Of a DNA stretch of 64,000 nucleotides, positions 1 to 64,000 are shown one piece after another. The stretch lies in the NCBI RefSeq assembly GCF_009914755.1, contig NC_060933.1; one strand, 5' to 3'. The DNA is from the human T2T-CHM13v2.0 reference genome, Homo sapiens. The notes beneath the pieces were generated by a model that was not told the origin of the DNA, searched no databases, and worked only from the letters and a program-made list of their open reading frames with translations. The translations under genes were made by a program, and so were the position numbers. Within the stretch, counting starts at the first letter, position 1; each line of letters starts with the position of its first letter.

Positions 1-600
1 CGGGATTGAAAATAAAGTTTCTCAAAGGTGATTCCCATCAAGTAGGGCAAAGGTTCAGCAACATGGATCTTTTCGAGATTTATTTGTATTTTCCCAGAGG
101 TTTCTGAGAGGTGGCCTGTTCCTGCTCTGTGACTATCTTCAGAGATGGTGTTTCCTGGTGTGTGACCCTCAGCATATTAAAATTCTGAGATAGTCAGTTT
201 AAAAAAAACTAAAGCTCTGCAATTTAGTGGCTGTCATTAAAAGACACAGGGTGGTAAACAAGATGATTATTTGAAAATAGAAATAGAAAAAAAAGAAAAC
301 ATTCTTAGAGGATATTCTTCAGCTCCTCATTATCTCCAGCCTGCGTTACTGTCCAGTTTACTTAGCAGCCTCCAGTCTTAGTGACCCTTCAATTCGCTCC
401 ACTCCCATCCAAGTGCTCTTTCTAATACGATTTTATTCCTGCCCTGCTTAGAATTCCTCAATAATTCACCATTTTCTTCAGGAAAATAATAGACTACCTT
501 TTGTGTTGTATCCCAAACAGGGTTGCACGTGATTCATTTCACTGTCCACTATGTCTTAAGTTGCAGTAACGCTAAGCTCCTACTCTTCCTTCAAACCTGA

Positions 601-1043
<443 letters not shown>

Positions 1044-1115
1044 TAACTATATCCTGCGTGAGGCTTGCCTTAACTATGTAGGTTGTCTTAGGCAGACCTT
1101 ATTATGTAGCCCTCC

Positions 1116-1896
1116 ATGGGAGGCTAACTAGTGCCCCCAAGGTTGTCCAAGTCCTGATCCCTGGAACCTGCTAAGCTTACCTTATATGACAGAAATGACT
1201 TTGCTGATGTGATTAAATTAAGCTTCTTAAGGATGAGGTGATTATTCTAAGTTATCCAATGACATTAAATGTAACCACAAATGCCTTGTAAAAAAGAAGC
1301 AGAGGGAGATATGACTTTAGAGGAAAAGGCTATGTAATGACAGATGCAAACATTGGAATGATGTACTTTGAAGATGGAAGAAGCAGTCACAAGCCAAGGA
1401 ATACAGGCAGCTGCTAGAAGCTGGAAAAGGCAAGGAAGTGACTTCTCCTCTAGAGACTCCAGAGGAAGTGTGGGTTCACCAACACTTTGATTTTGGTCCA
1501 GTTAAACCCATTTTAGACTCTGGCCTCCAGAGAAGTAGAAATTTATATTGTTTTTTCTTTTTCTTTTCTTTTTTTTTTTTTTTTTGAGACATGGTCTCAC
1601 TCTGTCGCCCAGGCTGGAGTGCAGTAGCACGATCACAGTTCACTGCAGCCTTGATCTCCCAGCTCAAGTGATCCTCCAGCTCAGTCTCCTGAGTAGCTGG
1701 GACTACAGACATGTACTACTATGCCTGGCTATTACTCAGGCTGGTCTTGAATTCCTGGGCTCAAGCCTTCCTCCCACCTCGGCCTCCCAGTTGGAGGGAT
1801 TACAGGTGTGAGTCACCAGTCCTAGCCACATTTCTGTTGTTTTAAGCTACTAAGTTAGCAGTAGTTTGTTATGGCAGCAATAGAAAATGAAAACAC
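1116..1896 (+). mobile_element. MaLR LTR (MLT1D-like), interrupted by an Alu
   Basis: GTCCTGATCCCTGGAACCTG...GACTTTGCTGATGTGATTAAATTAAG...AGAAGCTGGAAAAGGCAAGGAA...TTTGTTATGGCAGCAATAGAAAA match the MLT1 consensus. Confidence 0.85.
1551..1828 (-). mobile_element. Alu (old AluJ-like, internally deleted) inside MLT1
   Basis: T-tract plus GAGACATGGTCTCACTCTGTCGCCCAGGCTGGAGTGCAG; imperfect TSD ATTTATATTGTTTT/ATTTCTGTTGTTTT. Confidence 0.95.
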
Positions 1897-1993
1897 CTTC
1901 TCCACACTGTGCACCTCTATTATAGCAAGTGTTTCAGGCTTTTGTAATCATCTGTGTACTTGCCTTCCCACTAGATTAGGGGATCTCTACTCA

Positions 1994-2997
<1,004 letters not shown>

Positions 2998-4226
2998 TAT
3001 GTACTCTCAGCTCCATGTAACCAGTGATTGTGTCTTAGTCATCTAAATTGTGGATCTTCACACCTGTGGTGGGCGGTGGCTCGGTTCTAAATTCAGTTAT
3101 GTAAGCTTCAGTCCCAGCTGCTTTATCTCTTTCCTGTGCAAGCTGATTCCAGGTTGGCCAGTGATTTTCTTCTCTGCCTGTCTCCATTCTGGAGTTCCCA
3201 TATCACCCTCTGGTCCTGCTTGCCCTAGAGCCCTTTTCTCTGATTCCTCTGGGTAAAAAGATTAGTTTTTTGTAACCAGAGTTTTAGCCACCACTGCAAC
3301 TATTGCTGACCACATGGCAAAGTTGTAAAAATATAAAAAAATGCATTCTATGCAGGGCCCTTTCTCTAAGTTTCCAACTCCCCTTCAAAATATTGTTGCT
3401 TTTAGTCCCAGCACCCTCTAGGTCACTCCAGATCCTCCCAATCCTTCTATTAGTTATTTTTTGGATTTTTCCAGGGTTGATAACTGTTATTTGTAGGAGG
3501 ATTGCTATGTTAGGAGCTCATGCTTTGTACCAGAAATGTGTACATTTTCTTTAGAGAAAGAAAAAATCTTACAGAAGTATTAAAACAAATCATAGCTAGT
3601 TAGCTCTGTATTATTTTATATACACTTGAGTTTGTCAAGCACAATTCAGGAAGTGTGTTCTCCTTACATATAAATGACCACAAGTTGTAGATTGTCCATT
3701 GCTCTGGAAATTCAATAATTTCTACGTCTGGATGGTTCAGACCTCTAGATAGCAGTGTGCTTGCTTGAAGCTACTACTGTGACTGTTCAAAGTGGAAGGT
3801 TCTTTGGTAATTTTGCAAATGGATGAAAATACTAGTGGGCTTTCTTTGAACTCACCCTGGTATTAATTGCCCTTATTTCTGAAAGCAGCAGGGGAGAGGG
3901 AAGTTGGCAAGGAAGAGAAGAAGCAGCCAACATTGACTTCTCTTTCTCTGTGCTCTAGTGAATAAAGGATGAAACATTCACAGAGAGATGAAAATCTTTT
4001 GGTTTGCCCTGAATCAAGCCAGCATGCTTGATGACTCAGGGAAGGCATTGATGGGTACGATGTTAGAAGAAGAAAGAAACAGCAAGCATAGGTTATGAAC
4101 ATATTGTTCTGCCTGTAAAATAGCCACTTGTCTACTTGCCCTGTACAAAGAATGATTTATCCAGGCAAGAACACCCTGTAGGGAAGTGGATCAAAAAGAG
4201 AAACCAACAGGTGAGATGAACTAGAG

Positions 4227-4362
4227 CAGGGCTTGTCAAACTTTAATGTGCAAACCAATCTCCTGGAGGATCTTGTGAAAATGCAGATTCAGACTCAGCA
4301 GTTCTGGATGGTGCCTGAGATTCTGCATGTCTAACAAGCTCCAAGTTGATGCAGATGCTGTT
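4227..4362. mobile_element. MER5-type hAT MITE
   Basis: AAACTTTAATGTGCA...GATCTTGTGAAAATGCAGATTC...GCCTGAGATTCTGCATGTCTAACAAGCTCC. Confidence 0.8.
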
Positions 4363-6349
4363 CTAAATTTCAGTGAACCAGAGGCTTTCAGATAGCAACA
4401 TTTTACCTAGAGCTGATCCTAGTGCCAGGTGAGGAGAGTCAAATGATCGTTTCATTTATTTTACTGCCAGGAAAAAATTCCATGGGGGAAAGAGGAAAAA
4501 TTTTTACTTGTGTTGGTCAATTTTTTTGTGCGTATTCAAAACACGATGTTAATTTATTATCAGGGTTAGCACTTATTACGCTCCCACTCATTCTGGCTGC
4601 TTTGCAACAATACAGCTTGTTATGTGTTATGAGATGTCAACAGCTGTGTTATTGATGCTAATGCAATTTTTCTCACTAATAATTATAATAAAACTACTAC
4701 TTTAAGCTTGGAATTATTTTACCCTGATATTCTTTTTGGGGCGTTTTATACCATACTTTAAATCTGTGTTTTTCTTTCATGTAATAAGAAATGAGAATCT
4801 ATTTATATTTGTCATTAAGCTTGGTTTTCATGATATATTTTAGTTGAGTTTTTAATATTTATGATCACAAAATTCAGAGAGAAAGAATTAAATAGCTTAT
4901 TCTTTACTTTGTACCTGTGTTTTCTGAAACGTAAGTTGAGACTGGTGGAAAAACAAAGATTGCCCTTCCTCTTCTGGGTATGAAATGTACTTTGCAGAGC
5001 AAGGATACTAAAATGTTAGAATAGTAGAAGTCAGGGTATTTTGATGGTTTCGGACAATGGGAAAGAATATCAGAAAAATACTTCCATAGACATTTGATAA
5101 ATATGATTGGCTAATGTAAAAATATAATAACAAAATAGTCTTGAAAATTCATCTGACTCCCTAAGATGATCCCCCATTCGTGCAGCCTGATCTTAGCATT
5201 GTCCAAACAAAACAGAATTATTTTGTCTTAAGTCCCAGGAGCATATTTCACCCCAAAAATTTAAATGCATATTGAGGATTCATACTCTCATTCAACAAAT
5301 ATCCTACTGTTTTTAAAGGCATTGTTAAAATTCCTTTTAAAATTCCTTTTAAGTAGGTTTTGATTTGGTAGATAAGAAAGGCCCATTAAAAAAAAAAGAT
5401 GATTAAAAGAAAATAAATCAACCTAGTAAAATAAATCAACCAGTAGAACCTGTATACAAAAGAATCTGAGAGGCAAAAATAATTTGGTGATTCAGAAGAG
5501 ATAGATGAGGCCACATTCCTTTGGACACTTTAGAGGAGGTTCATAGCAAAGGGTTAGGGGGTGGGGAGGTCGATCTATACTATATTGATTTTTAGTACGT
5601 CACACCTCTCTTTGATACTTCTGAAGCTAAAATAAATTACAAGTTTGACATTTTGGGTGTCATCTTGATATTTTTAATGGCATATTGTCCTCCTGGAAAG
5701 GTAAGGAGATAGAAGGTGAGAAGAAAGCAAAAGAGGTCCTATCACTAACCACAACCTTCTATATATTTCTTCTTAAAAGAGAGAGCTGGTAGAAGATGTT
5801 GAAACCATAATTAGGGAATTAAAACAACTGTAAGAAGAATGTTTCCTGCTTTTAAATCCTCCATTTCAATGACAACTCTGCTTTCTTTTATCATTTAGGA
5901 TCAGCATAAAAACTTTTATAAAAAGATTAGTTTGGGAGAAATGGATCACCTTTAAGGCCTTAAAAATTTTGTGATCGAACCAATTCCCACACATCTTGAG
6001 AGAAATTAATTTATTCAGTCGTTCATGCACTGAATATATTCATTAAACATCTATTTTCTAACAAGTACTGGGCTATAAGCTACATAAAGATGAATAAAAG
6101 GTAAATGAAAACAATTGACAAATATGCTTATTAGAATAAGGCTAATTATAAAGGAGAGGAGAGTTCATTTTCCCTGTACATAGCATTTGTTCAAAGCAGA
6201 AAACCTTAATTATGCCCTCATTGAACCCCTTCCAAAAAGATCTATGAATAAGATGATTGATAATAAATTCTAAATTAAATTGTGCTTAGAGAAATTTTAG
6301 AAATTACAGAACAGAGAAAGAACTAAGGAATACATTCAAATACTGGACC

Positions 6350-6690
6350 TACATTAGCACAGCTTTCACTAAACAAACCCAAAATGGTTTTTAAAAACAA
6401 ATATTTATATCATACTCACATTACCTGTCATCTTTGGTTTGGCTATGGTTCTATACTGTATACCTTCTTAATCCTGGGTTCCAAGCTAAGGGAGCAGCCC
6501 TTATGTGAGGCAAATAATCTTTGTTGGGGAAAGGAAAGAAAAATGGTGGAAGAAGGCAATGACTCATAAAGCATCAACTCAGGCATAGCATATATTCTGA
6601 TCACATTCCACGGGCCAAAGCAAGTCAGATGGTAAGTTAATGTTAATGAGTGAGGAGAAATGTAACCATCTAAAAGTGAAGAAGAGAAAA
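6350..6690. mobile_element. Old MaLR LTR fragment (MLT1K/L-like)
   Basis: TCACATTCCACGGGCCAAAGCAAGTCAGATGG motif typical of old MLT1. Confidence 0.5.
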
Positions 6691-7764
6691 TAATTAGAAA
6701 CAATTAATTGATATTTAATTAAATAAAATTTAAATTATTCTTTTAGAAGACAAAGCAGAAAGATTGAGAAAGAGACCAGAGACAATACATTTAAAACAAA
6801 TTTGCCAAGGGTTTAGATAGGATAGCACCTATCTAATATTCCCCTATATGGCATTTAGATAGGAGCAATAACTCCTATATGGCTCGTATATGGCTGAAGC
6901 AGAGGCCTTGTATGTTGTTCAGGTTAAATTGCAGACAACAGAATTCACTCTAGTTAGTTTAATCAGAAGGGAATTTTTACGGTAAGAATAGACACTTAAA
7001 AAATTATTTAGCTCTCAACTTAATTCAAGGAATAGTTTCCAGGCTCAGAACTAATTCACCTCTGACATAATTGTAAAATTTACTTCTCCCTCTACAGAAA
7101 GTTTTCAATCCACTATTGGCACTTCTGATTGCAAAACACATGACTTCTGCCATAACCAGGAAAATAAGCTGCCAGAATGGAAAACTGCTGAGACAGCTCT
7201 AGAACCATCATATCTGCTATATTGTATGCAGCTAAATAGATGCTCTACCCCGTCCCTCTTTTCACATGACTTTAGGGATCAAGATTTACATAAGAACATT
7301 GATTGGTGGAATATAAATCACATTGAGAAACCTGGATACAAAAGAATCTGGGAAGGTAGTGTTTTTTAGTAATAGAGAGGCTTTATTTAATCTTTATAAT
7401 AATTATGCTATTTGGTTAGTGTTCTTTTGGTTTCTTGTGTTCTACTAATCACACAAGAAATGAAAGTAAATAAATAAATAAAAAATAAAACATATTGAGA
7501 AATCTTATAAAGGTTATACTTATTTTATGTTGGCTTTTTTATTTTTAGAAATGAAGTATATCAGGTAGAAAAATTAAAGTCCCAATAATTGAAAGACATT
7601 CTTTTCTAAGGCTAACAAAGGCGGGAAACAAAACAATGACTCACATTTAACAAACTCTCAGTTAAAGAGAGAACATTCTGACCAGAATTTGATATGAAAT
7701 CAAATATGCTTTTGTTTATCGACTATAAAGAAAATTAGCACTTTTTCAAATATTATTTAATAAG

Positions 7765-8073
7765 AAAGAAAGTAAAGCTACAAGAAAGTTGAAAGAATAG
7801 TGTTTGAATACCTGATAACCATTCACCTGTTTCACTATTAAACTATTGCCACACTTGCTCTCTCTCTCTCTCTCATATAAATAAATGCTTTATTCTCTGC
7901 CTACCTTCACCTGTTACTGTGAGTTAGATTTTGCAGAACTATTTGAAAGTAAGTTGCAGACATCATGACACTTCATCATGAATCATTCAACATGAATATC
8001 CTAAGAACAAGGACATTTCCCTACTTAACCATAATACCGTTAACATACCCAAGAAATTTAACACTGACTCAAT
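7765..8073 (-). mobile_element. L1MC/ME 3' end fragment
   Basis: ATTTGAAAGTAAGTTGCAGACATCATGACACTTCA...CCTAAGAACAAGGACATT...CCCAAGAAATTTAACACTGA. Confidence 0.75.
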
Positions 8074-9304
8074 GGAAAATATAACTTTTAGCTTTCAGGG
8101 CATTAAAAAAGAGGTTGGAATGGATGTTTACTAAACCTGGGCAAATTGTCTTTCATTTTTAAGTTCAAGAAATGCCTTCTCTTATATAGGGGTTGACTTT
8201 GATGTCTAATGCTGTCAATATCCTGTCAGTCCCTGAAGGTGAATTTTCTACTCAATTCCTTTCAAAATCATTTCCCTTCTGGGCAGAAATTATCATAAAT
8301 GTAGCAATTTATTCTTGCTATGCCCTGAGAATTAACTCAGGGTAAGTTGAACTTGCAGCGCCAGAGTCAGGCTCTGACAGAACACATCTGTTTGGTGCCA
8401 GCAGCTGTAGCTTTGGTCATAGAACTCATTTTCAAAGTGTGAACAGGAAAGAATTGGGTCGGGTTTTTTTTTGTTTGTTTGTTTATCTGTTTGGCTTTAA
8501 TGATGTCCACAAAAAGAAAAGATGGAAGAAAATATGCTACTGGTATTGCCTCTGTTACTTCTATAATTCTGAAGCACCTTATTACAGTAAATTAAGTAAA
8601 ATTCAGAAGGAAAAGCAAAATATAAATCTGTTTTTTAAAATAACTGCTGCAGGTTAAACACAACACAACTCTCTTTGTAGAACTGAGATGAAAAGTCACT
8701 ACCTAGAACCATAACTAACTACAGTGTCTTTTGCATCATTCATCTCTAGAGAGATGGCCTTTAAAAATATATATAATTGCTTGTTAACTCACTTTAAGAG
8801 CAATCTGAAATGGAGGGAGAGGAGGAGGAAACTTCTGAAGCATAAAGAAGCAACTCCCTGGGTTGATTTCCTCCTAATGGCCATGGCTTTCTTTCAGAGA
8901 TACTTTTTCTGTACATCATGCTTGCACATTTTGATTTTACAAGTGACACAAGCTTTTCATACCTCCAATAGGAGCATGTCTGAAAAAGTACAAAGTCCAC
9001 TCTTCCTAGATGCTCCTTTATCTATCCCAACAACACCTGAAGCTTCTAATACAATGATGAGAAAGCTTGCATTTTATTTCTGTCTTAAGAGAGTTTAAAA
9101 TGAATCCAGATTATACTTTTCACTGTTTTCATTTCCTTCCTAGAGATTTGAAAATTCTGAGATAGAAATTTCAGAATTGTTTAAAATTAAAGGTAAGAAA
9201 AATGACTCGTGAATAAATAAATCTCCACTTCATGGACTGAGGGCTGAGATATTATTCATGGCCTCCTTGATAATTTTGGAAGATAGCTACAAGTTATTTG
9301 ATAG

Positions 9305-9461
9305 TACAGCTGGTCATCCCTATCTGCAGATGTTAAGCCCATGGATGTGGAAAGCTGACTGCACAACACCATTTTATATCAGAGACTTGAGCATCCACAG
9401 ATTTTTTGTATTCACTGGTGGTCCTGGAATCAACCCCTTTAGATACCAAGTGATGTCTCTA
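9305..9461. mobile_element. Tigger-derived MITE (MER2/Tigger3-like)
   Basis: CCATTTTATATCAGAGACTTGAGCATCCACAGATTTT...GGTCCTGGAATCAACCCC is the reverse complement of the MER2 end. Confidence 0.7.
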
Positions 9462-10246
9462 TTTTATTGATCCATATATATGAAGAAGCTAATAGATGTT
9501 AAGTTAGTATTTGTCAAATGCTAAGATGCATTCAAACTTTTGTAAAAACTCAATGAAATGTGAGCAGGTAAGTCTAAAAAAGGGGGAAGACATTTGCTCA
9601 AGGGTTTAAGGGCAGCGACCATAGCAGGAAATGTAAAACCTTTTTGTTTTAGGAAGTTGGGAGATACTATGGTGGTTAAAAGATGGTCTCAAGAAATAAA
9701 AGTACCTTGTGGTTGGCCTTATGAAGAGAAATTAATCCGTTTTAGAAAAGCGATTTAAAATGTATATTTATTGAGGACCTGCTATGTTCAAAGCACTGTG
9801 TAGAGCATATCTCTATTATATAATGAAAAAAATGTTTTACACATTCGTTCCCTATAAAAAACAGGTACTAACAATCCAATGGAAACCAGAAGACATCTTC
9901 CAATACCTCGTGCCAAACCCCCTTCCACTTCCATCTTCCATCACTCAACCAATATGAATTCATCAACACAAAACATTAGTTGATGCATAGAGAGAGCAAT
10001 CTTGTTTCTATTTGTATGATTTGAAGTAAAAGAAATAATTTATTTTTTCCTCTTGATTTTCCTCTTATCCCTAGGCACTACCCTTAGTTAATGTATTATG
10101 ACTTTGTCTAATAATATAGTAGATACAGTGCTTGAGTCATGAAACAATGGATACACCTTATCTTTCTGTCATTTCTTCTATGACACCTAATGTGAGCCAT
10201 GTTCCCCCAACTTTTAAAACTTTTCCTCATTCTTGAACACATATAT

Positions 10247-10670
10247 TGTCCTGGTTTAGGTTACCCCAGAAACAGCCTTGGGGCAAGGATTCATGTTTGT
10301 TTGGAAGGTACAGGAAACGTCAGTAAAAGAACAGAAAAATTAGACAGGAAAGGGAAACAAACTGATAAAGGAATACACATAAAGGCTTGTAGATTTGTTT
10401 CTATTACAAGGAACTGGAACTGAATTTCACTGGGAGAATCGTGAAAGGCAGAGTAGAGTCTTCAGTGGCAAGGGAGCTGGACATTTATACACAAATTCTT
10501 AGGGGATATTAATTCCTCAGCTCTTTGGCCAGCCTACCTATAGGAAACAGTGGCATCCAGTCACTTCGGAGAACACTCTCAAGCAAATAGGTTAAGATAC
10601 TCATGGTTAGAAGTTGACCACTGAAGTTGGAGTCCCAAGGGCTATGAGAGATGTGCCTCTGCCATACACA
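10247..10670 (-). mobile_element. ERVL LTR (LTR16-like)
   Basis: TGTCCTGGTTTAGGTTACCCCAGAAACAGCCTTGGGGCAAGGATTC...AGACAGGAAAGGGAAA. Confidence 0.6.
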
Positions 10671-12450
10671 CTGTCCTGACCTGTGGCCTCATGTATTCTT
10701 TATTTTCCCCCATAGGTCTTTGCTCCCCATCTCTTCCCACCTTCTACTTAAGCAATTTCTTATGATATTATCTCAAAATCATCTTTTTGATGCTTTCCAT
10801 AACAACCAAATTAAGTTTATTCTTTCCTTTATTGTCCTGTGTAACACCTATGTAATATATAAAATAATTCTTATCTTGTTCTATTTTGTACTGAGAATAT
10901 TTTTAAGTATATGTTTCACTTTTACTATTAGAAAATGTGATTTCAAAAAAATAGGGACTCTGTAAATTCACATCTCTTTCAGTGTCTGGCAAAGTGTCTT
11001 GCACACAATTGACACCCCAAAAAACTTCGTAGAGGGAATTTACTGAATGAATGTGCACTGAAAACTAAATAGCACAAGGAAATAAAATGCTGGTATTTTA
11101 GTATCAACATTTATCTAGCAAAATGTAGATAAGTACATGCACTACAAAAAGCACATTTTATTCATACTACCAAATGAAGCAAGGATTTACAAAGAAAAAG
11201 TCAAAGCACAAAAAGATTTGGTATATATTGTTTTCAACCTGATTATGATAACTTTACTTTGGCACTTTCTCTCAGCTTTTTTATTATCTAGTTTCAAGCC
11301 CTCAAAGTTCCACTTGTTAAATACATTTTTAGTATTATTTACAAAGTTACTATAAATTCCATGCGATTGAAATCACTACAGTTGAAACTTTCATTATTAT
11401 CATAGCAGGTAATATCTGCTCATCTCTGTCATGCTGAAAATATCTCCCTTTCCTAATAGCCAGAAAATATCTTTCTCTTGCTCTCTTTGCCTTTTAAGTG
11501 AACAGATTTGATGTCACTATGTTATTATCACTTTCCTTCTGGCATCATTATCTCAGGTTTTCCCTTAGTTTATGAACTGATTTTATTTTGTGAAGTGCAA
11601 GCTGCACAAATTAAATATATTAACATTATTTAAAGTCATATTGTATTTCTAGGTGGATCTTTTACTGATAGAAATAGGTGAAAAATCTTGATAATCAGGT
11701 ATGTTTGGACTGACGGAAAGAGAACTCGAAGCGATAGAGAACAGGTGAAGTTGTAAGGGTTTACTGCTAGGCTTTCATTCAATAGTTAAGGTTTTACTTC
11801 TAGTACTATTTGAAAGGTAGGCATTTCAGTCTAGGATTTCATGATCCTACAGTTTATGAGCGAGAAAGTATTCCAATGGTCTATGTCTGCTTCTGTCTTT
11901 AGTTGTCCAGCGTATTTAGATGATATCGCCTGAATCCACACAGGAAGACATATATCTAGGGATTACCAACTCACAATTGGGTCCATAGATTATGAGGACA
12001 ATAAAAAAGACAATGGCTGCACATGAATGGATCCATGTGGAATAAAATATGCTATACCATCACATTACAGATAGTTCTGTATAAATATCATGTGCAAATA
12101 TTTTACTAAATTTACTACTATAGATGAAACATACAAGAAAAATAGCAGTGATCTGAGTCATTACTATGGGATAAAATGATATGCACTAATTTTCATCTTG
12201 AGCTAAAATTCAAGACACTATAATAGCTTTTAATATTCTTTCCTAAATATATGGGTATCACTGCCTTTAATCTTAGAAAAGGATGAGGGTTAGGATGTGG
12301 CTCATTGAAAAGATAGAAGCAGCTGTTATGTCATAATCAAAACAACTCTTCATCTCTGCCATGATATTTTATGCAAAGTTTTGTGTTTGTTGCATATATT
12401 TCCATACTTAGAATAATATAAATAGGAGTTAACATGTAATATTGATATAC

Positions 12451-12454
<4 letters not shown>

Positions 12455-12509
<55 letters not shown>

Positions 12510-12516
12510 TACATAC
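12455..12516. repeat. (TA)n-(CA)n microsatellite
   Basis: About 22 perfect AT units followed by CA units. Confidence 0.97.
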
Positions 12517-13914
12517 AGTGTCCCAGCAAAGGAAGCTTAGATTTGAGTCATTTTAATGTATGAAACGACATTTTTCTTATTTAAAAAACCTATTCTCTAA
12601 AGGATTCTGAACTTCCTTCAAAAGACCAGATTTAAGTTCCACTTTTTCATTTACTCACTGTATGATGTTGGGTAAATTACATAAACTTTCTAAGCTCTAC
12701 ATGTCTCATTTAGAAAAAAAAATGATGATTAAATAGTGTATTTGAAAACACTTTATAACGTATTATACTCTACAATTCTTTATATTATTCAGAGTTTAGA
12801 TATGCAATTAAAAAATTACCACCAGAGGAAAATAGTTACCTTTATCTGTTTGACATCTAATATTCCATCAGTTTTTTTTAATTTGCTAGTTCCTTTTCTT
12901 TTTGCTCCTGCACATTTTTCTTTTTGCTATAGTTTTAACACACAAAGACATCTTCCTTTGTCCTATTTAAGTTCCTCTCGTTGCCTTATAATCTTAGGAG
13001 AGAACTTCTAATCACTTAAATTTTTATCAGACACACAAATAAATGAAAAAGTCTGAAGTTCACTAGTTCTGGGATGGAGATTATTCCTGTGGATAGCATC
13101 CAATTTAGCCACAAAAATAAATGTTCAAAGCCTTATTTTTTTGCAGTGAAAGCAAACCACTTTGTGACTTCAGTTATGAAGAAATGATGTCAAAAATCAA
13201 TAAAACAGCAGGTTTTCCCTAATCCAACATCTTTTCTGTCAATAAAAGTATACAATTATATGATAGAAAAGATGACAGTTAGGGAGATTTCAGTGGGATA
13301 AATACAATCTTCCAGCCTGATATATTCAGAGACCATTTGTAAATAGTATGTTTCAGTTTGCCCCTAAAAAGTACTAATTGGCTATGACTAAAGAGAACAG
13401 CTGGGATCAAGGACTGAATCGAGATCACAGCCAGGCAGACAGCAGCCTTTCACCCCATGGAGCTTGTGTCTGGTTAGAGACACTTTTTTCTGCCAGTACT
13501 ATTTCAACCACCCAAAAATATTCCTGCATTTGTCCCCAGAATTATATTCCCGATATTCCCAAATGTCTGAAAGGTCATATATTCTGAGCGGAGGAGATGC
13601 TTAGAGCAATAATATTCTGGGAAGGTTTCTGTTCTCCTCAATATTAAACCAGTGACTGCCTCAGTATTGAACTCCAGAACATTACTATGAATATTGCCTG
13701 GGAAGAGCATTCCAAATTTTATTGCTATGATGATGAAACAAGGCAAAGACCAGTAATTTGGGTGAGTACTAAGGTATAGCTGAAAACAGTTTCTCTGTCT
13801 CCTGACACCTTAAAACATACCATGCCTACCTATTTCCCAGTCATTTCTATGACTTTTTTGTGATTATTTTGAATAAAATGTGTTTTTTATTCATTTTTCT
13901 ATGAAAACACTATT

Positions 13915-14185
13915 CTTTTTTATGTTTTATTTATTTTTATTTATTTATTTTTTATTTTTATTTTTTATTTTTTAAATTTTTTTATTTTATTATTATTATA
14001 CTTTAAGTTTTAGGGTACATGTGCACAATGTGCAGGTTAGTTACATATGTATACATGTGCCATGCTGGTGCGCTGCACCCATTAACTCGTCATTTAGCAT
14101 TAGGTATATCTCCTAATGCTATCCCTCCCCACTCTCCCCACCCCACAAGAGTCCCCAGAGTGTGATGTTCCCCTTCCTGTGTCCA
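13915..14185 (-). mobile_element. 5'-truncated young L1PA (L1PA3-like) 3' end with patterned A-tail
   Basis: TTATTATACTTTAAGTTTTAGGGTACATGTGCACAATGTGCAGGTTAG...GTGATGTTCCCCTTCCTGTGTCCA. Confidence 0.95.
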
Positions 14186-17100
14186 TTTTTGAGGCAAGCT
14201 TCACATAGCATACAATTAACCGTCTTGACCATTTTAGAGTATACAATTCAGTAGTTTTAAAATTATATTTGTGACATGGTCCAACAATCACTGTTATCTA
14301 ATTCCAGAACATTTTTATCACCTTACCCAAAACATCATATATCCATTAAGCAGCCACTCTCCAGCAGCCCCTTACCCCAGCCACTGGCAACCACTTTTCT
14401 GCAACTATGGATTTGCCTTTTCTGAACATTTCATATAAATGGAATCATACAATATGTGACCTCTTATGACTATCTTCTCTCATTTAGAATAATAATTTCA
14501 ACGTTCATCTATGTTTGTAGCATGCATCAGTACTTCATTCTTTTTTATGACTGAATGATACGCCATTATACAGTTATACCACATTTCATTCATCTATTCA
14601 TCAGATAATGAACATTTGGATTGCTTTTACTTTTTGGGTATTATGAATAATAATGTTATGAACATACATGTACGAGATTTTGTGGACATATGTTTTTAAT
14701 TATTTCGAGTATATACCTAGGAGTGGAATTTCAAATGAGTCGTAAGGTAACTCTACGTTTAACTTTTTGAGGAAAAGCCAAAATGTTTTCCACAGTGGAT
14801 GCACCATTTTCCATTGCCACCAGCAACGTAACTTCTCCACATCTTCATCAGTACTGAGGTTGTTGTTGTTGTTATTCTGCTTTTTCTTTTTTTAAATATA
14901 GCCATCCTAATGAATGTGAAGTAATAGCTCATTGTGGTCTTGATTTGCATTTCCCTAATTACTAATTATGTTCACCACCTTTTCAGGTACTTAATGGACA
15001 TTAGTATACATTTTTTGGTGAAATGTCTATTCAAGTCCTTTGTCCATTGATGGTCTTTTTGTTGCTGAAATGTTAAAAGTTCTTCATATATTTTTGGTAC
15101 TAGACTTTTGTCACATATATGGTTTGCAAATATTTTCTTCAGGTCTGTGGGTTGTCTTTTCGCATTCTTGATGGTGTCTTTTGAAACACAAAAATATTAA
15201 TTTTGACAAATTAATTTTTGATTTGTTCCTTATGCTTTTGGTGTCATATTTAATAAACCATTACCTAGCCAAAAAGCCACAAAAAACTGCTTCTAAGGAT
15301 TTTACAGTTTTAACTCTTGTATTTAGGCCTTTCATATCCTTTGAGTTAAATTTTGTATATGATGTGAGGTGGGAGACCAAATTCATTCCTCGGCATGTGT
15401 TCCTCCCATAGTTCCAGAACCATGTGTTATGAAGACTATTATTTCCCAGTAAATGGTCTTGACAAAATTGGTGAAAACCAGTTAATCACAGATGTATGGG
15501 TTTAGTTCCAAACTCTAAATTTTATTCCATTGATCTATATGTCTATACTTATGCCAATATCACACTGACTTGATTAATGTAACCTTGTAAGTTGTGAAAT
15601 AGAAAACTGTGAGTCCTCCAAATTTGTACTTATTTTTCAAGATTGTTTTGGCTATCCAGGGTCCCTTGCAATTCCATATGAATTCTAGAATTGGCTTATC
15701 CATTTCTGGGGAAAACAAACAAACAAACAAAGCAACTGGAAATTTGACAGAGACAGCATTGAATCTGTAGATAAATTTAGAGTATTGCTATCTTAACACT
15801 ATTAAGTCTTTTGACCTAGTAATTTGATATATCCTTTTATATTTATAGCTTCTTCAATTTCTATCAAAAATGTTTTATAGTTTTTAGTGTACTTCTTTGA
15901 TTGAATTTATTCCTATTTTAACATTTTTGGTGCTATTATAAAGGAAAACATTTTCTTAATTTTATTTTCAGATTACTCATTGCATATATATATAGAAATA
16001 CAATTGATTTTGTGTATTTATCTTATATCTTATTACTTTGCCGAACTAGGGTGTTAATTCCAATAATTTCTTAAAGTAGATTCCTTAGGCTTTTCTGTAT
16101 ATAGTGATCATGCCATCTCTAAATAGTTTTACTAATTTCTATTCAATTTGGATTCTTTTTTATTACCTTATTATTTTGCTTAATTTCCCTGGCTTGAACT
16201 TCCACTACAATGTTGAATAGAAGAGGTGAGAGTCAACATCCTTTTCCTGTTCCTGATCAGAAAAAGAAAGCTTTCAGTCTTTCACTATTAAGTATTATGT
16301 TAACTGTGGGATTTTTACATATGACCTTTCTCAAGTTGAGAAAGCTTTTTATTCCTAGTTTGTTCTCTGTTTTTATCCCAAAAGAGTATTGCATTTTGTA
16401 AAAATCAAGATGATTTATCCATTTTGATTAATACACATTTTGATTTTCTGGATCTACTGAGATGATCATGTGGAGTTTTTTTTCTTCATTCTATCAAGAT
16501 AGTGTATTATATTAATTGAGTTTGTATGTTTAACCATACTAGCATTTCTGGGATAAATCTTACTTGATCATGGTATTTAATCTTTTTACCATGCTGTGGT
16601 ATTTACTGTGCTAGCGTTTTACTGATGATTTTTACATGTACTCTCATGAAAAGTATTGATTTGTATTTTTATTTCCTTGTGATGTCTTTGGCTTATTTGC
16701 CCCACTGATTATTTAAGAAAGTGTTCAATATACATATATATCATATATTTCCCAAATTTTCTTGTTATTGATTTCGAATTTTATTTTATTGTCATACAAA
16801 TAACACACTTTGTATTATTTTGATATTTTTAAATTTATGAAGATTTCTTTTGTGACTCAACATATGGTTTATTCTGGAGAACATTCCTTGTGCACTTGAG
16901 AAGAATGTTTAGTTTGATGTTGTTGGGCAGAGTGTTTTACAGATGTCTGTTTGGTCTTGATGGTGCAGTGGTTTTTAATTATTGTATTTATTGGCTGATA
17001 GTCTGTTTAATTGTTCTGTGCATTATTGAAAGTGGGGTATTGAAGTCTCTGACTACTACAGTTAAATTGGCTTTTTTCCCCTTTACACTCAGTTTTTGCT

Positions 17101-19870
17101 TCTTGTATTTTGGGATTTGTTTTTATGTTCATATGTGTTTGTAATTGTTCTACCCTTTATTGATAAATAGACCATTGTATTTATTTAATATCCTTCTTTG
17201 TCTCTCAAATCAATGATTGTGTTAAAGTCTAGTTTGATATTAGTATATAGCTTCTCTTTCTCTTTTTTTTTGTTACTCTGCATGGAGGACCATTTTTCCA
17301 TTTTTTCTTTCAAATTATTTGTTTCTTTGTATTGCAAAAGAGTCTCTTATAGGCAAGATATAGTTAAATCACTTTAAAAAAATCCATTCTGGTACTCTCT
17401 CTGCCTTTTAATTTGAGATTTTAATCCATTTACAGCTAATCAAGTTATGGATAAGGAAGAACTTACTTCTGTCATTTCCTCATTTTACTGTTTGTTTATG
17501 TATCTTACATCTTTTTATTCCTTAATTTCTCCGTTACTGTCTTCTTTTGTTAAACAGTTATTTTCTAAAATTTTAACTCACTTTAATTTCTTCCAGTATA
17601 TATATTTTAGTTATTTTAAAAAGTTGCCCAGGGCATTATAATTAACATTTAAATTTATAACTGTTTAGTTCAAATTAATAGTAACTTAGTTATAATAGTG
17701 TACGTAAATGTTGCTACATTAAGGGGGTATGGGGTGACATATTTGTGTATAAATAGTATAAATAAATATATAGCCATATTTCCTCTTTATTTTGTTATTT
17801 CTTATGTTACACGAATGTACAGTTTAATTGAGATTTAATATTGTTTTATATAGTCATTTTTTAAAATTACATAGAAAAAAAGAAGTTGCAAACAAAACAC
17901 AAACACTGACTTTTATATATCTACCTCTATAGTTACTTTTATCTACATTCTTTATTTCTTTTTAAAATTTGAATTGCTGTCTAGTGTCCTTTCATTTTAG
18001 CCTGAAGGATTTCCTTTAGCATTTCTTGTAGGGAAGGCCTATTATCAAAAAACTCTCAATTTTTGTTTATATTAGAATGCATTAGTTTCTCTTTCATTTT
18101 TGAAGGATGTTTCTGCGTATATAATTCTTAGTTGACTATTTTTTTTCAGCACTTTGAATATGCCATCCCACTGGGTTCTAGTGGTTTCTGATGAGAAATC
18201 ATCTGTTTATTTTATTGATATGACTTGCAGATAGCAGATGCTTCTTTCTGGCTGCTTTTATGTGTTTTCTCTTTGTCCTTGGCTTTTGACAGTTTGATTT
18301 TAATGTGTCTTGGTGCAGATCTCTTTGTGTTCATTGCACTTGGAGTTGGTGGAACTTCTTAGCGTGTAAAATAAAGTTTTCATCAAATTTGGGGAATTTT
18401 TGGCCATTATGTCTTCAAATATTCTTTCTGCCTCTCCCTCTCGCCATTCTTTTGTATTTCTGTTTCTCATACTGTATAATCTCAATAAACTTACCTTTGC
18501 ACGCACTACCTACTTTTTTCTCTGCCTGCTCAAATCTACTGTTAAACAACTTCAGTGAATATCTTATTTCAGTCATTATAGATAGCAACTCCAGAATTTC
18601 TGTTTTGTTCCTTTTAGAATTTATATCTCTTTATTGATATTTACTATTTGGTGAGACACATTTTCATGATTTTCTTTAGTTCTTTGTCCATGGTTTTCTT
18701 CAGCTCCTGATCAGATATAACACTGTTGCTTTCAAGTGTTTTCTTAGTATCCAATATCTGGGCTTTCTCAAGGACAGTTTCTATTAATTGATTTTATTCC
18801 TTTATATGGGACATAGTTTTCTGTTTCTTTGTATTCTTCATATTTCTTTGTTGAAAACTGGATATTTGAAATATTATAATGTGGCAATGCTGGAAATTAG
18901 ATTCTCCCCAGTTTCTAGGATTGATTCTTGCTGATTGTGGCAGTTTTTGTTTGTTTAGTTACTTTTCTAAACTTATTTTGTAAAGTCTGTATTCTTTGTC
19001 ATTTCTGGCCACTAATGCCTCTGTTTCATTGACTTAGTGTTTAGCTACTGACTGGACAGATTTTCTGAGGCCCCTGGAACAAAAAATGTTTCTCCCTCAG
19101 TCATTTAAGTTGGATTCTGCATGTGTGTTGGGGCACACTTTCAGTGTTCATTCAGGCAATTTACGACTTTGCTTTAGCTCTCACTTCTGCTTGTGTAGCG
19201 CCTTAAGGTCAATCAGAAATAAGAGCTTAGGGCTTTCTCGGGTATTTTTTGAGCTATATGAATAGTTCTAGGGATGCACATGACCTTCTAGATTCCCAGG
19301 ATTCTGCCAGAACTTTTCAAAGTCCTTATTCCCAAAAGCTTCTCATTCCTCACTCTTTCCTCCTAAACTTTTTGGTTAGTTTATTATTTTTCCCAACTGT
19401 TATACAGTGCCAGGTAACTGTAACTAAAACACTTGCCTTTCTAAACATTTTTAACAAACCCACTCTGGGTGACCACTGGATGAGTTCAAGTTAGGTGAGA
19501 AAGTACCATTAAGCTGGTCCTCTGAGGAACTACCAGATAGTCAAAACAAACAACCGTCATTTTTGGCAAGTGAGGTTTGTTTTGCTTCCTCTAGTATGAG
19601 TACCTGTACCAGGAGTGTGAACTGTGATCTTCAAGGCTGCCATTGAGCTGGGAAGTGGAGATCAGAGCAGGATAAGTTAAAACATTTTAAAGCTCCCTGT
19701 TCTTTCTGATATTCAGCTCTTTTTCCTAATTAAGTGTTCCCTTAGTAGCTTTTAATTAGTTCCCAGAGTTCTGAAAAAGTTGATTCTGACAGGTTTCCCA
19801 GTAAATTTATTCCTTTTATGGAGGGACAGAATTTTGGATTTGTTACTCAGCCATTTTCACTGATACCAAT
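14186..19870 (-). mobile_element. Long decayed L1M (L1MB-like): 3'UTR, ORF2 with internal deletion near 16690, ORF1 remnant, 5' region
   Basis: ORF2 C-terminal remnant MQIKTTMSYYFTFIRMAIFKK (14759-14950); ORF1 remnant EAERIFEDIMAKNSPNLMK (18300-18506); continuous T-rich antisense L1 sequence. Confidence 0.9.
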
Positions 19871-20416
19871 TTGAGAAGCTATACCTTGTGTGTGTGAGAG
19901 ATATACACATCTCTCACACAGAAACATATTCATATATACATACATACCACATAAACATCTCATAACGTTCACTTTATTTAACTCTCTGACTTATTCTAAA
20001 ACATAATGTGGTTGATTGTTTTGTGTGTGTTTTCTATGCGTCATTATGTAACCCACAAAGAATTGACCCTCTTTCTTCTCTTTCCCACAGATATGCTTTT
20101 TAATTACTCTCACATTTCTATAATGATCAGAGTTTCTATTGCAATTTTGAATAATGTTACTTACTGTGAGGTATCTTTATATTGTTTCATATTTTAATGG
20201 AAATAGAGATTATTACACAATTATAGAATTATAGTTGATATATATTGTTTAAGGAGACATTTTAACAGAATAAAGATACACTTCCCATTTTTTCAGTAAA
20301 ATAAGATAGTTACTGGCTCATGATAAATATTTTTAAATAATTTTGAGTAAGTTTTCTAGTTATATTTTTTTAAAAAAGTTATTCAAATGAACCTTAAGTG
20401 ATTTAAAATTTGCTAA

Positions 20417-20741
<325 letters not shown>

Positions 20742-23218
20742 TGAGATTATACATTTTTTGTCTTGAATTTATTGATTTCCTAACATTAGCTTCTTAATAC
20801 TAAAACAAAGCTCATATTTTCGGGACTGATACCTATATACTCATAGTAGTAGACTTTTAAAAATATACTATTGCCTTCAGTTTATTATTATTTTATATCT
20901 ATTTATAATAAGAAATATCTGTGATTTTTGTTTCTGTGCTGTTTTATCTTTTTCAATTTTGAAAAGTCTGAAAGATCCCATTGGTAACAAAAACCTGGTG
21001 ATGAGGAAATGCATAAAGACAACTTCTGTTCACATTTTAAGTTTTAATCCACAGTAATTTAAATATCTATTTAGAAATTTTACTTGTTATTTTTACTATC
21101 TCATATTCCTCAAAGATTATATACTTTACTGAAATTTTAAAATAGGGTAATTTAGAATTATAAATGTTTTCCTAGAAATACTATTTAAATTTTTTCATAG
21201 TGGTCAAATTATCTTTAGATTTCTAATTTTGTCTATTTTATTTGTTTTCCTAGAATAAATTTGATAAAGTCTTCTTTTGTATGTTGACTTTTATTCAAAA
21301 ATCAAGTTATTTATTTAATTATTGACTATATTTAATTAATTATTGACTATTAGTTCCTTAGTGGAAGCATGTTAGGCTATAGAATTTTTAGTCTCAGGAG
21401 TAGTATCCTTACCGTCATGACTTTCTAAATTATCTGTGGATTTTGTTTTGTTTCCTCTTTGAGTCAAGAACTACTTGTCAATATTTTTATATCCAGTTTT
21501 ATTTCTTTGTTAGAGAATACAGTCTGTGTCATTTGTGAACTTTGGAAATTCTTGCGTTCACTCAAATCTAATATATAAAATTTTAATAGACTCTTGGATA
21601 TGTATATTCCACTTTAAATAAGCTAAGTCCAAAATATTTTTATTCAATGTCACTAAATATATTATTCAAGTGATATATTTATTTTTGTTAAGATGAATTA
21701 TAAAAGATTAGAGAAGATATGTAAAAATATTCCATTTCATATATTTTTCTAAAGGTTTTTGATTTATACATTTTATGCTGTCTTCCTCAAATCAGATAAT
21801 TCATGGTCGTCATAGCTTTATTATTGTTTGACATTTTTATTAATATAAAGTTACCCTCTTTGAGCCACTTAAAACATTTTTTTGGTTCTGAAATTTTACT
21901 TTATGTAGGCAATATACACTTTCTTTCTTCTAATGAATATTTTCTGAACATTTTGAAGACCACTTTGTCCCATTTTATTTTAGGTATAGCTCTTGTAGAT
22001 AGTACACTGTTATATATTGTCATTTTTTTCCAAAGAGCCCTCATCTTTGAACTGGACTATTTATATTATGCCCAATAATCATCAAAACAGATAGGTCTGA
22101 TCTTAATCTTTTTAAGTTTTATGGATAATATTTAATGCTTTCCTTGATGTTTAGTATTATTTTGTTTTCGTTATTGGAATATATTTTATTTGACTATAGT
22201 TGCTGCAGTGACCTGGGGAGTAGATACTCATTTGATTTTACTGATTGTCATACTTTGAATTAAATGAGTCTTATTGTATATTTCTTTGATTATCAAATGT
22301 AAAAATTCAAATAGTAATACTTCAACATTATTTTTATGTTGAAAATTACAGAAACAATACCCAAATGAAATGAAGCAAAAATGAAAATGGGTTAACTCCT
22401 GTAACTGGGAAGTTCTAGGATGAGTCAGGCGTCAGTCGTAATTACATCTAAGAATTAAAATGATATCCTCAGGAATTTGTTCCTCTTCATCCATCTAGTT
22501 CCTGCTGTCTTTTCTCCATGAGCTAACAAGTATTTGAGCTTGAATTGAACTCATGTTTCTGGAATCATAGCCCATAGTTAGACAGTACTAGAAACAATTC
22601 ACATTGTAATCTTTCAGCTGCCTCTCTGTTCTTCCACCTTCTTAATTGATTTTTAAATTTTTGTTTCATGAATATGGCCAAGTTTATCTTCCTTAAGGTG
22701 TCTGTATTCATTGTCTTTATGGCTGGTCTAGGTTTCCTGCAAATTGTCCATGGCTTGCTGTATCACTTCATTGAAGATCAACTCAGATGTCACTATGAGG
22801 GGCTTCTGTGATCAGCTAAATCTAAAATATTTCTTTCGGCATCTGTGTCAATTCCATTACCTTATTTTATGTTCTTGGAAGTACTAATCCATTTCTGAAC
22901 TTAATTATGATTTACTTTTTGTTGACATTATTGCCATTAAGATGTAAGTTTCATGTGAACAGATGCCTTATCTTTATGGGATATTACCACACCCGAGCGC
23001 TTAGATCAGTATCTGGAATTTATTGTATACTCAAAAACAATTTCAGTGAACTAGAAAGGCTCTCAGATTACTATTCAACATGTTTGATTTGATCTTCTAA
23101 ATCTTTAATTTTACTGTTTAATATTCTCACCTTTGATTTCAATTCTGATTTTCTTTTAATTCTTGCAATTCTTCCATATTTCGTTATTCCATTATTTCAT
23201 TTCACCATATGCCACTAG

Positions 23219-23583
<365 letters not shown>

Positions 23584-23729
23584 TATCGATTTGTTTTCTA
23601 ACAATGTCTTCTAGGTTCTATTATAAATCACCTTCGCGAATTTGTTGTTCTTCTAGATATTCATGATACTTCTTTGTCCTTGTTTATGCGGCATTTTAAG
23701 GGCATTTTTTTTTTTGCTTTTCCGTCTTA

Positions 23730-24327
23730 AATTTGCATATAATCATTGTACATATTAATGAGGTACATAGTGATGTTTCAATACATATAATGTATAGTGA
23801 TCAGATCAGGATAATTAGCATATCCACCATCTCAAACATTAATCATTTCTTTGTGTTGGGTGTATTCAATATCCAGTTTTTAGCTATTTGAAACAATACG
23901 TTATTGTTAACTATAGATATCCTATAGTGGTATAGAACACTAGAACTTATTATTTTCATCTAGCTGTAATTTTGTATCATGTAAGAAATCTCTCCTTATC
24001 CCACCTTCCCCTCAACCTTCCCAGCTTCTGGTATGCTCTATTCTACTTTTTACTTCTATAAGATCAATTTTTTTTGGCTTCCGTGATGAGTGAGAACATG
24101 TGGCATTTAACTTTCTGTTCTAAGCTTATTTTACTTAAAATAATGTCCTCCAATTCCATTCATGTTGTTGCAAATAACAGGATTTTGTTCTTTTTTATGG
24201 CTGAATAGTATTACATTGTATTTATACGCAACATTTTCTTTATTCATTTGTCTGTTGTTGGACACCTAGGTTGATTCCATATCCTGGCTTTTATGAAGAG
24301 CACTGCAATAAAAGCAAGAGTGCAGAT
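23730..24327 (-). mobile_element. L1MA 3' end (5'-truncated)
   Basis: TGTATAGTGATCAGATCAGGATAATTAGCATATCCACCATCTCAAACATT...GGACACCTAGGTTGATTCCATATC. Confidence 0.9.
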
Positions 24328-26279
24328 TGCTTTTTCTTTTTAAATATTGGAATGAGAAAAAAAGATACGCAGGATAACTGACAGCATTGGGGCAATGAAT
24401 TTCTTGTTTTCTCTCTACACTGTCCAATTTGGGTCAGTTTACATTCTCTTTTTAATGTCGTTTTAAACAATGGTAGTTATGTAGAGCTTGCACCCCAATT
24501 GTCAGTGCCTCACAGGTATTCTTCTGAAATACCACTGAGATGAGGTAAGATTTTCCTCTTATCTTTGTGTCTGGTTCTGAAACCCTCCAAACTGTTAAAA
24601 CACAAGAACAAAAACAGATTCCTGCATTTGCTATACCTAATATTTGGGGACAAAATACCCACTGATGTTATTTCTTACCTCCCAGTGTACCCATTCCCTA
24701 AACACACATATTTATTTATGCATAACCACTTTTCTTCTCTCTTTTTTGGTACAGTTTTAGTCCTGGAATGGATGTAGAAAGATTGGTGGTGGGGTCAGCA
24801 TTCTCTGTCCCCAAAAGCAGAAGAATATCTACCTGGTTTTGTTGTTTGTCAGGAAGCAGACAGTGAAGAGAGATGAAATAACTTCCTACACTATTTATTT
24901 TTTGTTTCATAAAACATGGCTTGTGAAGTCACAAGTGGTTTGTTGTTGTTGTTGTTGTTGTTATTTTTTGTTAATCTAGCACCTAGAGCTGGGTAGTAAT
25001 TGGAATTCCCAGGCTTAAGTAATAGGTTTTCTATCAGTCTTCATTTTGGGGAGGTGTGAATTTTTCTCTTGTTCTGTTTCTTCATAGGTATTTTAGTGAT
25101 AAATTGGAGAGGCTGCAGCAGAAGTTCCCAGTCAGATGCACTTTAAGCTGAAAGAAGAGAGAGTGTTTTTTGTGTTCACACGTGTCCTGCAGCCAAAGTG
25201 TGCTATGATACTCCTTTGGAGTTTTTATTTTTATTTTTCCCTCAGCAGGACCAATCCTGACTCAAAATCTTTAAAGCTTATGGACTGTGAAGTGATCAGA
25301 TTCACTTGACATTATGCAAAGCACAAAGCTTTTGGGTTTCATTATTTGTGTTGGGTTTAATGAGCCATATGGGGAAAAAAACTAACACCTTATCATTGTG
25401 GGATGGTTAGCACAAAGACAATTAGCAGCACAGGGACATGTTCAACCTAACCTGAAGCCCTAGCAACCTTTGAGGGTTAGTTTTGTTGTTCAATATGCTT
25501 CCCAGGAGTTGTCGACTGAGATTTCTGCATGGTTAGGTCCCAGCTTTCAATGAAAGCCTAGAGCACAAGCATTCAGTAGCGTGGATGCCCTGCGTGTGTT
25601 TGGTGCATGTTGACGAGATCAAATGCACTTTCTTCATGGACTCTGATTTGCTTTATAAACCTGAAAGATAACAAAGGTTGCAACTAAATAAATCAGTCAC
25701 CAAGTGAAAAATACGTCCTCAGCTCAGCACATCTGTGGAATAAATCTGAGAGACAAGAGAAGTCACAAGGACTGCTGACAGGGACCATTCACTTTACTTT
25801 CCTCAGAAAGGACATTTAGTTTTGCTGAAATCAAGTTCAAAGGATGAAGCTGTCAGTCTACGCACATACACACACACATACACATACCACACATGTACAT
25901 ACACACAGCGGCTGCCTTTGGATTTATAGATCTTTGCTCCAAACTCACGATACTTTTAGCAGAAGCCTAACATCTAATGGTTTAGTCCAGTTAAATTTCC
26001 AACCAAAGGGCACCTGAGAGCACATATATGGGCAACTGACTTTAAGAATGAATATTCACTGGCAGTAACAAGAAACAGATCTGCAGCAATGGTTTCACTA
26101 CAAGTAAAGAAACAGATTGAATTGAGAAGACTCTATTCTGTTTATGATGCTTTACTCCACAAAAACACATTCTTCTACTTGGCTTTGATAGCCTTCAATT
26201 ATGGGGCCCATCGTGCCTGGCCTCTTCCTGCTCTTCTGTATCTAGAACACCATTTCCTTCCCCCTGTGTTTCCTGTAGA

Positions 26280-26492
26280 AAAATTATGTTCAGTGGAACT
26301 TTCTGCAATTATAGAAATGCCCTATGAATGCACTATTAAGGTAGCCAATGATCACATGTGTCTATTGAGCACTTGAAATGTGGTTAGAACAATGCAGGAA
26401 CTGAACTTCTAATTTCATTTAATTTTAATTAATTTAGTTTAAAATTTAAAATAGCATCATGTGGCTGGTAGCTACATAGTAGAAAACATAGC
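26280..26492. mobile_element. MER3 hAT MITE
   Basis: GAACTTTCTGCAATTATAGAAATG...CTATTGAGCACTTGAAATGTGG...CATGTGGCTGGTAGCTAC. Confidence 0.8.
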
Positions 26493-26494
26493 TC

Positions 26495-26660
26495 TAGATC
26501 TTTACTATTAAAGTGTGGTCCCTACACAGTAACATCACCTGAGAACTTTCAGGATCCAACATCTTGGACTCCAAACTCGACATACTGAAACTGAGGCTGT
26601 GGTCTAAAAAGATCTTCAGATGATTTGCATGTTCTGTAAAGTTTGAGATCTACTACTCTA
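26495..26660. mobile_element. MER5A-type MITE
   Basis: AAAGTGTGGTCC...CATCACCTGAGAAC...GATGATTTGCATG...TAAAGTTTGAGA. Confidence 0.7.
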
Positions 26661-26710
26661 GACAGCTACTCATGCTTCAAAATTCAAGTTGAGTCATTTC
26701 TTTAGTTAAC

Positions 26711-26999
26711 CAGGATGAACTTACCAGCAGTAGTTACAGTGCTGAGGGCTCTTGATACTTCTCGGGGCCTACGAAATGTTTTAATTTCTTTTAAAATCAG
26801 AAAGAAAAAGGTGAATTTCTAGGTCAAAGAAAATGTTTTAATATGTAACAATGCATTCATCTTTCTACAAACACAGTCACAAGTTGTTATTATATATCAT
26901 ATGCAATATTTAACAAGTAATAAATAACATGTAAATAAAAGAAAGGACATTACAGAGGCAAAAGTGCGAAGGACACATGAATGTCATACTATGGCCCTA
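26711..26999 (-). mobile_element. ORSL-like hAT-Tip100 MITE
   Basis: GATACTTCTCGGGGCCTACGAAATGTTTTAATTTCTTTTAAAATCAGAAAGAAAA and GGCAAAAGTGC...TCATACTATGGCCCT resemble the recalled ORSL consensus. Confidence 0.6.
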
Positions 27000-27059
27000 T
27001 TGGTAACATCTTTGCATCCCTAGCATGACTCAGCATTATCTCTTCCTGTCCTGTCGTGG

Positions 27060-27519
27060 TAAGGGCGGAGACCACCCCTCATATTGTCTTATGCCCAATT
27101 TCTGCCTCCAAAGAAAAAAGGAAGTAAAAACTAAAAGGCAGAAATGAAATCCTCAGGCAGACAGCCTGGCGCCACACCCTGGGCCTGGTAAAGATCAACC
27201 CCTGACCTAATCGCTTATGTTATCTATAGATTACACACATTGTATGAAAAAGCACTGTGAAAATCCCTGTCTTGTTCTGTTCCATTCTAATTACCGGTGC
27301 ATGCAGCCCCCAGTCACATACCCCCTGCTTGCTCAAATCAGTCATGACCCTCTCACATGGACCCCCTTAGAGTTGTAAGCTCTTAAGAGGGACAGGAATT
27401 GCTCACGCGGGGAGCTCGGTTTTTGGAGATGTGAGTCTGCCGATGCTCCCAGCAGAATAAAGCCCTTCCTTCTACAACTTGGTGTCTGAGGGGTTTTGTC
27501 TGTGGCTCGTCCTGCTACA
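27060..27519 (+). mobile_element. Solo ERV1 LTR (LTR2B-like, HERV-E group)
   Basis: GGAGACCACCCCTCATATTGTCTTATGCCCAATTTCTGCCTCCAAAG start, AATAAA ~27456, ends CCTGCTACA; 4-bp TSD GTGG on both sides. Confidence 0.9.
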
Positions 27520-28263
27520 GTGGGTTTGGTGATCATCCTCATCACAGTGTACTACAAGGATGTATTTGTTTGTCCCTTGGAGATTAGAACATGCCTTGCT
27601 TGTATCTACAGAACTGAGCCTGTGTTCTGTAACACACCTGGTGCTCAATAAATGTACAAAAGAAGAAAGGAAAGAAGGCAGGAAGATGAGAATAGATTCT
27701 GATAGATTTAGTACTTTACTAGAGAGAGTAAATTATTGTAGTCATGTCTCTTAAATTAATTATGATAAGATGAAAAGTAAAACCAAACCCTCAAAGTCAT
27801 GATAAACGAGCCTCCCATTAGGAGATACACAGAAGCAAATCTTTCTCCTGCCAGAAAATCGTGAATAATGTGCTGTGGTCAAAAGAAAGAGCGTTACTCT
27901 TGGTATTAGGACACTTGAGCTTTCTCCTTGTTGTGTCACTGATAATTGTTTCTACATTTGGTCATGCCATTTTACTGTTGATGTCTCAATTCCCCATTGA
28001 TAGAATAAGATAATAAGCAGCAAACTGTTTTTGAATTCCTACTGGGTCAGTGAGTTTTTAACAACTTTTAGTGAATTAATTTATTTAATCTTCTCGAAAA
28101 CTCTATTATGATACCATTTTACAGATGAGAAAACCAAAAGAACAAAGAGTTTAACGATCGTGCCCCAGATCACACAGTACTCAGATTCAGGCTCTCTGAT
28201 CTTATTGTCTAAGTTGAACTGTTACTCTCTATTGGCTGAGATAAATGATTGCATCTTATGTAG

Positions 28264-28659
28264 TGTTATGGGCTGAGTTGTATATTGCCCCAAATTAATA
28301 TGCTGAAGTCCTCACTTCTGGTACCTCAGAATCTGACAGTATTTATAGATAAGATCTGTAAAAAAAGTGATTAAATTAAAATGTGGTCATTAAAGTGGGC
28401 CCTAATTCAAAATAACTAGTGAATTTATAAGAAGAGAAAACTAGGACACAGATTTGTAGAGGAGGAAGACTTATATGAAAACACAGGGAGAAGACAGCCA
28501 TCTACAATCCAGGGAGGAAGAGAGGCCTCAGAAGAAACCAGCCCTGCCAACACCTTGATGTCAAACTTCAGCCTCTAGAACTGCATGAAAACAAATATCT
28601 GTTGTTAAAGCCACCCAGTTTGTGGTATTTTGTTATGGTAGCCCTAGCAAGCTAATACA
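28264..28659 (+). mobile_element. MaLR LTR (MLT1B-like)
   Basis: TGTTATGGGCTGAGTTG...TACCTCAGAATCTGAC...GCCACCCAGTTTGTGGTATTTTGTTATGGTAGCCCTAGCAAGCTAATACA. Confidence 0.9.
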
Positions 28660-28985
28660 TATAGCACAAGACTTATATAATAATGAATAAATGGTACTAC
28701 TAAAATATGCAAAATGTAGGCTCTCATTCATTCATTTATCCAACAAATGTTATTTTCTATTAAGCAAAAGCAATCTGTTGGTTGCCAAAAGAGATAACAA
28801 GGAATCGGATAAGTTTATATAATTATATCATAAATTAATATTTTATTGACTTGTCCTCAGCCTATTCCACCATGGCTTACAGCCACCAGACTGTAAGCAC
28901 CATGAATGCAGAGTGTGTTCAATAAATACCTGTAGAATGGATGAATGACTGAGCATGCTGCTGAACGAAGCCCATTGTTTGGGTT

Positions 28986-29432
28986 TTAGGTTGGTTTTGC
29001 AATTGAAGAAGCACAGTTGGTTGTTGTTATTATATGATTCCTCTTGTTCTTTTCAAGCACATCTTTCTGGCATCTCACTAGTGAACACACCAAAACATCT
29101 CTCCTCTCTGCTTCTGGCTGTTGAGTTACATTCTTTCCTGGTTCCTCTCTCCTCCCAGCTTCTTTAGCAGTTTTGGCTAAGGATTTTTCTTCCTCCTCTA
29201 GGCTCACAGATGTCTCTTCCATGCCCTTCCTTGATGGAGCGTTACAAAAATCTTTGACCATTTCTGGCAAAATAGACTTTTTTTGGGTGGTGAACATGGG
29301 AAAATGGTGGCCAAAGTGGGAAGTGAGTTGAGCTGGCTTCACTTGGCTGGGCTGGGTACAGGAGGGCACTTTGTGAACACCCTCATGTACATAGTGCATA
29401 TTTCCCAGAAGAAGAATCCTTCTTCAAGGGGC
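28986..29432 (-). pseudogene. Candidate large exon of fossil minus-strand gene (137-aa E/K-rich ORF, preceded by in-frame TGA)
   Basis: Acceptor TTTTGCTCCTATTGGCTCATAG|GCC; phase-0 reading AP*RRILLLGNMHYVHEGVHK...SSIAKPT*; non-repeat sequence. Confidence 0.5.
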
Positions 29433-29524
29433 CTATGAGCCAATAGGAGCAAAATATATGGGAATAAAAAGTGACCATTTTAGAGAAGATGTGATCACTT
29501 CCTAGTAGTTGTGCTTAGCTCTAT

Positions 29525-29945
29525 GTTTTAGTTTAGTTATGTAACAAATTACCCCCAAAGTTTAACAGCTTTAAATAACAAATATTCCTTCTCAAAATTT
29601 TTGTAGGTCAAGGATCTAGACGCAGCTTGCTTATGTGGTTATTGGTGGGATTCAGTTCCTCATAGGTTATTGGACTGAGTTATTTGACACGTGGGCTTCT
29701 CCACAGGGCAGCTCCCAACATGGTGCTGGCTCTCCTCAGAGGGTAAGGGAGAGCAAGGGAGATGAAAGACTCTGTCTTTTGTAATCTAATCTCAGAACTG
29801 AGAACTCCTTACTTTTTCTTTATTCTGTTCATTAGAAGCAAGCCACAAAGTATACCCCACAATTGAGGGAAGGAGGTGATTACACAAGGGCATGGAAAGC
29901 AGGAGGAGGGGTCTCCGAAGCCACCTTAGAGACTGCCTATCTTAC
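29525..29945 (-). mobile_element. MaLR LTR (MLT1F-like)
   Basis: TATGTAACAAATTACCCCCAAAGTTTAACAGC...GATTACACAAGGGCATGG...CCTTAGAGACTGCCTA. Confidence 0.7.
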
Positions 29946-30419
29946 TCTTGTTCACACTTGACAAATACTTTTTGAATAAATGAGTACCCAAAATGTGAGA
30001 GACTCAGATAAAGGGCTAGAAAATTCAGAGAAGTAATGGGATATGAAAAAGGCTTTTTACAGGACATGACAATTTTAGTTGGAGTTAATGGATTAGGATT
30101 AGGTTTTGTGGCGTGAACAAAACATGTGTAGGCAAAGAAATAGCACTAATGGGAGCCTGGAGGAAAGAAAATAGGGGCCAGGAAAAATATTAGATCTGAT
30201 ATCGTTAAAGGCACCACTGCTGTACACCATAAAGACCCTTGTTATATGAAGTCATGAAGTTTTATTCTTGGCAAGTGGTGGCCTTGTTGAGAATTTCTGC
30301 AAAAAACCTGAAATTCATGAAGGGCATGCCTTCCTAAAGAGTCAAACCACAGTTCTGAAGACATTTCTCCTAATCCAAACATTCAAAGAGCAGCTGTCAC
30401 TGTACTCATTTAGTTGGCT

Positions 30420-30795
30420 TCCTGGATTTTGAAAACCATCCACGCTCATCATTCCTCCCTTGCCACGCTGCTTTCATTAATGTTGCCCTGTTTGGGCAGA
30501 AGTTGCCCTGTTTGGGCAGTATCTTGGTTGTGAACAACTGCTTCTTCTGAGGTCTTGCCTCACCACGGGAGAGGCTGCAATCAAATATTATCAACACAGG
30601 GGTATAAAGTCCTCTTATTTCCAAATCTGAAGAGTTGTTCCAGCTTTCTGAGATAGGCTGATCACTTAGCCAAGTCCATATTGCTGCTCAAATCCCCTTC
30701 CATGCACAGATGTGAATTCCATGAGAACTTCCTACTAAATCTCCTGCATGCTAACCTCCATCTCAGGGTGGTATCCTGGGCCACCAAATCTGAAA
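30420..30795 (+). mobile_element. ERVL LTR fragment (LTR16-like)
   Basis: TAAATCTCCTGCATGCTAACCTCCATCTCAGGGTG resembles the LTR16 3' end; the left boundary is uncertain. Confidence 0.5.
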
Positions 30796-31157
30796 TATCC
30801 CTGGAATGTTTGACTAACTGGATCACTAAATAATTTTAATGAATATTCTGCAAATTATTGACCTGGCCTTATCAAAAATGAGGAACCGTCTTAGAAAGAG
30901 TTCTTAAACTCAAACATCTTACAATCTAGTGAGAGAGAAATGGTTAGAAAACATTAAAAAACAACTAAGACATGTTGGAAGAATGAAAGTCATAATTTAT
31001 CATAAGGTTATATCACTTATAATTCATTTTAATGAATTAAAATGAATATAGTCTCATCTAATGAGAGAGACAAAGTGGAATGAGGAATCTAATTATTAAT
31101 TAATTATAATGAGATTATAATCTCATAGCCCAAAGAGAGAGACAAAATTAATAAAGA

Positions 31158-31256
31158 TGCAAAAGAAAAACTAAAATATCTTTATATTTAATCAAGGTGC
31201 AAAAGAAAAACTAAAATATCTTTATATTTAATCAAGGTGCAAAAGAAAAACTAAAA
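31158..31256. repeat. Perfect 40-bp tandem repeat, ~2.5 copies
   Basis: Unit TGCAAAAGAAAAACTAAAATATCTTTATATTTAATCAAGG. Confidence 0.97.
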
Positions 31257-31774
31257 AGTAGTTATAATAACTTTTACAAAGAAGCAAGCAGTTTATAAGG
31301 AAATTTTACATGCATTATCTCATTTAATCATTTAAACCAGTGCTACAGGTGAAGTTATTAGCACAAGTTTATGAGTGGAAAAGTGAAATGAATGAGTTTA
31401 AGTGGTCTGGCTAGGAAACAGCAGAGCTTAGTAAACTCAGCATGAAGAGGAAATGAGAACAACTGCATTCCCAACTTGTTTTGTCACTTACTCATCCTCT
31501 CTTTGGCACTGGATTGATGTGGCCAGGAATCTCATGTGTTCCTGACCCTATAATCAGCCTTTGTCCCACTTCTCCTTTGACAATAGTTTATAAGATGAGA
31601 AAAAGGTTCTTAGCTAGTCTTGTTCATTCTTAAGGTCTAATACTCTTTTTATTACTTTTTTTTCAATATTCCTGTTTAGGTTTTGTGGGTTTTTAGTTTT
31701 TTTTGTCTTCATTTTTACCCCCTGCTTATCCTTTCTTTAATCCTCTCTTCTCTTTTACTTCTAAAGTTGTAAGC

Positions 31775-31982
31775 CAGCACTGTGCAATAGAAGTCTCTAG
31801 AATGATGGAAATGTTCTATATTTGTGCTGATCAGCACAGTAGCCACTAGTCATTGTGGCTATTGGGCACTTGATATTTGGCTAGCACAACTGAGGAACTG
31901 GCTTTTTAATTTAATTCAAATTTAATTGATTTAAATTTAAATAGCCATGCATAGATTGTGGCCATAGAATTAGACATTGTAG
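31775..31982. mobile_element. MER3 hAT MITE
   Basis: CAGCACTGTGCAATAGAA...GATGGAAATGTTCTATA...GTAGCCACTAG...GGCACTTGATATTTGGCTAG. Confidence 0.85.
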
Positions 31983-34900
31983 TCTAAGCCTTCATTGGTG
32001 CCACAGTCCAACCGTCTCTTAAGTCTCCTAATTTCTTTCCCCCATGGTGGTGTCTCCTTATGAAGAGGCTGCAATTCCATTCTTTCTATTTTTATACCAC
32101 TCTTTCTTTCCAGCCCCAGTGCCATGGATACCAGTTCCCACTGGGCATTTCCGAAGGTGGGGGATACTCTACAGGTGCATACACCAGTAGTGTTGCCAGG
32201 CATGTGTTGCTGGGATAGGGACTATTGCCAAAGAGACAACTTGGTCATTGTATGGCACTTTATTTTAAAATATTGTAGAAACATGCTGAAATTCCCCTTG
32301 ATCTGTTTCTTATGATGTGAATAGAAGAAGCTTTCTTTACACCTTCTCTGGTTTGTGTAGGTTTTATATACAACTAGTTAGTCCCCCGCCACTCCAAGTA
32401 AATGATTTTACATCTCTGAATCATACATCGCCTTCTCTGCTCAGGAAGACCCTTCTCATCTGTCCCTATCTAAATCCAAAATGTCCATTTTGCCTAGTAT
32501 TTCTTGTTCAGAATTAATGACTCACTTCTGTGTGTCATCTAGCTCTCTATTGCTTTGCTCATTATAGCCTGAAGTAGATTATTAGGATTTTTTAAATTTC
32601 TTTCTACTCTACTAAATTGTGGATTCTTGAAGGACAGGATCATGCTGCTTGCATCTCTGTATCCTTCATGGCTAAGGAGAGTATCCGGAACATAGTAGGA
32701 TCTCAGTATCTCTTCATGGAATTTACACGTCCATTTGGCCTCTGAAAACCACATCCTCTCCTCTACAGCTTGTCTACTTTCTTTTCCTGAGGCCAACTGT
32801 TAGGAAATGATGTTCTAAGGTAAGAATTTCCTTCACACAGCACCCTAGTTGCCCTCCTATCAGGGCCAATGCAGATTCCACCTAATAAATGTGGGTTCTG
32901 GCACATTTGTTTATCAACATATTTCTCTGTGTGTATGTGTTATTGTATTTTATTCATTTCTGGTGTATTTATTATGGATTTCTTTTTATTTCCATAAATA
33001 ACACTACAACTGAAGCAACATATTATCTGTTAAGCATCTCCAACAGTCAGAAGGCATTATTATATGGCTCAGTGTTATCTTTACAATCTTTGTGTACCTC
33101 CTCTTCCTTCCACCTCTTCTATTTTTCATCACTATCCTTAATTATGCCAATGAGTCACATGATGGGACTGCCCCAATTGTAAATTTTCTGTAATTATTGC
33201 CTCCTGCACATGCCAGATGCATCTGAATTCACAAAAGCTCAATATGCATTTGACAAGTTATTAAATACTAAACCAAAATGTGCTTCAGCACCTACGCTTG
33301 TGAACTGCTGCAGTAAATAAAAGTGTCTGATGATGAAAGGTATTTATCCTATTTGATAATTTCAATTAAACCGTTTCAGATGTGAAATTTAAAACACTCA
33401 TTTCCTCAATCCTTGCTGCCTTTCCTTGGTAGTTTGAACATGACTCTTAGATTCCTTTGGCTCATGACATGATGCTATATTGAATATTTTCCTAACTGCA
33501 AATTTGATTTTCAGTCACATTCAGGCTTATCTCATTGTGTGTTATTATTGTACTTGTCAGCAGAGAATCTTTGCAATTGCTCCTTCAAAACTTGCATAAA
33601 TTTGGTGATCTGTAGGAAGTTATATTTAAAGTATTTTAATAACTAGTGTGGCACCAACCAATTATAATGGACACCTGCAGGAGCTCTGGGGCTGGTTTTT
33701 GGAAGGCCCCCTACTAGGCCAGGCTTTAACCCTTTGGCTGCAGAAGAGCTCTTGGAAGTATCCAAAGTGAGGTACCAAGGCAGCTAAGGTTTGGTGGTCA
33801 GTGACCCTCCGGGTCAGGACAGCAGCTCTTTACCAACTGCTATGGAGTAGTTCAATAGCAGTGCACATCTGCTGAATGTCATTCTTGGTGATGTGTTTAT
33901 TTAAGAGCCAGCAGAAAAGAAAATAATTGTTCAGGCATTTAGAATGTGTGTCAAAGGGCTAGTTTCAGGCTAATGTTTGTCTGGCTTTCAACTCTTCTTT
34001 GATTTGCACAATTGCATTTGTCCTTAAACAATTACCAAAAGGACATGTTCTGCTCGGGGCAGAATTCACCTTCTTATTCTGAGAGATAGTTAATACGTTA
34101 TCTGGCAGGTGAGAGAACTGAACACAGAGACTCACCCTTCAGAATTCAGGTCAGGAGTTGCGAGGCTTTTCCTAACTGAACTTTTTCCCTGAGTCCAAGT
34201 GACAAACAGGAATGAACTCAGCATAGCAGATGCGGGGAGAGGAGGGAAGAACATTCCAAGAAGAGGGAGCACTATGTGCAAAGACACAGAAGTGAGAAGC
34301 ATCATCCCATGGCAAGTTCACACAAGCCTCAAGCAGGTTAGAATTGTCAGAGATCTGGGAAGAGGAATGGTCACAGGCAGGGTTGGTGAGAGATGAGGCT
34401 GGAAAGGTGCACAGGGCCTGGGTATATAAAAGATTTTTTATGAGGGAAAAATGTTAATTTATTCCATTAGTTAGAATATTGATGGTAGCATTTAGAAATC
34501 AGAGAAAGAAATTTGACTCAATGCAGAGGATAATGGCAGATTATTGTGGGCCTTGAAGTGGAGCTCAAGGGAGGTAAGGCTTCCAGGTAGAGAGAGACAA
34601 CATTTGTCTATTTTCATTAAAATTAGATCTTTTTACACCCTTTATTACAGAAAGTTTTCTACAGAAGCTTTTTTATAAGCGCTAAGTGGTCTTGGGGAAA
34701 TATTGGAGAGAGGCAAATCCTATTTATTGTTTTTTTTTTAAAGGTGTCTTTAGGTGAGAGGTAATCACACAGTCCTAAAAAGATCTGTTTGCTCACCCCC
34801 ATCTGACTTGTAACCTAGGCCACTAATGACATAAAAATTATCTCCCAGCATGACTTTGTCCTTCCAACAAGGCACGGTTAGAAGCAGCCAGCCTATTGCT

Positions 34901-36089
34901 GCGTGATCAGAACCCATTTGCTACTGGAGCTTTGTGTGGTGCTGCAGGTATGTGGTACAGAGACGTGTCTCATGATCACATTAATGAGGAACCTGTCATC
35001 TTCTCTGTAGCTTCCAGCATTAACACCTCGAATGATGACTTGGAGATGTTAAGTCCTAGAAGGAGAAGAAACATGCTGAGGAGGTTAAGGGTGAACCAGT
35101 GAATTTCCCAGTGCAAACTTACCAAAAGTACTGCTTTTTTTCTTAAATGCTAGTAGTTTTGAAACAATGTAAAAAACCAGTCAGGTAATTTGATTAACAG
35201 CTCAGTTACAAGTTTGCAAACTTTCTAACTGTAATAATTATTTTCCTCAATGAATGAAACAACAAAGTAAGAGTTATTCAAACTGGTCTTATATTTACAG
35301 TGCCTAATTAAATTTAGGTGACCTTTTGGTAAAAATCGTATTATTCACAGAATGGGCCAAGTACCAGTCCACAGCTCGGGTGTATGAGGTATATTTTATT
35401 TTACTTAACAAACCCTTGCATATTACTTATCTTCTTGAAGACACCTTTGTAAAAGTGAATCTAATCTTTGTCCAATCTTCCTCACTTTCCAATTTAACAG
35501 ATGAGAAAAGTGAGACAAAAGAAAGATCAAGTTTTTTTTTTTTTTTTTTTCCTCCAAGGGAATCAACTAATTCTGGTGGATTGGGATCTAAATTCTGAGT
35601 ACTGAGTTTTTACCAAGCATAGGGGCAGATGGTCCAGTGCACACAGGTGTTCCCTGAGGTATCTGTTGGTATCATATGGCCTTCAGTGATCTTTCCATAG
35701 AGTTCATGTCTGAGCAACCCCTTGACCTTATCCCTCTAGTCCCTTGGGGTCCATATGCTCTGGCTCTAGCTACTCTCTTGGCCACATCTAGGAGGATCAA
35801 GACACATGGCATCTTTTTCACGCCAGGCTGTCTGAAGCTTTATCTGCCCAGTGTGCTATTAAGGTATTTCTTTCCCTAGGATGTTATCTCCAAATTAAGA
35901 ATTCATTCATTCATCCAACAACTATGTTTTAGGCAACTTCTATGTGCAGATACTATACTAGGCACTAGGAAAACAGCCATTAAATATGCTTATAGGAAAC
36001 TTTCATTCTAGTAGGGGCATATAGGCAATAAACAATGACCAAGATAGCAATAATATCTATCAGCACCCATCATTATATATGCTTTCATT

Positions 36090-37290
36090 ACTTAATTTGA
36101 GTTCCCTCCAGAAGCAGGCAAGAACTTGAGTGCTGGAGATAATCCCAGGAAGTTGGAGTGAGGGGTGAGAAGAGTGAGACAGGAAAAAGGAAAAGCTGGT
36201 AAGCACTTGTAATCAAATTAATCACCACAGTGAGCACTTGGGGCTCAATTTTCCCTCTATCTTCTAAGTTACAGGATGTCTTTCAGATTATCCACTTAAA
36301 GTTTGAAAAAGAAAAGCAGATATGCATTGGCTCCTGGACCCCCATTATTTGAGGCCTATCTGTAGATTAGCTCCTCTTCCTAATAAATGCTGCACATGTC
36401 TACTTACCATGACACAGCAAGATGCTGCCATTGCATAGAGTTGAGATTCATATGAAACACTCTGATGAAACCATGGCTGGAAGCCGAGGTGAGCTAAGGT
36501 AAAGAGTCTGAGTAAAAAGGACCCTCCTTACACTGCTCATACCCACTTATGCCTACATGAAGTCGAATCTGTCTGTGAGTGGTCAAGGTGCTAGCCTGTT
36601 TCAATCTCTACAAATACTTAACACAAGGATTAGTGAAACAAGTTTCAGTTGCCACAGCTGTAAATGGCCCCAAGGCCTATCTTGGTGAAAATGGTCCCAA
36701 GGCCCATCAACAATCTTCCTTCTCAACTATCCATTCCACATTCCGTCACTTCATCTGGTCTCAGTTGTTTGACGGGGTAAGCCCAGCCTTCATATCTAAA
36801 GAGCTCGAGTTTTTTGGTTCCTTGCCATTGTTTGGCTATGTTTGCTACAATCTTTGTTGATTGCTACCAGGAGACATAGGGGTAAAAGAAAGAAAACACC
36901 CCAGTGAAGAGTTGCAGACATGCTTCTCTCAGCCCGGTTTCGTAGCAGCAACTCCAGGTCCTCGTGATACTCTTTGTCAAATATTATACATCCCAGAGTA
37001 ACTCCTTTTGTTGTCATTGTTGTTGTTCTTTTGCTTTTGGTAGCTGATCTACCAGCATGAGTTGCTTGAAATGACCAGGTGGGAGCTGCCATTTCAGGTT
37101 CAGTGGAATCCTTACTGTGTCTGCTGATGGAAACATTCCTTCCCTGGGACCTATGGTGGCAAATTGAAAAGGTCCTAAGGTTTGGGAACAGGAAACACTG
37201 ATTCCTTAGTGGATCACTGAGAGCAGTGGTGAGATAGGCAACATCCACCTCTTGATTTCTGGATTCATGTAGTCTAGCTATGAAACCAGA
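36090..37290 (-). mobile_element. ERV-L remnant: LTR16-like LTR (~36090-36520) plus internal segment with decayed dUTPase (ERV3-16A3-like)
   Basis: Minus-strand translations PREGMFPSADTVRIPLNLKWQLPPGHFKQL and KGVTLGCIIFDKEYHEDLELLLRN resemble ERV-L dUTPase. Confidence 0.8.
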
Positions 37291-37467
37291 GTGCTGGATT
37301 TGGCCATTAACCTGGTGCTGCGTGGCATCTGGAAGACAGAGAAAATACTGCAGGCTATTTCCCTCAAGTCAGAAGCTTAGTCGTTGTTTTATTATAGGTT
37401 TGCTGTTTCTGATAACGTAATCTAGAGCAGGACTAGTGGACCTCTGATCATGTGTCCAATATCTCAC

Positions 37468-37521
37468 TTTCTTTGCATAAAATAGGTCCCGTACTTTAAG
37501 ATGATATTATATATAATGACT
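37468..37521 (-). pseudogene. Candidate 54-nt exon of fossil gene
   Basis: CTGTCTAG|AGT...AAGAAA|GTGAGA; phase 0-0; SHYI*YHLKVRDLFYAKK. Confidence 0.35.
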
Positions 37522-38430
37522 CTAGACAGTGAGTTATCCCACCCACCTGACTGGTTGGTGGTTTCTCTGCAGTGGATAATAGGTGGTGTACAGTAACATG
37601 AGACACAATAGTCTACACAATCTACAGTGTGTAAGTTTACTAATAGGTTCATACAGAACCATTTGCCCTGCCTAGAATCAGAGGTGAGGCTGAGAGGAAT
37701 TTAAGAAGCGCCCAAGAGGCATCTGTCACAGTGCCGTATTGAATTATATGTTCATTTGATTACATTAATCCCTAGATGATAAGCCCATTTAGGGGAGAGG
37801 CTACATCACATTAATCTTGTGTAGGCAACACTTATCACAGCATTTGGAATTTGGTGAACACTTATGTCATTTTGTTTTTTTTTTCATGTGAAGCATGCAT
37901 GCAAATATAATTAGAGACCTTTTGGGTCTGTCTCTTATGGATGAGGAGAGAAACAAAGACTAATGATGGTGAGGGACTTTTATAGGTTCCTGCATCCACA
38001 TGGTGGCAAAGGCAAGACCCCAAGTCAGTGTGACCCCAAGGTCACAGATCATCAGGCCATGATGCTTCTTCCTAGAGTTAAGTCTTTGTGGTAGAGATTG
38101 AGCATTATTTTTTAATAATCCAAGACTATCAAAGACGTATTAGCCTCTCAGCATGAAGTCAAGTGATTAAACTATAAAGAATTATAGAATTAATCTGTTG
38201 TTATCCATAAATAGCATAGTATATATTCTTTCATTATAAGACGCAAACCTGAAGTCCAAGCTACTGCAGAATATTTCACTTCTGATCTAATGAGTTTGGA
38301 AAATTTTCACTTCTCCTTGTGTTTCCACTAATTTTACTCCATCTTCTTTTGTTACCCCTTGAAATAACTTATATTTAAACCAAGTTAGGATTAGAATCAC
38401 TAAAGCTGTACATTATAAGAGTAGAGTTTA

Positions 38431-38730
38431 GGTTGGGCGCGGTGGCTCACAAATCTCAGCACTTTGGAAGGCCAAGGCAGGCAGATCACTTGAGGTCAGA
38501 AGTTTGAGACCAGCCTGGTCAACATGTTGAAACCCCATGTCTACTAAAAATACAAAAATTAGCCGGGTGTGGTGGTGGGCACCTGCAATCCCAGCTACTC
38601 AGGAGGCTGAGGTAGAAGAATCACTTGAACCCAGAAGGTGGAGGTTGCAGTGAGCCAAGATCGTACCACCGCACTCCAGCCTGGGCAACAAAGTGAGACT
38701 CTGTCTCAAACAAAAACAAAAACAAAAACA
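38431..38730 (+). mobile_element. Alu (AluSx-like)
   Basis: Dimer with (CAAAAA)n tail; imperfect TSD AGTAGAGTTTA/AGTTGAGTTTA. Confidence 0.97.
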
Positions 38731-40049
38731 GTTGAGTTTAAGGAACATTTCAGGGGGAGGATGCATACACTAACGAATAAGAACAAAATCTCTTTCTGCA
38801 AAGCAGTCTAGCAGTTTTTGGTCAAATTAAATATTCTTATAAGCTATGACCCATAACTCCTACTCTCAAGTCCCTAGCTTAGATGGCATCTCATACAGCT
38901 CCACAAAGGGAATGTGTAGATATTATTTAAGCACTGTTAGTGTGGTGGAGAGAGTTAGAGGAAACTCAGTGTCTTTCACCAGAGGAATGGATAAATATCT
39001 TGATTTGAATACAGTGCGACTGCTCTAAGAAAAGCCGGAATTACGGTGACTTAAACAAGACAGAGATGTATAGATCTCCATGTAACAGAGATCTGAGTGT
39101 CGGAAGTCCAAGGCTAATATGGCAGCTGCATGGTTTCTGTGGCTAACATTCCCTCTCTTCTGGTTCTCTGCCAACTTAGCACTTACTCTGCCTCCTAGTC
39201 TAAAATGATTGCTCTGGCTGCAGCTGGTGGGAGGAGGGGAAAGAAAAAGTGGAGGGCATACCACTTATATTTAAGAGTATTCCTAGAAGTCTGACACCTG
39301 TCTAACACTCGTATCTCATTATTCAGAACGTAAGTCACATGGCCACACCTAGCTTCAACAGATGCTGGGAAGTGAAATTCCTAACTAAATGGCCATGTGC
39401 TCAGCTGCCCATCACTATTAAAGGAAGAAGAAGGAATGGCTATTAGAGAAGAATTAGGCCTTTCTGATGTTGTAAGATTGTAATAAATAAATATTGTTGA
39501 ATAAAACACGGCAACAGTTAGAACCAATGTATTCCAGCAATATGGATTGTTCTTAAAAAAAGAATACAGAGTGAAAAAAAAAGCAAAAACAGAACAAAAA
39601 TGGGCTAATACATAATACACACAGATATGTAATTCATTCTTAAAAACAAGTATGGAACCTCAAAAGGACAATAATATTGTGCTAAGAAATGAAAGTTTTG
39701 CCAGTCAAATCTACACACTCAAATCTAGTTCTCATCATGTGGTCTACTGAAAATTACATAAATATTTTAGGGCCTATTTTTTCGTATCTGAAAATTTAAT
39801 TATACTCATGAGGGTAAGATAAGCTTCTATACTTAAAATATTTATTACAGTGCTTGATACAGTAAATTCTCAATAGAGATTAGCTGTTATTACTATGTCT
39901 TTTTTATTAGAAATTGCATGAATGTATAAGATCAGAACTTTGTGTAAAGTTGACTCTTGGTAAATGTTGGTTGGATGCATGACTATAGAACAAAGAGTGT
40001 ATTGAACACACAGAGAGGAATGAGCTGGGAAGTATTAAATCACATATCA

Positions 40050-41340
40050 AATATTTATTTAATACCTCATATGTGTCAGGCCCCTGGGATACACAAGTAA
40101 GTTAAAACTAGCATAGACGCTACTCAGTGCTGGAGAAAGGCAATTAAAAATCATACAAATACATGTAAAAATTTCAATTGCTATAAATTCAAGGAAGAAG
40201 AGAGACACTCTTCTATGTGTGTCATATATATATACATATACATATATGTGTATATACTGTATATGCATGCATTTATTTATAAATTTATGTTTATTGTATT
40301 TATATAATAAATATATGCATATATACACAATATATACATATGTATGTTAGTATTCATACATACATAAATATATGAGTGTGTATGCATATGTGTGTGTGTG
40401 TGTGTATTCCTTTCTATGTAAGTTATGCTTAAATTGACATATAATTAGGAAATAACTATTAACTAGAAAAAAAATCAGAGAGAAGAGCATTCCAGGCAGA
40501 AGTAACAGCATAGGAAAATGCACTGTTGCAGCCAAGGCACGGAAAATATAGTGGACTGAAAGAAAACCAGTGGGAATGGAGTGGAAAAAAACAAGAGAAC
40601 AAGTGCTATGAGTTGACAGAATAGGTACAGGTGAGGCCATATAGGAGACAAAGGCTATTGGAAGGGGCTTTGTCTTTACTTTATAGAAAGGGATACTGTA
40701 TTAGTTTCCTATTGCTGCTATAAAAAATTAGCACAAACTTAGTGGCTTAAAACAACACGAATATATTCTCTGATTATAGTTCTGGAAGTCAGAAGTCTAA
40801 GATCAGTTTCACTGGGTTAATATCAAAGTGTTGGCAAAGCTGGTTCTTCTCAAGGCACTGAGGAGAGGACCTGTTTCCTTACTTTTTCGGCTTCTAGTGG
40901 CCACCTGTATCTTTTGACTTGCGCCTCATTCTCTGTCTTCAAAGTGCGTCATCCCAATCTCTGATTCTGTCATCACAGCACCTTCTGCTTTGACCCTGAA
41001 CTCGCCTGTCTCTTTTTTATAAGGACCATTGTGAGTCTATCAGGCCCATCCAGATGATACGTGATAATCTACCCATCCAAAGTTCCTAATTAATCACAAT
41101 TGCAAAGTCTCTTTTGCCATATAAGGTAGCATTTTGTTTCTGAAGATTAGGACATGGACATAATGGGGGGGCTGGTATTCAGCCTACCGCAGAAGCCATT
41201 GAATTTGTTCAAGCAGGGAAAAGGGCACGTTCAGATTTGTGTTTTTAAAAGATTCTCCAGTTTTCTTGTAAAGGATGAATAGAAAGAGGGCCAAGTATGT
41301 TTGTGAACCAGTTTGGGAGGCCAATGCTGGGTTCTGGCAA
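40050..41340. mobile_element. L2 LINE remnant containing a TA/TG-rich expansion (40215-40405) and an inserted MLT1
   Basis: AAATATTTATTTAATACC...AGCATTCCAGGCAGA...GAAGCCATTGAATTTGTTCAAGCAGGG L2 motifs. Confidence 0.65.
40697..41191 (-). mobile_element. MaLR LTR (MLT1D/E-like)
   Basis: TGTATTAGTTTCCTATTGCTGCT...CAAACTTAGTGGCTTAAAACAAC...ATTAGGACATGGACA...ATTCAGCCTACCGCA. Confidence 0.9.
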
Positions 41341-41441
41341 GGGAAGCAGAAAAATAACTTCGTAACAAAGAAGGGAAAATAACATTTTGGCTAAAAGAAT
41401 GCAAGACTGTTAGAGGTAAAAAGAAGTTTAGAGAACACTAT

Positions 41442-41636
41442 CAGTGCTGTACTGGGTCTGGTTTGGTACTAGATTGCAAGAGCTGAAGTGTTCACCTATC
41501 CCAGCTCCACATTCAGTGGCATGTTGATAGCTTGGTATTGGCCACGGGGGGAGTATTTACACCATGGAAATTGGCCAACACTACAAATCAGGACATTTTT
41601 TCCCCCAAAGATCCAATGTCACAGAGTACTCCACTG
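41442..41636. mobile_element. Arthur1/MER69A-like hAT-Tip100 MITE
   Basis: GGGAGTATTTACACCATGGAAATTGGCCAACACTACAAATCAGG; terminal inverted CAGTG...CACTG. Confidence 0.75.
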
Positions 41637-42249
41637 ACATTATGTAACCTACCAATTGAGCTAAGTCGTCTCCCTCTCTTCCAGGGGTCTGCTTCCAGTA
41701 ATATCAAGCTCACTCCTAATCCTGCTGTTGAACAGTCCTGATTCTTAGAAGTTTCTTTGTGGAGACAGACCAAATGCTAATAGTGGCTGATTTTTCAGGT
41801 TAGGAATTTTTCCTTCCACTTCAGTGTTTTCTATGAGTTTTACAGTAAGCATGCAATACTTTTATAATTAGAAAACAAGTCAGCTTTACTTTTAAGTATT
41901 CATTAAAAAAACTACCAACTACCACATGAACGAGGACATGATGGCAAACTTGTTTTATGGTACGGATGACTAGTTTATGATCTAATCACTAAAAAATGTT
42001 TTCCTAGCCACCAGCTATGTGTGAGTTAGTCTTTGAATTTCTTGTGGAATTTGTTACAAGGCTTGGTCTCTTGATATATGTTCAAGACAGGGAGGAAGAG
42101 GATCAGAGTGGTGAAAATGAGAACAACAAAGAATACCTGCAAGTAGTAAGTATTGGAACATATACAATTACAGAATATAAAACACGTCATGAGAGAGTGG
42201 CAAAGCAATTTCACCTTGGCATTACACATGGTCTCAAGGCAATAGGAAG

Positions 42250-42500
42250 TGAGCAAGGGTATGATCCCTGGAGCAAGACTTCCTGAGTTCAAATTCCAGC
42301 ACTACCACTGGTTACATGTGCTCTCTGGAAAAGGACTAAAACTCTCTCTGCCTCAGTTTCTTCATTTCATTTATGAAATGGAGGTAATGATAGTTACCCA
42401 TAGCATTGAGTATTTGTGAGATTTAAATTAGTTACTCCATGTGAATCCCCTGGAAGAATGCTTGGCACACATTAAACACTCAAAAAGTGTCATTTATTTA
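42250..42500 (+). mobile_element. MIR SINE
   Basis: CCTGAGTTCAAATTCCAGC...CTCTCTGCCTCAGTTTCTTCAT...TGTGAGATTTAAAT. Confidence 0.8.
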
Positions 42501-42773
42501 TTTGTTGGCATTCAACTGCACATATTCTCATTTATTTCAACATAAATTTTACTACAGGAAAAGCCATTTAAAGATTTATTTTAATTATAGCACTCTGCCA
42601 CCTTCTTTCCCCAATGGATCTATCCAACTGAGAAAATGAGAGTGATTTAACCAAGTAAAATTGATGTAAATTTTTTTCCAAATATGTTAGATACTTGTTT
42701 TTTCATATTTGTGTATTGAGCTTTAGTCCAACCCTGTATGGTTCCCCAGTGATTTATAAGCATTACTGCTTAT

Positions 42774-42986
42774 TTGCATATTAAATTCCCAAAGAATGCT
42801 ACTCCAGCGACTTGATTCAGGTATTTCTTCCTCTAGACTTTTTCTCTCCCCAGTTGAATACACACACCCCTTGCTCTTCATTCTTTCTGGCAAGTTTTCT
42901 AAGGTGTGTACCAAGTTTTTGAGGAGCTGAATATCACGTTGCCTTGAGTCAAACAGGAGCCAGCTGGCACCATTTATCTCTTCAAA
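42774..42986 (-). pseudogene. Candidate 213-nt exon of fossil gene (open frame, both splice sites degenerate)
   Basis: TTTCTCACATTTTCTTGTAA|TTT...ATGCAA|ATAAGC (AG>AA, GT>AT); 71 stop-free codons FEEINGASWLLFDSRQRDIQLLKNLVHTLENLPE...WEFNMQ. Confidence 0.45.
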
Positions 42987-43094
42987 TTACAAGAAAATGT
43001 GAGAAACAACAGGGTGTCTATGTGGGGTCCTGCAGAGCCCTAAAGGGCAGCTACGTGTGAAAGAGTCTATCATGGCAATGAGCTCGAGAATTAC

Positions 43095-43190
43095 CTGTAA
43101 TCCTGGAAGCTTCCAACTTGACAAAACTTATCTCAATGTGGTTTCTTGATCAGATTTTTAGATTTTTTTTTCTACCTTATCCAGCTACAT
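43095..43190 (-). pseudogene. Candidate 96-nt exon of fossil gene
   Basis: CTAACTTTTGAAG|ATG...TTACAG|GTAATT; phase 0-0; M*LDKVEKKI*KSDQETTLR*VLSSWKLPGLQ. Confidence 0.4.
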
Positions 43191-44327
43191 CTTCAAAAGT
43201 TAGATGTGTTTGTGAGAGTGATAATGGTGGGAGGAAATTCATTTTGTTACTTTTTTGCTGGAATCAATGCAGTTTTTTGAAGGCTCCGTGAGATTCCAGT
43301 AGATATTAGACGTTTAAGTTTCCTAATTATTTATTATTTTTGTTGAATTTCATCACATCATCTCTTGAGGTAGGCTGTTTTATAGTGCATCACCTTGAGA
43401 AGAAACAAACACTCCCTCATAAGCATTTGAAGTCCCATGTAAGTTTAATATCTCAGTAAAAACTCATAAAGGATTTTTATTCGAGTGAAAATGTTATAAC
43501 ACAATCTATTTGAAACCTCATACAGAAAGATTAGCCAAGATGAATATATGCATGATATTTTTAGGAAGTCAAAATAAGTAGAAATTTCTTAGCACTTCTT
43601 TTTGTGTATGCCTTAGTGAAAGAAGAAATTACATAAGAAAAATCATAAATGTTAAATCTGGATTATTAGAAGGCATAAAGGCTTATCCTAGAATAGACTT
43701 TTTCTCACATATTCTTGTTACTACATTTAAGAAAATATAAGAACACAAAGACAGGATAATTCATTTTAAAATGTACATAATTATAAAATGCAAGGGAGCT
43801 GTTTGAAAAGGGTATAACCTTGAAAAAGGTTTATAGATTTAGACTAAATGAAAAAAAACTTTAGGAATTATAAATTTTTCCTGTTGCATTAAAAAACAGA
43901 TTAAATATTTCAGAGACTGATTCAGAAATCAGTATAATAAATAAAAGAAAACTATGGGACACTATTACTGAGTTCTCTAGGAGCTTGAAGAAAGAAAATT
44001 TATGTGCTTCCTTACTTTTTAAAATGCACAAATCTTATATTTGTAGAGAAGTCAGTTTAACTTTGATAACTGGGTAGATACTGGAACTAACCATCAAGCA
44101 GTTTATAATCCCCTATAAAAGCACACCATTCTGGGTCACGATCAACATTGCTTTGCAGAAAGTAGATTTTGGACAAGATTCTTCAAATATGATAAAATAA
44201 AAATTTCAGGATGCATTGCAAGATGGATAATATACAATAAAAATACACATGAAAACTTTGAAATTGTGATTCTACTCTGTATGTCATTTTTAGCACGCCA
44301 GAATTTTCTCCAGCATACTACTGGAGA

Positions 44328-44683
44328 CGTGGTTCTTCAACTTTTGGTCTTAGGACCCTATTATATTATTAAATTATTTTGAAGTACCCAAAGAGCTTTT
44401 CTTTATGTGGAATATAGCTACTATTAATATTTACTGTATTGGAAATAAAACTGAGAAACTTCTAAAACATAAGCATGTACAAGCACACATTCCATTAGCC
44501 AACAGATTGAGAATATCAACACGTCAGGTAGCCTTTTAGACAATTCCGTTGTACACTCATGAGAGAACAAGAGTGCAAAGGCAAATAAGTTTCTAGTATC
44601 ACCACAAAAATAGTTGTGACTTCACAGACCTCCAGGTATCAGGGGCCCCAGTGGTTCCCAGAGCACACTTTGAGATCACCATG
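44328..44683. mobile_element. hAT-Charlie element (Charlie1/MER119-like)
   Basis: CTTTTGGTCTTAGGACCC...CCCAAAGAGCTTTTCTTTATGTGG...CACACTTTGAGA. Confidence 0.75.
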
Positions 44684-47339
44684 CTGCAGGGTTGGTAACT
44701 GAGAGATTATCAGACATCTCAGTGAGAGGAACCAAGAGTGACTCAAGGAAAGAATTTATGAAATATCCCTCAAGGTGTAAATTCTGTCTGGCTAAAAGTT
44801 AATATTTTTATTAGAGATCCCTGGGTATTATCTTTAAGCCTATGATTTTTATTCAAGGAAAAAATAATATTAGAAAGGTAAGGGGTAGGGGAGAAGGATT
44901 TGGTCATTATTTGATGAACATTTATTAACTAATCACATTATATAGGAAGCACTGGAGAGACAGAAAAGATCTTAAAGACCTTAAAGCTGTTCCTTGACAT
45001 GTTCACCATCAGGGAGAGAGATCTATGTGCGCTAATAGAGTTGTGAACAGAAGTCTCAGGCAACCCAGTGGAAGGAAGAGTGATTTGTGCAAAATCATTT
45101 CAGGAAGTCTTCATCAAAGAGGCGATGCTCATGACCAGGTGTGCACAAGCAGTGCACATGCTGAGCAGAAGCACTCCAGGCAGTGAGTTCAGAGAAAAGT
45201 GCTGCAGGCAGAGCGTGACTCTGGGCAGAAAGACATGCAAGGGCATGTCTCCAAGGAATGGTGATCTTTCAGTAGCTGGAGCAGCAGGTGTTGTTGGGGT
45301 AGAACATGTGGGAGAGGTTAGGTGTGACTGCAGAAGGCTTTTTATGCTCACTGAGAAGAGTGGGCAGTGCCCTGTAGAGAACAGGAAGCTGCTGAAGTTT
45401 TTTTTAGCAGACGGATGATTTTTCAGAATCATGTTTCAGAAAGTCAGCTCAGTGGCTCTGTGGAGGAGAAAAGGGATGAAGCTGAAACTAGAGCTTGGAA
45501 GCGCAATTTGGAGCATCTTGGAATAGTCTAAGCTGGAACACTGTGTTGCATGGGCTCTGAAATCAGTCTGCTTAGGTTCAAACGTTAATTACTGCCTTCA
45601 TTTGGGGACCTCAAACAATTAGCTAGCTATAGAGTAGAGGAGTGCCAGTAGCTACTGTAAGAATGACTTGATACAATAAAATAAAGTATAATGAAACATT
45701 AATGCACTATAACTTTGTAATCGATATTAGTTATCATTATGGGTGCATAAAATTATAGGGAAGAGGGAAAACTTGGAGCAGATTCTAGAGATATTTAGGA
45801 GTTAGGATTCACAGGATTTTTGTGAAAATGTTGGATGGTGGTGATAGATGGTGAAATTATTTCAGATGTTTAGATTCAAGAGAATTCTGGGAAATGACAG
45901 ATAATAGGTAATGCAGGGAGGGGACAAAGGGCATGAGAATGTGGAGAAAGTAAGGCCTATTTTCACATAAATAATGTTTGTAAAAATGATGGGAAATGTT
46001 TACTGCAGTTACCTCGCATAATACGGAGGTGCAGTGTGTGCCATTGATGATGAAACGTATCCAAGAAGTTTTAAGGAACAAGATGGAAAAATTCACTTGT
46101 GATAAATCTCACAGACCCAATCAAGGGAGGAACAGGGTAACTAAGCTTCTAACAGAAATATGTAATTTCTTAAGAAAATCAAGTGCTCTCCTTGAGGACT
46201 AGAGGGTAACATGCAGCCTTTAAGGAAAGAATAGGTGCAAATTAAGAGAGAAGTTGGGAATGAAAGCTGGCAATGTATTTTTTTCTTTAGCATAAAAAAT
46301 TGCACATTATCAATGTATTACAAGAAAGATGAAGTGCTCAAATCCACACAGCCAAAATGCCCAGTCTAGGTAAGTTTCTGTTATAATAAGTCAATTTAGA
46401 ATAATAAAAGTTGTTAGGAAAAGAGAAGTTTTTATTGACTTAAGTGGTCAAAGGGTGCTGATTTAAAAGAAACACAGATTCTCTGAAAGATGTACAGACT
46501 TTCTCATAGATTTATCAGTAGTTTAAAAGGGAGTGAGTAAAAACTAGAATGAAATATTATTTTCTCAAACACAAATAACCGATGTAAAGTAAAACACCCA
46601 AGTGATCAGCTGGGCATCTCTGCATGCTGTTCTTATGTTAGCTATTTGCAAAGATGTGGGAGAAATCTCAAGAAAATAATTACTTGGAGGAAGAAAGTTA
46701 CTAATCTCAAAGTAAGGTAGAGGAAAAGATAAAAGGATTAGATGGAGGGACTTATGTTACAGTGATAGTATTCTGAACCACTTATTTCTTTAGGAGAAGG
46801 GAGAGGTGAAGGGGAGTGGGGAACAGTCGTCTTTGAAATTAGAATAGCTCATAAAATAACTAACTACAAGGTAAGCATTATTAGAATCTGTGCCAATTCA
46901 CGGACTGTTTGCATTCAGACACTGGTCGTATTTTATTATAGTCACACGTGAATTGACAAAATGTGAAGCATTTTGTATTTACAGTTCAGTGGAATAATTT
47001 TTCTACTCTGACTGCTTGAATGTATTGTTTGGCTTCAGGGAGAATTGCTCATGTTCTTGGAATGGAAACAGATCTGAATAATGGTGTTATCAAATTAAAA
47101 GCTGGTCTTAAGGCTTAAGACATACTAGGTATGTCTTGAAAGCAATTTTTTCTGTTCCTCTTCTGTTCCCTTACTGAAATACCATTGATCAGTGCTTAAA
47201 ATGGAAATGTGGATTTGTAATCACCTTGGTGAGTGAAAAAGGATGCCACACAGGGTGTTAGTTTCCTACCTCAGTATGAGAATTCACAGTCTCTTGGGAT
47301 AGAAGTAGCACCTTCCACTTGTTCCTCCCTCTGCCTCCC

Positions 47340-47340
<1 letters not shown>

Positions 47341-47393
<53 letters not shown>
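47341..47393. repeat. (CA)n microsatellite, ~26 units
   Basis: Perfect AC run. Confidence 0.99.
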
Positions 47394-47394
<1 letters not shown>

Positions 47395-48424
47395 GCTCTC
47401 CTTGCTCGTAAGCCCTCCTTAGGGTTATAAAATGGGTGAGATCTTTCTGAGATCTAAATATAAAGGAACGCAATTTTAACATATTGTGTCATTAAGAAGT
47501 TTAGGAGCTTTTAGACACAATCTGGAGGTAGTGGAAAATTAGATGCAGTGTTGCATTAGACATGTTTTTAGTATTTTCTTCTTTTTGTAAAAGCTGTAAT
47601 TTTCAGAGTTAAGAACCAATTTAATGTCCCTGGAGTTACAGCTTTTTTGTATCCATTGTCCATTAGGTGAATTACTTAGCCAAGAATGGAATCCATTTAT
47701 AATGTATAAAATACTGTGAAATGTCTTAAAAACAGTCTTTGCAGGGGGAAAAAGCATTGGGAGTCCATTAAATTTGAAGACAGTGAGTTCTGAGGTTCTT
47801 CTTATAATCATATAATGGTTTTTTGTGCTTTGATAATATGATGCATTAGATATTGGAAGATTTATTTAAAAGTTTGAATTCAATGAAAATTTATATAGAA
47901 CTCACATAAAATATATTATTTTTGACAGTCCAGACAGCTTTTAAAACTGAGTGTATTGTCAAAAAACACTTGAATAATATTTATTGTATTCTAATACAAA
48001 TTAATAGATAACCACTAAAATGCTACTAAATGTCTTATGGTGATATTGTCACTATTGCTGGCATTTAATAGGCTTAGAAAATTTGGTTTATAAATTCTTG
48101 TTTTTGAACAAATTCTAATTATGCCTGAAAATTAACTTGTTCTAAAAAGATTCTCTATAAGATGTATGTGATATATATATATATCTCTGTGTGTGTGTAT
48201 TTAGACACACAAACCCATTTCCAATGATCAGATTTAAATTAATAATGAATTGAGGATTTGCGTTGTAAATGTTATTGTACACTATATTGACTGCTATGGG
48301 ATCCCAAACCATAATTAATGTTTTGCCAAACTCTCCTTTCATATAAAAGAAGAAAATTTCAGAAAAACAAGCTGACTTCAAATTTTACTTTATTTAATAA
48401 ATAAATAAAATGTTAAAATGTTAT

Positions 48425-48483
48425 TCCCAGAGTATGTTCCAGGATCCAGACAGCTGCTGCCAAATCTCGGAAAGTTATTACTC
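48425..48483 (-). pseudogene. Candidate exon encoding the second half of an EF-hand
   Basis: TGTTGCTACAG|GA GTA ATA ACT TTC CGA GAT TTG = (G)VITFRDLAAAVWILEHTL; phase-1 acceptor; donor not evident. Confidence 0.5.
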
Positions 48484-48502
48484 CTGTAGCAACAGTCCTA
48501 TA

Positions 48503-48586
48503 TAGTATGTTGAACCATACTAAATTGTCATCTATATTGGTTGAAACCAGGTGGCTAGCAGCTACTTCATAAGATATAACCTAATA
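48503..48586. mobile_element. MADE2 (mariner MITE)
   Basis: GTTGAACCATACTAAATTG...TTCATAAGATATAACCTAATA, ~80-bp palindromic element. Confidence 0.7.
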
Positions 48587-49435
48587 GTAATCTTCAGAAG
48601 GACAAATGTTTGGCATTGTTATGGCTGAAGTATCATTTTTTAAAAGCCAAATAGTGCTTTCTATAGTCACTAAGCAGAGAAATGTAATGTACTTAATGAA
48701 GATTCTAATAAAGACTGTTAATGTATTTAATGAAGATTCTAACAAAGACTGATTCTAATAAAATCAGCAGTTTTCCTCTCATTAATAGAATTTTGTAACT
48801 GAAACTCTTACTATCCAGGCTGTGATAATTCCTTGAGACAGTAGATGTACACATACATGTTCATATTTCCTACCGTATAAATTAGAACATTTTATTTTCA
48901 GCTGAAAGTTACATAAACCCCAGCTAGTCATGGCTTAAGTAAATGCAAGGTGGTTTTTTTTTTTTTTTCTTCACATAATAAAAGTCTGGAGGTAGGAAGC
49001 CCAGCACTGGTGTGATGGCTCTGTGATGTGATCATGGACCCAGCTTCTTCCTATCCTTCTGATCAGCATGTTTAACCTTTTAGCCAGTTGACAGCTACAG
49101 CATCATACCTAAGACAAGAAGAAGAGAGAAGGGACAGCATGGTGCTAGCCTCATCCACCCCTTTCATTATGAGAGCAAATGTTCATCTACAGATCCCAGC
49201 TTATGCTGTATATGTCAGGAAAATGTCATATGACTATACTTGACAATGGCTGGAAAGATAAAATTTATTTTCCAAACTCTGTAGGAACTGTAGGAGAGAG
49301 GAGGTAAAGAAATACTGCGAAAGTATTGGGTTACCAATCAACAAATCGACAGTGTCTGCCAAATTTCACTTATTTCTTTTTCTTTTCTACTCTTCCTCGT
49401 GTCGATCAGCCTGTACATTGCTATACATTGTGACT

Positions 49436-49515
49436 ATTAGACTGGACCATATAAAATTTCTAATATTTATAAATTGTTGACTTATAAGAATGGCAATTTC
49501 ATATGGCTTTTACAA
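49436..49515. mobile_element. MADE2 (mariner MITE)
   Basis: TTAGACTGGACCATATAAAATTTC...TGGCAATTTCATATGG. Confidence 0.7.
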
Positions 49516-50215
49516 TCTATCACAAATAACTTAAACTTCTATTTAACATTTTTTGCTCTCATATCCTCTCCATATCACTAGCTACTATTGACTTTCTGCT
49601 AGTGTCAAAAAAGATAAATAAATAAATAGAATAATGAGGAAAGGGAAGAGAGGTGAGAGGATCAGTTTTTACTCAGCAGGGTGACTTCTAGCTCCCTAGA
49701 CCTGGAATGATTAAGGTTGACTCTTGCATGAGATGCAGCCATGGCCTCCTCAATGGCTGTCTCTACTAGAGATCTCTCTTGTCCTTAACCTTGGCCAGAT
49801 ACAGCTGTAGTCTGCTGGCTGCTTTTGTGTCCTCCTTTGGCTCCTAGGCATCCAGATTTATACCTCCAGACTCTCAAGTAGGACCCAAAACAACCTGACA
49901 CCTACTCTCTTTAGGACTGCAGGACATCTCAGCAGAGCAAAAGTCTTCTGGATCTACCACCAAAGCAGCTTAGTAGCCTTTCTCCCGCCCTTAGATTTCC
50001 TGGATGAGAATTAGACCTCAGTCCTCAATTCCTTAATCGATGTTTGCTTTATTAGTCTTAAGGCCAGCACCAAGTCTTTTTCTCCCATATGAACACATTT
50101 CAAAGCTTTCAGTGTTTCCCTTTATGCTTTAGGTTAGAAAGTGGCACTCCAATCCACTCCTCCTCCAAAAGAAGGGGTGGCGACTTTCAGCCTAGAGAGA
50201 CTCTCTCCAAAGAAA

Positions 50216-50277
50216 CATTATCACTAGTCTGTGCTCTTTAATATTTTTTTTTTCTGATTCCTGTTTATGCCTTTGAT
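50216..50277 (-). pseudogene. Candidate exon encoding the first half of an EF-hand (frameshifted)
   Basis: Good acceptor CTTTTGTATCCCTCTGCCAG|ATC; IKGINRNQKKKILKSTD-[frameshift]-SDN(G). Confidence 0.4.
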
Positions 50278-50460
50278 CTGGCAGAGGGATACAAAAGTCA
50301 CAGAACAAATTCCATTTGTAAATTCTGCGTATGGTATATGCATTGGCAGGGAATCCGTATTCTCCTCGTAAATTCTGCATATAGTCTATGTGTCTTGGTG
50401 CTGGGGTCATTGGTGTTTCAATTTAAATGGCTGGGGCAGGAAAGATTCTATCCTGACATG

Positions 50461-50650
50461 GAAGAAGGAAGAAAGGCAGGCAGGCAGGCAGGAAGGAAGG
50501 GAGGGAGGGAGGGAGGGAGGGAGGGAGGGATGAAGGAGGCAAGGAAGGAAGGAAGGGACGAGAAGGAGGGAGGAAGAGAGAGAGAGAGAGGAAAGGAGGA
50601 GGGAAAGAAGAAAGGGAGGCAGGAGGGGAAGAAGAAGGAGGGAGGAAGAA
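50461..50650. repeat. GA-rich low-complexity polypurine tract (GGAA/GGGA/GGCA)n
   Basis: About 190 bp, nearly all purine on the + strand. Confidence 0.95.
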
Positions 50651-51126
50651 AATTTACATTTTAGGTATCTTAGTCTAGAGCTTGCTCATCTTTATTTTGT
50701 AGATGTGGTCTTCAGTTCGCAGAGTAAACAAGGTGATTACACGCATATACTTTATAGACTGCCATCTTCAGTGCTGAAATCTTTATTTTCTAAGATGAGA
50801 CATATCCTGGCTTCTTTTTATGTGACACTAAAATCCCCAGAACCACCAAAACAGACTAGAAAATCCCTTCATTTGAACAGCTCATGGGTCTTGACTTGCA
50901 GGATTCTGAAGGGAAGGACTATTTATGGATGCCCAAGCATGCAGGCAGACCTAAGGAACAATTGCATGGAAACTCATGCGAAGTTAAATTGGCAATCAGC
51001 TCTAGCATTTCTTATGGCAGAGCTGCCTATTGGGTAAATAATATGCATTTTATAAAAACATTCATAAATGTAAATTCACACAAGAGACTGAAATGGCTGC
51101 TTAGGGTTAAATGAAATGCATATTAA

Positions 51127-51287
51127 CAACACTTACGAATAGTAAATAGCATGCACTTTTAAAATGTGATCAACGTGTATTTACATAATAGCCTGTAAGA
51201 GTTCCACTGTCAAGTAAATAATACTGTAGTTGCCCTTAAAAGTCTTTAATCACCTGCAGTATTTGCAAAGTATGTTGTAATGGATTT
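51127..51287 (+). repeat. Left arm of a 161-bp inverted duplication (partner 52690-52850)
   Basis: Manual alignment: 151/161 identical to the reverse complement of 52690-52850, no gaps. Confidence 0.97.
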
Positions 51288-51962
51288 CTGGTTTGTGTTA
51301 GCACTCCACTCTCTTCTCAAATTTGTTCCTTTTCTTCCCTGATTTCAAATACATATATATATTTATGAAAATAATTTTAAATTGGCATTGAAATAAACCA
51401 CACATCTAGGTAGAATGGTCTTGAATGGTTTCACTTCTGTGGAAAGGAAACTTTTAAAGTGAGATGGCAATATCATGCTGATGTTGCACCCATGAAGAGC
51501 ATCTTATACATGAAAACAAGTAAACAAAGAAGAGAGCCGCTGCAAGGTGGGGTGACGGGGCTGTTGATTGTGGGCAGAATATGCTTTGGCGAACTGCAGC
51601 CAATGTTTCCACCCTCTCCCAGGCTGTTCCTATTCTTCCACTGTATCACAGGGATCTGACCCCCACAAACTATGGCCCTAGTCTCTCTTACCAAGTAGTT
51701 TCTGGCTCTTTTAGGGCATGGGGAGTACTGACTGGAGGCTGGAAGGCAGGAAGAAGGTATAAGTCTGATTTCTTCCCTTTTCTCTCGCTCAGGATACATT
51801 CACCAGTGGCTAAGGCACCCCACACCTCTGTCTCACCTTCTAGCCCACCCCACAGTTCTCCATGGTTCCAGAAGCTATCTGTGGTCCAGGCACCTGGGCT
51901 CTAGTCACACAGTTTCCTCCCTCCAGTTGATGCAGGATTTTTCTCAATCCTTTCAACAGACT

Positions 51963-52996
51963 TGAGACTGGGGTGTCCTGTTTACTCGGCCTGGGATGCT
52001 CAATCCCTTGTGGGAGACAGCATGTGAGTGAGCAAGTGTGAGATCTGGCTGGCCACTTTGGGTGCCGGCAGGAGCAGGCTCCATGTGGGCCCCATGGTGG
52101 TACCCAGGTGGGGATGCCTGTGACCTCTGAAGCCCCAGAGGCATGTTACAGTGCTCTCTTAGCTCTGCCATCCAGGGACAGCAGTGTATTATCAGCTCAG
52201 TGGGCCCCTTGCCTCATAGTGTGGGGCAGCTCCCCTCTGCTGGCAAGGGTAAAGGACCAGTGTGACAGCCTTTTTTGGGTACCTGCACTTGGTGGGCCTC
52301 AAGCTCTCATCCAGCATCCGAGAAGAATGAGGTTGCACAGACACTTGAAGGATGGTGAAGGTGGAGAATTTTATTAAGTGATGGAAAAAGGCTCTTGGTG
52401 GAGTGGGGAGCTAGAGAGGGGATGGGATGGGCAGGTAATCTTCCCTTGCAGTCTGGCTGTCTCTGGCCAGTTCTTTCCTGTAGTCAAGCCATCTCTCCAA
52501 AGTTAAGCCATCTTTCCTCTGAAGTCCAGCTGTCCCTCTGAAGTCAAGTCACCAATCTCCAGTCAAGCTGCTTCTCTCCCTCTACCAACTGAGTCTGGGG
52601 TCTTTATAGGCAAAGGATGGGGGGCAGAGAGGGCCATGGGTAGTTTTGGAAAAAGCGACTTTCAATTGGTAAAAAGACATTATTCTTGTAAATCCATTAC
52701 AATATACTTTGCAAATACTGTAGGTAATTAAAGACTTTTAAAGGCAACTACAGTACTATTTACTTGACAGTGGAACTCTTACAGGCTATTATGTAAATAC
52801 ACATTGAGCACATTTTAAAAGTGCATGGTTTTTACTATTCATAAGTGTTGAAAGAACCAATCAAGACAGAGCAGGCAAATAAGGATAGAAGTTCTCGCTT
52901 TGAACTGCAGGTTTTAGGCTTTTCAGCTGGAAGGTTGGGCTTTGTCGGGGACCTGTCCCTGTCTGCCTAGAATTTCTCTGCCTCGTGCCTCTATCA
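51963..52996 (-). mobile_element. ERV1 LTR (LTR27/LTR28/MER52 class) carrying a 165-bp foreign insert; nested in an older ERVL LTR (~51560-53165)
   Basis: Minus-strand start TGATAGAGGCACGAGGCAGAGAAATTCTAGGCAGACAGGGACAGGTCCCC; minus-strand AATAAA ~52370; TG...CA termini. Confidence 0.8.
52690..52850 (-). repeat. Inverted copy of 51127-51287 inserted into the LTR
   Basis: AT-rich block interrupting GC-richer LTR sequence between GACATTATTC and AAAGAACCAATC. Confidence 0.97.
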
Positions 52997-53304
52997 TAGT
53001 CCTCAAGGTCACAGCTTCCTGCAGTTGCTAATGTCAGTGCTACCTCATTTTTCCTCAATTGATCTTCAGCTCTTGTAATCTAGTAACCGATTACCCATAT
53101 TAAATTACTCCTATTGAATTCCCCGGTGTGGTGAGCTTTGTTTCTTAGATGTTCTCTGACTGATAAAACTGTCAAGTGAATGTTCTCTTTTCTGAGAAGA
53201 AGTTGTCCATGGGCTAAACTAGGCACAGTCAGAGATTAAGTGCCTTCTTTCCTATGGCCTGAAAATGTCTCCTGTGACTTTGGATTAAATCTGTTAGAAC
53301 TTAC

Positions 53305-53396
53305 CTGATATTAACACCTGTTTAAGAGGAAGGAGGCAACTTTAGACATTACGTTTGGACAGAAGAGACGTAAATCTAGATATTCAGAGCCAACTA
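53305..53396 (-). pseudogene. Candidate decayed exon of fossil gene
   Basis: Consensus donor CAG|GTAAGT at 53305/53304; frame WL*ISRFTSLLSKRNV*SCLLPLKQVL; needs indels to fit the neighbouring phases. Confidence 0.3.
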
Positions 53397-53482
53397 CTTA
53401 AAAATACATCAGTGCTCCAGAAATTGTATTAATGCAAATAGTGGTTGTTTTGTTTGGCCAATTTTGATCATCCCTTACTTAC

Positions 53483-53577
53483 GGCTTTGGCATCCTCAGC
53501 TTCCAGGGGTTCCCCACTGTAAGAATCACTTCCTGTTTCTTTGCCATTGCGCCTTTCCTGGGCCATGCAGTTGTAAT
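53483..53577 (-). pseudogene. 95-nt exon with canonical splice sites and open frame
   Basis: GTTCTTTCTAG|AT...GCC|GTAAGT; phase 1 in, phase 0 out; (N)YNCMAQERRNGKETGSDSYSGEPLEAEDAKA, in frame with the donor at 63693. Confidence 0.6.
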
Positions 53578-53805
53578 CTAGAAAGAACTTTGGGGCATAG
53601 CAAAATTATGAAAATCAGTGAAAAGGTGGAGGGCACTTTGATAAAATGAAGAGTGTGTGCCTTGACTGGAAATATATCATTTTTGTTTTTAAACTAATGA
53701 CTGTATATGAGCCATATAAAACCGAACTGCTGCTTCTTCCATATTCCCAACCTTTCTGTGCCACACTTTTCACTACCATGATCTGCCACATTCTTGCCTT
53801 GGATT

Positions 53806-54409
53806 TGTTGATGAAAAGAGTCAAACTTTGTAAAATATTTGAAGAAATCTATTCTGAGCCAAATATGAGTGACCATGGCCCATGACACACCCCTCAGAAG
53901 ATCCTGAGAACATGTGCCAAAGCTGGTTGGGGTACATCTTGGTTTTCTACATTTTAGGGTGACATGAGCCTTTAATCAAATACATTTAAGAAATACATTT
54001 GTTTGGTCCAGAAAGTGGGACAGCTCAATGTGGGATGTTGGGGGTGCTTCTGGTTATAGGCAAATTTATAAACTAACTGGTTGACACTTGGTTCAATTTA
54101 TCTAAAGACCTAAGGTCAACAGAAAGAAAATGTCTGGGTTAAGATAGGGGATTGTGGAGACCAAAGTTCTTATTTTGCAGATGAAGGCTTCAGGTAGCAA
54201 ACTTTGGAGAGCACAGATTGTAAATGCTTTCTATCAGACTTGAGGTCTGTGTTGGTGTTAATGCCAGGGAGGTATAATGAGGCATGCCAAACCCCACTTC
54301 CTGTCATGGCCTGAACCAGTCTTTCAGCTTAAATTTTAAGAGTGCGCTGGCTGAGGAGGAAGTTTATTCAAATGGTTAGGGTGTCTTCAAATTTTATTTT
54401 TGGCTTACA
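53806..54409 (-). mobile_element. Solo ERV1 LTR, MER4 family
   Basis: TGTTGATGAAAAGAGTCAAACT...CTGAGCCAAATATGAGTGACCATGGCCC...ATTTTATTTTTGGCTTACA; near-TSD GATT/GGTT. Confidence 0.9.
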
Positions 54410-55068
54410 GGTTTTATGGTTTCATGGATCCTACCTCACATCCTGGTCACACCCTTAAGTTCTGTGCTCATTCTCAACCTCACTTATTCTTCATCAATTC
54501 CTGTCCTTCCTACCGTGTAGTGAGAAACAGATGGCATTTGAGAATCAATTATTAGAAATCCATTATTTTGAAAGTTTTCATAGTTAAATTTTTCAATCTT
54601 ATTTTATTAATAATATTAAAACATACTCAACTACTCCATATTTTATTTAATGTATACATCAAATTTCACCATTGCTAAGTAGGGAGAAAGGGGGAGAAGA
54701 GCTAGGCACTGTTTGAAATGTTTTAATTCATTCCATCTCATGCTACCCTTACCCCATAATCTTCCTTTATATGTAATTGACTCTAACTAACAACAGTGCC
54801 TTCAGGAGATGAAGGTTATATCCAGAATAGGCAAGGGATGAGGACAGCCAGGGAAAGTCACTAAAAACAACTATCCCAGGTCATGGTAATTCCTGGAGCT
54901 GAATTATCCTAGCTAAAGGTGCACTGGCCCCCAGACTGCTGGAGCTGGGATGGCAGGCAAATCACTGAATCCATTGTCTTCCATTCTTCCATATTTATTA
55001 AGGATCTGCTCTTCACTAGGCACTACCCTGAATACTGGGAATAGACTGGTGAAAAATATACACTAGAC

Positions 55069-56481
<1,413 letters not shown>

Positions 56482-57234
56482 CACAAGGCTCTTTTGCTCA
56501 TGGAAACTCTGATTCTATAATGGTGAGGAAGGGTTGTTGATGAACATTGAACACGTAAACAGTGACACAAAAAATATAATTTTGGAAAGTGATAAATACT
56601 ATGATGTTAATCAAATGAGAAGCTAAAAGAGAAAAAAAATGAAGGGCAAGGGACAATCTTTGATTGGATGTTGAGATAGCACCTCTGAGAAAGGATATTT
56701 GAATGATGGGAAGAAGCCAGCCATATAATGCTCTGGGGGAGAAGAATTCTGTGTGGTAGGAAGAGCAACCACTGAGGCCCTGACTACAGGCAAATTTGGT
56801 AGATTTGCAGAACAAAAAGAAGGCCAGTATGACTGGGGTCACAGGGAGAGGGAGATAGGAAAGGATTCTAAAGTCAGAGTAGACCACCAGATGGTAAATT
56901 AGGTGGTGGTCGTTTAGAATAGGCAAACTGTTTGGATTTTATTCAGGTTCGTAGAAACAAGAAAACTGAGATTTGGTGAGGTGAAATGACTTGCTGGATT
57001 TTACATAGTTTGGTAGCTGCAGAGATGAAAGCCCAGTCTGGGATTCTTCAGTGTTCACTACCTTTATTATTCCTGCAGTACTCGTATTGACATATTTACC
57101 TGCTTAAAAATAACAATCACTTCAGCAAGCATCTCTTGACCCATTTTTTTTTAAGTTTCTGAGCTGCAGAAGTTCTTTAGTATCAATTGATCTGTTCTTG
57201 TGCTATTTGACAGAGCAAAGTCTTGGCAGTCCTT

Positions 57235-57600
57235 AGGCAAAGAAGCACTCTTGGAAAAGCGCAGGTGCTGTTGGAAGCACAGAGGGCATGTAAATCAGTA
57301 AGTGGCATTAGGCTATCATTCATCAACTGGAGTCTGTTCTGAGTGCTAAGTGACACTGCCCTCTGAAGATACATACCAGCCTATGCTGGAGCTGTAAATC
57401 TAAGGCCATGCTCTCTTATAATTATCAAAGATCCCCTGGCAATTTTTGCAAGAGAAGAGGTGTTAAGTCCAATGCCCTGGCCCAAATCCAACCCAGGAAA
57501 TTACTTTTTGCCTACCTAAATTGCACTTAGACTTCAATTTGAAATTAATTCTCAAGTTCTTCCTTGAAAACTATTTCTGGTGTAGTGCTGCTGCAGTAAC
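57235..57600 (+). mobile_element. AmnSINE1-like ancient Deu-domain SINE
   Basis: AAAGATCCCCTGGCAATTTTTGCAAGAGAAGAGGTGTTAAG...CCTGGCCCAAATCCAACCCAGGAAATTAC...TGCCTACCTAAATT...TGTAGTGCTGCTG matches the recalled AmnSINE1 core. Confidence 0.75.
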
Positions 57601-57992
57601 AGGTCCCATTGTGTGTGAGAATTTCTTCCTCCTCCTAGCCTTCTCCTCAGCCTCTTTCCCTAACCTAATCCCCAAAATGCATGCATTTCACCAGCTTGGA
57701 ATGATAGGTTGGATACCTATCATTGTTGATTGGAATGATTATTTGGGTACATCCACCACTCTCTCTGTGCAACAAAGTGAGGCAAATACCCATAATACTG
57801 TGTATTCTTGGAAATAAGTTAAACTTCCTTCTATCCCCAGAACTCTCAGCCACAACATTACCTGCCTTGAGACCATTAGGGTTAAATCATTAAGCTTTTT
57901 ATTTCTGTTTACATCAGTTACCATAAGAAGCCAGGATGCCCCAGTCATGCCTTTTCTCCTGGATTTATATTCCCAGTCTCTATCTCTCTCTT

Positions 57993-57994
<2 letters not shown>

Positions 57995-58055
<61 letters not shown>

Positions 58056-58066
58056 TACACAACACA
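57995..58066. repeat. (CA)n microsatellite
   Basis: About 23 perfect units plus an imperfect tail. Confidence 0.98.
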
Positions 58067-58246
58067 CTTACATGGAGTTCAGGACTCTTTATCTCTTTTT
58101 ACTGCACTGTCAAGTTTTTTTTCTTCTTCAAAGTACTTCTTGCCATCTAACACATTACACACTTCAATCATTTATTCCCCCAATGTAGAAAATAAGAACT
58201 ATAACGAAAATTGTTTTTGCCTCTTTTGCTTATTGGCCATAACTAT

Positions 58247-58293
58247 AAAGTAATTGCAGGTCCTGCCATTACTTTTTATGCACCAACCTAATA
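58247..58293. mobile_element. MADE1 (Hsmar1 MITE) fragment
   Basis: AAAGTAATTGC...TGCCATTACTTTT...TGCACCAACCTAATA. Confidence 0.7.
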
Positions 58294-58362
58294 AGTACTA
58301 AAAGCAGCACCTGGCATGCAGTAGGTGCTCAATAAATATTTGTTGAAAAAAAACAAACTGTT

Positions 58363-58758
<396 letters not shown>

Positions 58759-60744
58759 TTATTCATTCATTCACTTGATGAACATTTGCTAGTGCCTGTT
58801 GTATCAGAAAAGTGCAACATTAGGAAGATGAACAGACATATCCTCAAGCCCTTAATCTAGATAAGAAAAAAACATATGTACAGAGCTAACTAAAGAACTA
58901 ACTATAAACTAGTGAGATAAAAGCCATCTCCTGAGCTAGGTTTGGGGATGGTAAAGGCTGTGGAATTATGACTGCATACTATTCATGGATAGGCTCTATT
59001 TGATATATTTTTCTTAGAATTTAATAGTGGGAACAAATCTTATAAAGAAATGTACAATTTTTCTTTTTATCAGAGAAGAGTGATCTCTATCGTGTTTTCT
59101 TTATAGCTGTAGAGGATAGTCAATGAAAATCTAAATGTAATAATCCATTGCAGTTAAAATTGCATCTGGCAGATTTGTCTGACTTCTCCTACTTTATATG
59201 ATTTCTGATTTCCTTTTCTATCTGTGTTTTAATTGTTCTGTCATAAGTGTATTTGTTGTTGTTTAACCCTTCTTAAATTCTTTATGGTATTAGTAATGTA
59301 TAGATAATAAATGTACCTTAATAGATACAGGTACTGGAGATGAAATAGATTACTCTGCTGACCCATGCTGAAAATGTTAAATATATAAAGATCAAAGGTG
59401 CTGTGCCTACAATCTAAGCCCCACGCCACTGTCTAATAACCAAGGTGTCTGTGCTTTCACACCAATCTTTTGCATATGCACATCTACAGATATATGATGA
59501 ATTTATATGCCACTGTTCTACCTAGAGACAGCTCTTAGTGTTTATTTTAAACGATTTTATGCACAAGCAAATGCTACCAGTTGTGGAGAAAGAGGAACTG
59601 TAATATAATTTACTTCACATGACAACCCAGGAATGGCCTTGTGTCTCAACTTCTGCAAATGACCTTATTGTTTCTAACTCACTGTGGTGGGCTTTTTTTA
59701 TATTAGTGTCATCTATGCCAACATTTAACCTTCTTAATTTTAATTTATTTTCCTTTTTAAAATTTACATTAATTTTGCTGTACTTTATATGTTCCAGTAA
59801 GCTAACTTAAACACATTCCGAAACTAGAAGGGAAATAAACATATGAGTAAATAATCAAGTAAATAAAGCTTTATAAAATAATAGTACCTAAAACCATGTC
59901 TACACACTGAAATACACAGTAAGAAAGAACAAAACTTCCAAGGTCAAACCCTAGACCTACTGAATCTGGAACTTCTGTGATCAGGACTGGAAATCTGTAT
60001 TTCCAGACATAAAATATGTATAATATATAGGGATGTATATGCTCCCTGGGTGATTTGAATCCCAGCAAGAATCATCACTCTAATCTATGGGTGTGAGAAA
60101 TATCCCTTTGTTTCACTATAAATTCATCCTTATTCTACTTTTACTCAAATGGGTATCAACCAACCCATAACCAATCTGTGGGTGTAACAGTCATAATTGT
60201 GCATGTTTCTGCAAGTCCAAGTTGCTCAGGCTTAAATAACATCATAACCCTTGTTGGCTTGCATTGGCTAATACTTTAACACAATGTTTATCAATAATTC
60301 TTGGCCGTGGGAAAATGTCCATGGCATTTTCCCATTAGAACTAGTTTTATTTCTCTGTTTATCTAAATCTACCTAGATATGAATATAATTATAGGTACAG
60401 ATATATTAATTGTGTTGAGATGGTATTCGTAAATTTCTATTTTCATCGAGCATTTTTTCCATCAGGGATTTTGGTCAAATTTTGTTGGACTTTCTGCCAG
60501 CATCTAGAGAGATTATCATATGATTTCTTTTTAGCCATAACTATGGTAAATATAAGAATTTTTTTTCTGAACTGTTCCTACATTTCTAGAAAAATCCACT
60601 TGTTCACAGTGCATTATTTTTCAATGTTTTTGGATTCTATTTGATAATATTTTATTTTAAATTTTTGCATTGATACATCTAAGATTGGTCTACAGATTTG
60701 AAAGTGTGTGTGTGTGTGCGTGTGTGTGTGTGTGTGCATGCCAA

Positions 60745-61790
60745 CTTTATCTCTTCTAAAGCCAGCATCTAATTTAATGGGAAAGCACTAGAAATATTTT
60801 CCTAAAGTCAAGAAAAGGGAAGAATACCGACTACCTTTACTGCTGTATAAAATATTAGAGGTGTGAGAATTGGAAAAGAAATAAAACTATTTCTATTTGT
60901 ACATGATATGACAGTATACCTGGAAAATCCTTGAGAATAAATAATGCAATTCATATAACCAATAAACAAACCAATAAATAGTATACTGTAAAGTTATCAA
61001 AAAATCCATAGCCTTAGTATCTACAAACTATAATCATGTAGAAGATACATTAAATCCTATAGCATATTAGTGACAAAATTGGTAGAAACAAAATTAGCAT
61101 AAAATAGACAAAAGCTATAAGAGATGAACTTCAAAATATCTTTGAAAGACACAAAACTATCCTAGAAAAAATAGAGATCTTATCTTTGTGGGCAGTGCCA
61201 CGAGTTAATATATAAATTTAATCCAATCTCAGGTATTTGTTTTGTTTTTGGGGGGGACTAGACAAATTGATTATAAAGTTCACATAGAAGATAAACTTAA
61301 AAACTTTGTTGGAAAAATCTTGAAAAAGGGCGAGAGAGCAATGAGGGAAGCTAGTCATATCAGATATTAAGTGATACTACAAAGCCCCTTATAATAAAAA
61401 CAGTGTGGTATTGGTGCTTAAACAAACATAACAATGAACATAAAAGAAGATATATAGACCCATTCTAGTTAGTGTTAATGAAAGTGTCATCAGAAATTAT
61501 TGAAATAGAAGAAAAATGAATTTATACCTCATACCATACACCAGAATGAACTACTAATCCATCAGGGATCTACATGTAGAAAACAAAACCATAAAAGTAC
61601 TACAAGAAAACATTAATTTACTCCTTTATAATCTAGATGTGTGGAAAGCCTTTCTAGCTATACCAAAACAAATACATAAACAAACGAAAAACAGACAATA
61701 AGAGAAAAGGTTGCCTAACTCAATTAAATATTAATTTAAATTAATGACATGAGAAAGAACACAATAAGCAAAATAAAAAGACAAGAGAAG
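60745..61790 (+). mobile_element. Old L1M ORF2 fragment; an antisense L1 piece lies at ~60400-60700, separated by (TG)n 60704-60737
   Basis: GATATGACAGTATACCTGGAAAATCC, AAAACAGTGTGGTATTGG, TACCTCATACCATACACCAGAATGAAC. Confidence 0.8.
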
Positions 61791-62689
61791 TGTTAGGGGA
61801 CAGCTTCCCTGCCCTGTTGCCTGCTGGCCTCTGGAACCCTGGATGGAAAAAACACAATTTTGGCAGTGACAGATGACATACCACGACAATTGTTAAGCAT
61901 TTTGAGGATCACACTTGAGGACAGAGGTTACTTCTTGGAATATGTAGAAAGATGCAACAGAGAGAACACGCCCTAGTGGGCTTCTAAAGAACTAAAAATA
62001 TTTTATTCATAAACCTGTATAATAGTTGGTCAGGTGTTTGGTTTCTTGTGTTTGTATAAAGTGTACACATACATTTCACATTGTCTTCTGTGGCTAGGTT
62101 ATAGTTCACAAAAATAAACACCAGTAAGAAACTATCTTCACATTCTCTATTTCTTGTTAATGAATTACACTTCCTCTTTTTATTTACTGACACAGATACA
62201 TTCAACCAAGTATCAAATGTTTAATCAAAAAATCCTATTATTAAACTGTATATACATAATAAACCCAATTCTTAAAAATATTCTTGTCTAGAAATAACTG
62301 AAAGGAAATACTTTGTAATATTTTTCACATCTCCTATAATGAATATGTATGTCTTTTATAATTGTGAAAAATGATATGTATCTAAAAGTACTAACAAAAA
62401 TAACTGTAGTAAGAACTGTAGAGAAAACTGGTTTTAAGAGATTGGAATTTGCTGTCAAAAAGACAAAAAGGAATTTTCCCATCTCACATTGACTCTGAGC
62501 TCCCATAGTTGAAAGAAAGATATCACCCAGGAAGAGAACAAGAAAAATAAATATTTTAAAGTAACTCACTGTAAAGAGTTTTTCTCATACATATTGTTGT
62601 ATTTCATCAACACCAGAGTTCTCTTAGGTTGGCAGAGCAGAAAATGTACTGATAGGTGATTCGATAAAACTCGTACTTATTGGACCCCT

Positions 62690-62895
62690 GTTGAGTTCCA
62701 GACACATTCCCAGGCTTTGATATTATCTCATTATTCCTCTCAGCAATCCTGGGAAGTAGGTGGCATTTTCCTATTTTATGCATGAAAAAATCGAGGATTA
62801 AAGGGGTTAAGAATTGTGCCTTAGGTCACACAGCTGCTAAATAGCAGAGCCAGAATTTGAATCTCAATCTGAAGCCAAATGCCACGCTCCTTTCT
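62690..62895 (-). mobile_element. MIR SINE
   Basis: CCTATTTTATGCATGAAAAAATCGAGG...AGGTCACACAGCTGCTAAATAGCAGAGCCAGAATTTGAA. Confidence 0.8.
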
Positions 62896-63692
62896 TAAAG
62901 CTCTTCGTTGCGCTACAACCAGAACGAACATGAGCCTTTGGATTCTCAATCTTGTATTTTCTCTACATTGTGCTGACTCCCTGCAGAGCTAAGATAATGC
63001 TCTTAGAAGCATCTTTAATGGTTGTTTTGACACCCTTGTTTAACAGAATTTTCTTCAGACTAAACATTCTTGGCAAGGCAGTGGTTCACCCAAGTGCTTT
63101 GTTAATTTTAAAGTGCAATAAAAAACGGAAGCCCTTATTATGGGGAGGTGGTGCAGTGCAATGGAAGGAACACTTGGCCCAGAGTCCGAAGTTCCGCTTC
63201 AGAATCCCTACTTCTGCCAGCTCACTTGGAATGGCATAGGGTGAATTAACAGCTGAGCTTGTCTGACTGGCCTGCCCACTAGCCATCTTCATATCTCTCT
63301 CCCTTCTTCTCTCCCTTACGGGGTTATGAGTGTAATTGGTGTAATAAATAGCTTTGACTGCATAGGAAACAGATTTATTTTTTTCTTTTCATCACGGCCT
63401 CCTGGTTTGCTCTTTTGAACTTCCTTTTCGTAGCCCTTGATAACACTTGGCATAGGTTCTATAAAGAACTGATAGCTTTTGGTATAAGAACAGTCTCATC
63501 TTGGAATTGTTAATACTGAAATAGGAAAAAGCTTTGATCCAGTCTCAAAACTTTCAGTTTTTATCCATTTCAAGGCTTCTCTCTTTGATACCATTTGGCT
63601 GCTCAACTTCTCCCTTGCCTTTCTGCCCACCCCTCTGAAGGCAGGGATTAGAGAGGAGAACTCAAGGGAAAAGCCAAAGTCTTTTCACTTAC

Positions 63693-64000
63693 TGGGTACC
63701 ATCTTTGGGATGGCATCCTTCTCCTGTGGGCAGCTGTCTGGGTTCTTCGGAATGGTCACTCCCTTCACACGTCCCTCTTGTGAATATGTTTTACAGCTCA
63801 TCTCCTCAGATGCCCTCTTCAGCTTCACATCACTGAGCAACTCCTTGTACTCAATTCTTACGGTTGGAGTCCTCCTGAGGGGGTCATCAACAAGATGGCT
63901 CCAGGCGGGCTCCTTGCTACAGGTCACTTGAGCTCATGAGAAACTCCTGGGTCGTGTCTCGTCAGAAGGTGACGGTGGAGTCTACTCTTCTTCACTCTCA
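63693..64000 (-). pseudogene. Candidate upstream exon of fossil gene (5' boundary at or beyond the window end)
   Basis: GC-richer, apparently unique block; 78 open codons ...HLVDDPLRRTPTVRIEYKELLSDVKLKRASEEMSCK...IPKMVP ending at phase-1 donor CCA|GTAAGT. Confidence 0.55.

What the first reader, a model, noticed from the sequence alone, without database searches (positions are those of the whole stretch)
51127..52850. 161-bp templated inverted insertion captured inside an ERV1 LTR
Seen: 52690-52850 is the reverse complement of 51127-51287 (10 mismatches, no gaps, 1.4-kb spacer). It interrupts the LTR with 4 unassigned bases (TTGT), and has no poly-A and no TSD. Inference: this is a template-switch or break-repair (MMBIR/Pol theta-like) scar postdating the LTR, not retrotransposition. 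The arms could form a long RNA stem (ADAR substrate) or promote inversion of the 1.4-kb spacer.
Basis: partly seen in the sequence, partly recalled or inferred. Interest (0 to 1): 0.7.

Follow-up and report, generated by a model that had tools for sequence, protein, structure and literature searches.

The report
Old inverted copy-paste scar in LTR
A 161-base piece of ordinary human DNA has a second, back-to-front copy 1.4 kb away inside an old retroviral repeat; it is likely a harmless DNA-repair copying slip millions of years old, of a kind already well catalogued in human genomes.

Summary
52690-52850 is the reverse complement of 51127-51287 (10 mismatches in 161, no gaps), and the 161-mer has only these two hits in the genome. 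It interrupts a solo ERV1-type LTR (51928-52996, minus sense, TG..CA ends, 4-bp target duplication); 25 of 25 paralogous LTRs examined are uninterrupted here. Two details are new. The donor's end shares 6 bases with the empty site (chance 0.3-0.9%), and the 4 'unassigned' bases complete a 6-bp hairpin with the insert's end, so they are likely a fold-back copy (chance 0.7-1.8% strict, 8-21% loose; both tests post hoc). This fits template-switching synthesis in germline repair. It is the known class of local inverted duplications (under 1 kb, within 5 kb; Sudmant 2015; 21 in one genome, Frith and Khan 2018). Pol theta alone fits poorly: its tracts are rarely over 10 bases. The functional ideas lack support: no annotated transcript spans both arms, the insert lies upstream of the LTR's TATA box, and the spacer is not inverted. 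Arm divergence (5-6%) suggests an age of tens of millions of years. No primate genomes, Dfam or editing data were on hand. Real, neatly legible, ordinary.

The parts
51127..51287 (+). Donor (template) arm: unique, 32% GC, non-repeat DNA
   Evidence: no Rfam family at a useful score
51285..51290 (+). Hexamer TTTCTG straddling the donor's end; the same hexamer spans the empty insertion site in paralogous LTRs
   Evidence: chance 0.003 in exact register, 0.009 with 1 base of slack
51928..52996 (-). Solo ERV1-type LTR, 1069 bp with the insert (about 906 without), TG..CA ends
   Evidence: family name not testable (no Dfam)
51924..51927 (+). Left copy of the LTR's 4-bp target-site duplication (CAGT)
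   Evidence: 3 of 4 bases match the right copy
52997..53000 (+). Right copy of the LTR's 4-bp target-site duplication (TAGT)
52690..52850 (-). Inserted inverted copy of the donor, 151 of 161 identical; base 52850 is shared with the LTR (1-base microhomology)
52686..52689 (+). Four extra junction bases (TTGT), likely a fold-back copy of 52699-52702
52686..52702 (.). Junction hairpin: 6-bp stem (52686-52691 with 52697-52702), 5-base loop; absent at the donor's end
   Evidence: -3 kcal/mol as DNA on either strand; the donor equivalent does not fold
52603..52608 (-). TATA-like box of the LTR, 78 bases past the insert
   Evidence: motif scan; function not tested
52665..52669 (-). CCAAT motif on the TATA side of the insert
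52857..52861 (+). Second CCAAT motif (opposite strand), moved 163 bases further from the TATA box by the insert
52370..52375 (-). AATAAA poly(A)-signal motif of the LTR; with the TATA box it sets the LTR's sense as minus
   Evidence: neither motif occurs on the plus strand of the LTR

Best explanation
A 161-bp stretch of unique DNA has a second, inverted copy 1.4 kb away inside a solo LTR, likely written there long ago by template-switching DNA synthesis at a germline break or stalled fork, and likely neutral. Shown: the direction of copying (paralogous LTRs lack it), a local template, inverted orientation, junctions with 1 and 6 shared bases, loss of at most 1-2 LTR bases, and a hairpin at one junction. 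Inferred: a 3' end in the LTR left its template, paired with the nearby DNA, was extended by about 160 bases by a processive polymerase (MMBIR/FoSTeS or microhomology-primed SDSA-like), and returned. The 6-base match either primed the jump (plus-strand end folding back on resected or lagging-strand DNA) or ended it (minus-strand end re-annealing); the product is the same, so the direction is unresolved. A second, tiny fold-back then replaced 2 junction bases with 4, during end-joining or later as a quasi-palindrome correction.
For: Two genome hits only. 25 of 25 paralogs uninterrupted, 16 of 25 with exactly one base between the flanks. 6-base donor/site match, P 0.003-0.009 against 43,882 local positions. 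Fold-back tail: 1 of 256 4-mers passes within 20 bases, weighted P 0.007; hairpin confirmed by folding. No poly-A or target duplication. Size and distance fit the published class: under 1 kb, within 5 kb, not typically retrotransposition (PMC4617611); 21 opposite-strand non-tandem duplications among 166 rearrangements in one genome (PMC5829575). Arms differ at 8 of 156 non-CpG sites against 12.9% or more for LTR paralogs (Fisher P 0.005 against the closest of 25).
Against: Both junction tests were devised after seeing the sequence; under a looser rule the 4 bases find a template by chance 8-21% of the time. The hexamer is not intact in the product, so its use is inferred. The other junction shares 1 base, which is chance level. 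The age gap shrinks under controls: P 0.17 using only the LTR flanks and P 0.11 against the closest paralog after matching base composition (0.009 against the median). No ortholog was seen, so the empty site at this locus is inferred from paralogs. The enzyme cannot be read from a scar. Neutrality rests on absence of annotation, not on a test.
Confidence: 0.68

Rival explanations
1. Capture of a free DNA fragment (for instance an Okazaki-sized or nucleosome-sized piece of the sister chromatid) by end-joining at a break in the LTR, with no template switch.
For: Almost no loss at the site and only 1 shared base at one junction; 161 bp is in the recalled size range of such fragments (recall, no call).
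Against: The donor's end falls on a 6-base match to the site (P 0.003-0.009), which ligation of a free piece does not predict; the fold-back tail implies synthesis.
Confidence: 0.12
2. Polymerase theta-mediated end joining made the whole event, the 160-base tract as well as the 4-base tail.
For: Snap-back tail with a 2-base primer is the SD-MMEJ pattern (PMC5728401, passages); the tract is AT-rich (68-70%), as Pol theta insertions are; secondary microhomologies there are longer than primary ones, as in 1 then 6 (PMC7165422, passages).
Against: The same paper finds primary tracts rarely over 10 bp, templates typically within 30 bp, and distal templates in under 0.1% of repair events. Here one tract is 160 bases from 1.4 kb away.
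Confidence: 0.13
3. RNA-templated insertion: a local transcript reverse-transcribed into the site by L1 machinery, or picked up by the retrovirus during reverse transcription.
For: The site is T-rich on the minus strand; rare RNA-templated insertions are reported (17 sites, PMC4617611).
Against: No poly-A, no target duplication; no annotated transcript of the donor; capture before integration cannot explain a donor 1.4 kb from the landing site, and no other LTR copy carries the piece.
Confidence: 0.04
4. Whatever its origin, the pair now functions: a long RNA stem edited by ADAR, a substrate for inversion of the spacer, or a damper of the LTR promoter.
For: 153-155 of 161 arm bases pair in a fold of the whole span on either strand; the insert separates two CCAAT motifs upstream of the TATA box.
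Against: No annotated gene or enhancer overlaps (hub annotation); LTR-driven RNA would lack the inserted arm; mismatches are scattered as chance predicts, with no sign of conversion (longest perfect run 46, P 0.32); spacer not inverted; inversion recurrence tracks long flanking repeats, and 72% of resolved balanced inversions have 200 bp or more (bioRxiv 2021.12.20.472354, passages).
Confidence: 0.06
5. The arms are the duplicated ends of a staggered-break inversion of the 1.4-kb spacer.
For: Inverted duplicates at both ends of a segment are the mark of such inversions (recall).
Against: The LTR pieces inside and outside the spacer have the same orientation and join within 1 base in paralog coordinates, with TG..CA ends and target duplication in place.
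Confidence: 0.01

Closest known systems
Local inverted duplications ('Inverted Dup') of the 1000 Genomes phase 3 SV map (PMC4617611; passages read)
   Same: Duplicated stretch under 1 kb inserted within 5 kb of the other copy, inverted, not retrotransposition; replication-error origin proposed.
   Different: Those are polymorphic and so recent; this one is 6% diverged and likely fixed and old.
Localized non-tandem duplication, opposite strand (PMC5829575; passages read)
   Same: Same geometry; 21 cases, plus 6 with a deletion at the target, among 166 rearrangements in one genome.
   Different: Those are human-lineage events absent from apes; this one likely predates the ape radiation.
MMBIR-type templated insertions, MMB-TI (PMC8421209; passages read)
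   Same: Inverted copy of a nearby template with junction microhomology, found as germline variants, sometimes with several templates.
   Different: That survey looks for templates within 100 bp; here the template is 1.4 kb away and one junction has only 1 shared base.
Pol theta templated insertions and SD-MMEJ snap-back (PMC7165422, PMC5728401; passages read)
   Same: The 4-base tail with a 2-base primer and 5-base loop fits snap-back synthesis.
   Different: The main tract is far longer and more distant than typical Pol theta tracts, and no new microhomology follows the tail.
Short-range template switches in great apes (PMC7954356; passages read)
   Same: The 2-to-4-base change at the junction makes a perfect small inverted repeat, as these events do.
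   Different: Their median copied length is 12 (max 128); a 4-base event is of the small kind that the method often scores as non-significant.

Membership tests
Local inverted duplication (Inverted Dup / opposite-strand non-tandem duplication) | Duplicated stretch under 1 kb, second copy within 5 kb, inverted | tested here: met
   161 bp, 1402 bp apart, inverted
Local inverted duplication (Inverted Dup / opposite-strand non-tandem duplication) | Source copy retained and sequence between the copies not inverted | tested here: met
   Donor present; LTR pieces collinear
Local inverted duplication (Inverted Dup / opposite-strand non-tandem duplication) | Not a mobile element: low copy, no poly-A, no target duplication | tested here: met
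   2 hits; junctions read
Local inverted duplication (Inverted Dup / opposite-strand non-tandem duplication) | Empty allele seen at the same locus in another haplotype or species | not testable with these tools
   No primate or second human genome held; empty site inferred from 25 paralogs
MMBIR / FoSTeS template switching | Microhomology at the switch points | tested here: inconclusive
   6 bases at one end (P 0.003-0.009, post hoc, overwritten in the product), 1 base at the other
MMBIR / FoSTeS template switching | Origin at a broken or stalled fork | not testable with these tools
   Cannot be read from a fixed scar
Pol theta TINS | Primary tract short (rarely over 10 bp) and template typically within 30 bp | tested here: not met
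   160 bases from 1.4 kb; met only by the 4-base tail
Pol theta TINS | Dependence on POLQ | not testable with these tools
   Needs cells
Retrotransposition (L1 TPRT) | Poly-A tail and 7-20 bp target duplication | tested here: not met
ERV1-class solo LTR (host element) | TG..CA ends, 4-bp target duplication, dispersed copies, TATA then poly(A) signal | tested here: met
   4-bp duplication with at most 1 mismatch in 14 of 18 paralogs with both ends, 5-bp in 1 of 18. That 4 bp points to ERV1 is recalled.
ERV1-class solo LTR (host element) | Match to a named Dfam family | not testable with these tools
   No Dfam on hand; a resemblance to the MER52/LTR1/LTR27/LTR28 group is recall only
ADAR substrate (long RNA duplex) | Both arms in one transcript, with A-to-I sites | not testable with these tools
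   Pairing possible; no annotated transcript; insert upstream of the LTR TATA box

The most novel reading that the evidence does not exclude
The junction is a fossil of a two-scale fold-back in the primate germline: a 3' end primed on a 6-base match 1.4 kb back on its own strand, copied about 160 bases, then snapped back on a 2-base primer to add 4 more. Solo LTRs, whose paralogs reveal the empty site, would then serve as a genome-wide record of ancient repair scars; and this insert, by splitting the two CCAAT motifs, may have altered the LTR's promoter.
Probability: 0.3. Interest if true: 0.4.

Novelty: new member of a known kind. Interest (0 to 1): 0.2.

Why it matters
Little on its own: it is one old example of a common, catalogued rearrangement in a gene-poor region. 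Its merit is legibility. Because the target is a repeat with many paralogs, the empty site and the direction of copying can be read without an outgroup, which exposes a microhomology and a fold-back tail. A genome-wide scan of that design could give tract lengths, distances and junction rules for germline template switching over primate time.

Tried and rejected
Dispersed repeat or part of the LTR: rejected. Reverse direction (LTR to unique DNA): rejected, paralogs lack the piece. Staggered-break inversion: rejected. Known RNA family: one chance-level Rfam match, E 0.99, 17 bits against a cut-off of 55. Gene conversion between the arms: no sign. A longer template for the 4 bases within 2.6 kb: one 8-base match at 53076 on the minus strand, which I take as chance but cannot exclude. 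Base rate: among 142,531 bases on hand (window plus 25 loci) this was the only non-repeat local duplication of 50 bp or more at 85% within 5 kb; the sample is small and includes the finding, so it gives no rate. Strand or base asymmetry of the mismatches (6 of 7 transitions leave the insert with the A/T base, both CpG changes are in the insert) is too small to interpret. Literature on the locus: a search for KRT18P24 listed 7 papers; I read passages of one, where it only labels a GWAS SNP. Three papers recalled as relevant were not held and are not relied on.

Full report
Observation. The inverted pair is real and exactly placed: arms 51127-51287 and 52690-52850, 161 bases, 10 mismatches, no gaps, 1402 bases apart. 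The other long inverted pairs listed in the window fall on its Alu-like repeats. The 161-mer has two matches in the genome, these two (2 candidates, both scored). The 1.27 kb round the left arm matches only itself and the right arm, so the left arm lies in unique DNA, within the limits of a search that skips very common words.

The host element. 51928-52996 is a dispersed repeat (726 candidates, 40 scored). It has TG..CA ends and a 4-bp target duplication with one mismatch; 14 of 18 paralogs with both ends show a 4-bp duplication with at most one mismatch, 1 of 18 a 5-bp one. A TATA-like box (52603-52608) followed by AATAAA (52370-52375) lies on the minus strand and neither on the plus strand. 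This is a solo LTR in minus sense. That 4 bp points to ERV1, and a resemblance to the MER52/LTR1/LTR27/LTR28 group, are recalled; no Dfam was on hand.

Direction of copying. I aligned the two LTR pieces separately to the 28 paralog loci fetched, which are 25 independent places (3 rows are duplicates). All 25 carry both flanks with 1-4 bases between the alignment ends, and 16 of 25 exactly one base. A junction-spanning search found no other copy with any of the insert (112 candidates, 40 scored). So 164 bases stand where paralogs have one: the right arm is the insertion, the left arm its template. Since the LTR pieces inside and outside the spacer are collinear, the spacer is not inverted in this assembly, which also rules out a staggered-break inversion.

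Junctions. At 52850 donor and LTR share one base, which is chance level. At the other end the donor stops inside a hexamer (51285-51290) that also spans the empty site in paralogs. Among 43,882 local positions a match of 6 or more occurs at 0.3% in exact register, 0.9% with one base of slack and 2.6% with four. The hexamer is not intact in the product: 2 of its bases are replaced by the 4 extra bases. Those 4 bases are the reverse complement of bases 10-13 from the insert's end and complete a 6-bp stem with a 5-base loop; the donor's end does not fold. Only 1 of 256 4-mers passes a strict snap-back test within 20 bases (weighted P 0.007; 0.018 within 50), but 8-21% pass a looser test that allows any local template, and one 8-base match exists 390 bases away. 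Both tests were designed after seeing the sequence, so they are suggestive. There is no poly-A and no target duplication round the insert.

Mechanism. Shown: local template, inversion, near-zero loss at the site, direction. Inferred: a 3' end in the LTR paired with DNA 1.4 kb away, was extended about 160 bases and returned. If the plus strand was extended, the hexamer primed a long fold-back; if the minus strand, the hexamer ended the tract by re-annealing. The products are the same. A second tiny fold-back rewrote the junction, during end-joining or later. A processive template switch (MMBIR, FoSTeS or SDSA-like) fits the main tract best (0.68). Pol theta alone fits less well (0.13): passages of PMC7165422 report primary tracts rarely over 10 bp, templates typically within 30 bp and distal templates in under 0.1% of events, though they also report AT-rich tracts and longer secondary microhomologies, which fit. 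The tail fits SD-MMEJ snap-back (PMC5728401, passages) or a short-range template switch (PMC7954356, passages). Capture of a free fragment remains possible (0.12).

Age. The arms differ at 10 of 160 sites, 8 of 156 outside CpG (5.1%, 95% interval 2.2-10.1%). The closest of 25 paralogous LTRs differs from this LTR at 12.9% of non-CpG sites (Fisher P 0.005). Against this, the test is not significant with only the LTR flanks (21 of 230, P 0.17), and with base composition matched the arms show 5 differences in 106 sites against 9.2 expected from the closest paralog (P 0.11) and 13.3 from the median (P 0.009). Paralog distances also include subfamily differences, and only the best-scored candidates were fetched. 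The insert must be no older than the LTR's landing, since the template is adjacent host DNA; that it is much younger is moderately supported. By recalled primate divergences (human-macaque about 6%), 5-6% between arms suggests roughly 20-30 million years, with a wide range. Mismatches are scattered as chance predicts (longest perfect run 46, P 0.32).

Function. If one RNA held both arms they would pair (153-155 of 161 bases), which is trivial for such a repeat. The hub's annotation shows no gene or enhancer over the span. The insert lies 78 bases upstream of the LTR's TATA box, so an RNA from this LTR would hold the donor arm only; read-through from KRT18P24 or the second repeat at about 53805-54410 is possible but unshown. 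For inversions, passages of bioRxiv 2021.12.20.472354 report that 132 of 183 resolved balanced inversions have flanking repeats of 200 bp or more and that repeat length drives recurrence; 161 bp at 94% is a poor substrate. The insert does move one CCAAT motif 163 bases away from the TATA box; any effect is untested. Rfam gave nothing.

What is known. Passages of PMC4617611 state that 54% of characterised inversion calls were inverted duplications, nearly all under 1 kb and inserted within 5 kb of the other copy, not typically tied to retrotransposition. PMC5829575 lists 21 opposite-strand non-tandem duplications among 166 rearrangements in one genome (passages and table). PMC8421209 reports such templated insertions as germline variants, about 100 per person at shorter range (passages). 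This finding meets the testable features of that class. I found no paper on this locus: one search for KRT18P24 listed 7 papers (passages of one read), and six topical searches listed none about it. Supplementary tables that I could not read might list variants here.

Verdict. A real, old, locally templated inverted insertion with unusually readable junctions; a new member of a known kind, with no evidence of function. Interest 0.2.

Noticed in passing
window 53805-54410: A second dispersed repeat of about 605 bp with TG..CA-like ends, 0.8 kb from the first LTR; many genome matches at 79-82% (3426 candidates). Likely another solo LTR; not among the masked stretches the hub listed.
   Followed up: partly
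window 50456-50650: Purine-rich GGAA/GGGA tract about 480 bp left of the donor arm; such tracts can stall forks (recall), but no link to the insertion was tested.
   Followed up: no
window 51127-51287 and 52690-52850: Of 7 transition mismatches, 6 leave the inserted copy with the A/T base, including both CpG sites; the donor keeps its two CpGs. Too few to interpret.
   Followed up: partly
window 53064-53085 and 41467-41488: A 22-base inverted match with one mismatch, 11.6 kb apart (E 0.003 in the local blast); the second place lies in a RefSeq enhancer. Could be chance or a smaller templated copy.
   Followed up: no
window 31148-31267: Three tandem copies of a 40-bp AT-rich unit, 83-95% alike.
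   Followed up: no
window 55068-56480: KRT18P24 processed pseudogene on the minus strand with its A-tail visible as a T run at about 55068-55082; already annotated.
   Followed up: no
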